From Promethearchaeota archaeon (lineage in GTDB: Archaea; Asgardarchaeota; Heimdallarchaeia; Hodarchaeales; Hodarchaeaceae), in assembly GCA_048938105.1 (NCBI GenBank), contig JBHLMN010000005.1, positions 55,218 through 119,217 on the forward strand: a stretch of 64,000 bases of DNA, given 5' to 3'. Shown here piece after piece: positions 1-64,000 of the stretch. The stretch's first letter is position 1. Each line of letters begins with the position of its first letter. The position numbers and the translations under genes are program-made. The notes beneath the pieces were generated by a model. The model was not told where the DNA came from. It searched no databases and worked only from the letters and a program-made list of their open reading frames with translations.

Positions 1-1
1 T

Positions 2-1054
2 ATTCTTGGTAAAGTGTTTGAATATTTCCTAGGCCAATTTGCTGAAACAGAAGGTAAGAAAGGTGGTCAATTTTATACTCCTCCTAGTGTTGTAAAACTA
101 CTGATAGAAATGATCCAACCTTATAAGGGGAGAGTTTATGACCCGTGTTGTGGTTCTGGGGGAATGTTCGTACAAAGCGATGAGTTTGTTCAGTTTCATG
201 GTGGTAAAGCTAATGATATTAAAATTTATGGACAGGAATCAAATCGTAAAACGTGGAATCTTTGCAAAATGAATCTTGCGATTCATGGTATTAATGGTGA
301 CATTAAATGGGGAGATAGTTTCTCAAACGATTCACATAAGGATCTAAAAGCTGATTATATCCTAGCAAATCCCCCATTCAATCTTAAAGATTGGAAAGGG
401 GATCAATTCCGTCAGGATGCACGATGGAAATATGGGGTTCCCCCAATTAGAAATGCCAATTACGCTTGGATACAACATTTTATTCATCATTTATCTCCGT
501 CTGGAACCGCTGGTTTTATACTCACGAATGGATCATTAAGTTCAACAACGTCCAATGAGGGAAATATTCGGAAGAATATTGTAGAGGCCAATCTGGTTGA
601 CTGTATAGTGACCTTACCAGATAGACTCTTCTATAATACAAGTATCCCTGCATGTTTGTGGATCATAAAACAAAATGATATGGTTCGAAGAAAGGAAGTT
701 CTTTTCATAAATGCACGAGAATTTGGTGTGTTAGTAGATAGAATTCACAAACAACTTACTGAAAACGAAATTAAACGCATTTCTGAGACATATAATTCTT
801 GGAGAACTAGAATAGATGAGTATAGAGATATTCTTGGTTACTGTAAGTCAGTTAAAATAAACCAAATTCGTGAGAATAAATATATCTTGACCCCTGCTCG
901 TTATGTTGGAGTACCCATAATAGATGAAGAAGATGCATCTTTCGAAGAAAAAATGGATCAATTACTGACTGAACTTGCTGAACAGTTTAAGGAATCAGAG
1001 ACATTAATAGAAATAATGAGAGAAAATCTTGGTGATCTTGGTTTTGATCTTTAA
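2..1054 (+). CDS. hsdM: Type I restriction-modification methyltransferase subunit M (5'-partial)
   Basis: GQFYTP, YDPCCGSGG (motif I) and ANPPFN (motif IV). The frame is open to the window edge (ILGKVFEYFL) and is followed by an HsdS. Confidence 0.95.
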   Translation: MLGKVFEYFLGQFAETEGKKGGQFYTPPSVVKLLIEMIQPYKGRVYDPCCGSGGMFVQSDEFVQFHGGKANDIKIYGQESNRKTWNLCKMNLAIHGINGDIKWGDSFSNDSHKDLKADYILANPPFNLKDWKGDQFRQDARWKYGVPPIRNANYAWIQHFIHHLSPSGTAGFILTNGSLSSTTSNEGNIRKNIVEANLVDCIVTLPDRLFYNTSIPACLWIIKQNDMVRRKEVLFINAREFGVLVDRIHKQLTENEIKRISETYNSWRTRIDEYRDILGYCKSVKINQIRENKYILTPARYVGVPIIDEEDASFEEKMDQLLTELAEQFKESETLIEIMRENLGDLGFDL

Positions 1055-2408
1055 ACCAGGTACTCAATTCAAAGAAACTGAAGTAGGTACTATCCCTGTT
1101 GACTGGGAAATCAAAAAAATCAAACAAGTAGCTAAGATCAATGAATTACAGATCAATCAATCTTTCATTTATAAAGAAATAGATTATATTGATACTTCTT
1201 CGGTCAAGGAAGGAAAAGTAATAGGAATCAAAAGGATTTCAACTTCTCAAGCCCCGAGTAGAGCGAAAAGAGTTATCAGAGATAATGATATTCTTATTTC
1301 TACAGTTAGGCCCAATTTGAAACACTACGCGTTCATATTAAAAAGTTCAGGCCAATTAGTGGCATCTACAGGATTTATAGTTATTTCTGCGGTACAGATT
1401 GATCCCTATTTCTTATATTATTATTTGACCAGTAAGTACTATACGGACTTTTTGACAGCAATCGCGGATACTCATGCGTCAGCTTATCCCGCTTTTACCC
1501 CCGAGGTTGTTGAAAGGTCAGTTATACCAATACCACCTGTTATTGAGCAAAAAAGAATTGGGATAGTTCTGTCGACATTAGATAACAAGATTAAACTTAA
1601 CTTCAAGATAAATAATACCATTAAATCGATAGGTTATTTATTTTTCAAGTATTGGTTTGAAGAATTTAAGTTTCCTAAAATAAATGGCAATTTCCACAAA
1701 TCTAGTGGGGATTCATTTGTAATTGGAGATAATTCATATAATGATGTCCCAAAAGGTTGGCGAGTAGGTTCTATAGGGGATCTAGTTCAGGTTCAAGCAG
1801 GGTTTGCGTTTAAAAGTAAAGATTTCTTGGAACATGGTACTATCGGTGTCATCAAAATAAAGAATATCTCAGAAGATGTTGTTAATATTAAAGACACTCA
1901 GTATGTTTTAAAAGAAACAGTGTCAACTCTAGATGAAAGATTCTCAATTGATTCTGGAGCTATTCTTATAGCAATGACTGGAGCCAATGTAGGGAAAATT
2001 GGAATAGTTCCCAAAACTAATAGAGAGCTATGGTTAAATCAACGAGTTGGTATGTTTAAAGAAAGAGTAGAAAATGGTTTATATTTTATCTTCTTTTTAT
2101 TGTCCAGCAGAAGGTATCAACGGATTTTAAAGAATATAGCTAAGGGTACTGCCCAACCCAATATTAGCAGTTCAGATATTGAGTCCATAAAAATCTTTCT
2201 TCCTCCCAAAGCCATAATTAAGCAGTTTGGTTGCTTCTTTGATCCATTCTTTCAATATATAATCAATAATCTAGATGAAAATGAAAAATTCTTTGAATTA
2301 AGGGAGAGGCTCCTTCCTAAACTGATGTCAGGGAAAATACGGTTAAGAAACAATAACAGTGAGAATCCAGGAATTGAAGAATCACTCAAAAAAGGTTTAG
2401 TGATTTGA
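1029..2408 (+). CDS. hsdS: Type I R-M specificity subunit S
   Basis: Two TRDs with conserved spacers (IPVDWE, PPVIEQKRI, VPKGWRV, LRERLLPKLMSGKIR). Overlaps the hsdM stop. True start may be TTG 1038 after GGTGA. Confidence 0.93.
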   Translation: MVILVLIFKPGTQFKETEVGTIPVDWEIKKIKQVAKINELQINQSFIYKEIDYIDTSSVKEGKVIGIKRISTSQAPSRAKRVIRDNDILISTVRPNLKHYAFILKSSGQLVASTGFIVISAVQIDPYFLYYYLTSKYYTDFLTAIADTHASAYPAFTPEVVERSVIPIPPVIEQKRIGIVLSTLDNKIKLNFKINNTIKSIGYLFFKYWFEEFKFPKINGNFHKSSGDSFVIGDNSYNDVPKGWRVGSIGDLVQVQAGFAFKSKDFLEHGTIGVIKIKNISEDVVNIKDTQYVLKETVSTLDERFSIDSGAILIAMTGANVGKIGIVPKTNRELWLNQRVGMFKERVENGLYFIFFLLSSRRYQRILKNIAKGTAQPNISSSDIESIKIFLPPKAIIKQFGCFFDPFFQYIINNLDENEKFFELRERLLPKLMSGKIRLRNNNSENPGIEESLKKGLVI

Positions 2409-3038
2409 ATGTTTGAATATCAAATAATTGGTCTCTTCTTTGCGATTAATCTAACTATCTATTTAGCTGTATCTCTTCCTTTAGATTTAGTAACATATCA
2501 TAGGAATTCCAAAAGTGGAAGAGAACGTTCCGATCAAATTGATATCAAGCCTATGATGATTATTACATTTCTAATTTCTGTTTATATGTGGTTAATATTC
2601 CTTTTTGTCCCCATTGACGCACTTTTTGCTTTTAATATCATATACATTGCAAATTACGACTTTGATCCTTGGACTTTAATTATTCAAATTTTTGGCTTTA
2701 TTATAGTATTCATTGCCACTTTAATAGCTTCTTGGGGACGGATTTCTCGTGGACGTCGTGCGTTTTCTTGGGGGATTCCCAAGAACCTTGAAAAAAAAGG
2801 AATGTACAAATATATTCGACACCCTCTCTATGCTTCCTATTGTTATTATTTCCTAGGTTTTGTACTAATTCTTCAAAATCTACTAATTTTACCTCTCCTA
2901 ATTGGGATATATGGCTATTATAATTTATCAAAATATGAGGAAGCAATTTTAATTGACCATTTTGACGAAGAATATATTGATTATCAAAATAGAGTGGGAC
3001 GTTTTTTCCCTCGGTTGAGAAGAAGAAACACAACATGA
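2409..3038 (+). CDS. Isoprenylcysteine carboxyl methyltransferase / PEMT family membrane protein
   Basis: Several TM segments, GMYKYIRHPLY, EE-x3-L-x3-F and Y-x2-Y-x3-V-x-RFFP. Confidence 0.85.
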   Translation: MFEYQIIGLFFAINLTIYLAVSLPLDLVTYHRNSKSGRERSDQIDIKPMMIITFLISVYMWLIFLFVPIDALFAFNIIYIANYDFDPWTLIIQIFGFIIVFIATLIASWGRISRGRRAFSWGIPKNLEKKGMYKYIRHPLYASYCYYFLGFVLILQNLLILPLLIGIYGYYNLSKYEEAILIDHFDEEYIDYQNRVGRFFPRLRRRNTT

Positions 3039-3069
3039 TCAGGGGGTGTGATTTCACTCATCATGCAAG

Positions 3070-5844
3070 CTAGGGGAGGAAGAAGGCATCAGGCCATCCC
3101 TGATACTCGTTTATCTTATTGTCAATCTCTTCCATCAATATGATTGTTTCTTGAATTACTTTTACTATCTTTCCGAAGAAATTAACATCATTCTCTGTTA
3201 ATGTTATGTTCTTGTGGTCTTTTAACCATTTCTGACATACTTGATACCCTCCAATATAAAAACTGTAGACCTCTTTTGGTACTCCTTTGAAATACTGATT
3301 CTCATTTATTCTAATTCTATTATCTGAAGTATATCGCACTCTTTTGATTACTGTGTTTGTAGTATTACCATTTCCTCCTAGTCTAACCTTGTGATCATTT
3401 AATCTCTCTGGCTTCAATAAATGTAGATCTATTAACTCACTTCCCATTTCTTTTAGTTCATAAAATAATTCTAATTTATTAGGAAAAAGGATTCTTGGGA
3501 AGTCGATTTTCAAAAAGTTTTCGTATCTCTTTCGATATTCTTTTGAATGGAGGATGGCATATACATAATAGACAATATCTTTAGCCGATGGATTGTTATT
3601 TATTTTGAATTTTTCTTCTATGAACATCTTAAATCTTTTTGAGAAATTTATCTCTCTCTTAAGACCATTTCTTGTTTTTTTAAATAAAAAAAGTGGAAAG
3701 ATTGGCGCATTATTACCTGGTCGTGTTGCCATGACACCTAACTCTATTATGTCTTCTGTAATCTGAATATCTCTCCAAGGAGCGGGTCTAGAATTCCTTG
3801 ATACAATTAAACCTAAATTTTCACCAGTGATCATGTGTTTCATGACTTTATTTCTTGGTCTCTCATGAAATCCTCTTGATTTACCCGTATAAAATGTATA
3901 TCGTATTTCAAATGGTCGATAGTGAATGGGTACGATATTCTTTTCAATGCAATTGCGTAACTTAATCTTAGTCATAGTTTTATTTAAGCCATGTTCTCTA
4001 AGATCGTAAACAGATTTCTCTAATGCCCATTGTCGTTTGTCTTTCATCAAATTATGTTTTTTTCTGAAACAATCTTCAGGTAATAGAATTAGATCTTCAA
4101 CAATTTCCTTAACTTTTTCTGGGGTATATTGTATTGTGAGCTGATCCTGTCCAGTCATAATTCCTACAGAGTAGATTGGAAAAATATCTGTAATTTTCCA
4201 CCCAGATTTATATTCTACCCATCTTTTCATCTCCAATTGGTAAAACATATACCATGGACTAAATGAATCAATCTTTTTCCAATCAATTGTTAAGATATCG
4301 TTATTTTTTAGAAATTCATATTTATTTTCTCTTAGTCCCCACAGATCGAATTTGAATATGTCCACATCTCCACTTTTATTTGGATTTTTTATGAAAAATG
4401 ATATGCAAGCTCCTTGTTGGATGTCAAATACATTTTCATCTTTTGATCCATCTGGACACTTTTCTTTCCGTCGTGCATTTCCATGAAGATCAAGAATAAA
4501 AATATCGGTAAAAGTTCTCATTAGTTGTTGTCTCATACCTCGAAAAGTAGGATTGTCCAGAAAACTGTGGTTAGTAATAAATGCTAATATACCATATCCT
4601 GTCTTCTCTATCCGCCATTGACCAAACCTGATAAACTTTACATAATCATCATTGAGCCACTTAGGATTCTTCTCCCCTAATGGTTTCCCATCAACCTCAA
4701 AATAGTTGGATATCCTAGTTTCATCAGTTACCCTACCTCTTAAAAGATCATCAATCCATTGTGAGTTATTAGCAGAATGACCTGAATAAGGAGGATTACC
4801 TATCACTACAGAGATTGGAAAGTTCATTTTAATTCTATAGGCATCTTCTGCTTCCTTTGAGAAGAATCTAGAAAGTGATGAATCCGTGATAAGAGTTTCC
4901 CCTCTTTTATAAGAGCCCTCTAAGGTATTAGCTAAATATATTCCTAATCGTGCTTGATTCTGAAAAGTATAACCAGTTTCTCGTAGTTTTAATCCAAGTT
5001 TATAGTGAGCTATTGTGTATGGAGCTATTAATAGTTCAAAGGCAAAAAGCCTTGATAAAAGATTGTTACTAACATAAGAGTTCCAATTTTGCTGGAATAT
5101 TTCTTCATTCAAAGTATTATGCTTTTTTTTAAAGAAGTTATATGTTAAGTCAATTATATGGCTTAAAAAAGTACCTGTTCCAGTTGTTGGATCAAGAATT
5201 TGTACTTTCGGTATTTTTTCCCCATTTACAATATTATAAGATTCATCTGCAAGTCCATCCTTACAATTGAAATGTGTTTGAAGAATCAAATTGACTGAAC
5301 GAACTATAAATGAAACTACAGTATCCGGAGTATAAAAAACCCCACGATTAATTTTCTGAGATGGATCATAATATTCTAGGAATTCTTCATAAAAACGGAT
5401 TATTGGATCTTCGATATTCTTATTTTTTCCATCTTCCCAGATAACAGAATCAATATCGACATTTTTAAGTATCTGAACTAATTCATGGATTCCAAGATCT
5501 TCTAAACTCATTCTAGGAATTTGATCTTTGCTGAATCTCAATAACCTATTTAGAAAAGGATTGACCTTTGGAATTAAAGATAGGATTTTATCCAAGCAAA
5601 ATTCTTTTGATTGGGTAGTTCGCAAAGAAAATAAACCAAGCGTTACCGTCTGAGCATACATGTCTGCAAACGATTCCAACGTGAGATTATCTGATAATGC
5701 GCTTTTTATTTCTTGAAAAATATAGTGAAAATGCCCACTCTCCTCTTCCTTAGAAAATGTTCGGTGTACGTTCCCACGAATATTGATAGCAATTTGAGCT
5801 AAATTTTTGGAGAGTTCTTGAGAGGTTGTTATAATGTCTTCCAT
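3070..5844 (-). CDS. Type ISP/IIG-like N6-adenine DNA methyltransferase with C-terminal specificity domain, no N-terminal nuclease
   Basis: FADMYAQT, RGVFYTP, ILDPTTGTGTF, VIGNPPY, DDYVKF and C-terminal IGGYQV-x2-KWLK. Confidence 0.88.
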   Translation of the reverse strand: MEDIITTSQELSKNLAQIAINIRGNVHRTFSKEEESGHFHYIFQEIKSALSDNLTLESFADMYAQTVTLGLFSLRTTQSKEFCLDKILSLIPKVNPFLNRLLRFSKDQIPRMSLEDLGIHELVQILKNVDIDSVIWEDGKNKNIEDPIIRFYEEFLEYYDPSQKINRGVFYTPDTVVSFIVRSVNLILQTHFNCKDGLADESYNIVNGEKIPKVQILDPTTGTGTFLSHIIDLTYNFFKKKHNTLNEEIFQQNWNSYVSNNLLSRLFAFELLIAPYTIAHYKLGLKLRETGYTFQNQARLGIYLANTLEGSYKRGETLITDSSLSRFFSKEAEDAYRIKMNFPISVVIGNPPYSGHSANNSQWIDDLLRGRVTDETRISNYFEVDGKPLGEKNPKWLNDDYVKFIRFGQWRIEKTGYGILAFITNHSFLDNPTFRGMRQQLMRTFTDIFILDLHGNARRKEKCPDGSKDENVFDIQQGACISFFIKNPNKSGDVDIFKFDLWGLRENKYEFLKNNDILTIDWKKIDSFSPWYMFYQLEMKRWVEYKSGWKITDIFPIYSVGIMTGQDQLTIQYTPEKVKEIVEDLILLPEDCFRKKHNLMKDKRQWALEKSVYDLREHGLNKTMTKIKLRNCIEKNIVPIHYRPFEIRYTFYTGKSRGFHERPRNKVMKHMITGENLGLIVSRNSRPAPWRDIQITEDIIELGVMATRPGNNAPIFPLFLFKKTRNGLKREINFSKRFKMFIEEKFKINNNPSAKDIVYYVYAILHSKEYRKRYENFLKIDFPRILFPNKLELFYELKEMGSELIDLHLLKPERLNDHKVRLGGNGNTTNTVIKRVRYTSDNRIRINENQYFKGVPKEVYSFYIGGYQVCQKWLKDHKNITLTENDVNFFGKIVKVIQETIILMEEIDNKINEYQGWPDAFFLP

Positions 5845-6075
5845 TGATTTTTGCTATTCCCCAGTCTTTAAAAAAATAATTTCCATTCTTAGGATCGACA
5901 CCTTTTAGAAAGCTACAAAAGATATGAGTGGTATTAAAAAAACACTGTGTAAGAATCCGAAAGTCTCTCCCAATCATTGTTTAAGTATGGCTTTATCTTG
6001 ACATAACAATAAAAGAGACTTATATCATTAGTCGTATTACATTTAGAAATATATACCTCATAGAGGCACAAATTT

Positions 6076-6924
6076 ATGGACATAAGACATCTATGGCGAG
6101 GAAAATCTCGCGGAGTAACACCAGTTGTTGCCACAGTTCTTTTGATCGGTTTGGTGGCGATTGCAGGCATTGCAATCGCTTTGGTGATATTTGGGACGAT
6201 AAACTCACCTCCACCGATTGAAGTAAGAATTCTCTCTATTTCTGATTTTGAGACAACAGACACCAATACCTTAATCGACCAGTTTTCTGTGACCCTTCAT
6301 AACGTAGAACGTACCAACCTACGTTTAGAAGTTGATTCTTTTACATTGGAGTATAAGAATGGTACAATGATACCTGGATGGGGTATGGATCCTAAACAAT
6401 CCGAAATATACCTATCTGCTAGAACAATAGAAACAATTCCTCTGATATGTGATCCAATCGCGGGTATTGAATTACCTCCAGACCAAGACGCAATTTATAT
6501 CGAAGTCACAGTTTTCCCTAAAGATAGTACCAGTCAGCGATCTGCAAGAACATTTCGTTCGAATTTACTTCTAATTGGGAGTACACATGGTCCCATATTC
6601 TTGGAATACCAAGCTACAACTCTGAATCTGGTTGATACTGGATTGAAAATTAATTTTATAACAATCAATAATGGAAGCAAAGATCAAAGTTTCAAACTTG
6701 AGCTCTATACCAATTCTCCTGAAAACATTACTTTTACAATAGGTAATATTAACCGTACTACGGTATTATTTTCGATCGCGGGTTACAACACCACAACTAT
6801 AAACGTTACTGTCTTCCCGACTGATCGTGTTACTGTTGGTGACTCATATATTGTTGTAGCTTTCCTCTGGAGGCAATCTGATCTGCAGTTAGTTTCCTCT
6901 GTGAGTTTTGTTTTGACTTACTAA
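6076..6924 (+). CDS. Archaeal type IV pilin-like protein (class III signal peptide)
   Basis: KSRG|VTPVVATVLLIGLVAIAG matches the PibD/FlaK cleavage motif, followed by beta-rich domains. Confidence 0.85.
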   Translation: MDIRHLWRGKSRGVTPVVATVLLIGLVAIAGIAIALVIFGTINSPPPIEVRILSISDFETTDTNTLIDQFSVTLHNVERTNLRLEVDSFTLEYKNGTMIPGWGMDPKQSEIYLSARTIETIPLICDPIAGIELPPDQDAIYIEVTVFPKDSTSQRSARTFRSNLLLIGSTHGPIFLEYQATTLNLVDTGLKINFITINNGSKDQSFKLELYTNSPENITFTIGNINRTTVLFSIAGYNTTTINVTVFPTDRVTVGDSYIVVAFLWRQSDLQLVSSVSFVLTY

Positions 6925-7081
6925 GATATTACCTTTTACTCAAGTAGTTTCTTCAAGAGATTATATTAAGGAAATCCTACTTTTAGACTAATTTCTTTCT
7001 TGTTGTAACCTTTTTTAACCTTAGAATTACAAATTATTAAGTGAAACATCAAATTGAGGTAATTATTGTCTTTAAATTACT

Positions 7082-9193
7082 CTAATTTTTCATTTCTTCT
7101 TCTAAAATAGCATCAATTCTTTTTATTAAGTCAGGATTATGAGATTTATTAGCTGTTCTTAATTCCTGAGCTAATTCAAGTAATCTGTTTTTTGATTTTG
7201 TGGATATTTTGAATGGATTTAGGATCAGTGTTTTCATCATCTCTTTTGGTTCTAATTTAAGTGTGTCGCCACCATAACATCTTCCAGCATTTCTTAAGGA
7301 GGTAGTAGTGGTATTAGAATTAAAAATCACCCAAAAAAGTGTCAAAATTTCTTCTGAGAGTTTCTTCTTCATTTTAGGATAAATCATAAGAAAAGTATTC
7401 AATGGCCTAATTTGTGCTTCATTCAGGATGAATCTCGGTTTTCCACGGCTTAAATAAGTATATAAAAAATATGGAATGGCTCTTTCTTCAGTTTTGTACC
7501 AAAACTTTCTTGTCTTAACTAAGCTACCTTTATGAACATCCTGTTTTAGTCCAAATTTAATGTAATTTTGAAGATCTTGGTCTTGAATGCTTTTTATTTC
7601 TTGTTGGATGTAAAGTAACCAAACCTTTCTATTTTCCTTCTTTAAAAAATTAAAATCTTCCTTTGAAAAGATATATTTTTGGACGTAGCGTGTTTTAGTT
7701 AAAGTTGGAACAACATACTCAGGCTTAATCTTATGATTCGTTAATTCTTCATTAGTAAATGTAAAAAAATTATTGTTTCCTGTAGCAATACCTCGCATAA
7801 CCTTGAAAAAAGATGAAAATTCAACGAGTTTATCATTTCTTTCATAATCTGAGAACGCTTCTGTTCCAGTCCAATTCCGTTCAGGGTCAAGTTCTGTCTG
7901 TTTTTTACTGTGTAATTCTCCATCTGACCATTCAAAGACCTCATTACTTTCAATTTTGAGATAATTCAGAATTTTTTCCTTTGAGGTCCATTCCTTCAGT
8001 ATCAAAAGTTTTGTTACATCTGTTTCTTGTGGTTTCTTTCCTTCAATTGTGAAAATACACCCAGCAGTATCAACACCAGGGAATACATTTAACGAATGAT
8101 GAAAAACAATTATATAGGGAATCCTATATCTTTTCTTTAAGATTTTTTTCAAATAATAACTGTTTCGCGACTCAAAAATTATTGTTGGAGTAATAAACAC
8201 CATTCGACCATTTTTAATTAAAAGTTTCAAAGATTTAAGGATAAAGTACATGAATAAACTGGAAATTCTATTGAATTTTCCTCCAAAGTAATTTTCAATT
8301 TCATTTCCTATCTCCTCCTTAATTTTTGGAGAGATTACATGATGACGAGAATAGGGAGGATTACACACAATACAATCAAATCCATTTAATTTAGATTCTA
8401 GATAGGAATCAAGGCCTGAGTTCAAGGCCGAAACATCGTTGATACTATGATTGAAGCTATTTACAGGCTTTGTGAGAAAATCACCTTGGATAATTTCTAC
8501 ATCATAGTGTGAATTGTACAAATTAACCTTACATATTTCATATAACAAAGGATGAAGTTCTACCCCAGTTATTTTCCCACGAAACTCAGATGATATAGTT
8601 TGAAGAGCGTGAATAAAGGTACCTGGCCCGATACATGGATCTAGAATGTTTCGTGGATTGTTTTTTAGTGATAATTCAACCATAAATTCTGCTATTTGAT
8701 TTGGAGTCCAAAATTGCCCTAGTTTTCGCCTATACTTTTGATCTAAAACCTCTAAATATATAGATGACATTAATTCTTGTGAGTGGTTTTCAAAGTCTTC
8801 ATCAAATTGGAGTAAAGATTTCGAAATAATAAGAGAACTTAAATTGGCAATAATGTCCAGAATAGAGGAAATAAATGTCTGAGGGTAAGTTTGTTTGAGA
8901 AGGTCAGAGACTGTCTGATAAGTGGCATAAATCGTCTTACTATCCAGTGGACCTGTGCCATAAAAGGCAATAAATCTAAGACGATTGAGAATGAGTAAAG
9001 CAGCAAGCTTTCTAAAGATATCTAATGATTCTAAAGGAATCTCAGTCAATTTAGAAAAAGATGATAATAGATCTAAATCATAGTTGCCTAATTTTTCGAT
9101 AAAATTAACTGGAATGGAATTAATAATGGACTGAAATGTCCTTTCTAGCAATGGCGGAGAATTTTGAGTCATTATTTTCTTGTTCCATTTCAT
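7082..9193 (-). CDS. N6-adenine DNA methyltransferase (Eco57I/TaqI-like, gamma class)
   Basis: LGQFWTP, ILDPCIGPGTF, CNPPY, RGIATG and YGGDTLKLEPKE. Confidence 0.88.
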   Translation of the reverse strand: MKWNKKIMTQNSPPLLERTFQSIINSIPVNFIEKLGNYDLDLLSSFSKLTEIPLESLDIFRKLAALLILNRLRFIAFYGTGPLDSKTIYATYQTVSDLLKQTYPQTFISSILDIIANLSSLIISKSLLQFDEDFENHSQELMSSIYLEVLDQKYRRKLGQFWTPNQIAEFMVELSLKNNPRNILDPCIGPGTFIHALQTISSEFRGKITGVELHPLLYEICKVNLYNSHYDVEIIQGDFLTKPVNSFNHSINDVSALNSGLDSYLESKLNGFDCIVCNPPYSRHHVISPKIKEEIGNEIENYFGGKFNRISSLFMYFILKSLKLLIKNGRMVFITPTIIFESRNSYYLKKILKKRYRIPYIIVFHHSLNVFPGVDTAGCIFTIEGKKPQETDVTKLLILKEWTSKEKILNYLKIESNEVFEWSDGELHSKKQTELDPERNWTGTEAFSDYERNDKLVEFSSFFKVMRGIATGNNNFFTFTNEELTNHKIKPEYVVPTLTKTRYVQKYIFSKEDFNFLKKENRKVWLLYIQQEIKSIQDQDLQNYIKFGLKQDVHKGSLVKTRKFWYKTEERAIPYFLYTYLSRGKPRFILNEAQIRPLNTFLMIYPKMKKKLSEEILTLFWVIFNSNTTTTSLRNAGRCYGGDTLKLEPKEMMKTLILNPFKISTKSKNRLLELAQELRTANKSHNPDLIKRIDAILEEEMKN

Positions 9194-9654
9194 CAGACAA
9201 TATAAGGTATCTTTGCAGGTTCTAATCCTAATAAACGAAAATAGACAAGTATTTGGCCTCGGTGTTGGATGCCATGTTCTAACATCTCCAATAAAACTTC
9301 TGCCTTAGTAGCTGGATGATTGAAATCCTCTAGTACATCGTTAAGTGCGATTGGCGATATTTCATTGAGATAACTTTTCACTTTATGTATCACATCTTCA
9401 TATAAGTTCTTTATGTTTGAAGCTGAACTATAAGTAGTTAAGTTATACGCTAATGGCTCCCAATGATCCGTGATTAACCCTCGTGAGTAATATTCGAGTG
9501 AACGGATAATGTGAAGTACTATCTCGCCTAAAGAACGACCTGATTGTACAGGTTCAGCTAATAGGATATGATCTGTTAATTGATCGATGAGTAATCTAGT
9601 TTCATCAAAATATCGATCAATTGCCGATTGTAAAAAAGTGTAAACATCATTCAT
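9193..9654 (-). CDS. DinB family protein
   Basis: RSLGEIVLHI and EHGIQHRGQI form the His triad; ends LGLEP. Confidence 0.85.
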   Translation of the reverse strand: MNDVYTFLQSAIDRYFDETRLLIDQLTDHILLAEPVQSGRSLGEIVLHIIRSLEYYSRGLITDHWEPLAYNLTTYSSASNIKNLYEDVIHKVKSYLNEISPIALNDVLEDFNHPATKAEVLLEMLEHGIQHRGQILVYFRLLGLEPAKIPYIV

Positions 9655-9686
9655 GTTACCATCTCACTCTCTTTTCCTTAATCTCT

Positions 9687-10460
9687 TTACACTTGAAATA
9701 ATGATTTCGCTACATCTACCATTTTAGCGAACTTTGCGTTTTTCGTTTTCATATAAGAGATCAAACGATCTAAAACGTTAATTCGATACGCATGGCCAAT
9801 ACAAGCTGGATGAAAGGTATAATTTAGTATTCGGAGATTTGATTGTATGTCTTCCATCTCTAGGATAGCATCAAATTGGCTTTTCCAAATGTCAAAAGCA
9901 ACTGTAGGAGATTGTTGATGGTCTTCAAAAATGACCCAATCATCTAGAAACCATTCTACTGGAAATTCAACCATTTTATTTTGTGATTCGGGAAAACTAA
10001 GAAAATATGGATGATCATCTGCCATCAAACTGGAATCATAGATATATCCAGCATCCATAATTAATTTCAAGGTATCTGATGACAGTTTAAAGTAAGGTGC
10101 ACGAAATCCATATACTTTTTTCGCATATTGTTCTAAAATTTTCGTTGTATCATCTATTATGGCTTTCTCCACATCAATTGAGAGAGTGTCAAAATATTCA
10201 TGGAGATATCCATGTGCTGCTATTTCATGTTCATTGGCAACAATTTTTTTCGTTAATTCTGGGTATTTCTCGGCCACCCAACCACATACGAAGAATGTTG
10301 CTTTAATTTCGTGCTTGTTGAGTAAAGAAAGAATTCTTGGGACTCCCCTTCTGATAGCAAAAAGCCCTTTTGAAATCCTTCCTGGCTCTTCAAGCTGTCT
10401 AACTTGAACACTATCCGCATCAAAATCAAACGTTATGCAAACTGTGATTTCATTATTCAA
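9687..10460 (-). CDS. Polysaccharide deacetylase (CE4, PuuE/PgdA-like)
   Basis: TFDFD, ATFFV, HEIAAHGYLHE, GFRAPY and YDSS. Confidence 0.9.
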   Translation of the reverse strand: MNNEITVCITFDFDADSVQVRQLEEPGRISKGLFAIRRGVPRILSLLNKHEIKATFFVCGWVAEKYPELTKKIVANEHEIAAHGYLHEYFDTLSIDVEKAIIDDTTKILEQYAKKVYGFRAPYFKLSSDTLKLIMDAGYIYDSSLMADDHPYFLSFPESQNKMVEFPVEWFLDDWVIFEDHQQSPTVAFDIWKSQFDAILEMEDIQSNLRILNYTFHPACIGHAYRINVLDRLISYMKTKNAKFAKMVDVAKSLFQV

Positions 10461-10488
10461 CTTTAATACCTCTTAAATCTGGCAACAA

Positions 10489-11421
10489 TTACTTTTTTCG
10501 CAGAATTGGTAGTGTCATACAATGGGGTCCTCCACCACCTCGTGATAACTCTCCTCCTTGGATGGGTAAGACCTCAACACTCCTTTCTTGTAACTCTCTG
10601 ATTATACGCTCATTCCACTCGTAAATGACGCATTTTCTTCGATTAAGGCAGACGACATTAGCTCCAAACAGGTATAATTCATTATCAGAAATAGAAATCC
10701 CCTCTGCAGCATTATAATTCTCTCTGATGAAATCCATTAATGGTAAAAATTCTATTGGTTCATCTTTATGCAGTACTCTTACTGGAAAAGTCTCTATAGA
10801 AGCAGGATGATATAAAAAAAGATCTTTGTCGATAAACATTAAGCCTCCATCTAAATGAACTCGCCATGAAGGTAATGGAATGATTACTATTTTGTCTACA
10901 ATTTTTTTGTCTAAAACTAATCTGGTTATTTGTGAAACTCCTTCCTCATTTGTACGAATTCCGTTGGAACCAATTAGTAAGGTCTGTTCATCTGGATACA
11001 CAAAATCACCTCCTTCCAACAACCCAGGCGCATTAATGGATACGAATTGAGGTATTCCGAGCTTTTTTAACGATCGTGCTACAAGAGTTGGCTCTGGTTT
11101 TCTTACCTGATGGGCCATACGCATCTGGATAAAACCTGCGTTGGTAATTGCACCTGTATCGCGAGTATAAACCATGTTTGGATCAATAATTGAAAAATCT
11201 TGCTCCTCTAAGAGGTTATTGAGTAGAACCACATCCACATTTTCTTGTTGTAAAAGATCACAGAAAGCATCATGTTCTTGTTGGAATCGTCGCCAGTAAA
11301 CTACGTCTCTAAAAGTCAGTTCTTGATAAGAGTCTTTTGTAACTTGGTTAACTTCAGTACCAGGACGAAACATTAGGACTTTCCGTAAAGGATAGTATTC
11401 ACAAGTTGCACCGAATTCCAA
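10489..11421 (-). CDS. Arginine deiminase / amidinotransferase family enzyme
   Basis: YTRD, LEGGD, HLD and GGGGPHCMTLP (catalytic Cys). Confidence 0.88.
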   Translation of the reverse strand: MEFGATCEYYPLRKVLMFRPGTEVNQVTKDSYQELTFRDVVYWRRFQQEHDAFCDLLQQENVDVVLLNNLLEEQDFSIIDPNMVYTRDTGAITNAGFIQMRMAHQVRKPEPTLVARSLKKLGIPQFVSINAPGLLEGGDFVYPDEQTLLIGSNGIRTNEEGVSQITRLVLDKKIVDKIVIIPLPSWRVHLDGGLMFIDKDLFLYHPASIETFPVRVLHKDEPIEFLPLMDFIRENYNAAEGISISDNELYLFGANVVCLNRRKCVIYEWNERIIRELQERSVEVLPIQGGELSRGGGGPHCMTLPILRKK

Positions 11422-11594
11422 CGAATCACCACATTCAGTACACAGTTAAATATGCAGAAATATTATAAGCTAAATAGTTCTTCGTGAAATTTTTTATGCT
11501 ATTCTGAGACCATTTGGTACTTTTCGGTCAGGTTGAAGTAGAACAACTTCCTCATTATTTTTCCATTAAAACTCTCAAGATCAAGACTTCAGAC

Positions 11595-11760
11595 GTCAAT
11601 TACCACTGAATGAATGCATTCAGTGGTTTGTAGCTAGAACAGTCCCACGAATCAACGAGGAAATTACTATGGTCATGGGAAGGACCGCTACATTAGGACT
11701 ATTGACAGAAGCCCTCCTGATCTCGGACATGCCAAAATCAGATAGGTTACGGGCAGCATT
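11595..11760 (-). ncRNA. Predicted omegaRNA (reRNA) scaffold overlapping the tnpB 3' end; guide from the flank GTCTGAAGTCTTGATC...
   Basis: Established TnpB architecture plus the perfect 11-bp hairpin ACCACTGAATG-CATT-CATTCAGTGGT before TTGAC. The 5' boundary is approximate. Confidence 0.65.
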
Positions 11761-12807
11761 AAGGTCAGCATTCAATTGGAAAGAACAGTTACTACAAACA
11801 AAGGACGATTGAAAACGACGATTATTAGCAGAAATAGAACCACAACACGAACACCTCTGCGAAGTATAACGAGGATTGACAAATAAAACTGTCTTCCCAA
11901 CCTTTTCAGCACGTTCAATGATAAATTGTTCGAGTTGGTAATAAGCCCAATTACCAAATTTCCGACGAAGTTTTTTTGAGGTTCTTTTCCCCTTTTTGCT
12001 ATCTTGTTTTAACCCACGAATGTTTTCTAATACAATACAATTATTAGGCATATTACAGATCCATTTAGCTAGCTTACGATTTTCATCAGTCATAAACCGT
12101 CTCTCTCGACCACTCACCAACCGTAATTTACGCTTGGCGGATCGAGTGCCTTTGGACTGAAGGTGTTTTCGTAATTGTTGATACTTCCACTTCACAGCTA
12201 GGATATGATTAGTGGGATAGAATGTATTATTGGAACAAACGGCTATCCGTTTAATACCCCGGTCTACTCCTAGAAAGGAAGAAGGTTCTTTCACAGGAAT
12301 ATCTGGCAACTCCATTCTTAAATACGCAATGATTTTCCTCCTTCTTTTGTTATAATAGAGTGTTAGTGAAGTGATCCGCCCAATAACAAGGTGCTGTTGG
12401 AAATATTTAGGGATTACTAACGGATAGTGTTTTCGACCTGCGATTGTACTTAGAGAAATCACCCCTGTTTCTAAGAAGGGGGTAAACGTACGTTGATTAT
12501 AACGGATCCCACTTAACAGCTTTTTAATAGGTCGCCTATAGTTGAATTTTTCCCGTTTAAGCATGTCAGCGGCCATATCGCGAGCGCACTGGACAAGTGA
12601 TGACTGTAAACAAGGATATCTTTTACGAAGATCCTTATACGTTTCAAAGTGGAGAGTATATTTGTTGAAAGTATTTTTTGACCATCCACTATCAATAACA
12701 TACTGAACTGCTTTGTTATAAGTTTTTATCGTCTCTAACAGCTCATTATCAGCAGGTAGCGGACACTGGATAGTTCGCTGCATGACAACTGGATTGGGGT
12801 TCACCAA
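11620..12807 (-). CDS. tnpB: RNA-guided endonuclease TnpB (Cas12f-like clade)
   Basis: RuvC-I GVDRG, RuvC-II VLENI, Zn finger CSCC...CSNC and RuvC-III NADLNAARN. Likely start is ATG 12783. Confidence 0.95.
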   Translation of the reverse strand: MVNPNPVVMQRTIQCPLPADNELLETIKTYNKAVQYVIDSGWSKNTFNKYTLHFETYKDLRKRYPCLQSSLVQCARDMAADMLKREKFNYRRPIKKLLSGIRYNQRTFTPFLETGVISLSTIAGRKHYPLVIPKYFQQHLVIGRITSLTLYYNKRRRKIIAYLRMELPDIPVKEPSSFLGVDRGIKRIAVCSNNTFYPTNHILAVKWKYQQLRKHLQSKGTRSAKRKLRLVSGRERRFMTDENRKLAKWICNMPNNCIVLENIRGLKQDSKKGKRTSKKLRRKFGNWAYYQLEQFIIERAEKVGKTVLFVNPRYTSQRCSCCGSISANNRRFQSSFVCSNCSFQLNADLNAARNLSDFGMSEIRRASVNSPNVAVLPMTIVISSLIRGTVLATNH

Positions 12808-13261
12808 CTATTTAAGCTTAAATGAGAGTAATATCAAAGTATTTTTGCTTTATAACAGGGTGTATAGGTATTTAACATTTGTGTTATTTGTAATATTCTA
12901 TATCATTGTATGTGATGGTGTAATAGTACAAATAATCTTTTTTTCTTTCCCCAATTCATCCGCTGAACGAATTCACATGTTTCCTTGGGAGTCCTACATG
13001 AAATCCGCAATTTGCTTTGGGGGGAAATTAACAACGGCAATAACTTGTCGATTAATGAGATCATTTTTCGTATATAATTGTGTGATTTGAGCGGACGATT
13101 TTTTTATACCTAGAGATCCAAAATCAATCTTTAACTTATAAGATGCCTTTCTTGCGCTTGGGAAGTCAGTAATTTCAATGATTGTACCAACTCGCATATC
13201 AACTTTCTCAAAATCATGCCAATTTATCAAAACAATGCACTCCTAATTCAATCCAATGTAC

Positions 13262-14131
13262 TTAAGTAGATTGATTTTCAATAATTTTTAGGATTATCTG
13301 TAACAGTTTGAATCCAACATGAAGAGTTTTATTAGCGATATCTTTCTCTGGATTATAAGCGGTGAGAGCTGCGGCCTTAATCTGAAAATTTTCACCAATT
13401 AGCTTAAGAGCTATCTCCATTTCATCTAGAAGGAGTCCTTCAGATGCAGGAAAGTCAACACCTGGAGCTACAGAAGGATCAATCACATCAATATCAATAT
13501 GGAGATACACATCTTGAGTTTGCGACCGAAGGTCAAGTAACTTAGGTAGAAGGCCATCTTGTATTCCTTTTTCCTTTAATGTTACATTCTCAACCACTAG
13601 AACCTCGGTACTTTCAAGAAGTTCACGTTCTTCAGGATCAAGGTCGCGTGCTCCAACATGCAGAGTCCAAGATTCTTGAATAGGGCGCATATTTTCAATT
13701 ATATTACTTATGTCTTGAAAACATTGACCTGTGGCAATTGCTAACCCCATACCGTCAAGAAATCCACTAGGAGTTGTTTTTGGAGTATTAAAATCACCAT
13801 GAGCATCAAACCAGATTATTCCTGGTTTCGGTTCATCAAATCCTGCAAGGGTGCCCAAACAGGTGTTACAATTTCCTCCAAGAATGAAGGGAAAAAAGCC
13901 ATCAATTAATACCTTTTTAACAACCTTTCCTAGAGAATTATTTAAAAAAGCAATCGTTTTCAATTCATCTTTATCTTCTTTTAGAAGTTGTATCTTCTCA
14001 ATTTTTACCTGATAACCTAGGTCTCTTAAATTCTGATCAATTCCTGCGTCTAAATAGTGGATTGGTCCCATTCCCATACCAACATTCTCCTTACCCAAGT
14101 GAAATGGAACGTAAATGAGAGCGATCTTCAA
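13262..14131 (-). CDS. Arginase/ureohydrolase family protein
   Basis: GGNC (for GGDH), DAHGDFN, SGFLDGM and HIDIDVIDP. Confidence 0.9.
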   Translation of the reverse strand: MKIALIYVPFHLGKENVGMGMGPIHYLDAGIDQNLRDLGYQVKIEKIQLLKEDKDELKTIAFLNNSLGKVVKKVLIDGFFPFILGGNCNTCLGTLAGFDEPKPGIIWFDAHGDFNTPKTTPSGFLDGMGLAIATGQCFQDISNIIENMRPIQESWTLHVGARDLDPEERELLESTEVLVVENVTLKEKGIQDGLLPKLLDLRSQTQDVYLHIDIDVIDPSVAPGVDFPASEGLLLDEMEIALKLIGENFQIKAAALTAYNPEKDIANKTLHVGFKLLQIILKIIENQST

Positions 14132-14173
14132 AACTTTGTTACCTCCAATTTTAGTAAAAGCGTATCTATATCA

Positions 14174-15259
14174 CTAAGGTTTTATAATAGCTTTCATGAC
14201 TCGGAGATGCTCAACGTCGTCTAAAGCTTTTGCAGCTTCGTCTAATGAGTACTCATGACTAATTATGTTTTTAAAAGGGTAAGTAGTTGAATATCGCTTA
14301 ATTAAATTAACAGCTAAATAAAAGTGGCTTAAATCACTACCCCAAGATCCTTTTATTGTCAAATGTTTCTTATTAATATCCAAATGTGGATTGATCTTCA
14401 CATCCCCTGCATTTGTGTATTGACCAACTATAGTATAAGTTCCCCCATCCCTAGTCATTTCCAACCCTTCTTTAACTGCAGTAGGAACCCCTGTAGCTTC
14501 AATAGTAACATCAGCCCCCCGATTGTGTGTGTGGTTTAGCACTTGCTGGACTCTCGCTTGAGGATCCACATCCATGATGTTAATCGTTGTGTCAATCCCA
14601 AAATAATTCGCAATCTTCAAACGATGATCAGGACCTCCAATTAAGAAAACTTGAAATGCTCCACTTAATTTCGCTAATAATGCTGCCATTAAACCAACTG
14701 GTCCTGATCCTTGTATAGCAACAGTATCACCGAGATTGATATCAGACCGTTGGATCGCGTGAATTGCAGTGGGTAAACCACATCCAGCTGCCATAAATGT
14801 TTTCATAAAAGCGTTATATGGAAGCTTGATAATCTTGACTCCAGGTTTTAGATAAATAAATTCAGACCACCCGCCTAGTAGCCCTTCTTTTGCTGAATAT
14901 GTTATTCCATATACCTTTCTTTTAGGACAACGAGTACTCGTCTTTGCAACAAGACAATACCAGCAATTATTACATGTTTCATGTACATCCAGAAATGTTA
15001 CTGGATCACCCTCTTGGAGATGTACTCCATCAATATCCCAAACATCACCATTTATTTCTTCAATAATTCCAGTAGAGACATGTCCTGGGATAATCGGATA
15101 AGGAACCCCAGCTAGATGGCCTTTCTGAAGATGTACATCTGTCCCGCATACCTCAGAGTAAGCTGTTTTTACTAATACGGCTCCTGGTTCCAAACTTGGA
15201 TATGGTTGTTCCTGTAATTCAATTGTTCCGTCTTTTTTCATTATGACCGCTTTTACCAT
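14174..15259 (-). CDS. Zinc-dependent alcohol dehydrogenase (MDR family)
   Basis: CGTDVH, GHV, structural Zn C-x2-C-x2-C-x8-C and GSGPVG. Confidence 0.9.
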   Translation of the reverse strand: MVKAVIMKKDGTIELQEQPYPSLEPGAVLVKTAYSEVCGTDVHLQKGHLAGVPYPIIPGHVSTGIIEEINGDVWDIDGVHLQEGDPVTFLDVHETCNNCWYCLVAKTSTRCPKRKVYGITYSAKEGLLGGWSEFIYLKPGVKIIKLPYNAFMKTFMAAGCGLPTAIHAIQRSDINLGDTVAIQGSGPVGLMAALLAKLSGAFQVFLIGGPDHRLKIANYFGIDTTINIMDVDPQARVQQVLNHTHNRGADVTIEATGVPTAVKEGLEMTRDGGTYTIVGQYTNAGDVKINPHLDINKKHLTIKGSWGSDLSHFYLAVNLIKRYSTTYPFKNIISHEYSLDEAAKALDDVEHLRVMKAIIKP

Positions 15260-15310
15260 TGATTGTCCACCTGAAAAGACTGTTGGCTGAAAATCCTTTT
15301 AAACGTATTC

Positions 15311-16783
15311 TCATCTCGTTTTGGATGTAGTTTTATCTAATTTTCCATCTGAGCTTCTAAAGTAAGAAATTACAGCACCTAATAGTGCAAATAAGGAAAA
15401 AATAAAGAAAGTTTGGGCTAAACTAGTGTAATAACTCGAAATAAACATTATTCCTGAAGAAATATTATTTGGATTGTTTATCAAGAAGAATAAAGTAAAC
15501 AACGATGAACTGATAGTAGTCCCTAAAGCAAAACCGATATTTCGCGATAGACCAATGAGACCAGTAACAACACTAACATCGCCTTTAGGGGCTACATTCA
15601 TAACAGAAGTTCCATTTGAAACAGTAAATGTAGTTAAAGATCCTGCAGTGAATGCTATTAGCGGTACAAGAATAAAAATAATTTCTTGTGAATTATGAGG
15701 GAATATATTGAACAGAACGGCTAAAGTCAATACAAAAAAACTTAATAAGATCGCTCCAAAGGAAGTTGATCGTTTCGCATCAATTTTTTCAGCAAAAAAA
15801 CCTGCGAATGGTCCCATGACTGCCATTGCAAGAGGAGGGGCGACCATTAGAATCCCTGTTTGATCTGGTTCAAATAATAAAACCTCCTGGTAATAGAATG
15901 GTATGAGGAAAACAACACTGTAATAGACCATATAACACAAAAAAGAAGAAATAATGCCAGTTAAAATTGTTTTATCCTGTAAAATGCCAATAGAAATCAT
16001 TGGTGTTGAGTGATTACTCTCTATATAAATGAAAATAAGCCCACAAACCAAAGCAATCGCAATGAGGATTCCACCAATGAGTTCCCCTTCAAATAATGTT
16101 AAAATTCCTTGAACAAGAGAAAAAGCAGTGATAATAAAAGTAACCATTCCCCCATAATCGAGTTTATATCGTTTTTCTAAGGTTTCTGGGATGGATAGTT
16201 GAACAAGCAATATTCCAACTAATCCGATTGGTATATTTATGAGAAAAATGCTGGGCCAACCAACGTATTTTGTTAAAAAACCTCCTAAAGCGGGCCCCGT
16301 GGAAAGTGCGGATGCAACAACTAACGAATTTACCCCAATAGCACGGCCCCTTACAGATGGGTCAACATATGTTATTACTAATGCTAATCCATTAGCCATA
16401 AGGCCAGCAGCTCCAATTGCCTGAAGGGCCCGAGAAAGAACCAATATCTCCAAGGTGGGAGAAAAAGCACAAAAGAGAGATCCTAATATAAATAATAACA
16501 TTCCAAGTTGGAAGGTCTTCTTTCTGCCATAATTATCTCCTAAAGATCCCCCAATTCCAATTAAAGATGATACCATAAGAAGATAAATAATTGCAATCCA
16601 TCTAACTCCTTCCATATTAGTATTTAGTGTATTTGCTATTGTAAATAACGAAATATTGACAATACTTCCATCCATTGCTGACATAAATGTTCCGATTGAC
16701 GTAATAGGGAGAATCATTCTTAATGGAATTATAATAGGGCTTGATGGAGGTATAGTAGAGCCTTTATTGATGCCCTCATCCAT
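15311..16783 (-). CDS. MFS transporter, DHA2 (14-TM) type
   Basis: DGSIVNI, GSLGDNYGRKK and WPSIFLINIPIG. Confidence 0.9.
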   Translation of the reverse strand: MDEGINKGSTIPPSSPIIIPLRMILPITSIGTFMSAMDGSIVNISLFTIANTLNTNMEGVRWIAIIYLLMVSSLIGIGGSLGDNYGRKKTFQLGMLLFILGSLFCAFSPTLEILVLSRALQAIGAAGLMANGLALVITYVDPSVRGRAIGVNSLVVASALSTGPALGGFLTKYVGWPSIFLINIPIGLVGILLVQLSIPETLEKRYKLDYGGMVTFIITAFSLVQGILTLFEGELIGGILIAIALVCGLIFIYIESNHSTPMISIGILQDKTILTGIISSFLCYMVYYSVVFLIPFYYQEVLLFEPDQTGILMVAPPLAMAVMGPFAGFFAEKIDAKRSTSFGAILLSFFVLTLAVLFNIFPHNSQEIIFILVPLIAFTAGSLTTFTVSNGTSVMNVAPKGDVSVVTGLIGLSRNIGFALGTTISSSLFTLFFLINNPNNISSGIMFISSYYTSLAQTFFIFSLFALLGAVISYFRSSDGKLDKTTSKTR

Positions 16784-16861
16784 TTTATCATGAATCTCCT
16801 AGCCAAAGGTGGTGGAATAGAAAAAATAATTTGCATCAATTAAATTCTTTGTTGCGTTTAA

Positions 16862-16904
16862 CTTAACTTCATCAGAAGTCCCCTTCCTTCAGGTGGGGGA
16901 TGAA
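16862..16904 (+). mobile_element. Orphan IS200/IS605 left end (TTTAA target, AAGT guide, GC hairpin)
   Basis: TTTAA|CTTAACTTCATCAG-AAGT-CCCCTTCCTTCAGGTGGGGG-ATGAA has the same layout as the left end of the csaA element. Confidence 0.6.
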
Positions 16905-17116
16905 GGGTGAGACAAAAATGATCTCAAAGACAGAAAAGATGGGAGGGAAAGAATAATCAACTCAGAAAGGGTGAAAGGGGAAATAATTGTGGATTAAGTT
17001 AGAAAAAGTGGTTCAGAAGACTTATCTAAAGGAATGGACGCATTATATCTCAGGTTGGTGGCATGGTAACACTCACATGGAAGTTCGTAGTCATTCCTAC
17101 CTATCAACAGGAATCA

Positions 17117-18076
17117 TTATCCTCGGTTCACTAAAGTTATCCCAGTAATGATTAGTAAAATCGATGAAATATGAATAAGTGGGTCAAAAATTTCTCCTAA
17201 GAGGATAATAGAAAGACCAACCCCAAAAATTGGCACTAAGTTTTGAAAAATTGCGGCACGACTTGCGGATAATCTCTTAACTCCCTCAAGATAAAACCAA
17301 TACCCTAAAATTGTAGATATATATGCTAGGTATGCCACTCCGAACCAAACTCTTTCAGGAACTTGAAAATAGAGGATTGGGTTAATATACTCAGGATTTA
17401 TAATTAACGACACAGGAATGGTAGTTAAAAATCCGAAAAACGATACCCATGTAATGATATACAATGAAGAGGGCTGGAAGGAATCATTTTCACATTCATT
17501 CAAGAAAAACCGGGAAGTAACAATGTATACTGCATAGAAAATTGCACCAAGAAAAATCAGAATATCACCCAAAATTCGATCAGGGACATCGACATTAGGA
17601 GAGAAGCCAAAAATCAATAATATTCCTGAAAAAGATAATAATGTTCCAAAAATTCTCATTTTGTTCAATTCTTCCATTTTTAATATCAAACTTGCTAAAA
17701 TCAAAACGATCATCGGATGACTGCTTACAATGACAACAGCATCACTAGCAGAGGTGAAATACTCGCCTATTAAGTAACCTGCTTGATAAATGGTGACAGA
17801 AGTTAATCCCATAAAGGCAAAGATTTTCCAATGATTCTTCATAAAACTAATGTTTAAGTTCCCCTCTCTAATCTTGAGTATGAGAAAAAAACAAGGAATC
17901 ACAAGTGAATATCGGAGACTGGCTATAATCATTGGGGGAATTGTTTCTCCACCCACTTCGGGGGATACCAACCAGCGACCTAATGGCCATGTGAAGGCCC
18001 AAATGAGAGCTGTTGCAAGTAGCAAAAGATATGCCACTATTTCATACTTTCTTTCTATAGTGATCTCCACAAACAA
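17117..18076 (-). CDS. DMT/EamA family transporter
   Basis: About 10 TM in two EamA repeats; GVKRLSASRAAIFQNLVPIFG. Confidence 0.9.
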   Translation of the reverse strand: MFVEITIERKYEIVAYLLLLATALIWAFTWPLGRWLVSPEVGGETIPPMIIASLRYSLVIPCFFLILKIREGNLNISFMKNHWKIFAFMGLTSVTIYQAGYLIGEYFTSASDAVVIVSSHPMIVLILASLILKMEELNKMRIFGTLLSFSGILLIFGFSPNVDVPDRILGDILIFLGAIFYAVYIVTSRFFLNECENDSFQPSSLYIITWVSFFGFLTTIPVSLIINPEYINPILYFQVPERVWFGVAYLAYISTILGYWFYLEGVKRLSASRAAIFQNLVPIFGVGLSIILLGEIFDPLIHISSILLIITGITLVNRG

Positions 18077-18267
18077 TCCTCATTTTTCGATAAAATACTA
18101 TTTTTTGCCTAATAGATTAATATGTCTAAGTTTTTCTACATAATTCTAACAGTTGTAATACAAGTTCAAGTAGATGGGCTGCTTATAAGTTAAGTGTAGG
18201 TAAGAAACTAGCGAAAACCAACTTATAAGGGTAATTTAACAGCCAAAAAGGTTCTTCTGAGTCGTTC

Positions 18268-20811
18268 TCAAAGTTTTTTCTTATATCTCTTAATTGTACC
18301 GATAGTTATTACCGAGATGAGAATAAGTACAAAAGGAGAGTAGGAAGCATAAGCATCAGTAATTAGCGGGGGACTGTTATCGATGTAAAATTCTCCCCTT
18401 TCTTCCCTATAAGATGAAATTAAACCATGAGAACATGTAACGTTTATCATTAAATAATAATAGCCATCTATTAGGTTTGTTGTATCCCAATCATAAGAAG
18501 TAGTTGATAACTCCGAGGTGATTTCAGTCCAGTTCTGCTCATCCCAACCACCTCCAACCTGTAAATAATAGAGTGAATAAGTGACTTTATGATCTTTAGT
18601 ATCAAGGGACTCGAGCCACTGGATTGTGACAGTATGATTAATTTTGGTTTGTCCCCATTCTTCTGGATTTGTTGGATCCCAATTAGTGGGAAAGGTGATT
18701 ATTGGGCTTGTTAGATAATGAATAGAACTATAGTCGTTGCAAGGTGTTGTATGTGGATTCTCATCATAATTGTATTCCTCCTCATAACCGTATTGCACTG
18801 TCCCAACTTTTAATTTATAGTCAACAATATTATCGTTATTCTCATCTGGGAATCGATAATTATCCCAGAAATTATGATCAAACTGATAACTGGGACCATC
18901 ACAATGTGCTTGGTAGAATTTATCTTCGTAAAATTCTCCCCATAAATAGCTATTTCCAATAAAATCATTCAGGTTAATAATATTATTTTCTAGAACTAGG
19001 TTACCAGATTCAATCGAATAATGACCAGAAATACCATATTCTCTGTTATAATAAACAATATTATTAGAAATTATATTCCCAGCTGAATAACTAATGTCAA
19101 TTCCAGTTTCATTATTGTTATATATCATATTAGATGTGATTGTTGAGTCGTTTACATTATCGATACTAATCCCAAATTCATTTGAAAAAACGGAATTAGA
19201 AGTCAGGTTACACTCATTCGATCCGCTATGAAGATAGATTCCATAATCATTACCCCAATAAGATCGGTTACCATTATTAAAAATATTATTACTTACAATC
19301 GTGATATATGGAGAATTATCAATCTCTATTCCATTTCTATCGTTATTATAGATGTCACTGTTTGAAATAGTTGAATTTTGGATGTTATTAAAGTAAATTC
19401 CAAGTCCGTGGTTAAAAGAACTGTTTATATTAGTAATGGTGTAGTTATAAGGTCCAGAATACCCATAAATAATTAAACCAGAGTATTTATTGCCTGTTGT
19501 CTTTATGTTATGAATTAAGGTATGATTACAATCGTCAAGATATAATCCATTTCCATAATTATCGAAGGTAACAATGTCAGATAGAACACTATTCCCAGAA
19601 GAACGAATAGAAAGCCCACTTCCGATATTTTCAAAGCAAGTTATTTTTGAGAAAGTACTATTCCTGCATTCATCAAAGTAAATGCCATCTCCATCATTTT
19701 TAAAGCAAATAATGTTAGAGAAGGTGCTATTCCCAGAATCTGAAATATAATTTGCCTGATCTGAAGAGTATTCATATTGGTTGTTCTCAGTGCTATTAAC
19801 ATTTTCCATCACACAATTGGCACAGCTCCAAAGATAAAATCCGTCTTCCATATTATTATAGATGGTAAGATTTGATAATGTACAATATTTAGATTGTCCC
19901 ATTGCGATGCCATTTCGATCATTGTTAAAGATAATATTATTCATTATTAAATTATTTTCAGATATAATAGAATAGATTCCATAATAATTATTGTAAATAA
20001 CATTATCTGTAAAAGTGCAATTACTTGAGTCGTCAATATCTAATCCAGCCCTATATCCATTATTATATATACTATTATCGGAAATAGTGCAATTTCTTGA
20101 TTTCGAAATTGCCACTCCCTCCGAACTTGCATTACAAACTATATTAGAAATTATATGAATATTTTCTGTCTGTTCGAGTTTGATTCCCATTTCCATGCGG
20201 GTTATATTTACAAGATTTGAAGAAATAATATTGTTACTTGAATTGCTTTGAAGGACAATCCCGTAAGTATTATTAAAAATAATATTATTGTAAATATATC
20301 CGTGACTTACATTTTCGAGATAAATTCCCCTAGTACCATATTGTAATAAGCAATTGGTAATATTGAAGTAGACATCAGTATTTCTAATATCTATTAAGAT
20401 TTTAGTGGGGTCTGTAATATTTTTGTTATCAATGCTGTACGGCTTTGTTGGACTTCCATCTCCAGGAAAGGCATCAAAACCCGTATTATTGTTGATGATT
20501 ATAGGGGAGGAAATTTCGTAAGATGTTGGTGCACTGATAGAAACAACTTTAGAATATGGTCGTTTTACCAAATACGATTTAACAATTTGAACGTCTTTTT
20601 TTCCAAAAATATCTTCAGAGGAAGACTCAGGATTTTCTTCACTCTTTGCTAAATAATGATAAAATTGGTTGGGTTGAGTCGTTTGAGCGAAGTTAACAAC
20701 CCACATCCCAGAGCTAAAAACAGGAATTACAAGTTGTAGAAACAAAAGCCCCCCTATTGCAAAAAGATGAATTCTAGTGGAACATCTTCTACTTTGAGTT
20801 AAAGAATACAT
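18268..20811 (-). CDS. Cell-surface right-handed beta-helix (NosD/CASH) repeat protein with C-terminal TM anchor
   Basis: Many GIYL-x5-I-x2-N-I-x2-N repeats, GDGSPTKPYSI, an Ig/FN3-like C-domain and a TM plus basic tail. Confidence 0.85.
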   Translation of the reverse strand: MYSLTQSRRCSTRIHLFAIGGLLFLQLVIPVFSSGMWVVNFAQTTQPNQFYHYLAKSEENPESSSEDIFGKKDVQIVKSYLVKRPYSKVVSISAPTSYEISSPIIINNNTGFDAFPGDGSPTKPYSIDNKNITDPTKILIDIRNTDVYFNITNCLLQYGTRGIYLENVSHGYIYNNIIFNNTYGIVLQSNSSNNIISSNLVNITRMEMGIKLEQTENIHIISNIVCNASSEGVAISKSRNCTISDNSIYNNGYRAGLDIDDSSNCTFTDNVIYNNYYGIYSIISENNLIMNNIIFNNDRNGIAMGQSKYCTLSNLTIYNNMEDGFYLWSCANCVMENVNSTENNQYEYSSDQANYISDSGNSTFSNIICFKNDGDGIYFDECRNSTFSKITCFENIGSGLSIRSSGNSVLSDIVTFDNYGNGLYLDDCNHTLIHNIKTTGNKYSGLIIYGYSGPYNYTITNINSSFNHGLGIYFNNIQNSTISNSDIYNNDRNGIEIDNSPYITIVSNNIFNNGNRSYWGNDYGIYLHSGSNECNLTSNSVFSNEFGISIDNVNDSTITSNMIYNNNETGIDISYSAGNIISNNIVYYNREYGISGHYSIESGNLVLENNIINLNDFIGNSYLWGEFYEDKFYQAHCDGPSYQFDHNFWDNYRFPDENNDNIVDYKLKVGTVQYGYEEEYNYDENPHTTPCNDYSSIHYLTSPIITFPTNWDPTNPEEWGQTKINHTVTIQWLESLDTKDHKVTYSLYYLQVGGGWDEQNWTEITSELSTTSYDWDTTNLIDGYYYLMINVTCSHGLISSYREERGEFYIDNSPPLITDAYASYSPFVLILISVITIGTIKRYKKKL

Positions 20812-21250
20812 TAAAATCTCTTCTGTATGTCTCTTTTTCGGCTAAAAGTATTCAACCGAATACCCATCTAAACGAAGATTAAAAACTTTTTCATTATCTG
20901 ACAGAGAATCTCTATTCCAATTGCTTATTTGTCATTACACTGCTCAATTAGCTTATCTATTGAAAATGATATTTCATTTAAGTAAAAATAATAATCAAAC
21001 CTTATAGAAGTATTTTTATTAGATTTATTTGAACTATTTGTCAGTTTTCTCAAAATATTCATTTAATTTAATGAATTTCGATCTATAATAACCAAAAAGA
21101 ATTTTATTTAAGATTTCAAGAGGAATCCCCAGAAATTCTTACTCACATTTATACGGAGAAAAAATTTAAGTAACCTCTAAACAATGGTTTGACTGTTGAA
21201 AGAACCTGATAAAAAAGAACCGTATTTTCAATAAGAAGAAGTGAATTGCG

Positions 21251-22114
21251 ATGGTTTCTATTTATACCAAAGTGGGCTTGGCTTTATTTGCTTTAGGGTT
21301 TGTCATAATTATTATGACCTCTTTCCTCCATTTTCCAATACCTTTTATCGTTGGGAAATATGGTCAATCCATATCAATGGAACCTATCCCAATTAATGGT
21401 AGTTATGTTGATATCCAGATTCCTGGGAGTTATTCTCATCCATTCAGTAATATGCAGCTAACTATCAGAAATACTATCTTAGGCGAACCTGGGGCAGAAC
21501 TCTGGGGAGATGTTAAATTATTATATTCAGATCCTGGAAAAGGAATATTTGGTGAACTCCCCGCTTGGGGTGATACTAACTTTTATTTAAACGGTGAGGA
21601 TGGAGGCAGTGAGCAACAAAGAACTATATATATGTCGCTTAACCAGAAATATGCTTCAAGGAGTTTCAGTCTATATTTACGAATTAACTGTGAACCCACA
21701 GGGGGGGATCCCCAAAATGAATATACTGGTTCTCTTTATTTGGAAAAGTGTGAAATGGAAGTCATTTATACTCTTTTTGCAATGGTTCTCCCTCCAATTA
21801 CTGCACTTATTGGTTCCATAGTCTGTATTGGAGGTTTTATAATAAATTACAGGAAACTTACTGCCGGACCCAAACCAAGAGAAGTGCCAGCTGGATGGGA
21901 ACCATCTTTGAAAATGGCGACAGCATTTGAGGCCAAGGAAAAGAAAGCCCCAAAGATGGCAATAAAGCCTACTAAATCAGAAGTAAAACCTGCGAAAAAA
22001 GTAGCTAAAAAAGCTGTTCCCAAAGGGGGTCCTCAACAGGTTTGTAAATACTGTGGTAAAAATGTTCCCGCCTCTGCTTTTTTCTGTCCACACTGTTATG
22101 GTAAATTACGTTAA
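21251..22114 (+). CDS. Two-TM membrane protein with C-terminal zinc ribbon
   Basis: N- and C-proximal TM helices, a Lys-rich linker and CKYC...CPHC. Confidence 0.75.
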   Translation: MVSIYTKVGLALFALGFVIIIMTSFLHFPIPFIVGKYGQSISMEPIPINGSYVDIQIPGSYSHPFSNMQLTIRNTILGEPGAELWGDVKLLYSDPGKGIFGELPAWGDTNFYLNGEDGGSEQQRTIYMSLNQKYASRSFSLYLRINCEPTGGDPQNEYTGSLYLEKCEMEVIYTLFAMVLPPITALIGSIVCIGGFIINYRKLTAGPKPREVPAGWEPSLKMATAFEAKEKKAPKMAIKPTKSEVKPAKKVAKKAVPKGGPQQVCKYCGKNVPASAFFCPHCYGKLR

Positions 22115-22194
22115 CAGTCTTAAATTCAAAGGAATCGAAGTTTTTATAGACTTATTATAAGGTTATTATAGACATTTATCATCCTGGTGATTTA

Positions 22195-23016
22195 TTGGGG
22201 TGCACAACAGGCGCGAAATTCTTTAATGACGGTCAGACTTTGGTTGTGTTTAAAAATAAGGACTTTAAAGTTAAAAGTCATATCGATGAGCTTTCCTTTG
22301 ACCATTCCCAAGCATTTGGCGTACGGGGCGTGAATCTTCGTAATAAAACTGCAGCTGGATTTTCGATTGGAGTCAATCAACATGGTCTTGTGGCTGTGAA
22401 TTCAAACATATTAGCTACTTCAGATTCCCCTTATGATTTGATAACTGAACGTATTGTTTTGGAAGCCAAGACTGTTGATGAAGCAATTGAAATCTGTGAA
22501 CAGGAAGTTAAACGTAGGATAGATTATCAATGGTGTAATATGGTTGTAGCAACTCCAGAACAGCTAGTTGCTATTGAACTTACATCATCAGAGTTAGCTA
22601 CTACGCAATCACATGATTATTTGGTTCGGACGAATCATCACTTAATTCTGAAGACCAATGAAGCTATAATAGAAGCTGATCCAGATAAAGAAAAACAAAA
22701 TATCGAACATAGTGAAATTCGTTTCATTAATACAGATAGAATTCTCAAATTTGCTTCTAATGTCGAAGACATCTTTTCTCTTTTGAAATCTCACAAGGAA
22801 GCTGCTATATGTCGTCATGGACAATCCTCCAGTCAAGATCTATCATATACAACCGTTTACAGCTATCTGATTGTTATCAATATCGAGAAAAGTCCTAAAA
22901 TAGTGTTTAATGTCGCAAAAGGACCTCCTTGTCAACATACCTTTATTAGATTTAATCTGGAATTTCCATTAACAAATGAGAAAACCGAACGAATCAAGCA
23001 AGATTACCCTTTCTAA
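22195..23016 (+). CDS. Ntn-hydrolase (peptidase C45/C69-like, N-terminal Cys)
   Basis: MGCTT, KNKD, GVNQHGL, RTNH and ICRH. Confidence 0.75.
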   Translation: MGCTTGAKFFNDGQTLVVFKNKDFKVKSHIDELSFDHSQAFGVRGVNLRNKTAAGFSIGVNQHGLVAVNSNILATSDSPYDLITERIVLEAKTVDEAIEICEQEVKRRIDYQWCNMVVATPEQLVAIELTSSELATTQSHDYLVRTNHHLILKTNEAIIEADPDKEKQNIEHSEIRFINTDRILKFASNVEDIFSLLKSHKEAAICRHGQSSSQDLSYTTVYSYLIVINIEKSPKIVFNVAKGPPCQHTFIRFNLEFPLTNEKTERIKQDYPF

Positions 23017-23046
23017 GAATAATATTATCAATTTCTTTAGGATCTG

Positions 23047-24474
23047 TTAATCATAGGCTGGGGGCCATTTATCATAATGAAAAATCCGTCCCCGTCCTTT
23101 ATCAACTCTTTCAAAACCATGTGCTCCAAAATAATCCCTCTGAGCCTGAATTAAATTAGCGGGTAATGAAGGATTTCTATAACTATCATAATAAGACAGA
23201 GCTGACGATAAGGCCGGTACAGCTATTCCATTCCGCACAGCAAGTGAAACAATATATCTCCAATCTTTTTGATTATTTTTAATGATATTAGTAAAATAAG
23301 GCTCTAAGAGAAGATTATCAAGATCTTCATTTCGTTGAAAAGCACTTTCGATTTGTTTTAAGAAGTGAGTACGTATAATACAACCTTTACGCCATATATG
23401 AGCGATGTTTCTAAGGTTTAGTTGCCATTTGTATTCTTCTGAGGCTGCTTGAAGTAGTGAAAAACCTTGTGCATAAGAGCAAATCTTGGCAGCAAACAGG
23501 GCTTTACGTGCTGCTTCCATTAATAAGCTATTCTCTCTTGAAAATTGAGGAATCGGACCTTCCAATAGTTTGGAAGCTTTAACTCTCACATCTTTTTTGG
23601 ATGAAATATTCCTTGCATATACAGCTTCTGTAATACTTGGTATAGGTATCCCAATCTCTAATGCTTCTTGACTAGCCCACTTTCCAGTCCCTTTTTGTTT
23701 TGCTGTATCTAATATGACATCAATCAATGGTTTTCCTGTTTCAGGATCCTTCTCTGCAAGGATTTTACTAGTAATTTGGATTAAGTAAGAATTGAGATCC
23801 CCCTTATTCCATTCAGCAAATATTTTTGCTAATTCAGATGGTTTTATATCAAGAAGTTTCTTTAGGATAAAATATACCTCTGAAATTAATTGCATATCAG
23901 AGTATTCAATACCATTATGAACCATTTTAACATAGTGACCTGCTCCATCAGAACCAATGTAACAACAACATGGGTCTCCATTAATTTTTGCTGAAATTTT
24001 CTGAAATAGTTTCTCTACTTGTTGCCAGGCCCTTTTTGATCCTCCAGGCATTATTGAAGGTCCTTTTAAAGCTCCCTCCTCACCTCCAGAAATACCCACT
24101 CCTAGATAATGAATTCCTTCATTTATAAGTTTTTCAGATCTCCGTATTGTATCCTTAAAAAAGGAATTACCCCCATCAATGATTACATCTCCAGATTTTA
24201 AAAATGGGAGGAGCCTTGAAATTAATTCATCGACTGGCTTACCTTCTTTTATCATTAATAAGATGATTCGAGGTTGTTTTAAGGTGTTACAAAGGTTTTT
24301 TAAGTTATAACATCCAATTATATTCTTCTGAAGCCCTTTTTTGTTAATAAATTCGTCAATTCTCTTTGTAGTCCTATTGTATATCGCAATAGTATACCCA
24401 TTTCTTTCCATGTTCAAAACTAAATTTTGACCCATTACAGCGAGTCCAATAACACCGATATCCGCTTTTACCAT
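23047..24474 (-). CDS. gnd: 6-phosphogluconate dehydrogenase, decarboxylating (long GndA type)
   Basis: GLAVMG, YNRT, IDGGN, SGGEEGA, KMVHNGIEY, QKGTGKW and QAQRDYFGAH. Confidence 0.97.
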   Translation of the reverse strand: MVKADIGVIGLAVMGQNLVLNMERNGYTIAIYNRTTKRIDEFINKKGLQKNIIGCYNLKNLCNTLKQPRIILLMIKEGKPVDELISRLLPFLKSGDVIIDGGNSFFKDTIRRSEKLINEGIHYLGVGISGGEEGALKGPSIMPGGSKRAWQQVEKLFQKISAKINGDPCCCYIGSDGAGHYVKMVHNGIEYSDMQLISEVYFILKKLLDIKPSELAKIFAEWNKGDLNSYLIQITSKILAEKDPETGKPLIDVILDTAKQKGTGKWASQEALEIGIPIPSITEAVYARNISSKKDVRVKASKLLEGPIPQFSRENSLLMEAARKALFAAKICSYAQGFSLLQAASEEYKWQLNLRNIAHIWRKGCIIRTHFLKQIESAFQRNEDLDNLLLEPYFTNIIKNNQKDWRYIVSLAVRNGIAVPALSSALSYYDSYRNPSLPANLIQAQRDYFGAHGFERVDKGRGRIFHYDKWPPAYD

Positions 24475-24480
24475 AGTATT

Positions 24481-25764
24481 TCACATTTGCATGAATTTTT
24501 CTTCAACAGTCCATAATCCCATTGCTGGATTCCGGATGAAAAATATTTCTTCCTTGTCAGGAAGTCGGTTAAATCCTTCAATCAATTTAGTTGGGTTATA
24601 AACATTTAAAGCTTCAAAAAGATCGGAGTATTGATAGTTTATACCTTCAATTTCGTTCTTTTTGATGTGTCCAGGGCAATAAGTAATGTTAAATCTATTC
24701 TCTGAAGATCCATGTATTAAATGAGCAGCTGCTGAAAGATTTTGTTGTAAATCTTCATTTTTCTTTACTGCAGCTATAATTTCTGTGCTTGTACGGTATC
24801 CATAGCGTCTAATTATTTGATCTATTGTGTCATCTTCACCGAATTGTTTCAACCCAGGAGCGAGGATGATAAGATCACCATTATCTTCTAACGCCATTCT
24901 TGTTCGATAAATTGCCTTATTGCCTAACCAAGTACTTTTAAATTCCTTCGGGTCAAGATAAACTACAATTTTACTTATTGGGTCTTTTAAAAAGGTTAAA
25001 TTAATCTTTTGACTTAATTTTGCTGCCTTTTCGAAAGAACGATTGTCATTACTTGTATATAATCCCTTTAAATTCACATTCCCAGAGTTATTTGCACTTA
25101 CAACAGTCAGAATATACAATAATGGAATTTCCTTCAGAAAAATTGATTCTGCATATGTAAAAAGGTGTCTGACTGGATTATCTGTCTTCCCTATCAATCG
25201 TTCCATACCATAACAGGCGCTTAAAAAATGACTTTTATTGATCATGTCTCTTCCCCCAACTCCTACTAGAACATTTTTATTTCCATTTGCCATTCCTGCT
25301 ACTTCGTGAGGTACAACCTGACCAATTGAGATAATTAAATCGTAATTCTCTTTTACAAATTCTTTATTAATTTCAACATTAATTGAATAATTTAGTTTAT
25401 CTTCCGATAGCTCTTTAATAAATTCAGAGGGTATTGTACCAACTTTCACCACTTCATTACGCCAATCATGGACAATAAAATGCTTTTTAGGAATTTTGCC
25501 AAACATTACTGAAATTTCTTCATCACTTAACGGTGAATGAGTACCCAAAGCTGGTAAGATTTTCTTTTGGCAGTCCTCATTAATCAGCTCGAAAAGAATT
25601 TGGGTTATTTCTCCTCCATTTGAATGAAAGCGTGTGAAATCAGGTGGGATAAAAAGAACTTTCTTTAAAGAGTCATCAAATTCATTTACTATTTCTTCTA
25701 AGAAGTCTCTCTTCTGATTGTACGTAATTTGATTATCTACTTGTTCTAAGCTCTTAAAAATGAT
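24481..25764 (-). CDS. LarA/DUF2088-family (lactate racemase-like) epimerase, candidate D-mannonate/D-gluconate epimerase; non-canonical start
   Basis: The frame continues 72 codons upstream of the called TTG through KKVLFIPPDFTRFHS. Also ALGTH, VVPHEVAG and HLIHGSS. Start inferred at ATC 25764 or a neighbouring ATT. Confidence 0.8.
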   Translation of the reverse strand: MIFKSLEQVDNQITYNQKRDFLEEIVNEFDDSLKKVLFIPPDFTRFHSNGGEITQILFELINEDCQKKILPALGTHSPLSDEEISVMFGKIPKKHFIVHDWRNEVVKVGTIPSEFIKELSEDKLNYSINVEINKEFVKENYDLIISIGQVVPHEVAGMANGNKNVLVGVGGRDMINKSHFLSACYGMERLIGKTDNPVRHLFTYAESIFLKEIPLLYILTVVSANNSGNVNLKGLYTSNDNRSFEKAAKLSQKINLTFLKDPISKIVVYLDPKEFKSTWLGNKAIYRTRMALEDNGDLIILAPGLKQFGEDDTIDQIIRRYGYRTSTEIIAAVKKNEDLQQNLSAAAHLIHGSSENRFNITYCPGHIKKNEIEGINYQYSDLFEALNVYNPTKLIEGFNRLPDKEEIFFIRNPAMGLWTVEEKFMQM

Positions 25765-25793
25765 CTTCGCCTCAATAAATTAGCTGAATTACC

Positions 25794-27356
25794 CTATCGG
25801 TTAATTTCTTCTTCGGAATGGATAATCTGATAACTATTTGGTGCGTTATAAACTTTCATGTATCTACCATAGAGAAAAGAGAGACAAGTCTGTATATCAC
25901 TGTCTTCTGGTAAAATTAAGTCTTGTAAAGATACTTTCGGTATCCGTTCTATTTCATTAATGTAGGTTAAAGCTCTCATACCCGTTGCCCATGCTATCGA
26001 TTGTTCAGTTTCCATAACAACGATTTTTTTATTTACTGATAAGGCCAGGAATTGAAGGAATAATCGTGATTTCTGAGCAATTAGACCTGTAAGTCGAATC
26101 TCTCGATAATCATCTGGAGGATCGAGAACTTCTAGATTGTGTTTATACATATTCACAATACCAATTAAAAGTGAAAGATAAAGATCAACACAGGAGAAAT
26201 AAGTTTTCTGGAATATGAAGCCTCCTTTTATCTTTCCTCTTCCATTAGGTCCTCTTGGCTCCCCCTCAATATATGGAAAGTACAATGGAAGTTTCAAGAT
26301 ATATGATTTAGAACCTTCATCCTTAAGTTTGTTTTTTGCTTCACTTTCTAATTTCTCAATATTCAATTGGTTCTCTTCAGTTAAATAATTTTTAAACGTT
26401 TTATTGAAATTATTAGCAAGCCAAGTGAAAGAAGTGCCCACATTGTTAAACGGAATTAATTCAACCCACGTCCCTTCATCAATTTGACAACATTGAATAA
26501 GTCGACTGTTATATTCCTTTTTGGGTGTTTTTCTCAGTCTTCGTAGTGCGCCTGTTGAACTGGCTGAACCAACAATAATGTCTTCACTTTCCACTCCAGT
26601 GGCCCAAAAAGCATCGATGCCATCTATTGCTCCTGTAATCACACGAGTATCTCTAAGCGTAGGTGAGACTTCTTTAAGCAGATTCTTGATAGGAAATGTT
26701 GTACCTAAAGGAATAATTTTTGGTAAAGTTGAGGGATTCAGTCCTATTATTCGTAGAAGATTCATATCCCAATCACTATTTATTAATGAATATAAACCAG
26801 TGTAAGAAGCATTAGGAACGGTAGAAAATATCTTTTCTAATGGAAGATCAGTCATTTTCCAAGTAATGTAATCATTAATAGTCGTAATCTTAAAACAAGA
26901 TTTTAATAGGCTTTCCTCCTTAATTTTTAGCAATTGAACATAAGGTAACGTCCCACTGAATAAACTTCCGGTTCGTTTTTGAAAATCTCTAGGCAAATAC
27001 TTTACATAATCCTGTGCGCCTTGATACGCATAAGTAAAGGCTTTTGTTAATGGTTGAGCATCTTTGGATAGCAATACAAGTGAAGGGCCAATAGATGAAA
27101 TTGAAAGTGTTAAGATTCGTATTTTGAGTACATCACGTAATAAAAGAATAAGCTGGTTTTCTATTGTTTCTTCAAGATTGGTAACATCTATTCTCATTTC
27201 TTCATCCCAAATGCGACAGCCCTGCTCTTTAAGGGTGGTATAGGTAATTATTCGTTCATTTAACTTGCTTCCCATAGTATTAAGAAGTAATACTCGTATT
27301 CCAGAACTACCAAGATCAATACCTATGGTATAACCAGAGGTTTCTGAAGATGTCAT
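25794..27356 (-). CDS. FGGY carbohydrate kinase (gluconokinase/xylulokinase-like)
   Basis: IGIDLGSSGIR, NASYTGL and PYIEGEPRGP. Start trimmed to ATG 27356 because the longer ORF overlaps the divergent gene. Confidence 0.8.
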   Translation of the reverse strand: MTSSETSGYTIGIDLGSSGIRVLLLNTMGSKLNERIITYTTLKEQGCRIWDEEMRIDVTNLEETIENQLILLLRDVLKIRILTLSISSIGPSLVLLSKDAQPLTKAFTYAYQGAQDYVKYLPRDFQKRTGSLFSGTLPYVQLLKIKEESLLKSCFKITTINDYITWKMTDLPLEKIFSTVPNASYTGLYSLINSDWDMNLLRIIGLNPSTLPKIIPLGTTFPIKNLLKEVSPTLRDTRVITGAIDGIDAFWATGVESEDIIVGSASSTGALRRLRKTPKKEYNSRLIQCCQIDEGTWVELIPFNNVGTSFTWLANNFNKTFKNYLTEENQLNIEKLESEAKNKLKDEGSKSYILKLPLYFPYIEGEPRGPNGRGKIKGGFIFQKTYFSCVDLYLSLLIGIVNMYKHNLEVLDPPDDYREIRLTGLIAQKSRLFLQFLALSVNKKIVVMETEQSIAWATGMRALTYINEIERIPKVSLQDLILPEDSDIQTCLSFLYGRYMKVYNAPNSYQIIHSEEEINR

Positions 27357-27445
27357 TCTTTTATTCACATGTAACCTTTTTGAATCCAAATAAAGCACAA
27401 TATTAAAAATCATCATACTGATGGAAAAGTTCTTGTGAGTTAAGA

Positions 27446-28462
27446 ATGGTGTGGAGTTCACGAGAAAGAGTGATGGCTGCCTTTAAACATCAAGAAGCAG
27501 ATCGTGTACCACTTTTTGAAGCTTGGATTGAATCATCAATAGTTGAGGCTTTAACTATAGATGGGGATTCTTATGTTGCTCGTGAAAGACTTGGCCTTGA
27601 TTGTATGCCAATTGGATCATCACATCCAAAGAATACCAAGACATACGGCGATGGAATAGATGAATGGGGTCGTATGTTTAGAAGTGGTCATTATTATGGA
27701 GGAGTGGTGGATTCTGAGGAAAGCTTAGAGAAATATACTGCTCCCACTTCCCACGCAGAAGATTGGTTTCCCTCAGATATGGTTAATACAATTAAACGAA
27801 AATACGCTGAAAATTATGCCTTTTTCTTCGCGTGGCATGATTGCTCTCTAGGATTAGCTTATATGAGTATGGGAATTGAAAATTTCTTTATTTCATTATA
27901 CGATAAACCTGAATTAGTAAAAGCAGTAATTGAGAGGAGTACTGAATGGACAATAGCGTTAGTTGATCAAGCTAACCAAGCTGAAGTCGATTTCATTATT
28001 CTCGGAGATGATGCTGCAGAAAACTCACGACCAATGATATCACCTGATCTATTTCGTAAATTAATCTTTCCTGAATATAAAAAAATCATAAGAGCATCCG
28101 ATGTTCCAATAATTTGGCACAGTGATGGTCATATTACTTCACTTCTCCCAATGATCATTGAAGCTGGTTTCGAGGGAGTACATTCGTTAGAATCAAAAGC
28201 AAACATTGATCTGGCTGAAATTAAAAAGAAATACGGTGATAAACTCGTTTTAGCAGGAAACTTAGATACTACAAATGTGCTTTGTCAAGGAAATCTGAAT
28301 CTTGTTAGAAAAGATGTGGAACGCTGTATAAGACAAGGCGCCCCAGGAGGTGGGTATTTATTCTCATCTAGTAACAGCTTATTTGAGGGCCATAATATCA
28401 AAGCCATTTTGGAGGCTTATCGCTATGCGAAGGAAATTGGAGTTTACCCAATTAGTCTCTAA
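27446..28462 (+). CDS. Uroporphyrinogen decarboxylase / MtaA-like family protein
   Basis: SRERV-x6-EADRVP, DEWG, GDD, HSDG, GNLD and GGGY. Confidence 0.85.
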   Translation: MVWSSRERVMAAFKHQEADRVPLFEAWIESSIVEALTIDGDSYVARERLGLDCMPIGSSHPKNTKTYGDGIDEWGRMFRSGHYYGGVVDSEESLEKYTAPTSHAEDWFPSDMVNTIKRKYAENYAFFFAWHDCSLGLAYMSMGIENFFISLYDKPELVKAVIERSTEWTIALVDQANQAEVDFIILGDDAAENSRPMISPDLFRKLIFPEYKKIIRASDVPIIWHSDGHITSLLPMIIEAGFEGVHSLESKANIDLAEIKKKYGDKLVLAGNLDTTNVLCQGNLNLVRKDVERCIRQGAPGGGYLFSSSNSLFEGHNIKAILEAYRYAKEIGVYPISL

Positions 28463-28595
28463 AATTCAAGCTGTTTAGGTTCCTCGAATATCCTTTAATT
28501 TTTCAAGAATTTGGGGGAAATTTCAATAGAAAGAGTGCTTTAATCAAAATAGACTAGTTCGTATGATTTTCACAAATATAGTTTCATTTAAATTC

Positions 28596-29636
28596 TCAAA
28601 TGTGAAAGTAAAATTCTCTAGGTTTAAGTTCTTTGATCGTATCAGTCTCTTTTGCAATTTTTCTTCTAATATCAGTACATAAATGGCATTTAGAAATATA
28701 ACCATCAGAATTCTCTTGATAATTGTAATTTTCAACAGAGAAATCATATAGATCTTTCATATTTCCCAAGATGAGATGTCTTAAAACTGGAAAATCCTCA
28801 AGACTAATACCCTCATTACACAAAGAATCTAAATTTCTAATATTACCCCAGGAAAAGCCTCCACAATAGCCAGGAATATAATTTCCAAAATTATCAAAAT
28901 GATTATGCCAGTTTCTTATTAATTCTAATTGGCAATTCTCTTTGAAGAAGAAGCTTGACGGGTAATTTCGATATAATTTTTGAAGTTTATAAGCAGCCCT
29001 ACCCATTTGAAACAATTCAACTTTTCTCTGCAAATCCTTAATATTAACTAATTTTAAATACTGTTCAATCGAAAGTTTCTCTTTGATGCCTAAACTTTTG
29101 AATTGATAATAGTAATACATTTGATAAATTAGTACATTATTACCGAAAATGTCTTTGCTTATATTTATAGCCCGTTTAATGTGCTCAAATGGGATATGTT
29201 CTAAGATGAAGGGATTAACACTAATCAAAATGCCTCTTAGGCCATTTTCTCTTAATTCCATCAATTTTTCTAAAGTAGATTCATCATTTTTACACCAATG
29301 ACAATTAGTTTCTACAAAGAGGGAGGGAATTTTAAATTCACTAGCAAATTGTACACTTTTCAATAGAACATCGTAATTTAGGAACGGTTCACCACCAGTT
29401 ATATGAAGACCATAATTCAGGCTTACATTTTCAGACCCATAAGGTGAAGGTTTAATGAATTCAGATAATTTTTCTAAAGTAATTTCTAAATCTTTCTCAT
29501 TGATCCAAGTATTCTCCCATTTTGGTGAACAAAAATACATACAATGTTTACACTCACAGCTACATCGATAAGAAAGAATTAATCCCCCAGATATTGGTTT
29601 AGGAACTAAAAATTTCTTCATTGTCATGCTTCTCAA
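28596..29636 (-). CDS. Radical SAM protein
   Basis: C-x3-C-x2-C (CSCECKHC), TGGEPF, ETN and C-terminal CHLC. Confidence 0.9.
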   Translation of the reverse strand: MRSMTMKKFLVPKPISGGLILSYRCSCECKHCMYFCSPKWENTWINEKDLEITLEKLSEFIKPSPYGSENVSLNYGLHITGGEPFLNYDVLLKSVQFASEFKIPSLFVETNCHWCKNDESTLEKLMELRENGLRGILISVNPFILEHIPFEHIKRAINISKDIFGNNVLIYQMYYYYQFKSLGIKEKLSIEQYLKLVNIKDLQRKVELFQMGRAAYKLQKLYRNYPSSFFFKENCQLELIRNWHNHFDNFGNYIPGYCGGFSWGNIRNLDSLCNEGISLEDFPVLRHLILGNMKDLYDFSVENYNYQENSDGYISKCHLCTDIRRKIAKETDTIKELKPREFYFHI

Positions 29637-29725
29637 TAAGAAATCAAATGTATAAAATAAAGATTATCCTCAAAAAAAGATGAATAGAAGCAAGAAATGG
29701 AAAAAAAAGAGGGAGAAAGGAAAAA

Positions 29726-30823
29726 TCATTTTTTCCTTTTTGATTTCATCAGAATCGCAGTAAAGGCAAAAATTAGGGGAAGAATCATGAATCCAGGTGT
29801 ACTACTTGATGTTTCACCTGAAGTCTCCTCAACATCCTCTTCTGCAATTGTCCAGAGACTAAAATGAGTTGTGTTGCAATAAAGTGTGTCTCCTTCTAAC
29901 CATTGATGTTTTGGTGTTTCCCATGTCTTAGAAGATTCATCATAAAACATGAACTTAAGTTTTTCCATGTTTTTGACGCCTAATTCCTTCTGTATTTGAT
30001 TTGTGAACTCATAGGAAAAATTCGCTTGAATCTGAGCTGAATTATTCATCTCAATCGCAATTGTTTGTGTCCGAATTCGATGTTGTTTCTGATTCATCGC
30101 TTGAGGAGATTTCTCATACTCTGTTACTATTATCTCTGAACTCTGATTTAATTTCAGTTGAAGAGAAAAGCCACTTTGTGTATGTATCTGGTACCTATGA
30201 CCAGCCTGAACGGCAAATCCTGTTCCATTTTGGCAATTAAATGGCGTTCCTGGAGTAGGATTACGATCAAGACTTTCATCGCTTTCAGTCGCAAGAATGG
30301 TCCAAATACTGAAATGTGGCGTATTGCAAAAAACAGATGCCCCATCAGACGTTATTTCAACCCAATTTTGATGAGCATATTGCCATTGAAACCTTGAAGT
30401 GTTGTAAAATGCCCATCGGAAAGTTGAAACATTACCAAGACCAGCAAGTTCATTATTGGTATAGTTTTTGTACATCGTTGCGTTCATGGCACAGGTACCA
30501 TTTAGTTCAATATGCATGTACCGATTTACAGCGCGAGTTTGGTTTGGTAACGGGCCTGCAGGGTTCGTTTCTGATTCATTGATTCTAAGTCTGGCACTTT
30601 CATTTGTACGGATCCTGATGTGGTTCCCGGACATAGTTCTTACTTGAGTTCTATTTCCAGCCGTAATATTGATTTTCTCTCCATTACCTGCAGTTATCCA
30701 AGGTTCATCTGGGGGACCAGCTGTAATTAAACTTGTGTCAGCTGCCACAGGAACTGAAAAGTATACTCCAAGCAGACCGAGAGTCAATACGAAATAAATT
30801 AAGTTTTTTATTCTCATGATCAT
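29726..30823 (-). CDS. Secreted surface protein with two repeated beta domains ending CNTxHFSxW and a PGF-CTERM-like anchor
   Basis: Signal peptide, an internal duplication of about 145 aa, and a TPGF-TM-KSKRKK tail. Confidence 0.8.
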   Translation of the reverse strand: MIMRIKNLIYFVLTLGLLGVYFSVPVAADTSLITAGPPDEPWITAGNGEKINITAGNRTQVRTMSGNHIRIRTNESARLRINESETNPAGPLPNQTRAVNRYMHIELNGTCAMNATMYKNYTNNELAGLGNVSTFRWAFYNTSRFQWQYAHQNWVEITSDGASVFCNTPHFSIWTILATESDESLDRNPTPGTPFNCQNGTGFAVQAGHRYQIHTQSGFSLQLKLNQSSEIIVTEYEKSPQAMNQKQHRIRTQTIAIEMNNSAQIQANFSYEFTNQIQKELGVKNMEKLKFMFYDESSKTWETPKHQWLEGDTLYCNTTHFSLWTIAEEDVEETSGETSSSTPGFMILPLIFAFTAILMKSKRKK

Positions 30824-30846
30824 TCACCAATTAATGAAATTAATAG

Positions 30847-30876
30847 GTTGATTAGCTTCAATCAGCTTATATTTAA
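30847..30876 (-). promoter_or_regulatory. TATA box (TTAAATATAA) with adjacent inverted repeat GCTGATT-N6-AATCAAC upstream of the HFS-repeat gene
   Basis: 7-bp inverted repeat with 1 mismatch between the TATA-like box and the GGTGA SD. Confidence 0.4.
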
Positions 30877-31141
30877 TTTCTTTGAGGAACACTTTTTTGG
30901 GAGGCTAATTAATTGAAATAGAGTTTCTTTCCCCTTGTAAATTTATATTACCTATTAATTCTCAAATTAATTGATTTTTAATCTAGTAAATCAAAAACAT
31001 CCCTTATTTCTCAATTGAAATTTTGAGACTTAAATCCAATCAAGAGGTCATCTTTTTTTAGAAAATTCATCTAAAGAGAAAATTAATATTAAGAAAAAGG
31101 CTTTAAAAGATCTAAAAATGCGATTAAACTCATTAAACAAT

Positions 31142-32650
31142 TTAATTTGTTTTACTACGTCTTTTAATTGCTTCAATTAACACTTTATATTTGGTAGGAT
31201 TGAGAAAATATCGTTCACCTTTGAGCTCTATTAATTTAATCCTTTGAAATTTCTTTGTATGATAACGAATTGACTCTTTTGAAGATCCTAAATAGTCTGT
31301 CAACGCATTGAGATCCCAAGAATTCATTTCTTGGAAAGCTTTTGCGACTCTAAAGCCTACTCCAGAGATTATAGCAAAATAAAGTTCTAAGAAATCGGGA
31401 GTAGGTTCATTTCTTAGCAAATAAAAGATTTCATACTGACCAAAGACTTTTCTTTTAATTATCCTGAAATCTTCTAATACTTGTAAATGCCATCGAAGGC
31501 TTGAAATTCCTATTTGCAATTCCCTTTTCAATTCACGGAAGTGTAGGAAGTCTCGGTTTTCGAGTATTGCAATTATTTGATTGCGATATTGATTTTCAAG
31601 AACATCATATTCATCTATTCTTCTAACAACTGGAGGATAAAGTATTTGGCCTATTAATAAAAGGGGTGAAAGGAAAATAATTGAAAACCAATCACGATCT
31701 TTAGGAATTTCTAGATCTTTAGAATTAAATACCCATTTAGTAATTAAATAGGCTAATCCAAGGAATAAAGATGTTACAGTGATGATAACTAAGCCTGTTT
31801 GGACTGTCTCTTCGGAAATGTTGAACAGCGGCAGTAATGGGGGATTAGAAGATTGTTTGACTTCTGAGCTTGATTGAGACTGTGAAATTTTAGATAATTC
31901 GATTCCAGATGTAATAACTGAGGTTAAAAATTGATTAAAAGAAGTAAATGATGAGTTATACTCCTTTAGCGATAAAGGAATAGCGAAGACAAATCCTGCC
32001 TGTTTCATAAATCCTGTGATTGATGTTTTACCTTCAGGAGTATTTTGACTTGTAGCAATACTATAAGAATCATCAATAGTAGTAGCAATACCAAGATTAC
32101 CTTGAACTTCTAAGGTTGAATTTTCGTTGAACTGAAACGGAACTTTGGTGAAAGTGTCATTCATTATCGTTAGAGTTATGTTTCCGACTTCATTACCAGA
32201 TGGCCATTCTTTTTGACCAGAACTTATATGTAGGCCTAACATAGAATGGAATGGTGTTGGAAATCGCCAAATCTGAGGGGAGATAATTACAAAAACACCA
32301 CCCTCTCGGACGAATTTTTCGATACTCTCAACAACTGTCTCATTAAACGGAGAGGTTACTTTACTTAAAATCATTATTATTTGAGAGTAGGTATTTAGGT
32401 AGTTTTGGTTAAAAAATAAATTATTTAAGTCTTCAGAAGTCTGAATGTCAATAAGCTCGCTGTTTGAGTTCAGAGATTGGTTTAAAGCAGTTGCTAAAGC
32501 ATAATCAGAATTACTTTCCGCTAGAAAGAGGGTTAACTCCCTTTGATTAGAATTACCTGATACCGAAGTAGGCTGGGTCTCATTGAATAGAAAGAGGAGA
32601 ATAATTACCATCAATAACATGTAATTCATTGCGATATTCCGAAATTTCAC
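31142..32650 (-). CDS. Membrane-anchored transcriptional regulator (extracellular domain, TM, tandem winged HTH)
   Basis: N-terminal signal/TM, a second TM near aa 285-305, and HFRELKRELQIGISSLRWHLQVLE plus a second HTH (SKESIRYH). Confidence 0.8.
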   Translation of the reverse strand: MKFRNIAMNYMLLMVIILLFLFNETQPTSVSGNSNQRELTLFLAESNSDYALATALNQSLNSNSELIDIQTSEDLNNLFFNQNYLNTYSQIIMILSKVTSPFNETVVESIEKFVREGGVFVIISPQIWRFPTPFHSMLGLHISSGQKEWPSGNEVGNITLTIMNDTFTKVPFQFNENSTLEVQGNLGIATTIDDSYSIATSQNTPEGKTSITGFMKQAGFVFAIPLSLKEYNSSFTSFNQFLTSVITSGIELSKISQSQSSSEVKQSSNPPLLPLFNISEETVQTGLVIITVTSLFLGLAYLITKWVFNSKDLEIPKDRDWFSIIFLSPLLLIGQILYPPVVRRIDEYDVLENQYRNQIIAILENRDFLHFRELKRELQIGISSLRWHLQVLEDFRIIKRKVFGQYEIFYLLRNEPTPDFLELYFAIISGVGFRVAKAFQEMNSWDLNALTDYLGSSKESIRYHTKKFQRIKLIELKGERYFLNPTKYKVLIEAIKRRSKTN

Positions 32651-32830
32651 CTAAGAACCTCAGAGATCTACTCTCACATATTCATCTAGTCTTGAATTTT
32701 ATGAATATTTTTGATTATTGGATCACTTTTTTTGGGGTCATGTTAAGGTATGATTTAATATGGTGTAATTTTACCAGGCAATAATAGATTTTACTTATTA
32801 TGAATAAGGCGTTTTTTAGAAAGAAAAGAG

Positions 32831-34042
32831 TTGATTATTCTGGTTAAAAAATACGATGTGGTAGTAGTAGGTGCTGGCCCAGCTGGTAGTGTAGCTGCCA
32901 TGAAAGCTGTTGAAGGAGGAGCTGAAACACTAATTTTAGAGAGGTATAGTCTCCCTAGATTTAAACTCTGTGGGGGTGGGGTGGCAAATTGGGTTGTCAG
33001 GCGTTTGAATATACCTAAAGAAATACTCCAGAGAAGGTACGATATTCTATCCTTCTTCACCCCTCCTGATTATGAGCGTCATGATATTGAACTCGGAACA
33101 ACAAGTTATTTCGGCGTATATAGAGATGAATTTGATCATTATCTGACAACATTGGCTATTAAGAAAGGTGCAAAATTGAGGGAAAAATCAAGAGTTATCG
33201 GAGTGATTAAAGAGGAAGGACAAGTAAAGGGAGTTGTAACTTCCACAGGAGAAGAAATTCTAGCTGATGTGGTTATTGCATGTGACGGAGCCTCCTCAAG
33301 AATATCAAAATTATCTGGGATGTGGACTAAATGGTCGAAAGATGTGAGAGTGAAATGGCAAGATCAGATGAGCTATTGTGTCGGTATTGAAGTGAAATTG
33401 GGCCAAAAAGTTATTAGTGAAAGATTCGGTAATTCTTACATGATTTTCACTGGAAAAGAGATCGCACCATTAGGTTATGCTTGGTTGTTTCCAAAATTCG
33501 AGAATGTTTCAGTTGGGTTAGGATCGATGGCAAAAACTTTAGAAAAGAAGCCAATGGATTATATGAACAAATTTTTGACCAATAATCCAGTAGCTTCCAA
33601 GCTACTGAAAGGAGGAGAAAGGGTGTTGTCAAGAGGAGCTTGGTTGCCTGCATGGAAACCAGGTGGAAGTGTCTATAAACCCAGTTTCGATGCAGGTTTG
33701 CTAATAGCTGGTGATGCTGCAGGCATGGTTTCTTCAATTACTGGTGAAGGGATATATTATGCAGTTCGTGCTGGGATCGAAGCAGGTATTACAGCAGCAG
33801 AAGCAGTTTTTGAAGGTGATTTTTCAAAAGAGTTTCTTTCAAGATATCAAGAGCGATGGAAAGCATCAATTGGTGTTGCCTTGGATTTTCAAGATCAAAT
33901 TTTTCACGAGACTGTTGGTAAAATTCTCACTCTAAAGGATGAAAAGAAACGTGAAATTCAATATGAGAGGGGTTTCATCCAAGCATTCAAGATGTTGATC
34001 GAATTCGTCCAAGAATATGCCAAACAGAAAAAAAGGGCTTAA
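32831..34042 (+). CDS. Geranylgeranyl reductase family FAD oxidoreductase
   Basis: YDVVVVGAGPAGS, KLCGGG, GYAWLFPK and GDAAG-x6-GEGIYYA. Confidence 0.92.
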   Translation: MIILVKKYDVVVVGAGPAGSVAAMKAVEGGAETLILERYSLPRFKLCGGGVANWVVRRLNIPKEILQRRYDILSFFTPPDYERHDIELGTTSYFGVYRDEFDHYLTTLAIKKGAKLREKSRVIGVIKEEGQVKGVVTSTGEEILADVVIACDGASSRISKLSGMWTKWSKDVRVKWQDQMSYCVGIEVKLGQKVISERFGNSYMIFTGKEIAPLGYAWLFPKFENVSVGLGSMAKTLEKKPMDYMNKFLTNNPVASKLLKGGERVLSRGAWLPAWKPGGSVYKPSFDAGLLIAGDAAGMVSSITGEGIYYAVRAGIEAGITAAEAVFEGDFSKEFLSRYQERWKASIGVALDFQDQIFHETVGKILTLKDEKKREIQYERGFIQAFKMLIEFVQEYAKQKKRA

Positions 34043-34118
34043 AAGAGGTCATTTGGATATAAAGACTAAAAGCAATTTAGTCAAGTTAATTTGTTTCAGA
34101 AATATTGATGGATAAACG

Positions 34119-35750
34119 ATGTCATTAGGAAAAAATAACACAACAAGAATAGTTGTCTTTTCTGATCTACATATTAGTAAATTTTCTGGCTATTTTCATG
34201 AGGAAGCGTTTACGAATGGTATTATGAGTATCGCACAAGAGATTAGGACTAATCCTGAAACCATTATATTAAACCTGGGAGATATTACTGATCAAGGTAC
34301 TATTGAAGACTATAATTATGCTAATGCGTTGATCAAAGGAACATTCGCTACACATGGGGTAGAACAACCCGTTATCCATTATATCCCAGGAAATCATGAC
34401 TTTCGGAATATTGGTAGAGAAATTTGGCATGATTTATATGGCCCACGCCATTTTTTTATTGATACAACAAAAACTGGTGGTAATCTTGTCATTCTTGGAA
34501 TAGATTCCGTCGAACCAGATGCTAATAGTGGACATATAGGTTCACGGGGGCGAGATGAGATATTTGCTAGGCTTTCTTCTTATCCAGATGAAGTAGTGAA
34601 GATCCTTACATTTCATCATCATTTATTACCCATTCCTAATACAGGTCGCGAACGAAGCATGATTCGGGATGCAGGTGATGTTCTCCCTGCATTGTGGGAC
34701 GTTGGTGTCGATATTGTTATTGTGGGGCATCGTCATTTCCCAAATTGCTTTAGTATTTCCAATGGAAAAAGAAAAATGTTATTAATTAACAATGGAACCT
34801 TTTCTAGTCATAAAACCCGAGGAAAAGCTGGCCATGTATATTTATCTTTAGAGGTTTCAAATCAACAAGTACAAGTCCAATTTCATGGCATTGATAGGTA
34901 TTCCATTTTTCAAAAGCCCACAACTTCAATTCATCCTTTGAAAAATGGGGTTTTGACTTCTTACTCCTTACCTCAACCTTCTGAGCAGATTCTTGCCAAA
35001 ATTTGTCACATGGGTTGTATCCATTTCACAGAGGGAAAAGATTTCCAAAGAGATATTTTTGATAAGGGCATTGAAATGGTTTTTGAAGAAAAACCATCTC
35101 TAATCGTTGATTGTGGGGGATTAACTAATGATTCATATGAAGAAGACTACAATATGGCTAAGAAATTTCTTGATACTCTAAAAGTGAAAAAAACTCCAAT
35201 AGTTTTAGTACCAGGAACAAGAGATCTACAACCTTTTGGCCAAAAACTTTGGTATAACCAAATAGGGGCTTTAAATCCTATTTACGATGATGAAAGAAAT
35301 CATATTCATGTTTTTGGAATTAATACAGGGCCTGAACAGAATGGGCTTATCGGCAGACATAATTTGAAATTGTTAAAAGATGATTTTGATAAGTTTAAAG
35401 ACAATAGAATCTTTATTATGTTAATGCATCACTCCTGTATGCCCGTACCTCAAACAGCATTTGAGCGAACCATAAAAGACGCAGGTGACGTCCTTGAATT
35501 TTTTACTGAACAAAAAATTCCCTTAATTTTATCAGGATTAGGCCACTCTGCAGGCGTGTTGCAAGTGGAGGAAAGTGTTTTTATTAATGCTGGAACCTTT
35601 TCTTCTAGAAAAATCCGATCAGAGAAGAGGAATACATACAATATTCTAACTATCTATAGTAATAAAGTTCTTGTTGTAGAGGAAGTTGAAATTCATAGCT
35701 CTAAAAGACACCACCTAGGTAGTTTTCGAATTCCTATTCCTGAAGTATAA
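34119..35750 (+). CDS. Tandem metallophosphoesterase (Icc-like); second domain degenerate
   Basis: Domain 1 has SDLH/GD/GNHD/HHH/GHRH; domain 2 has GCIH/GG/GTRD/HHS/GLGH. Confidence 0.85.
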   Translation: MSLGKNNTTRIVVFSDLHISKFSGYFHEEAFTNGIMSIAQEIRTNPETIILNLGDITDQGTIEDYNYANALIKGTFATHGVEQPVIHYIPGNHDFRNIGREIWHDLYGPRHFFIDTTKTGGNLVILGIDSVEPDANSGHIGSRGRDEIFARLSSYPDEVVKILTFHHHLLPIPNTGRERSMIRDAGDVLPALWDVGVDIVIVGHRHFPNCFSISNGKRKMLLINNGTFSSHKTRGKAGHVYLSLEVSNQQVQVQFHGIDRYSIFQKPTTSIHPLKNGVLTSYSLPQPSEQILAKICHMGCIHFTEGKDFQRDIFDKGIEMVFEEKPSLIVDCGGLTNDSYEEDYNMAKKFLDTLKVKKTPIVLVPGTRDLQPFGQKLWYNQIGALNPIYDDERNHIHVFGINTGPEQNGLIGRHNLKLLKDDFDKFKDNRIFIMLMHHSCMPVPQTAFERTIKDAGDVLEFFTEQKIPLILSGLGHSAGVLQVEESVFINAGTFSSRKIRSEKRNTYNILTIYSNKVLVVEEVEIHSSKRHHLGSFRIPIPEV

Positions 35751-35863
35751 TATCTTGAAGATTATGGTAAAGAAGTATATACACTCCGATCCATGTTGGG
35801 ATTATTGATAGAAAAAAGAAAAAGGGAATGAAATGGTTATATAGGGTGGTTTGGGATTTTAAA

Positions 35864-36139
35864 TCATTTTTGCATTTTTTGATATGCTTCGACGACTTTA
35901 GCAACCTCAAAAATCGGTGTAAAAGTGAATTCCATCTCTGGAGCATAATATAATGCCAGATTGGTTAAATGTTCTGGGTTATCTGTCTCATATAATTGAA
36001 AACCCCTGAACTCTCCACCTAATCCAAAACCATCAGTTATTGACTCTGGGAAATCAGGCCAAGACTCTTGATCTAAATATTTTTTCAGGACTTTGTCGAA
36101 GTCTTTGGGATCAAACTCCCAAAATCCAATATATTTCAT
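35864..36139 (-). CDS. DUF3303-like small protein
   Basis: MKYIGFWEF...GFQLYETD...FTPIFE pattern. Confidence 0.65.
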   Translation of the reverse strand: MKYIGFWEFDPKDFDKVLKKYLDQESWPDFPESITDGFGLGGEFRGFQLYETDNPEHLTNLALYYAPEMEFTFTPIFEVAKVVEAYQKMQK

Positions 36140-36406
36140 CTTTTTATCTCTCCATTACTCATTTGTACTTCAATGCTTTGTCATATAGATAAGTTGAGAA
36201 AGCATAATGAAAAGACATAAATTTTAACTTAAATTCTTTTGCACTAGAATTCAATCTAATCTTCAACCACGAATTATTTGTCTAAGACTCCCCAAAACGG
36301 AATTTCCTGACACTTTCCATTTATCAAAAAGCATAATGCGGATATTTTTTTTAGATTCTCTTTTAAATTTCTGTGAACTCATCAAACCTCGAGGTGAATA
36401 CTTAGT

Positions 36407-36730
36407 ATGACCTTAGAGAAGATGAGTTCAACACCGAAGAAAATAAGTTTCAATGTACCTACATACTTAGAATTTCTTCCCCCGTTGAAATCCTTACAAC
36501 TAAGTCCCACAGAACAGAAGTTATACCTCCAGCTGTCATTAGAATTTCAGATTGTAATGGATCACGCTCCTAGTTTTCAGGTGGGGGCCTATAAATGGAA
36601 TAAATTGCTTCCTGAACGGTTAGCTATGTATGGGATAACTTCTGAGGAGTGGGAAAGAATCTCTACCATTGGTGACAATAATGATGAGATTCAAGACCAA
36701 CTCGTTGAACTTGTTGAAAGACTTAATTAA
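36407..36730 (+). CDS. Hypothetical protein
   Basis: GAGGTGA SD upstream; no recognisable motif. Confidence 0.6.
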   Translation: MTLEKMSSTPKKISFNVPTYLEFLPPLKSLQLSPTEQKLYLQLSLEFQIVMDHAPSFQVGAYKWNKLLPERLAMYGITSEEWERISTIGDNNDEIQDQLVELVERLN

Positions 36731-36776
36731 GTCACATAATTTGGACTTCTTCGAATGTCTTTTCTCGAATAATAAA

Positions 36777-37955
36777 TTAGTTGTACTTTAGCTTTTTTAA
36801 GTAACAGCTAATGACTACTATACTGATTATCGTCATTATAAATGCATATGGTGTGCCTCTAGATTCGGATGTTGTAGAACTCTGAGTTGTTTCGGTTGCA
36901 GTACTTGAGCTAATAGTCGTTTCAGTTGTTGATTTAGTTGTCTCTGGTAGAGGTGTGAGAATTTGAAATGAATCAGCTAGAGTTGTTGTCTTGTTACTTT
37001 CGTGAAAAATTAGTGTATCAACGTTGACATTCAAATTTCCTTCGATAATAGTCACTGTAATATTGCAATAGTGATACTTAGAGAAATAAACATCTCCCTC
37101 CTGCCATTCAGAGAGATCGTTATTAGCATACAGGTCTGCACCAGCTCCACCCGTCGTTACATAAACAACATCATTACGGAGAGTACGATAATAATAATGG
37201 TCATGGCCAGAAAATGCTAAGTCTACATCATACTGTAGAAAGATCGGTTCGAGAACACTACGGATTTTTTGAGCATCCTCAACACGACCAGTATCGCGAA
37301 TCGAGTAACACGGACGGTGGAACACCACTACCACGAAATCGATGGTATTATTTTCAAGATCATCGATAAGCCATGATTTTTGGTCAGGAGTGATACTAAA
37401 ATCTCCATCCCAATATTCCTCTGTGTTTATGATTACAAAGTGTATTTGATTTTTATAATTAAAGCTATAGTATCATTCATTTCCAGGTAGATTAACATTT
37501 GCTAGATATGCAGAAAAATCATCATCATAGGAACCCCAGTTTCCAGGCCCTTGAGCATAAGTATATATTTCATGGTTTCCTACAGCATAATAGAAAGGAA
37601 TATTGTTTTTTGTAGAATTTTCAATATCTTCAAAATATCTGTCCCAGTCATCTTGCTCTCCTCCCGACGAGACCATATCTCCAGTATGTAAAATGAACTC
37701 TACATTTGGATTATCCTCAACAATTGAGGTTATCAATGCTGCTCGAATTGGATTACTACTATTGTCATGAGAATAATGACCTAGCGAATCATTCCAGTAT
37801 CCGAATTGCTGTCGACTATCTCCTAATGCAATAAAATACCATGTGTTCGTATCATCTGTACTCATCGTAACTTTATAACTGTTTATAATTGAAATAATTC
37901 CCAAAGAGAAAATAAAAATGGCTGAGAAAACCAGTAGAGCTTGTTTTAACTTCAT
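36777..37955 (-). pseudogene. Secreted purple-acid-phosphatase-like metallophosphoesterase interrupted by an in-frame TGA (37475-37473)
   Basis: GDSR, HTGD and GNHE lie before LPGNE*YYSF; FHRP and SGHDHYY lie after it in the same frame. Ser/Thr linker and TM tail. Confidence 0.85.
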
Positions 37956-38136
37956 TTTTTTCTCTCTTTACATATGTTCTTATATTTAAAAATTCTAGAT
38001 TTTTAATTATTGAATTATCTTTATTTGAGGTGTAAGAAGTGTAATTCTTTGTCTGGAGTTAATTCTTATAAGTCATTAATTTATTTTGTCTATTATTTTA
38101 ATTTTTCGATTAATCGCTAATAGAGGTAAGATAAAT

Positions 38137-38550
38137 TTGAAAAAATTCACAGATGATCGTTATTTAAAGATAGCATTCTTGATTGGTGGAATTTATGACA
38201 TAGTACTTGGTTTACCAATGTTATTTCTTCCTGATTTGACTACCACCTTGCTAAACGTCTCAAAACCAGAACCAATAATTTGGGTTCAAACCATCGGGGT
38301 ATTTCTAATTATCATTGGATATTTTTTGTTAATTGCTACCCAAGATGCACGAAGGTTTGCCTTTATTGGAGTAGGTTCAGCTGTGATTCGCTTAGGCTAT
38401 GCAATACTGACACTTTTATCATGGATAACGATTGGAATTGAAATGGGGTACATGTTCGTAGCTATGACTGATACACTAACAGCCATCATACTGTTGGTTC
38501 CCTTAATATTAACTGAGGATGTGTCTTGGAAAAGTATATGGCAATTGTAA
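38137..38550 (+). CDS. Four-TM membrane protein
   Basis: Hydrophobic segments; TTG start after a GAGGT SD. Confidence 0.65.
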   Translation: MKKFTDDRYLKIAFLIGGIYDIVLGLPMLFLPDLTTTLLNVSKPEPIIWVQTIGVFLIIIGYFLLIATQDARRFAFIGVGSAVIRLGYAILTLLSWITIGIEMGYMFVAMTDTLTAIILLVPLILTEDVSWKSIWQL

Positions 38551-38626
38551 TATGTATTAATATTTAATATCAAAAGAGTAGATTTGCTAGTGTGAGTAAA
38601 CTAAAAACTCCTCACTTAAGAACGAG

Positions 38627-39469
38627 ATGAGAAAAGAAATGAAACACTCAGAAGACTATTTAGTTGCGACTGATGGAACAAAATTATATTATCAGGTGTG
38701 GAAGCCTGACACTACGCCTAAAGCTATTATCCAACTAGTACATGGTCTGGCAGAGCATACCTCACGCTATATGAATGTTGTTAATGCCCTCATCCCAGCA
38801 GGATTTGGGATCTATGCCAAGGATCATAGAGGCCATGGAAAATCGGAAGGAGTAAGAGGTTATATTAATGCGTTCAATGATTTTATTGAAGATGAAAGCA
38901 TTTTTACGAAGCTTATTCAAGAGCAAGAGAAAGACATTCCAATCTTTCTATTAGGCCATTCACTTGGATCAATGATTTCCATATTTTATGCGTCGGAACA
39001 TTCTGACTATTTTACAGGTATAATTCTATCAGGTACAGGTTTTCCAGCTACTAGTAAAGTGAATCCGCTAGTTAGAATGATGGCACAGATATTATCAAAG
39101 ATTTGGCCAAAAGGAAAACTCAAATTAGAATTATCGGATGAAATCAGTCGTGATCCAAAAGTAGTTGATGCCTATGTGAATGATCCTCTTGTGTTTAAGC
39201 ATATAACGTATCGATTTGGAGCAGAAATGCTAAAAGCAAATAAAAAACTAGTAAAAGCTAGTTCAACTATTACTATCCCTGTTTTAGGTCAATCAGGAAG
39301 CTCTGATATGCTTATGCTGACCCCATATGAATTATTTTCGCTGATTTCATCATCTGATAAAGAACTTAAGATTTACACTGATTTATATCATGAAGTATAC
39401 AATGAACTTGAATTGGATCGTAATCAGGTATTAAATGATTTAAAAGAATGGCTTGAAGCTCATATCTGA
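38627..39469 (+). CDS. Alpha/beta hydrolase, lysophospholipase/monoacylglycerol lipase family
   Basis: HGLAEH, DHRGHG, GHSLG and YHEVYNE. Confidence 0.9.
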   Translation: MRKEMKHSEDYLVATDGTKLYYQVWKPDTTPKAIIQLVHGLAEHTSRYMNVVNALIPAGFGIYAKDHRGHGKSEGVRGYINAFNDFIEDESIFTKLIQEQEKDIPIFLLGHSLGSMISIFYASEHSDYFTGIILSGTGFPATSKVNPLVRMMAQILSKIWPKGKLKLELSDEISRDPKVVDAYVNDPLVFKHITYRFGAEMLKANKKLVKASSTITIPVLGQSGSSDMLMLTPYELFSLISSSDKELKIYTDLYHEVYNELELDRNQVLNDLKEWLEAHI

Positions 39470-39492
39470 TTTCTCTTCACATTTCTTTACTA

Positions 39493-39849
39493 TTAATTTG
39501 TAGTAAGATTCGATGTTCCCATCGCAACAAGCTCTTCAACAGAGTTAATGTTTTCGATAGAGCGCTTTAAAAGAATGACTTCTTCTGAAGTAACCACTTC
39601 CTTTTTTACAAGTAAATCAAGAATGAAAATCAGACGTTTTTTAGCATGAGGAAAGTCTATCTTTGTTTCTGGAATAGAAGTGAGAGCAAATGCCAACTTC
39701 TCTTTCAGATTTGCATTTGGTACTCTTAAAGCATTAGACACTGTTTGGACAAAAATCTCGTCCTCAGTTAATTTGTTAGCAATTTTATTTCTCTTTTTAG
39801 CAACCTCTGAAGCGTGAGTCACTTTAGATTTTACCTGTTGTTTTTTCAC
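39493..39849 (-). CDS. Hypothetical protein
   Basis: 118-aa ORF filling an intergenic gap. Confidence 0.55.
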   Translation of the reverse strand: MKKQQVKSKVTHASEVAKKRNKIANKLTEDEIFVQTVSNALRVPNANLKEKLAFALTSIPETKIDFPHAKKRLIFILDLLVKKEVVTSEEVILLKRSIENINSVEELVAMGTSNLTTN

Positions 39850-39932
39850 TCATAATACTTCCAAAGTTTATTTCATTTAGAATACCACATTTATAGCTTA
39901 AGAACATACTTTTTCTCTTTCTATAAAAGATT

Positions 39933-41681
39933 CTAAGACATGTAGGTAATATTTTTCCTTTTTTTCTTTGTTATCAACAAAACAAAGATAATAAACAGCC
40001 AAATTTGAGGAAAAGGAGTTGATTTAGCCGAAGTTTCATAGGATATCTCTGGTATAGTTGTTGGAATGTTTTCTACCCCTTCTTGATGCGGAAGATAATT
40101 GATTTTGGAAATAGTTAATGTTAAGTTGTTTAGCTCATTTGAAGATACTGGGAGAGTGATTACACCTTCATTATTTGTCTTTCCCCGCCAATAATATGTA
40201 GAGTTTGATAATGTCGTAGCAACTTGATTGATTGGTTCATCATTACTAAATACCTCTAATATTGTTTCATTTTCCACATTTAAAACAGTGTGTTCAAGAC
40301 TTGAAGGGATCATTGTCCAAACAGGAACCTCTGGATCCCCCATTAAGTTATATTGAATAAGAGTCTTTTCTGTACCTTCTTTCTTCCCATCCAATCTTTT
40401 GTAATCGTTGACATAATCAAGCTTAGCCTCAATGAATGCTTTTCCTGGTTGATTATTCCCTTTTTTGAAGAATTGTTCCCAGAATCGTGATGATAAACCT
40501 TGTGTATACCAACCTCCATGTGTTCCATTATACCAATCTGAATCATAGTATGCCGAACCCGAACTAGCAATACATCCAATACTTGATGTTCGAAGAAGAA
40601 ATTCAGAAAGACAATCTCTTGAATATTTAAAAGTGCCTGTTGCACATGCACACAGAAAATAAAAGCCATATTTTCCTTCAGAATTAATAGCTGATGATGT
40701 ACTAATTATACGTTCTGAGGAACTCTTATCAGATCCATAGTCAAATAATGAATCGTTATCAGAGTCAGTTTTGAAAATCATTCGGAACATTTCTGTGGGT
40801 GATCCATGGGCATCAAACATTGCAGCACCAACTCCGTTGTTGATCTCCTCAATCACATTAGATTCATTAAGAGATTTATCAACATAGTAATCAGTTGTTT
40901 TTAGCCCTTTTGTTTCACCAAGAAGGGTACTAGTCCAATCTGAAGGGAATACACTTGTTTTTAACCAATTATGATTTCTATTTGCATCAAATTCAGGTGC
41001 ATCTCCTTCGTCAAATACGTTATTATCATTGGTATCAGAATTAAACCTTGCAAATGCACCGGCAAAGAGAGCATGTTTCATCCAAGGCCCAACTGGAGGA
41101 TTTTTTTCATAATTAATCAACCGGTTGACTAACTCTCTCATTTGGGCATTATTATCAGCTGGTAGTCGTCCAACATATACTTCGGCCTCCCAATCAAAAT
41201 AATCAAGAATTGAGGCTGATCCATCTGAGTTTAATTCCCAATTGTCATCTAAATTTGCATAATAGTGATCACAACTAACATACTCACCACCTACATTAAC
41301 AAATCTAGTGGGAACTAACGAAGAGCTCCCAGCAAGAACGACCCATTTTATATTCATTTCTTCATAGAACTGACGGATACAATTTCTGATACTTTCAACT
41401 AGATCGTCACCATTATAGGCCGAAGAAATATTTTCAACCGTTTTAATTGCGGGAATCAATCCCCGTTGTAATTTCCAAATCGCCAAAGGTTGAACATCAT
41501 CAATAAAAAGCTCAGAAGTGATAATTAAGTAATCAACATTATTCTGATCTGATAATAGGGTGCATTCCACTCCTCGAACTATTGTTATAGTTGAAATGAG
41601 GGGAGGAATGAGACTTGCAAATGGTATTATTAACCAAAACATTATGAATATTCTTGTATAGATTAGTTTCATAATGATCAA
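39933..41681 (-). CDS. Peptidase C25 (gingipain-like) surface protein
   Basis: DYLIIT, VGRLP, catalytic HG (DAHGS) and Cys (CACATG), YNLMGDP and a TM plus basic tail. Confidence 0.88.
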   Translation of the reverse strand: MIIMKLIYTRIFIMFWLIIPFASLIPPLISTITIVRGVECTLLSDQNNVDYLIITSELFIDDVQPLAIWKLQRGLIPAIKTVENISSAYNGDDLVESIRNCIRQFYEEMNIKWVVLAGSSSLVPTRFVNVGGEYVSCDHYYANLDDNWELNSDGSASILDYFDWEAEVYVGRLPADNNAQMRELVNRLINYEKNPPVGPWMKHALFAGAFARFNSDTNDNNVFDEGDAPEFDANRNHNWLKTSVFPSDWTSTLLGETKGLKTTDYYVDKSLNESNVIEEINNGVGAAMFDAHGSPTEMFRMIFKTDSDNDSLFDYGSDKSSSERIISTSSAINSEGKYGFYFLCACATGTFKYSRDCLSEFLLRTSSIGCIASSGSAYYDSDWYNGTHGGWYTQGLSSRFWEQFFKKGNNQPGKAFIEAKLDYVNDYKRLDGKKEGTEKTLIQYNLMGDPEVPVWTMIPSSLEHTVLNVENETILEVFSNDEPINQVATTLSNSTYYWRGKTNNEGVITLPVSSNELNNLTLTISKINYLPHQEGVENIPTTIPEISYETSAKSTPFPQIWLFIIFVLLITKKKRKNITYMS

Positions 41682-41953
41682 CTATAGAAGCTTTAATTTA
41701 GATGTGAAAAATCGAAATCTTAAAGATATAGATCCTTCAACCAATTCTATTTGATGATCTTTGTGATCTAAATAAAAGACTTCTTTTTAGTGCAACGGAT
41801 GTTTAACCAGAAAAGCGGAATTTGAAAAAAATAAAATAATAGACGAGATTGCAGTTGTTACATGTAATACTGTTTTGCACTTTTCAATACGAGCAAATGA
41901 GAAAAATCTAGCTTATCATCATGACAAATAAATAGGGGTATCAATTTATTCCC

Positions 41954-42433
41954 TTAAGATCCCCCACCCCATTCCGTATCTTTCCAAGCCCAATCCCAGT
42001 AATCTTCGTCTGTAAATGTAAGTTTTTCAACTAAATTTTTATGGAGTTGCTTCAGGAATTTATGATGTCTGATTTCATCACTCAATATGTAACGTATCAC
42101 TAGCTTCTCTTTCTCATCTTCGAACTTATCCATTAATTCCCGATAGGAATCAATAGCTTTTTTCTCAAGCCTAATATGCTCCTCTAGATTCTGTTTTAGT
42201 TGATCAGTTAGTTTTTCATCCACTAATGCAAATTTATTATGAAGGGCAATAAGAGTGTTCAGAAGAGATTCGTGTTTGCGTGAATCCATTGCAATACCTA
42301 AAATCATTTCACGCACAATTATATTATCAAGATTCTTAGCTGCTGTTTCAGCTGTATTCACTATCTGTTTTTCCAATTCAATTTGCGATTTATATAACTT
42401 AATTCGTTCTTCGACATTCATTTTCCTTTTCAC
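41954..42433 (-). CDS. Ferritin-like (rubrerythrin-type) di-iron protein
   Basis: DSRKH, EEHIRLE and DEIRHH motifs. Confidence 0.8.
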   Translation of the reverse strand: MKRKMNVEERIKLYKSQIELEKQIVNTAETAAKNLDNIIVREMILGIAMDSRKHESLLNTLIALHNKFALVDEKLTDQLKQNLEEHIRLEKKAIDSYRELMDKFEDEKEKLVIRYILSDEIRHHKFLKQLHKNLVEKLTFTDEDYWDWAWKDTEWGGGS

Positions 42434-42567
42434 TAACTCCTATCGATACTTAAAACAAGCTTAGGTAAATTGAAAGATCTATAAAATATTTCTCTTGTTT
42501 CGTGTAATAAATTACACTAAAAATATCTATCTACTTATTATGGAAAATTGACAAGGAATAGAAACTA

Positions 42568-43782
42568 ATGATGATCAAAAGGGTTGCAATAACGGGACAT
42601 GCTGGAATAGGTCATGTTCATGGTTATGGAGGACTTATTCAAGATGATTCAGCAGGATTCGTTACAGTTGCATCAATGATTAAAGAAATATTGCATGTGA
42701 ATACCTTTATTGAAGATGTAGATATTGATCTGCGTTCTAATACTATAAAGATTACTACTTTGGATGGTGGTAGTTCTACTTCCATTCCAAGGCGTGGGAT
42801 AACACCTGGAGAAGCAACACTCATGCGAAATTTAGTTGGACAAGATGCTTTGTTCTGTCAATCCTTAACGCTAAATACACTAGGACGAATGTATGGACAA
42901 GGCGTTCTTGAGACTCCTGTATGCCTTCAAGGAGCGTTAGCCAATTCAGTTGTCAGTACATTTAAGAAAAAAGGACAAAATAATTTTAAAACAACTGTTG
43001 AGAATGTTGATGCTAATTGTGGGTTAATTGGAGGTATGAGAGCTAATATTAATGGAGTAGATACATCACTTCTAGTTACCGTGAATCAAACAATAAATGG
43101 CCTTGGACCAGTTGAAGATTTAGAGGGAAATATCGCGTTGGGGTCTAAATATGAACTTATGAAAGAACTTGACATGTTACGATGTCCTACTATTGTGGTT
43201 GAAAGCAAAGCTTACTCACCCCTCTTATCTGATCATCTTAAAGAGAATACTTTTCTAATAAGAGCTCAGAAAGGGATAGATAATCCCGTGGTAGCCAATG
43301 CTTTAGTTGACTCTGTAGAGGAATTAGGGTTTCCTGTCATCTTTCGAGATGATCTTCTACCCCAAAAAATAGGATTTATGAAGCAGAATACCAAAAAAAT
43401 TGCTGATAAAATAATAAACTATGCAAACGATCTTAAAAATACGAGTTTGGCCTCAGAAAAGGTAATGTTGGTTGCTAAAATGGCTAAACTGATTAGTCAA
43501 GATGCTGGAAGTATTACGTGCATATCAGAAGAATTATATGATGTTGTTCGAGGTGCTGGTATGATACCTGGAATGGCTGCAGTCATATCCATATTAGTTA
43601 CCAAGGAATATTATAAACATTGGAAAATCCCCGTGTTTGAGGAAAAAGATGTAGAGATATCTAAATCCATTCTTAATCATGCTGTAAAGAAGATTTCATC
43701 GAAGATAAATGAAGCTTATGATTATATTGAACAACATTATACTGATATTTGTTCATTAGAACAGATTATCATTCCGAAATAA
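42568..43782 (+). CDS. Conserved hypothetical protein, possible metalloenzyme
   Basis: GHAGIGHVH, QDDSAGF, PRRG, GQG and EDLEGN look like conserved motifs; function not recognised. Confidence 0.65.
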   Translation: MMIKRVAITGHAGIGHVHGYGGLIQDDSAGFVTVASMIKEILHVNTFIEDVDIDLRSNTIKITTLDGGSSTSIPRRGITPGEATLMRNLVGQDALFCQSLTLNTLGRMYGQGVLETPVCLQGALANSVVSTFKKKGQNNFKTTVENVDANCGLIGGMRANINGVDTSLLVTVNQTINGLGPVEDLEGNIALGSKYELMKELDMLRCPTIVVESKAYSPLLSDHLKENTFLIRAQKGIDNPVVANALVDSVEELGFPVIFRDDLLPQKIGFMKQNTKKIADKIINYANDLKNTSLASEKVMLVAKMAKLISQDAGSITCISEELYDVVRGAGMIPGMAAVISILVTKEYYKHWKIPVFEEKDVEISKSILNHAVKKISSKINEAYDYIEQHYTDICSLEQIIIPK

Positions 43783-43999
43783 CTTATGAATCGTTTAGCT
43801 GAGATTGATATTCATACATTCAATGGTATTATCTTTTGTTTGAGAATTGCTGCTAATGATTTAAGCGATGATGACAATTTCTCTGGGAAAATTATATGAT
43901 TCTTCTTACGATTATTTCATTTGGATTTTTTACAGGTTAAATGGTGATTATTAACCAGATGGATTTGTTAAAATTCGGTACTTCTCAGGTGTAATAGTA

Positions 44000-44548
44000 A
44001 TGAAAGCTTTAATTGCATATGGGACAAGATATGGAGCGACTCAAGGAATCGCGGAACAAATGGTTAAATGGTTACAAGAAAACGCGATTAAGTCTGATAT
44101 TATCAATTTAAAGAAAGATTCCTGGCCGGAATTATCTCAGTACAATGGAATAATTTTAGGATCAGGGATTAAAATCGGTCAATGGACAAAAGAAATGAAA
44201 AAATTCATGAAAGATAACAAAGAAGAGATTAACGCGTTAAAGGGGCCAAAAGTATTCTTTGTGTGTTCTGGTTATGCGGCTATTCCCGAAAGATATCAAG
44301 AGATAAAACAAGAGTATTGTAAAAACGTTTTGGTAGATATGGGGGTTAATGTGGACGATTATGAGGCATTTGGTGGAGTGATGAATGTATCACCAGATTC
44401 ACCTGTAGGGTGGTTAGACAAGAAAATTTTGAGAATTGCAGGAAAAACAACGCCTGATTTTGATCCTAATGGTATTAATGATTCAAGAGATTGGATTCAG
44501 ATTGAAGAATTTACTCAAAAATTCATTAGAATGATAAAAAAAGCTTAA
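44000..44548 (+). CDS. Flavodoxin-domain (HemG-like) protein
   Basis: YGTRYGAT, GSGIKIGQW and DSRDWIQIEEF. Confidence 0.88.
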   Translation: MKALIAYGTRYGATQGIAEQMVKWLQENAIKSDIINLKKDSWPELSQYNGIILGSGIKIGQWTKEMKKFMKDNKEEINALKGPKVFFVCSGYAAIPERYQEIKQEYCKNVLVDMGVNVDDYEAFGGVMNVSPDSPVGWLDKKILRIAGKTTPDFDPNGINDSRDWIQIEEFTQKFIRMIKKA

Positions 44549-44579
44549 TACACATATTAAAAAAGGAGATTCATGAAAA

Positions 44580-45101
44580 ATGTCAATAAAAGAATCTAAA
44601 ATTATAGCAAACGCTTTCAAAGAACAATATGGAGCTGCCATTGAAATGTTAGAACAGGTGATTAAAAATTGCACCGATAAAATCTGGGATGATCGAACCA
44701 GTGGTCCTCCTTTTTGGCAGGTCGCATTTCATACTATGTGGTATTTGGATTGGTATTTAGGAAAATCTGAAGATGACCGTAAAAAATTCAAACCAGGGTT
44801 CAAGGCTGATTTGAAAAATCTGAATGAAGCACCAAAGGAAACACTAAATCGTGAACAATTACTAACATATCTATTTGAGATAAGAAAAAAAAGCAAACAA
44901 AGATTAGATCAATTGACTCTGGAAGAGTTAACACAACATTCCGTGTTTGAATGGCATGGGAGTAGTATTCACAGTTCATTGATTTATAATATTCGTCATG
45001 TTATGCTTCACATAGGAGCACTTAATTCGAGACTCCTTAGAAAAGGTATTATGTTGGAAAATTGGGTAAGTCATGCTCCTATTTTGCCAGATGAGAGATG
45101 A
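44580..45101 (+). CDS. DinB family protein
   Basis: FWQVAFH and YNIRHVMLHIGAL. Confidence 0.85.
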   Translation: MSIKESKIIANAFKEQYGAAIEMLEQVIKNCTDKIWDDRTSGPPFWQVAFHTMWYLDWYLGKSEDDRKKFKPGFKADLKNLNEAPKETLNREQLLTYLFEIRKKSKQRLDQLTLEELTQHSVFEWHGSSIHSSLIYNIRHVMLHIGALNSRLLRKGIMLENWVSHAPILPDER

Positions 45102-45214
45102 TTGGTGTATAAGAGAATAATTCAGCTCATTTTGTAAGGAATTCTGAAGATTGGAAAAAAAAAATATCTTAAAAGTAATCAAAGAAAAAAAAGAAAAGAA
45201 CAATCTCCTCATTC

Positions 45215-45427
45215 TTATTTTGAGGAGGCTAGGATAACATCAGACTCTTTAACTGTTTTTCGACCAGAATGACGGGCAATTTCGACTGCATACTTAGAAA
45301 CAGAAGTTGCATATTCGGTTAGAATCTCATTCAGACGGTCGATAGCGTCCGCAGATACCCGGAATGCTCCTGCATTACGGATAATTTTTTCAATACGTGC
45401 TCGTGCGAAACCAGACATTTTTTTCAC
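45215..45427 (-). CDS. Archaeal histone (HMf-type)
   Basis: RIEKIIRNAGAFRVSADA...ARHSGRKTVKESDV. Alternative start ATG 45418. Confidence 0.95.
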   Translation of the reverse strand: MKKMSGFARARIEKIIRNAGAFRVSADAIDRLNEILTEYATSVSKYAVEIARHSGRKTVKESDVILASSK

Positions 45428-45762
45428 CTTTTCTCCTTTTTTACTAGTTGTGAGACTTCCTATAGCCTCACAACACCTGTTTCATCTTTTCATACTTTTA
45501 AATTTTACTCTCTGCTACAGAACACGAAGTACACATAACATATGGAAATATTACCATGAATTGCTATACTAGGAGCGGAGATCAAACATATAACATAATA
45601 AAATAAGATTACTCAAATTTTAACTAAGATAAATAAATTAGATACCCTTATTTTGATAGAAGAAGATATTAGAATCATTTTTAGAATATGCACATTAGTT
45701 TCAAGACAGTTAATATTCATTATAGAAATGTTAACGAATCTACTCATCTTGGTAGGAATTTC

Positions 45763-46293
45763 TTAATCATTTTGTTGAATGTATAGGTTAATAGCTTCAG
45801 TAATAATTCTCTGCGCTTCTTCTTTATCAGCCCATCCTGCAATTTTTGTTGTTTTTCCCCTTTCTAAATGCTTGTAAGTATTGAAAAATTCTTCGATTTC
45901 TCGTCTTAAATGCTTAGGTATTGAGTTCATTGATTTAATCTCTTCCATGCGAGGATCATCAGCCAGAATCGCAATAATCTTATCATCTTCCCCTTTTTCA
46001 TCTTTCATATTCAAAACTGCGATCGGTATGGCGATTAAAATGCAGCCAGGGATTAATTCAATACCTGCACTCAATGGTACTAATACATCTAAAGGGTCAC
46101 CATCTTTACAAAGAGTTTGAGGTATGAAACCATAAGCTGCAGGATAAACCACGCTAGAATGCAAAATTCTATCCACAAAGATGGCCTTATAGTCTTTATT
46201 ATACTCATATTTGACTTTTGAACCAGAAGGTATTTCAATTCGGACATAAATCCTCTCTGGGGGATTTGGACCTGGAGGAATGTTTTCAATCAA
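45763..46293 (-). CDS. ppa: Inorganic pyrophosphatase (family I)
   Basis: KYEY, DRIL, YGFIPQT, DGDPLDV, DEKGEDDK and FFNTYK. Confidence 0.96.
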   Translation of the reverse strand: MIENIPPGPNPPERIYVRIEIPSGSKVKYEYNKDYKAIFVDRILHSSVVYPAAYGFIPQTLCKDGDPLDVLVPLSAGIELIPGCILIAIPIAVLNMKDEKGEDDKIIAILADDPRMEEIKSMNSIPKHLRREIEEFFNTYKHLERGKTTKIAGWADKEEAQRIITEAINLYIQQND

Positions 46294-46551
46294 AGTTTAT
46301 CCTTCCTTTATTGAAATGAAATTATAGATTATTTTTGACTTGAAATAAAATACGATAGATCTTCAGTCAAATATTTGTATATATAAAGCTTGGATTAGTT
46401 GTTAGTTACATGGTATTTAGTTCCAAGGCCAAAATATAACTTATTGTATAGACAACGAAAAGTTTTAATTTTTGTCCAATAGCAGAATCCATGTAAAATT
46501 TGTAGAATTGATCTTATTTTGGCAAGTTTGGGAAAATTAGACTAATATCAA

Positions 46552-47265
46552 TTATATTGTAGATATTATTGTAAAAGTAAAGGTACCAAATGCCACATCA
46601 CTGTAAGGTAGGTTACTCACATCAATGAGTGAAATTGGTTCAGGAGGGGTAGTTGCATCATTCTCTGCTACATAAGTTATCCCACTATCAGTACCTGCAT
46701 CATAAGGATATAAAGGTACAGTTTTTTCGTCAATCCAAGTATCATCGTTGTAAAGGTTAAGTCCACTTACACCTATAAACCAGTCAGGGCTTGGAGCGAT
46801 CATTGATACTAATGTTACTATTGAATAGTTCTTATTCAGTTTAAATGTTAAACTAACGTTTCCAGGGGATTTGCTGATCCCCTCACCAGACAATAATGTG
46901 TAAGCGTGTCCATTCTTGATAGCAGTGTTAATTTCATCATCAAGAGGATCTTTTTTTCCTAGCTCAGCCATATTCTTGATACCTGGTGTTGCCAATTCAC
47001 CCACTTCCCAGAATAAAATACTTTCTTTGTGTGTTACTCCGATTAATCCTGAAAAATGTGGATTATTGGGAAAATTATAAGGATGACTTTTCACACTCCA
47101 AGTACTCAGAAAAGTGACTTTATACTCTACATCCTCTAGATCAGAGATATTTTTATTCTGTTCTTTTAGAAGTAAACTAATAAAAATTACTGAACCTATC
47201 AAAGAAATTACGACAGTAAAGATTACTGTTATTGAAATGATTAGTTTCTGGTTCATTTTAATCAT
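46552..47265 (-). CDS. Membrane-anchored Spondin_N domain protein
   Basis: HFSGLIG, SMIAPSPDWF and YDAGTDSG, with an N-terminal TM. Confidence 0.88.
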   Translation of the reverse strand: MIKMNQKLIISITVIFTVVISLIGSVIFISLLLKEQNKNISDLEDVEYKVTFLSTWSVKSHPYNFPNNPHFSGLIGVTHKESILFWEVGELATPGIKNMAELGKKDPLDDEINTAIKNGHAYTLLSGEGISKSPGNVSLTFKLNKNYSIVTLVSMIAPSPDWFIGVSGLNLYNDDTWIDEKTVPLYPYDAGTDSGITYVAENDATTPPEPISLIDVSNLPYSDVAFGTFTFTIISTI

Positions 47266-47742
47266 CTAATTTTACGGAGCTACCAAGAATATCAAGTTGT
47301 GAGATTTAGTGATTTCATATTAAGGGATATTTGTGCATGAAATATCCAAATCATTACTATATCGATTATAACACAGATTTTTTTATAAATAAAACGCTAC
47401 GAATTTTTAAATGATTTTAATAGGTTCAAATTCAAATTTGTCTGTATAAAGCTTCAATGAGAAAATAGCAAGTTATATTGCTAAAATTTACATAAGCTTT
47501 CAATATAGAGTTATTTTCTTTTTAAAACTCGGACTTTGTTTAATAGAGAAATCTCATGAATTCTAAGTATTCATTATGCAAGTAATACCCTTTGAGGATG
47601 AGATTAACTTTGAACATTATTTCAAATGCTTATGTCAAGCATAATATATAAAGAAACTATTTACTTGTCTATCCTAATCTATAATTATAGCTTTTTTCAG
47701 TATTTATCCAGATATTTTTCTAAACTTTTTTTTGGATGTAAG

Positions 47743-48492
47743 ATGAAAAAACAACCTTTGTCGGCCCAAGTTACCTTTACTAATTCATATAAAGATGCTA
47801 ACCGCGCAGCTGCATATGCGAAACTGGAGTATCCTGGGACATATTATCTAGCATTTAGGGATTTACCAGAAATCATATTTACCCATGTTAAAGGAAGAAA
47901 TGCGATAGATTTTGGGTGTGGCACGGGACGGTCAACAAGATTTCTCCAAGGAATCGGATTTGATACTATTGGGGTGGATATAGCAGAGGCAATGATAGAA
48001 AAAGCTAAAGAAATAGACCCAGATGGGGATTATCGTCTAATTCAGGATGAAGATCTCAACAAAATGAAAAGAAAAACCTATGATCTTGTCTTATCTGCAT
48101 TTACTTTTGATAACATACCTACAAGGCAAAAAAAGGTTAAGATTCTAGAACAAATTGCAGGTTTATTGAAACAGGAAGGTAAGATAGTGAACTTGGTTTC
48201 GAGACCTGAAATATACGTAAATGAATGGGTATCATTTTCTACTAAAGATTTCCCAGAGAATAAATATGCAAAAAGCGGAGATAAGGTAAAGATAATAATT
48301 ACTGAATTAGAGGATAAAAGGCCAGTAGAGGACATTATTTGGACAGATGATGATTATCGGGAAGTCTATAAACAGGCTGGACTAGAATTAGTTAAATTCT
48401 ATAAACCATTAGCATATGAGAATGAATCATATAACTGGATCAATGAAACAAGGATAGCTCCTTGGATTATTTATATTCTAAAAAGGAAATAA
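47743..48492 (+). CDS. Class I SAM-dependent methyltransferase
   Basis: DFGCGTGRS and GVDIA. Start trimmed to ATG 47743. Confidence 0.88.
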   Translation: MKKQPLSAQVTFTNSYKDANRAAAYAKLEYPGTYYLAFRDLPEIIFTHVKGRNAIDFGCGTGRSTRFLQGIGFDTIGVDIAEAMIEKAKEIDPDGDYRLIQDEDLNKMKRKTYDLVLSAFTFDNIPTRQKKVKILEQIAGLLKQEGKIVNLVSRPEIYVNEWVSFSTKDFPENKYAKSGDKVKIIITELEDKRPVEDIIWTDDDYREVYKQAGLELVKFYKPLAYENESYNWINETRIAPWIIYILKRK

Positions 48493-48540
48493 CTCGAAAA
48501 TAGATCCATTTCAGAAAATAAGGATCAAATTCATTTTAAG

Positions 48541-49746
48541 TTGGGTATTAAATTGACAAATTCTAAAAATTCTACAAATAGAGGCATAGATCAATTCGGT
48601 TATTCAGGTATTCTTGTTGAACTCGAAAATTTGGCGAAAGAAAAGCCTAATTATTTACACCTTTCAAATTGTGATCCACCAGCGTACGGATATACGCTTG
48701 ATAAGTCAGTTCTAGATCAAATAGATCAACTCCAACTCTCCCAATATACAGGATATCCTAGTTGGAATGGAGATGAGGATCTTCGTGAAGCTATTAGTCA
48801 GCGGATTCACAAGATGTGTGGCGTTGAACTAGCTTCTCATAATATTGTTATGACGTATGGTGTCTCTGAATGCTTCCCTTTAACATTTGCAGCTCTTTTC
48901 CATCAAATCAAAGGAAGTATCGCAATTCCGGATCCATCATATATTCCGTTGATCGTACATGCAAGACGCTTTGGTAATGCCTGGTTTTACCACTGTGATG
49001 AAAAAGATGAATGGAATCCAGATTTAGATCAGTTAATCCATTCTCTTGAAAAATATCCTGACACAAAAGCGATTGTGATCATCACTCCCAACTCTCCTAC
49101 TGGTGCAGTTTATCCTGAAAAGATTCTTAAGGAGTTGATTAACATTGTTGGTCAATATAAACTTATTATAATCACAGATGAAATTTATGACTCCTTATCA
49201 TTTAACCACTTTTGTTCTCCCCTACAATTCGCCAATGAAGTTCCAGTAGTCTATTTAAATGGATTTAGTAAAGTTTATAGATTACCTGGGTATCGATTAG
49301 GGTATTTAGGGTGGTATGATCCCTCAGATAAGTATCCTGAATTTTGGGAATATGTAGAACAACTCTGTAAAGTACGTTTTGGAGTCACGTCCTTAGCTCA
49401 AGAAATAGCTAAACTCGCACTGCAAGAACCTGAAGAAACTCTTAACATGTATATCGAAAGTATAAAGACAAAACAGGCTTTAATAACAAAACATCTTCGA
49501 GAAATAGGAATAACGGTTGTTCCTGCTAGAGGAGGTACTTATGTGTTTCCTAAGATTAACATAAAAATCAACGATGAAAAAGTTGTGAGATATTTAATAC
49601 AGAATCATGGGATTTTGGTCACGCCTGGGTCTATGTACGGTCCAATTATTGCACCAGGACATTTACGATTTGTAACACTAGCATCTAACAGCTCTTTATT
49701 AAAAGGTGTTCAAGCTTTAAAAGAGACTCTGCAATTTTTAGGATAA
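48541..49746 (+). CDS. PLP-dependent aminotransferase class I/II
   Basis: PNSPTG, DEIY and GFSKVYRLPGYRLG. Confidence 0.92.
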   Translation: MGIKLTNSKNSTNRGIDQFGYSGILVELENLAKEKPNYLHLSNCDPPAYGYTLDKSVLDQIDQLQLSQYTGYPSWNGDEDLREAISQRIHKMCGVELASHNIVMTYGVSECFPLTFAALFHQIKGSIAIPDPSYIPLIVHARRFGNAWFYHCDEKDEWNPDLDQLIHSLEKYPDTKAIVIITPNSPTGAVYPEKILKELINIVGQYKLIIITDEIYDSLSFNHFCSPLQFANEVPVVYLNGFSKVYRLPGYRLGYLGWYDPSDKYPEFWEYVEQLCKVRFGVTSLAQEIAKLALQEPEETLNMYIESIKTKQALITKHLREIGITVVPARGGTYVFPKINIKINDEKVVRYLIQNHGILVTPGSMYGPIIAPGHLRFVTLASNSSLLKGVQALKETLQFLG

Positions 49747-49870
49747 TCAAAGAGAAGATACGAAATTCACAGTTTACTTTCTCCATTAATTGTTTTTAAT
49801 GAAGAAAAAGTAGAAATTCCAATGGAAAAATGATTTGCATAATATTATAATATATCAAACTCAATATTCT

Positions 49871-51604
49871 ATGAAAATGAATGAACTTACCTTTTATAGC
49901 CTATTATTAATGACTCTAATCAGAGGGGTAGGCGTTGCAATCACTTTCGACTTCTATCTAGAAATGCGAAAAGACAGACATCAGTTTTTGTTATTAGGAT
50001 GGATTTCATGGTTTTTTTCGGGTCTTATGCCCATTCTTTCAGATATTGGTGAAAATGAGGTTGTTGCTGAAAGTTTTCTTCTACTTAATTCTATTTTGAC
50101 TCCTTTAGGTGGATTATTTTTGATTGTTGGCATTATTCATTACTTTACGCAATTGAATCTAAAACAGCAGTTTTACATTCTAGGTGCCCCCTTTTTCCTC
50201 CATATTACTTTATTGCTTTTTTTAGATTTTCACTTAGCAGGTAGAATTGTCCTTCTTAGTTTCTACATATTAGCAGCAATTCTAATCTTTTTAGGCTTGA
50301 TTCACAGAAAAGAGCTTCAAACATATATTCGTGGTAGTATTAAATGGTTTTATGTTTCTGCGATTCTTTTTGTCATGTTATTATTTTGGATAGGAATTTT
50401 ACTGCTTAGTGGGGAATCATATGGGCTATATGACTCTACTAATTCAATCTTAATCATTTCTAATTATCTCATTGGGAATTCTTTCTCATTATGTGTACTG
50501 GTACTTTTTATACGTTCAGAACAAAGCTTGTCTTCAAGAGGATTACGTGAAAGCGAAGAACGATATAGAATGCTTTTTGAGACAACTCCTGTTTCGATTC
50601 TTCTCTCTGATAACGATGGAAATATATTAGAATTTAATCAGAAGTTCTTAGAAGAAACTGGCTATAATTCATTTGATATCCAGAACATTAAAGTTCGTGA
50701 TTTTTATTTTGATCTTAATGAAGGAAACATTTTAATAGAAAAAATACTCACTACTAATTCCATTAAAGATTATGAAATTCGTATTAAAAATAAAGACGGT
50801 ACAGCTAGATATGTTCTACTTAACATTGTTAGAATAGAATTAAGTGGAACCCCTGTTTTATATACAACAGCACTTGACATAACTGAGAGAAAAGAAGCGG
50901 AGAATGTCAGATTAGAATTAGAAAAGCAGCGAGAAGATTTCGTTACAATGGCTAGTCATGAACTTCGGACTCCATTAACTGTTCTAAGCGGATATTATGA
51001 TTTTCTTAGCTCTCATCTTGAGAACCTTTCTTTAGACCAAAAACAAGGAATTTTTCGCATAATCAAAAAAAATCTCGATAGATTGAATCGATTAAGTATA
51101 GAAGTAGGCAGTAGTTCATTAATTGAAAAAGAAAGTTTCCAATTGGTCAGATCTGACATTAATTTTCCTAAATTTATTGAACAAATATGCACACCTTACA
51201 AATATATCTTAAAAACAGGCTTTGAATTAAAGATTTATCAGGAAGAGGAAAAAGTTGTTATTCAAGGTGATAAAGAGCGATTACAACAGGCTTTCGATAA
51301 CATTATGGATAATGCCATAAAACAAACCGTAGAACAGAATCGAAAGATCGTTGTATCAATTTCAAACAACCCTAATGAAGTTATCTTGGCAATTAGCGAT
51401 AATGGTGTTGGGATCGAGCCTGAAAACTTAGAAAAAATCTTCAAGAAATTTGTCAGCATTGAAACAGAGACTAGAATTCCTGGTACAGGTTTAGGATTAT
51501 ATATTGCTCAAGAAATCGTAAGGGCTCATGGAGGGATTATTTCTGCAGAGAGTAAAGGGAAAAATCAAGGGGCAACATTTGTCATCCGTCTTCCTAGAAC
51601 CTGA
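49871..51604 (+). CDS. Multi-TM PAS sensor histidine kinase
   Basis: About 7 TM, a PAS domain (DITERK), SHELRTPL, DNAIK, DNGVG and GTGLGL. Confidence 0.92.
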   Translation: MKMNELTFYSLLLMTLIRGVGVAITFDFYLEMRKDRHQFLLLGWISWFFSGLMPILSDIGENEVVAESFLLLNSILTPLGGLFLIVGIIHYFTQLNLKQQFYILGAPFFLHITLLLFLDFHLAGRIVLLSFYILAAILIFLGLIHRKELQTYIRGSIKWFYVSAILFVMLLFWIGILLLSGESYGLYDSTNSILIISNYLIGNSFSLCVLVLFIRSEQSLSSRGLRESEERYRMLFETTPVSILLSDNDGNILEFNQKFLEETGYNSFDIQNIKVRDFYFDLNEGNILIEKILTTNSIKDYEIRIKNKDGTARYVLLNIVRIELSGTPVLYTTALDITERKEAENVRLELEKQREDFVTMASHELRTPLTVLSGYYDFLSSHLENLSLDQKQGIFRIIKKNLDRLNRLSIEVGSSSLIEKESFQLVRSDINFPKFIEQICTPYKYILKTGFELKIYQEEEKVVIQGDKERLQQAFDNIMDNAIKQTVEQNRKIVVSISNNPNEVILAISDNGVGIEPENLEKIFKKFVSIETETRIPGTGLGLYIAQEIVRAHGGIISAESKGKNQGATFVIRLPRT

Positions 51605-51605
51605 G

Positions 51606-52832
51606 TCAATTATTTGATTTTTCTCCATTTTTAACAAAGAAAACTGAAATAATGATCACTATTAAAGAGAAAAAAGCGGAAATAGCAAAATTAAATTTGA
51701 ATGTTTCTTGTAATCCAGCAAACATCCCTCCAAGAATCGAGCCCACTGCAAACCCAAGATTCTGACTTGCTCCAAAGATCCCCATAAACGTACCGCGCCT
51801 AGATTCTGAAATACGATCTGCTACGAGGGCTGGGCCCGCAATAAGGACTCCAACATAAACTGGCCATGTATAGGAGATTGCTGGGAGAATGAAATTGTTT
51901 GGCGATAAAATGAAACTTCCCCACACAAATAGGTATCCAATATAGCAGAGTATGAGTATTTCCTTGAATCCTCTTTTTTCCCCAATTTTTCCTGCATAAT
52001 GTGATGCTATTGTGCCTGTTAATGTTGCTGTCCCAAAAACAATTCCAATTAGTAATGCAGGAGCATGGAGTTCATCAAGAAAGTATATTGAGACAAACAT
52101 GCCTGAAAAACCGCTTTGAAAACCATGTAGGATAGTAATTATGAAAATTACAACAAGTGTTTTTTGACTAACAAGGATAGATATTATACTAGGGGAAGTA
52201 GAGGTGTTTATATGAGGATCATTCCCGTATAACTCCTTTTCAGGGGATTCTCGTAAATCATGAGAGAAAAAGGTAATTATTAAGCCAAAGATACATACGC
52301 TTAATGATAGAAAGAATAATATATTCATTCCTAAAGGTTCAAATAAAAATCCTGCCACTACAGTTCCAAAAAAGTATCCTAAGGATGTTGACGCTACTAA
52401 AGAACCAAAAATATCCTCTTTAGTCGTTAAACTAGCATATTTTAGAACAGCGGGAGAAAAACAGGCGAGTAAGCTATTGATAACTATATAATCAATGAAA
52501 AATAAGAAAGGATCCGTAATTACAATTACGGTTAAGAAAAAGACAAAAAAAATGAAAAAACCTGTTAACATCATTAATTTAGGTCCGATTTTATCGACAA
52601 TCCAGCCAAAGATGAAAATTGAAAATATCATCGAGATGAAAGGTAAACCATTAAGTAAGCCAGTAAGGAAATAATCTCCATTAGAAAGCTCAAAAAAGTA
52701 CGGACTGATGAAGGGTTGGACTAATCCCCAGGGGATCGTCCAGATTAGGTTCATTAATAATATTGACGCCACATTTCGATCTATTGAGCTAGGAAAATTA
52801 ATTGATCTCGTCATAGTTCTTATCAAACACAA
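51606..52832 (-). CDS. MFS transporter
   Basis: 12 TM; motif A GWIVDKIGPK and GKIGEKRG. Confidence 0.88.
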   Translation of the reverse strand: MCLIRTMTRSINFPSSIDRNVASILLMNLIWTIPWGLVQPFISPYFFELSNGDYFLTGLLNGLPFISMIFSIFIFGWIVDKIGPKLMMLTGFFIFFVFFLTVIVITDPFLFFIDYIVINSLLACFSPAVLKYASLTTKEDIFGSLVASTSLGYFFGTVVAGFLFEPLGMNILFFLSLSVCIFGLIITFFSHDLRESPEKELYGNDPHINTSTSPSIISILVSQKTLVVIFIITILHGFQSGFSGMFVSIYFLDELHAPALLIGIVFGTATLTGTIASHYAGKIGEKRGFKEILILCYIGYLFVWGSFILSPNNFILPAISYTWPVYVGVLIAGPALVADRISESRRGTFMGIFGASQNLGFAVGSILGGMFAGLQETFKFNFAISAFFSLIVIIISVFFVKNGEKSNN

Positions 52833-53124
52833 TTTTTGATTTAATTGAGTCTTCTCAAACTCATTTAATAAGCGAAATTATACTGGCAAGCCTTGAAGAA
52901 TTTAAAATTTTTAGATTTCTAATTTCTGTTTCCTTCTACTAATATTTGTAGTGATACTGAAATCGTCAGATAAGTCTTTTAAGAGGCTATTCTTCTTTAA
53001 ATGTTAACGTAATCTTTTCCTTCATAGAGAGAGGGAAGATATAAAAATTTTATATAGAATTAAACAATTCTCAAGAGAATTCCTTAGACAATATTACTTT
53101 CGATTTTAATGTTTAGTACTTTGA

Positions 53125-54963
53125 GTGATGAAGTTGTCAAAAAAGCTAGCTGAACTATTAGAAGTATTTGAGATTCCAGACCTTATCCTGCATGATGTGG
53201 CGAAATCAGGTTTATTTCTTTTAGTGATAAGTAATAAGAATGATGTCCACCAAGTATTTGAAGTTAATTTAAATGACTTAAATAATTGGATTAATCTTAC
53301 AAACGTAGGAGAACGTATTACAACAGGAGATTTATCCCCAGATGAGTCCAAATTTGTTTTTCCCAAAGAACAAGGGGGGAATGAGAAACATGATTTATTT
53401 ATAACCGATCTAAGGACAAAAAATTCTTCAGTATTATTGAAACTTGATTCAATAAGAGTATTCACCCCAAAATGGAGTCCTGATGGGCAAATTGTACTCT
53501 TTGATGGATCATCCGAGAAGGATATCCGCTTATGGAGATATGTACTTGCTACGGAAACATTGGATACTGTGTATCAAACAAAGCAATTACCTTTGGGATT
53601 TTTTCAAGTAAATCCACGAGATCCCATAGTTTCTTGGGGTGAAATCAAAGCAGATAATCCTACTGCTTCAAAAATTAAGATAATCAACTATCAAACTGGG
53701 GAAATAGAAGCTGAAATTCAGGCCTCAAATAACAGTATGGATTATTCAATTGCATGGAGTGAAGACGGAAAAAAGTTATTATTTTCAACAAATGCTCCTG
53801 GAGATCCGACATTAGCAGTATGGCGGAGTCTTGATAATTCTATCACTTATTTACAAAGCACAAAGTTAAGCCTCGGAATCGATTATACTTCTGCTGTTTG
53901 GGTTCCAGGTAAAGAAGAAATAGTATATGCTGCTAAGAAGAATGGATCTACAAAGCTTTACATAGAGAATTGGGAGAATGAAGAACCACCACAGGAGCTT
54001 CCCATTCTAGATGGTTGGATTGAACCAATTCGATCAGTGAGAGGAAACTCAGAGATGATTTATTTAGCTTGGTCAAATTTAGGGACACCAACCCGAATTT
54101 TTGAATATAATATATCGAATAAAGACTTTAGAGTGCTTATTGACAGTAAATCACAAAGTCTTTCTCACCCATTGTCTTCAGGTGAGTTTTTTAAATATCC
54201 CACTTTTGACTCAAGAGATATCCCAGCATTCTTAGTTTCTCCATCTGTTGATCGTCAATTACCTGGCAATCCCTGTATAGTGCTCATACATGGAGGCCCA
54301 TCATGGGAATTTTCTCAAGACTGGCAAGCTATGGGGAACATTATCCAATTATATGCAGGAGCTGGATTTACTGTCCTATGTCCGAACATTCGAGGTAGTA
54401 CAGGTTACGGAAAGGAATTTTTAGAGTTAAATTTGGGAGATCTTGGAGGAGATGACTTGAAAGATGTACTTTACGCCCGTGATTACCTATTAAAAGCATA
54501 TCCGGAGGGTAAAGCGATATTCCTCACTGGTGCAAGTTATGGTGGCTTTATGACATTTCTAACTATGACAAAACATCCTAGTCTGTTTAATGCTGGCGCA
54601 GCGATTGTTGGTATAACAGATTGGTTCGAAATGCACAGATTAGGAGACCAAGTATTTAAAAAATTTACTGAACGGTGTTTCCTTGGTTCCCCTGAAGAAA
54701 AAGCAGAGTTATATGAGGATAGATCAGCAATTAATTTTGTAGAAAATCTAGTAGATCCCCTCTATATCGTTCATAGAGCGAATGATTCTCGTTGTCCCAT
54801 TGAACCTATCTATACTTTTATTGGGAAAGGAATATCATTGAAGAAAGATGTGGAAATTTATGTGGAAAGAGAAGCTGGCCATGGACTTCAGAGGGCTAAG
54901 GATCTTAAGAGACAATATGGGGGTGTAGTAGAATTTTTCTTAAGGATCTTGGAGAAAACTTGA
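53125..54963 (+). CDS. S9 family peptidase (acylaminoacyl peptidase-like)
   Basis: Beta-propeller, HGGP, NIRGSTGYG, GASYGG, NDSRC and AGHG. Confidence 0.92.
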   Translation: MMKLSKKLAELLEVFEIPDLILHDVAKSGLFLLVISNKNDVHQVFEVNLNDLNNWINLTNVGERITTGDLSPDESKFVFPKEQGGNEKHDLFITDLRTKNSSVLLKLDSIRVFTPKWSPDGQIVLFDGSSEKDIRLWRYVLATETLDTVYQTKQLPLGFFQVNPRDPIVSWGEIKADNPTASKIKIINYQTGEIEAEIQASNNSMDYSIAWSEDGKKLLFSTNAPGDPTLAVWRSLDNSITYLQSTKLSLGIDYTSAVWVPGKEEIVYAAKKNGSTKLYIENWENEEPPQELPILDGWIEPIRSVRGNSEMIYLAWSNLGTPTRIFEYNISNKDFRVLIDSKSQSLSHPLSSGEFFKYPTFDSRDIPAFLVSPSVDRQLPGNPCIVLIHGGPSWEFSQDWQAMGNIIQLYAGAGFTVLCPNIRGSTGYGKEFLELNLGDLGGDDLKDVLYARDYLLKAYPEGKAIFLTGASYGGFMTFLTMTKHPSLFNAGAAIVGITDWFEMHRLGDQVFKKFTERCFLGSPEEKAELYEDRSAINFVENLVDPLYIVHRANDSRCPIEPIYTFIGKGISLKKDVEIYVEREAGHGLQRAKDLKRQYGGVVEFFLRILEKT

Positions 54964-55082
54964 ATCATCCTCAAAGCCAAGGAAGCAGAATATCCCCTCT
55001 TTTGGGGTGAGATGGGCCAAAAGATAATAGCATTAAATTGATCAGTCAAATGTCTATAGAATGACAAATAGGATTTGAAGAT

Positions 55083-55715
55083 ATGTCACTTGCAAAAAAA
55101 ATTGTTTTATGGGCTGATAAGCTTCGGGATATCTCCGCTCTAGGTCAGGAATTTTCAACTGATTTTTATGATCAAGAAAGATATCGAAAGATCCAAGAAA
55201 TTGTAACAGAAATGCTTGCATTTACCTTGAACGTGTCGGATTCAGAGTTAGAACAAATTAAAGTTCCCTATTTATCGCGTCCTACTCCATTAGTAGGGGG
55301 TGATGGAGCTGTTATTGACAATGAGGGCAGAATTCTGTTAATTCAAAGATCAGATAATAAGATGTGGGCAATGCCTGGTGGGTTATTTGAAGTAGGAGAG
55401 ACTCCAGCTGAAGGGGTATTAAGAGAGGTTCTCGAAGAAACAGGGGTGAGAACTAAAGTTGTTGCTCTGATTGGAATCTTTGATTCTAGATTGTGTGGTA
55501 CTACCTTTCCCCTTCATTTGTATCATTTTATGTTTTTATGTAGGCCATGTCTAGATGAAGAATCTCTCGTTCCCTCTCATAAACATGAATTAGTGGACAT
55601 GAAATGGTTTTACAGGCATACTTTACCACTAAATATAGATTTTGGCCATGTTTCACGCATACCTGAAGCGTTTCGTGTTTGGGAGGGTGATTCCAAGGCT
55701 TATTTTGATGAATAG
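55083..55715 (+). CDS. Nudix hydrolase with N-terminal Nudix_N domain
   Basis: PGG-x2-EVGE-x7-REVLEETG and YDQERY. Confidence 0.92.
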   Translation: MSLAKKIVLWADKLRDISALGQEFSTDFYDQERYRKIQEIVTEMLAFTLNVSDSELEQIKVPYLSRPTPLVGGDGAVIDNEGRILLIQRSDNKMWAMPGGLFEVGETPAEGVLREVLEETGVRTKVVALIGIFDSRLCGTTFPLHLYHFMFLCRPCLDEESLVPSHKHELVDMKWFYRHTLPLNIDFGHVSRIPEAFRVWEGDSKAYFDE

Positions 55716-56035
55716 AGGATGAAGATACTTGGTAACTGGAAATGAACAGTTGATAAAGATTTTATGTGAGAATAGAATTTTTAGATAAAACAAGAGGAAT
55801 AGATATTTGTAACGATTATAATGCGAAATTGATCAAAGGAAAAAATATCTATCCAAAAATCCGAAATTACTGTTGTTCATCAGGATATTGTGCAATTAAA
55901 AGGACAATCGAGATGAAATTTAATTCAAACAGTAAACTAATTTTCTTAAATAAGTGGAAATCTAGATTTTAAGATTCAGGGAGAATTGATAAATTCCCTA
56001 GCTCTAATAAAATAGTTAGATCAGGTTGCCTGCTT

Positions 56036-56821
56036 ATGGAATACAAGTTTGACCACGATGTGCATGTGGAGCGTACAGGAGAGAATCGATTTGAAACAGA
56101 AATTTCCAGGGACTGGAACATCATTGCTCCGAATGGGGGATACTTGATGGCAATAGCGGGTAATGTTATTACAAGAGTCTCTGATTACCAGATTCCTTTG
56201 TCAATGACTGCTTACTATCACAAACCAGCATCTCCTGGTCATGCTGAACTGGTTCTTGATCGGATTATAAAGAGTAAGAGGATAATTACTACGAAGATTA
56301 CAATGATTCAGAAAAGAAAGGTAATTATTACTTACACGGGAATGTTCACACAGAAGGATGCATTTAATGGAATGACTCTGGTTCAGAAACAACCTATGTT
56401 ACCTGATCCGTCTGTGTGTATAGAGATCCCTACTTCCCCTCTATCTTTTTTCAAAAGAGTGAGCTTATCACTTCCCCCTGATCAGATGGACTGGCTGCAA
56501 GGAGTAGAAGGGAAAGAAACTCTATTTTCTGGTTATTTTAGTTTCAAGGATAATCGTCCACTGGATGCATTGTCGGTCTTATTGTTCGTGGATGCAACCC
56601 CTCCTCCCATTTTGCGTAAAACAGGTCCTCTAGTATGGGTACCAACAATTGAGCTAACAGTTCAAGTTAGAAATATCCCCACAGGTAATTCTTTGGGGTT
56701 TGTTTCGACAAGTCGTTTTACTACCAATGGACTTACGGAAACAGATATTGAGCTTTGGACTGAAGAAGGAAATATAGTTGCTCTCGGTAGACAACTTGCT
56801 TTTATTAAGGAAAATGTCTAG
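56036..56821 (+). CDS. Acyl-CoA thioesterase, double hot-dog (TesB-like)
   Basis: PNGGY, DATPP and WVPTIELTV. Confidence 0.88.
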   Translation: MEYKFDHDVHVERTGENRFETEISRDWNIIAPNGGYLMAIAGNVITRVSDYQIPLSMTAYYHKPASPGHAELVLDRIIKSKRIITTKITMIQKRKVIITYTGMFTQKDAFNGMTLVQKQPMLPDPSVCIEIPTSPLSFFKRVSLSLPPDQMDWLQGVEGKETLFSGYFSFKDNRPLDALSVLLFVDATPPPILRKTGPLVWVPTIELTVQVRNIPTGNSLGFVSTSRFTTNGLTETDIELWTEEGNIVALGRQLAFIKENV

Positions 56822-57078
56822 TTATTATGAATCAAAGAAAATTCTCGCATTTTGTGTCTCCTCTCCTTTTGTCACTGTTCTTCTCAGTAACAATTATTGA
56901 TTTTCCAGCCGGGGAACTGTAGAATTTATGAAAGGAAATATTTTATATAACTGAAGGCTTTTTTGGGCTTATTTTGATAAATAGAGGGTAGTTATGGGAA
57001 AAAATGAGGATTCTTCCTTAATAGGAATGTTTTTTAAGGATAATCAATATTTATCTATTTAAATTAGACAAATATTAT

Positions 57079-57729
57079 TTGGTGCTTATCTTGCGAACAT
57101 GGAAACCAAATTATCAGCAATTCCAAGAACTGTTCGCAAATGATTATTGTCTGAAAATATTAACTTTGATAGCTCAAAAAGGTCAATCAGAAGAGCCTCT
57201 ATGTGCTAACGATATAGCTAAGATTCTTGATATTCATATTTCGACTGCAACAAAATATTTAGATCTCTTATACAGTCATGGGTTTGTTGATAAAAATCAA
57301 TTCCTTAATAAGCCTGGAAAACCAACTTACTATAAATTAAGGAGCTATAATATCTCAATCAATATAGATTTACTCTTTATGAATCAGACTTTACAAAACC
57401 TCTCTGATATAGGATCTATACCGAATCCTCTCTTCCGAGAGAAAGCTAATTTACCTCCTCGTGTTGAGTACACTTATGATGATGAACAGATTATCAGTGA
57501 AATTGTAATCAAGAAAAGAACGAAAGCTAGACGAATTATAAAGCGTAAATTTACTCTTTCTAAAACTGAAAGTAATTTTATGAAGTACATTCCACATCCA
57601 ACGATGAAAACAGAACATTTTCTTGAAGTTTGCACTAAGGCTGGCATTAATGATTATTTTACTCTAAAAGAAATGTATAGCTTCCTTCAGAAGTTAGAAA
57701 AGTACCAAATAATTGAGTTAGAGAAATAG
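57079..57729 (+). CDS. Winged-helix (ArsR-like) transcriptional regulator
   Basis: ANDIAKILDIHISTATKYLDLL. Confidence 0.8.
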   Translation: MVLILRTWKPNYQQFQELFANDYCLKILTLIAQKGQSEEPLCANDIAKILDIHISTATKYLDLLYSHGFVDKNQFLNKPGKPTYYKLRSYNISINIDLLFMNQTLQNLSDIGSIPNPLFREKANLPPRVEYTYDDEQIISEIVIKKRTKARRIIKRKFTLSKTESNFMKYIPHPTMKTEHFLEVCTKAGINDYFTLKEMYSFLQKLEKYQIIELEK

Positions 57730-57742
57730 AGAGGATAATAGA

Positions 57743-58759
57743 ATGAATGAAACATATATCGATAGGAATAGAAAAGAATTGATTTTGAAACGATTAAAAG
57801 AATTCAAGAGAAAACAAAGAAGACAAGCATATATTGTTACTACATTTTGGTTCTTGCTAGTAGCTGGATTTACGATAGTGATTTCTTCTTTTTTCCAATT
57901 TCATGAGGCCCCAGTACGAAATATGATCGTTTCTTTCTTGTGCGGGATAGTCCTAGTAAATTGGATTTATTTTATTCCTTTTTTGGGTATTCTTATTATT
58001 ATAACTATTAGAACGAGAAGTCGAAACTTCTTTTATCAACTCTTACCCAATCTTGGCCTCTTAGTAATCATAACGATAGCTGCATTGAGTAATTTCATTG
58101 AATTCAAAGAAGATTTCCTTACATTCCTTTTTATTGTAGTATTACTAGTAATTGTCGTCTTGGAATGTGTCTTTCTACGATTAGTTATCAAAGGTGCAAG
58201 AGAGAATAAAAAGCCCCTTTTCCTGTGGAATTTCTTTCAAGATTCCTTTGAAGCCTATAGTTCAACCATTGTGTCTCAACAAGCGTTACTAATCGATGAA
58301 GTTCAAAATGGTTATTCACAACGGCCCTTTTTTACTGATTTTCCCGAAATCACTCAATATTGCTCCTCTTTGACGAAGTTCGAATCAAAGATCCTAGGAT
58401 ACATTCATTTTTTAACTGAAAGAAGTGAACTTATCGGTTGGGAAATTAGGGAAAACTCGGTCACCCTCTACCCAAGAATGTTAATGGGCAATCCTGACCT
58501 TGGTTTGGGCATTAAATACCTCTGGGTTCTTTTCTTTAAGATAATAAAAAAAGATGGATTAACAGCGATCACTATTAATTATAATTCTCAAGAACTCTCT
58601 CTAAGGATTGCAAAGCAGGACTATGACATATTGAATGATGTAACATATCATTTATTAGGTCAATTATTATTAGAGCGTTTTAAACAGTCAATTATAGCCT
58701 TTCTCGAGGACGATTACGAGAAGGTATATTCAATCCTTTTCCCACTGAAAGGGTCATGA
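57743..58759 (+). CDS. Membrane protein (4 TM plus soluble C-domain)
   Basis: Hydropathy; GAGG SD; lies 13 bp after the wHTH gene. Confidence 0.7.
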   Translation: MNETYIDRNRKELILKRLKEFKRKQRRQAYIVTTFWFLLVAGFTIVISSFFQFHEAPVRNMIVSFLCGIVLVNWIYFIPFLGILIIITIRTRSRNFFYQLLPNLGLLVIITIAALSNFIEFKEDFLTFLFIVVLLVIVVLECVFLRLVIKGARENKKPLFLWNFFQDSFEAYSSTIVSQQALLIDEVQNGYSQRPFFTDFPEITQYCSSLTKFESKILGYIHFLTERSELIGWEIRENSVTLYPRMLMGNPDLGLGIKYLWVLFFKIIKKDGLTAITINYNSQELSLRIAKQDYDILNDVTYHLLGQLLLERFKQSIIAFLEDDYEKVYSILFPLKGS

Positions 58760-58919
58760 AGCTAAAAACGGTTTTTAAAGCATCCTTTGACATTTTGATC
58801 ATTAGGTGATCGAGATTGGGGGATTGAGATCATTTTGACGGGTCAACGATAGCAGAGAAAAAAAGAGAACATTATCTTTCGTCAAGACCGTTCTTGATTG
58901 AATTTTTAATCATCGAATA

Positions 58920-58943
58920 TTCGGAATTCGAACACTTTATAAG
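58920..58943 (+). promoter_or_regulatory. Palindrome TTCG-N5-CGAA directly upstream of TATA box TTTATAAG (padR promoter)
   Basis: The same motif and spacing recur at 60374-60397. Confidence 0.55.
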
Positions 58944-58972
58944 TCTAAGAATAGACTAGATAAGCGGTTTGA

Positions 58973-59344
58973 ATGGTTCAGAGTGAATCCCCTCGGGAAT
59001 ACAATCCGTATTTAGGAAAGGAATTGTCGACATTACTGATTCTATCTGTATTGAATTCAAAGAAAAGTTCGAGTACTTATGATCTGATTAAAGATATAAA
59101 GATAAAGACTAACAATAAGATTTCCCTCCGAGCAGGCACTATATATCCTCATATGGTAAAGTTAGAATCGTTAGGAATATTACAGAAAAGTATAGAAGAT
59201 ACTCCTTCACGTTCTGTGGGTGTTACTCGACAAAAATCCGTTTATTCACTGACTCAAAAAGGTCTAGAGGTTTTAAACAATAAGATGAGAGATTGGAAAG
59301 ATCTTCAGATAATCATCAACCAACTGTTAACAAGTGAGGAATAA
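58973..59344 (+). CDS. PadR family transcriptional regulator
   Basis: GTIYPHMVKLE and YSLTQKG...W. Confidence 0.9.
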   Translation: MVQSESPREYNPYLGKELSTLLILSVLNSKKSSSTYDLIKDIKIKTNNKISLRAGTIYPHMVKLESLGILQKSIEDTPSRSVGVTRQKSVYSLTQKGLEVLNNKMRDWKDLQIIINQLLTSEE

Positions 59345-59347
59345 AAA

Positions 59348-60310
59348 TTGGCCCGTATTAATTCACCTCAATTTCAGGAATTATCTGATTATTTCACTTC
59401 CGATGGATGGCGGATGATAATATCTTTCGTTGAGAATCTTAAAAAAAGATTAGACCAATTTGATATTGATATTGAGGAGAAAGAATCAATTTTTAATGGA
59501 ATAGAAGAATTTATCCAGGAATTTGTTGAAGAATACAAAGATAAGGCAAAAATTACCTTTAATGAAGCTTTGAGCTTAATTAGAGAGATTGGGTCTCCCT
59601 CTGAAATTATACAGTCGATGGATCTCACGATCGAGCAAATGATGAAACAAGTCAGTGTGAAAGATCCGATAGAATCCGATAAAATCATCTGCAAAGCTTG
59701 CAGCTGGCCAAATGAGCCTGATTCGAGATTCTGTGACAGTTGTGGTAAAAAACTCATTGAATTAGAGGAAGAGAAAGATGTTGTCTATCTTCCTCAAATT
59801 ATGTTCCGTTTTCCTAATGTAACATCAATCATCTTTACTTATTTTATTTTCTTTTTTTATGGTCTTTTTATCGGAATAATTGCAATAGCTATAAGCCCAG
59901 AGTGGGAAAGCCAAAATATCACGGAATTATTTCTCTCTCTGTTCGTTCTTTTGATTGCTCCTGCAATAATTTACGGGTTAATTTTTGGATATTTGATAGA
60001 AACACTGGATAAGGAGCTAGAATTTATTGTGCTTCCCCAAGAGGTTATTAACCATCCAAGTATATTTTCAGTCATTTTTTCTTACTTACTCATTCTTATA
60101 ATTAGTATTATTGTAGAATTCATTATATTTATCTCAAATAGATCATATACCCCTCTTTGGTTAGTAACAACTTTTTTACAGGCGGGAGCATTATTATCAC
60201 CACCTGCAGTTGTACTTGGACTGTTCTTAGGGTATCTTATTCAGAAATTGGGACGAAATCAAGAATCACCAAATGTTCAAAAGCTAAGAAAGTTAGATTG
60301 GATTCCTTAA
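59348..60310 (+). CDS. HAAS-like/zinc-ribbon membrane protein (PadR partner)
   Basis: IGSPSEII, CKAC...CDSCG and a duplicated two-TM unit (LPQ...GLxxGYLI twice). Confidence 0.75.
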   Translation: MARINSPQFQELSDYFTSDGWRMIISFVENLKKRLDQFDIDIEEKESIFNGIEEFIQEFVEEYKDKAKITFNEALSLIREIGSPSEIIQSMDLTIEQMMKQVSVKDPIESDKIICKACSWPNEPDSRFCDSCGKKLIELEEEKDVVYLPQIMFRFPNVTSIIFTYFIFFFYGLFIGIIAIAISPEWESQNITELFLSLFVLLIAPAIIYGLIFGYLIETLDKELEFIVLPQEVINHPSIFSVIFSYLLILIISIIVEFIIFISNRSYTPLWLVTTFLQAGALLSPPAVVLGLFLGYLIQKLGRNQESPNVQKLRKLDWIP

Positions 60311-60373
60311 AAGCTCATTATGAGGCGTTAACACTTTTTTTTTACTACCTGATAGCTATGAAAAGATGAAGTA

Positions 60374-60397
60374 TTCGTATATCGAATAGTTTATAAA
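60374..60397 (+). promoter_or_regulatory. Palindrome TTCG-N5-CGAA upstream of TATA box TTTATAAA
   Basis: TTCGTATATCGAA-TAG-TTTATAAA, with an extra ATATACGA half-site downstream. Confidence 0.55.
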
Positions 60398-60481
60398 CGA
60401 ATATACGATTTTCAAAATTAGAATTTGACAAGGTTTCAGAGTTAAGAAACTTAGTATCACAGTGTAAAAATGTGAATAAAA

Positions 60482-60856
60482 ATGGTAGTTAGAAACAAAC
60501 ATCCTTCTGAATATTATAAATTTATAATGGTTTGCGTAATCCTCGTGGGGGTTGCATCTTTTGTCTTTGGTGTTTTTGATCTCATTATCCAGGAGAAAAT
60601 AATTGATATGAGTAATTTAGGGACAGTTTTAACTTTTACAGTTTTAGTAGGGGGAATTATCACTGCACTAGCATTCTTTATTCGGTTTGGTACCAATTGG
60701 TTACGAATGAATAGTTCTTTGACCATTTGGGATTCTACTCATCATTCCCCTAAACATGAAGAACGAGTTATAGAGAGACAACATAATGAAACATTCGATA
60801 AAAGAGAGGTTATTGAACAGGCTGAAGTCGTAACGAGGTTGAATAAACTTATCTAA
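60482..60856 (+). CDS. Small two-TM membrane protein
   Basis: Two hydrophobic helices, downstream of the predicted promoter. Confidence 0.65.
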   Translation: MVVRNKHPSEYYKFIMVCVILVGVASFVFGVFDLIIQEKIIDMSNLGTVLTFTVLVGGIITALAFFIRFGTNWLRMNSSLTIWDSTHHSPKHEERVIERQHNETFDKREVIEQAEVVTRLNKLI

Positions 60857-61121
60857 CAGTATTGACGATTTAATTCTTTGCAAAACCTAGAAATTTCATT
60901 AAAGAGAGCATATTTTTATGTATTCAATTTTAGACATCCAAAGGCGAGTTGAAAAGTCTCGTATTTTGGTAAAATTGTCTTCAGATAATCGTTTAAGTTA
61001 AATAAAGAATTTAAGGAATAGAAAGTTGAATCCTTTACATCCCTTGCATTCATCACAAAGTATGTCAAATCTAAAACCAGGTAAATTTCTCACAAGAAAG
61101 TAAGGAGCTTTAGGTGATAAG

Positions 61122-62399
61122 ATGGAAAACGTCTCAATTCAAAAACAAGATGAACAGTGGTCTGTGGAGAAAACATCTGAGTCGTATGGGCAAGGATTTA
61201 AGACAGATTCGCCACGAATATATTATCTCGATAATTTGAAAGTATTTCTTACTATTCTCGTTGTTCTACATCATACTGCTATAACTTATGGTGCTAGTGG
61301 TTCATGGAACTACAAGGCCAGCTATTTCGAAGGATTGTATGATCCTCTTACCTCTATTTTATTAACAATCGTTACAGCTATAAATTCCTCGTTCTTTATG
61401 GCCGCATTTTTTCTATTGAGTGGTTACTTCACCCCAGGTAGTTATGACCGTAAAGAATTGCTATTATATTTGAAAGATCGATTCATTCGCCTTGGAATTC
61501 CAATGCTATGCTATGCATTTTTTCTGGTACCATTCTTAGCCTATTATATGAATGTTACACTATTTGATGCAGAGTATTCCTTCTTGGAATTTTATTCATG
61601 GCTTTTAAAGGAAGGAATAATCATTGGTGTCGGACCGTTATGGTTTGTTCAGGCGTTACTGATTTTTGCTATTTGTTATACGATTTGGAGAGGAATTAGT
61701 AGAAAGATATTGCCCCAGAGATTTAAGACTATTTTTGATAGTCAGGGACATCATGAAGGTGAATTTCCACGTTCTCAACAGATCTTTGTAATAATAGCTC
61801 TAGTAGGGCTGTTAACTTTTTTGGTTCGAATTTTCATTCCATCAGACAAGTCAATAATAATTATTTCACCAATTATTTTTTCTTTGCCCCTTGGTGACTT
61901 TGTGTCATATATCAGTATGTTTATACTTGGGATTATTGCGTATCGTCAAGATTGGTTTAGTAAAATTACTGAATCACATGGAAAATTCTGGTTGAAAGTT
62001 GTATTAGGGTCTATTATTTTTTTACTTGTATATATTTCTCTCACTGGAGCTTTTGAAGGTGAAATTTCAGTTTATCAGGGGGGATTTCGTTGGGAATCTC
62101 TTCTTGGTTCTTTCTGGCTGTCGATTATGTGCTTCGGTGTCTGCATTAGCTTAATTCCAATCTTTCGGGGAAAACTCAACTCCCAAAGCCCACTTCCACG
62201 AATATTATCTCAAAATGCATACACAGTCTATATTATCCATGCTCCAGTTCTAATCGTGACTTCAATTTCCTTATCTGATATTATTCTACACCCATTCATT
62301 AAATTCATTTTTGTTTTATGTATAACTCTAATTCTGTGCTTTGGGCTAAGTCATTTCGTTTTTCGGCGAATTCCTGGAGTAAAAAGGGTTGTCAACTAA
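61122..62399 (+). CDS. Acyltransferase family 3 (OpgC/MdoC-like)
   Basis: RIYYLDNLK, VVLHH, FFMAAFFLLSGYF, RFIRLGIP, LWFV and YIIH. Confidence 0.9.
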   Translation: MENVSIQKQDEQWSVEKTSESYGQGFKTDSPRIYYLDNLKVFLTILVVLHHTAITYGASGSWNYKASYFEGLYDPLTSILLTIVTAINSSFFMAAFFLLSGYFTPGSYDRKELLLYLKDRFIRLGIPMLCYAFFLVPFLAYYMNVTLFDAEYSFLEFYSWLLKEGIIIGVGPLWFVQALLIFAICYTIWRGISRKILPQRFKTIFDSQGHHEGEFPRSQQIFVIIALVGLLTFLVRIFIPSDKSIIIISPIIFSLPLGDFVSYISMFILGIIAYRQDWFSKITESHGKFWLKVVLGSIIFLLVYISLTGAFEGEISVYQGGFRWESLLGSFWLSIMCFGVCISLIPIFRGKLNSQSPLPRILSQNAYTVYIIHAPVLIVTSISLSDIILHPFIKFIFVLCITLILCFGLSHFVFRRIPGVKRVVN

Positions 62400-62703
62400 T
62401 GTCAGATAAATAGACAGATAACGACAGTGATAGACAAGAAGAAAAAGAGAAATTGAAGGGAAGGAGGAAGATTGAGAGCAAAAAACAGTCAAAAACAATA
62501 ATAACAAAGGGAGGTAATCATTAAGCCTAACTCATGAAAGTATAGTTAAATCAATAGACTTATGAAACTTTAGGTATTAGAATAACTGGAAAAAGGTTAG
62601 TTTGATTTGGATTACGGTGTTTGATAGGTTTATAATGCGAAAGGTTCTTAGGCAATTAGTCAAGTCAAATGAGGATAGCTCAGACTAGTGTGGATGGTCA
62701 GGG

Positions 62704-64000
62704 ATGCTCCGAACACGAGGGTACAGGTACGAATTACGGGTCAACAACAAAGAACGGACGCAATTGACCAAATATGCTGATATAGCTCGATTTGCCTGGA
62801 ACTGGGGGTTAGCTGCGAGGAAGCAGCGGTATCAGCACCAAACAGGTGCAGCTCGTTATACCGATGCCATGAAACAGCACAAAGAATTAAATCGCTTGAA
62901 AAAGACCGCCTATCCCTGGATGTATGAAGTCTCGAAGTGTGTGCCCCAGGAAGCCTTACGAGACCTGGATCGTGCCTATCAAAATTTTTTCACCAATCTA
63001 CACCAAAGAAAACAGAAACAAACCAGCCATAAGATAGGATTCCCCACGTTCAAGAAAAAAGGCAAGTCTAAGGACAGTTTTCGCTTGACTGGCGTGATTC
63101 GCCTTTTTCCCGAGGTAAAACAGGTTCAGTTACCTCGCTTGGGCAACTTACGTCTCAAAGAGAAGCCAAATTTACCCGAATCCGCACGGATCCTGAGTGC
63201 TACGGTTTCTCGTCTCGTTGATCGCTGGTATATTGCTCTTACTGTGAGAGAGGAGCAACCTGATCCTAAACCAAACGACGGGCCTCTGGTTGCTCTGGAT
63301 AAAGGATTGGCTGTCTTTGCGGTGTTATCTTCGGGGATTGTTATTCCCACCCCTAAATTCCTCCTCCGTCAAGCACGGAAACAGCATCGTTTATCGAAAG
63401 CTCATTCTCGAAAACAGAATGGGTCACATAATAAACGGAAGTCCGCCCTCCGCTTAGCCCGCTTCTATCGTCGCATTACTAACCAAAGGCATAATTTTCT
63501 CCATCAAACCTCCACCTATCTAGCCAAAAACCACAGTGTGATAGTTACTGAGGATTTACATGTTAAAGGATTAATGCAAAATAAAAAGCAAAGTAAATAT
63601 TGGGCCGATCTGTCCCATGGCATGTTTCAGCGTTTACTCACCTATAAAGCATCTTTATATGGTTCTATTGTGATCGCGATCGATCGCTGGTTTCCTTCCT
63701 CCAAATTATGCTCTAATTGCCTTTATTTCCATCGTGAACTGACGCTATCTGATCGTCTCTTTCGTTGTCCGTTATGTGGGGTGGTTTTAGACCGTGATTA
63801 TAATGCTGCGTTGAATATAGCCAATTATTATTATATCCATCAACACTTACTCTTTCCCGTCGCCGAGAGTTCTGCGGAGACTTTAAATGCCTGTGGAGAG
63901 GTTGTAAGACCTGTGTTTCATCAGGTTTTAGACCGTGATTATAATGCTGCGTTGAATATAGCCAATTATTATTATATCCATCAACACTTACTCTTTCCCG
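62704..64000 (+). CDS. tnpB: RNA-guided endonuclease TnpB (IS607-like), 3'-partial; absent from the ORF track
   Basis: Manual translation gives MLRTRGYRYEL...ARFAWNWGL...GFPTFKKK...ALDKG...VTEDL...FPSSKLCSNC...CPLC...DRDYNAALN, with no stop before the window end. Confidence 0.93.
   Translation, partial: MLRTRGYRYELRVNNKERTQLTKYADIARFAWNWGLAARKQRYQHQTGAARYTDAMKQHKELNRLKKTAYPWMYEVSKCVPQEALRDLDRAYQNFFTNLHQRKQKQTSHKIGFPTFKKKGKSKDSFRLTGVIRLFPEVKQVQLPRLGNLRLKEKPNLPESARILSATVSRLVDRWYIALTVREEQPDPKPNDGPLVALDKGLAVFAVLSSGIVIPTPKFLLRQARKQHRLSKAHSRKQNGSHNKRKSALRLARFYRRITNQRHNFLHQTSTYLAKNHSVIVTEDLHVKGLMQNKKQSKYWADLSHGMFQRLLTYKASLYGSIVIAIDRWFPSSKLCSNCLYFHRELTLSDRLFRCPLCGVVLDRDYNAALNIANYYYIHQHLLFPVAESSAETLNACGEVVRPVFHQVLDRDYNAALNIANYYYIHQHLLFP
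63783..64000 (+). repeat. Direct tandem duplication, period 141 bp (at least 77 bp identical: 63783-63859 and 63924-64000)
   Basis: GGTTTTAGACCGTGATTATAATGCTGCG...CTCTTTCCCG occurs twice. Confidence 0.95.

Follow-up and report, generated by a model that had tools for sequence, protein, structure and literature searches.

The csaA gene of a Hodarchaeales archaeon is split by a 1,403-bp insertion that is very probably a non-autonomous, tnpB-only (IS1341-type) element of the IS605 group. It occupies positions 11595-12997, on the minus strand, of the 64,000-nucleotide stretch of DNA that was analysed (the window), lies directly 3' of a conserved motif and has no target-site duplication. Assignment to IS200/IS605 had been made in an original prediction from the sequence alone, and target and terminal motifs, element ends, DNA guides and the Y1 TnpA of sister elements now all agree with it. 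Both junctions between csaA and the element had been quoted exactly on the minus strand, and removal of 11595-12997 does restore the predicted peptide FMSEVL (...ADFM joined to SEVLIL...). Excision would nonetheless not rebuild a whole CsaA, because the rejoined gene is 334 rather than 333 nt long: the A-run at 11562-11558 holds one base too many, a +1 frameshift that throws the final ~22 codons out of frame, and codon 11575-11573 encodes Arg in place of a Gly conserved in 7/7 readable relatives. The gene is therefore a pseudogene even without its passenger. This second lesion, the worn ends of the element and the failure to find a TnpA in the genome were all missed by the original prediction.

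What remains of csaA comprises a 5' part (codons 1-78; 12998-13230, minus strand), recognised by its reading frame and by a match to TIGR02222 (CsaA) above the model cut-off, and a pseudogenised 3' part (11494-11594, minus strand), delimited by comparison with relatives. With its first two bases the element finishes Met78 and introduces a TAG stop (to 12994), leaving a truncated product of 78 aa. The second lesion is most simply read as decay following the knock-out; the extra base in the A-run may instead be an assembly error. With close matches in just 8/20 congeners, csaA looks from its distribution like a dispensable chaperone gene, and tblastn gave a single further match to it in the host genome, a weak one (32%) on contig C11 that falls inside a 699-aa frame which, judged by its size and NCBIfam matches, is probably MetRS. 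The gene belongs to a conserved cluster (9687-15259, minus strand) encoding a dehydrogenase, an arginase-family protein, CsaA, an amidinotransferase-like protein and a deacetylase-like protein. Since the element is co-oriented with this cluster, upstream transcription could run through tnpB and its omegaRNA; the insertion could also affect the downstream gene. Elsewhere in the window, a 703-aa adenine DNA-methyltransferase-like protein (7082-9193, minus strand) shows weak type II/type I restriction-modification matches, and no NCBIfam model matches its neighbours at 3070-5844 (924 aa) and 6076-6924.

The empty csaA alleles whose existence had been predicted were found in three congeners (G009, G003 and G011), in each case uninterrupted and in the same gene order as in the host. 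In G003 the gene carries TTCAT followed by 19/20 matching bases of the flank that would serve as guide; in G011 it carries TTCAT and one mismatch within the first 16 flank bases; and in G009 the motif position reads TTTAT. The exact 15-nt empty-site joint is present in G003 and G011 and absent from the host assembly (G000). All three belong to other species, so these alleles demonstrate the ancestral empty state and not a present-day target population. When 13005-12998 is joined to 11594-11584, the empty site folds into a hairpin of 7-8 bp, with the TAM paired to guide bases 5-8 and the junction in the loop, which could hinder single-strand targeting at this locus; such target hairpins are not general among the insertion sites of the family (mean z -0.19, 18 sites).

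Related copies fix both the boundaries of the element and its target motif. A left-end profile run on the copies in the host genome and on loci from relatives and metagenomes yielded 35 distinct left-end sites, and in 29 of them 12-17 nt (14 or 15 nt in 24) separate the end of TCAT from the left DNA guide, with the full TTCAT preceding the left end in 27. The chance expectation for TCAT is 3.6% per site, giving a binomial p of 2e-36 that ignores the relatedness of the elements, the insertion sites themselves all being different. At the opposite end, TTGAC closes 41/42 right ends under a search pattern that allowed three endings. Because other copies start with A or T at the same base after TTCAT (A in 26/29), and because the bases following the terminal TTGAC vary and are GT in 1/42 right ends, the GT that stands at both junctions of the window copy is a coincidence, and the 2-nt ambiguity originally attached to the register 11595-12997 disappears. 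The proposal that TTCAT is the transposon-adjacent motif, for which the 5' flanks of other copies were the suggested check, thus gains broad support: in the window it lies outside the element at 12998-13002 (minus strand), as the putative TAM of TnpB, and the closest relative outside the host genome (L099, 87%) also begins directly after TTCAT. Exceptions are the C4 copy, which at 91% identity is the nearest sister and reads TTACT at this position, and five further sites where TCAT is missing from the expected spacing, most of them with degenerate ends or shifted spacing.

Elements of the IS608 type recognise their motifs by base pairing under a simple rule, in which TCAT calls for a left guide GAnA and TGAC for a right guide CAnG. 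The left guide GAAA was found where the original prediction had placed it, at 12983-12980 (+15 to +18 of the element), and across the family (n=35) the corresponding bases read GAAA in 21, GAGA in 10 and GATA in one, so that GAnA is kept in 32/35 and only its free third base varies. The right guide is CAAG in 39/42 elements; that of the window copy is CAAA, with the loss of one pair. Family alignment and folding place the left guide within a structure (12949-12997, minus strand) made of an outer stem (12990-12985/12954-12949) and an inner hairpin (12979-12961). The outer stem shows compensatory changes across the family and is intact in the window copy, but the hairpin inside it is weak there (-2.7 kcal/mol, z 0.1), compared with -9.0 kcal/mol in C4 (left structure z -2.4) and -12.4 in the best-paired sisters. 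In the left ends of L016, L024, L041, L056, L065, L068, L072 and L079, a covarying outer stem of 5-7 bp encloses guide and inner hairpin and sets the guide in an internal loop facing a conserved purine-rich run. By family comparison the right end (11595-11630, minus strand) consists of the guide (11630-11627), an 11-bp hairpin (11627-11602; z -5.4) bearing a 4-nt insertion relative to sisters, and the terminal TTGAC (11599-11595). Subterminal hairpins are thus strong on the right and, on the left, clear in the family and in C4 and degenerate in the window copy. The principle that DNA guides pair with the TAM and its terminal counterpart (TEM) is set out by Meers et al. (10.1101/2023.03.14.532601).

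Folding and covariation predict an omegaRNA scaffold that overlaps the 3' end of tnpB (11595-11742, minus strand) and comprises stem 1 (11742-11716), stem 2 (11714-11696), stem 3 (11691-11687/11634-11630) and then the right-end hairpin, with the loop of stem 2 (GTCAA, 11706-11702) complementary to the terminal TTGAC and able to form a pseudoknot. The last 148 nt of the element, together with the flank, fold with z = -4.5. Applied to 35 sequences, a model with five helices finds 93.9% of cells paired and compensatory change in 20/33 pairs and in four of the helices; none of 500 shuffles and none of the slid controls reached its score, in a test that relatedness inflates and with a structure drawn from the same sequences. 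The pairs of the pseudoknot are invariant (99.4% paired), and what they demonstrate is therefore conserved complementarity, with no covariation of its own. At E<=5 nothing in Rfam matched the element. Pseudoknots of this kind, with the terminal motif as one strand, have been described for the omegaRNAs of ISDra2 (PMC10097598) and of Halobacterium (PMC12558985). The predicted RNA guide is the 16 nt of csaA at the 3' flank (11579-11594, minus strand), a length assumed from ISDra2. The host assembly holds no TCAT followed by a 10-nt seed match to this guide, and hence no evident self-target. Guide bases 5-12 can also pair with stem 2 of the scaffold: an unconstrained fold with the guide sequestered reaches -60.5 kcal/mol, against -54.0 for a native-like fold before addition of the pseudoknot helix (about -4), so that by calculation the two are of similar energy, and the window guide is the third worst of 42 natural flanks in this respect.

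The protein that would wield this RNA is a TnpB of 387 aa (11620-12783, minus strand; ORF, profile, alignment and structural model), whose stop codon lies within the right-end hairpin. Its length from the ATG at 12783 and its intact RuvC site are as originally predicted: D174, E253 and D340, like the zinc-finger residues C311, C314, C330 and C333, are invariant in 41 family proteins. It scores 152 bits against guided_TnpB (NF040570; cut-off 100) and matches PF07282 and PF01385. A TATA-like box, TTAAATA (12809-12815, minus strand), ends 25 nt before the ATG and recurs in sister copies; as a putative archaeal promoter it favours the 387-aa start. A sigma-70 promoter and terminator scan stayed at chance level with models not suited to archaea. 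Comparison with the C4 copy gives a dN/dS of 0.058/0.189, about 0.3, and position 131, a Tyr in 39/40 proteins, is a His in the window copy. Look-up of the exact protein elsewhere returned no copy, and named close homologues come from Hodarchaeales and other Asgard archaea. The predicted structure (pLDDT 88) best matches As/Sp/OsCas12f (Z 21-22.4, rmsd 7-8 with 335-346 residues aligned); the TnpB proteins of ISDra2 (Z 15-17) and of ISFba1 (Z 16.6) score lower. The description 'Cas12f-like' in the original prediction therefore holds for the fold and fails as a statement of membership: no CRISPR-like repeats were found between 5 and 20 kb of the window, nor at 67 loci of the family whose flanks are short (about 1.2-1.5 kb). 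A second, unrelated TnpB occupies the far end of the window (62704-64000, plus strand; guided_TnpB 261 bits), and its 3' ~140 nt appear three times around an N run just past the window end, which is probably a scaffolding artefact and, less probably, a true duplication of an omegaRNA region.

Searches of the host assembly (99% complete, 65 contigs) by HMM, and by tblastn with eight sister TnpAs, found no Y1 TnpA, and it is on this ground that the window element is called non-autonomous. The TnpB zinc-finger family is matched 23 times in the same genome, and a Y1 match occurs in 3/23 genomes of the order. Among sister elements, 15/51 loci with enough flank encode a TnpA that is divergent and shows the HUH and catalytic-Tyr motifs, and these sisters reach 77% identity in TnpB. 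The 130-nt spacer of the window element (12816-12945, plus strand) shows a weak signal, through a sister profile and a degenerate N-terminal motif, of a worn remnant of the tnpA 5' part and intergenic region. Shuffles scored as high against the profile of tnpA-bearing sisters in 6/300 cases for the window, 1/300 for the C4 copy and 0/300 for L099, and pairwise alignment gave the remnant no significance; descent of the spacer from the 5' region of tnpA is probable on this weak sequence signal. Serial internal deletions of tnpA are seen in L019, L017, L029, L021 and L039, where the left hairpin is joined to differing points of the gene.

The host genome contains two further full copies, on C4 (91% identical) and C14 (72%). 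The former (L024; G000 C4:157653-159050) has better-preserved ends, and its TTACT flank may reflect a mutated flank, an adjacent deletion or an off-motif insertion; in a search for its empty allele, relatives aligned with the upstream sequence only. An orphan left end that belongs to this subfamily (G000 C63:160298-160375) follows TTCAT, lacks tnpB and lies ~135 nt upstream of a membrane-protein-like ORF, and a gene-less, PATE-like derivative of ~430 bp (G000 C14, about 379485-379913) combines a TTCAT flank, a family-type left end, an omegaRNA-like 3' part and a TTGAC end. The window copy itself is aged, as its damaged left inner hairpin, CAAA right guide, Y131H substitution, decayed host gene and a genome in which no TnpA was found attest; with tnpA lost and its ends drifted, it is probably immobile or nearly so.

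Taken by analogy with better-known relatives, the life of such an element would begin when a Y1 HUH TnpA inserts a single-stranded circle 3' of TTCAT, without target duplication, the target being picked through pairing with the left DNA guide GAAA. Transcription across tnpB and the right end would then yield an omegaRNA whose last ~16 nt are the csaA flank. Excision would be scarless, leaving the TAM abutting that flank, and the TnpB-omegaRNA complex would cut csaA copies in which TTCAT and flank are so joined, be they the excision joint or an incoming empty allele, whereupon repair from an occupied copy would put the element back. The occupied allele would be immune, since 1.4 kb separate TAM from guide match. 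Peel-and-paste transposition by TnpA, scarless excision, cutting of the joint by TnpB and recombinational restoration are all described by Meers et al. (10.1101/2023.03.14.532601). In the window copy tnpA would since have been lost, the ends would have drifted and csaA would have decayed after its knock-out, and the nuclease may still work.

How much of this machinery survives is where the nearest alternative, a sub-case of the IS605-group reading, departs from it: the element would be a dead relic of the same origin whose ribonucleoprotein no longer cuts, the cause being Y131H, a stem 2 that has weakened or a guide that the scaffold sequesters. The loss of a near-universal Tyr, the lower energy of the guide-sequestered fold, the poor rank of the guide among natural flanks and the decay of both element ends and csaA all speak for it, but the tnpB frame is open and full length, every catalytic and zinc residue is kept, dN/dS is about 0.3 and all five omegaRNA helices pair in the window copy. 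We regard a relic as rather unlikely and judge that the nuclease probably still works; if it does, there is a good chance that its TAM is TCAT/TTCAT. A bolder proposal concerns the family as a whole, which would be a Hodarchaeales-centred, still-mobile TnpB lineage near the root of Cas12f1, structurally nearer to Cas12f1 than to any solved TnpB and acting as an asymmetric dimer on a single omegaRNA. The ranking of structural matches invites this idea, as do the best PDB sequence matches, which are to Cas12f, and PADLOC Cas12f models that score up to 130 bits. These model matches are not specific, however, for the unrelated TnpB in the window reaches 235 bits on a Cas12f model; identity to Cas12f is only about 20%, the N-terminal module (residues 1-161) is 35-40 residues shorter than the ~195-200 residues of Rh/OsCas12f, and the TnpB of ISDra2 is a monomer (Nakagawa et al., PMC10097598). 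No report of a dimeric TnpB was found in the open-access literature, and a homodimer prediction for the window protein (score 0.00) carries no weight either way. We hold the proposal to be improbable.

Two further readings would place the insertion outside the IS605 group altogether. The element might be an IStron or a bulge-helix-bulge intron that is spliced from csaA mRNA so that the gene still works, a thought encouraged by its co-orientation with csaA, the seamless junction left on removal and the hairpin of the empty site with the junction in its loop. That hairpin is not a general feature of the family's targets, though, and the downstream frameshift means that splicing would not yield a whole CsaA. 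Intron boundaries of the group I kind pair an exon-terminal U with an intron-terminal G, and no register of the present boundaries combines the two; just 214 nt precede the tnpB ATG. Having no Rfam match and a frameshifted host gene, the IStron or group I intron was rejected, as was the bulge-helix-bulge intron, the junction fold containing no such structure, and we hold intron-like removal to be highly improbable. Least credible of all, to the point of being almost negligible, is mobilisation of an IS607 or DDE type, for which the GT at both junctions would be a 2-bp target-site duplication. The single GT among 42 right ends and the predominance of A as first element base run against it, the sisters carry a Y1 HUH TnpA instead of a serine recombinase, and the IS607_TnpB model NF038280 scores 50 against a cut-off of 350; the duplication was rejected because the flanks of other copies disagree with GT.

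Like ISDra2 and ISGst1-5 of Geobacillus (10.1101/2023.03.14.532601), the non-autonomous IS605-group element that is left in possession of the field has subterminal hairpins, sits 3' of a 5-nt motif that its insertion did not duplicate, carries DNA guides pairing with TAM and TEM, has full-length sisters with Y1 TnpA, and encodes a TnpB with RuvC and zinc finger as well as an RNA scaffold that overlaps the 3' end of tnpB and whose pseudoknot involves the terminal motif. It differs in its motif pair, TTCAT/TTGAC, where ISDra2 has TTGAT and GstTnpB2 TTTAT (TTCAT is the TAM of GstIscB; Meers et al., 10.1101/2023.03.14.532601), in the extra covarying outer stem at its left end, in a TnpB about 14-17% identical to that of ISDra2 in structural alignment, and in its Asgard host. 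IS1341-type, tnpB-only elements of Halobacterium (PMC12558985) likewise have sense-overlapping omegaRNAs in an archaeon, but belong to a different host and sequence family, and a Y1 TnpA acting in trans was not found in the present assembly. With the aCas1-associated TnpB elements of Asgard archaea (Altae-Tran et al., PMC10691335) the family shares host group and effector, its partner being a Y1 HUH TnpA with IS605-type ends and not aCas1. Cas12f1 (AsCas12f, SpCas12f1, OsCas12f, CnCas12f1) provides the closest solved folds, the same order of WED, REC, RuvC and zinc finger, and an expected T-rich 5' motif, whereas the window family has transposon ends at many sites, a single RNA in cis, no CRISPR array found, the shorter N-terminal module and a score on NCBIfam Cas12f2 of 107 against a cut-off of 450.

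IS200/IS605 elements normally have ends, TAM and guide that can be read directly. Every feature described here belongs to the known IS605/TnpB system and no new mechanism is involved; the novelty lies in the member itself, a family from Asgard archaea whose TTCAT/TTGAC pair is well supported. Within the open-access literature, a scope that leaves most subscription papers outside, no TnpB with a TTCAT or TCAT motif was found, nor any Asgard IS605 TnpB with a measured TAM. Since variation in the left guide is confined to its unpaired third base, the guide-pairing rule finds a clean natural experiment in this family. Were the improbable Cas12f-like dimer reading true, the family would represent an extant intermediate linking monomeric TnpB to dimeric Cas12f. 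As it stands, it supplies a fully specified candidate RNA-guided nuclease from Hodarchaeales, complete with protein, scaffold, guide, a motif drawn from ~30 independent insertions and sisters with matching TnpA, among which a consensus-like member (L043, L086) would make a better bench candidate than the worn copy in csaA.
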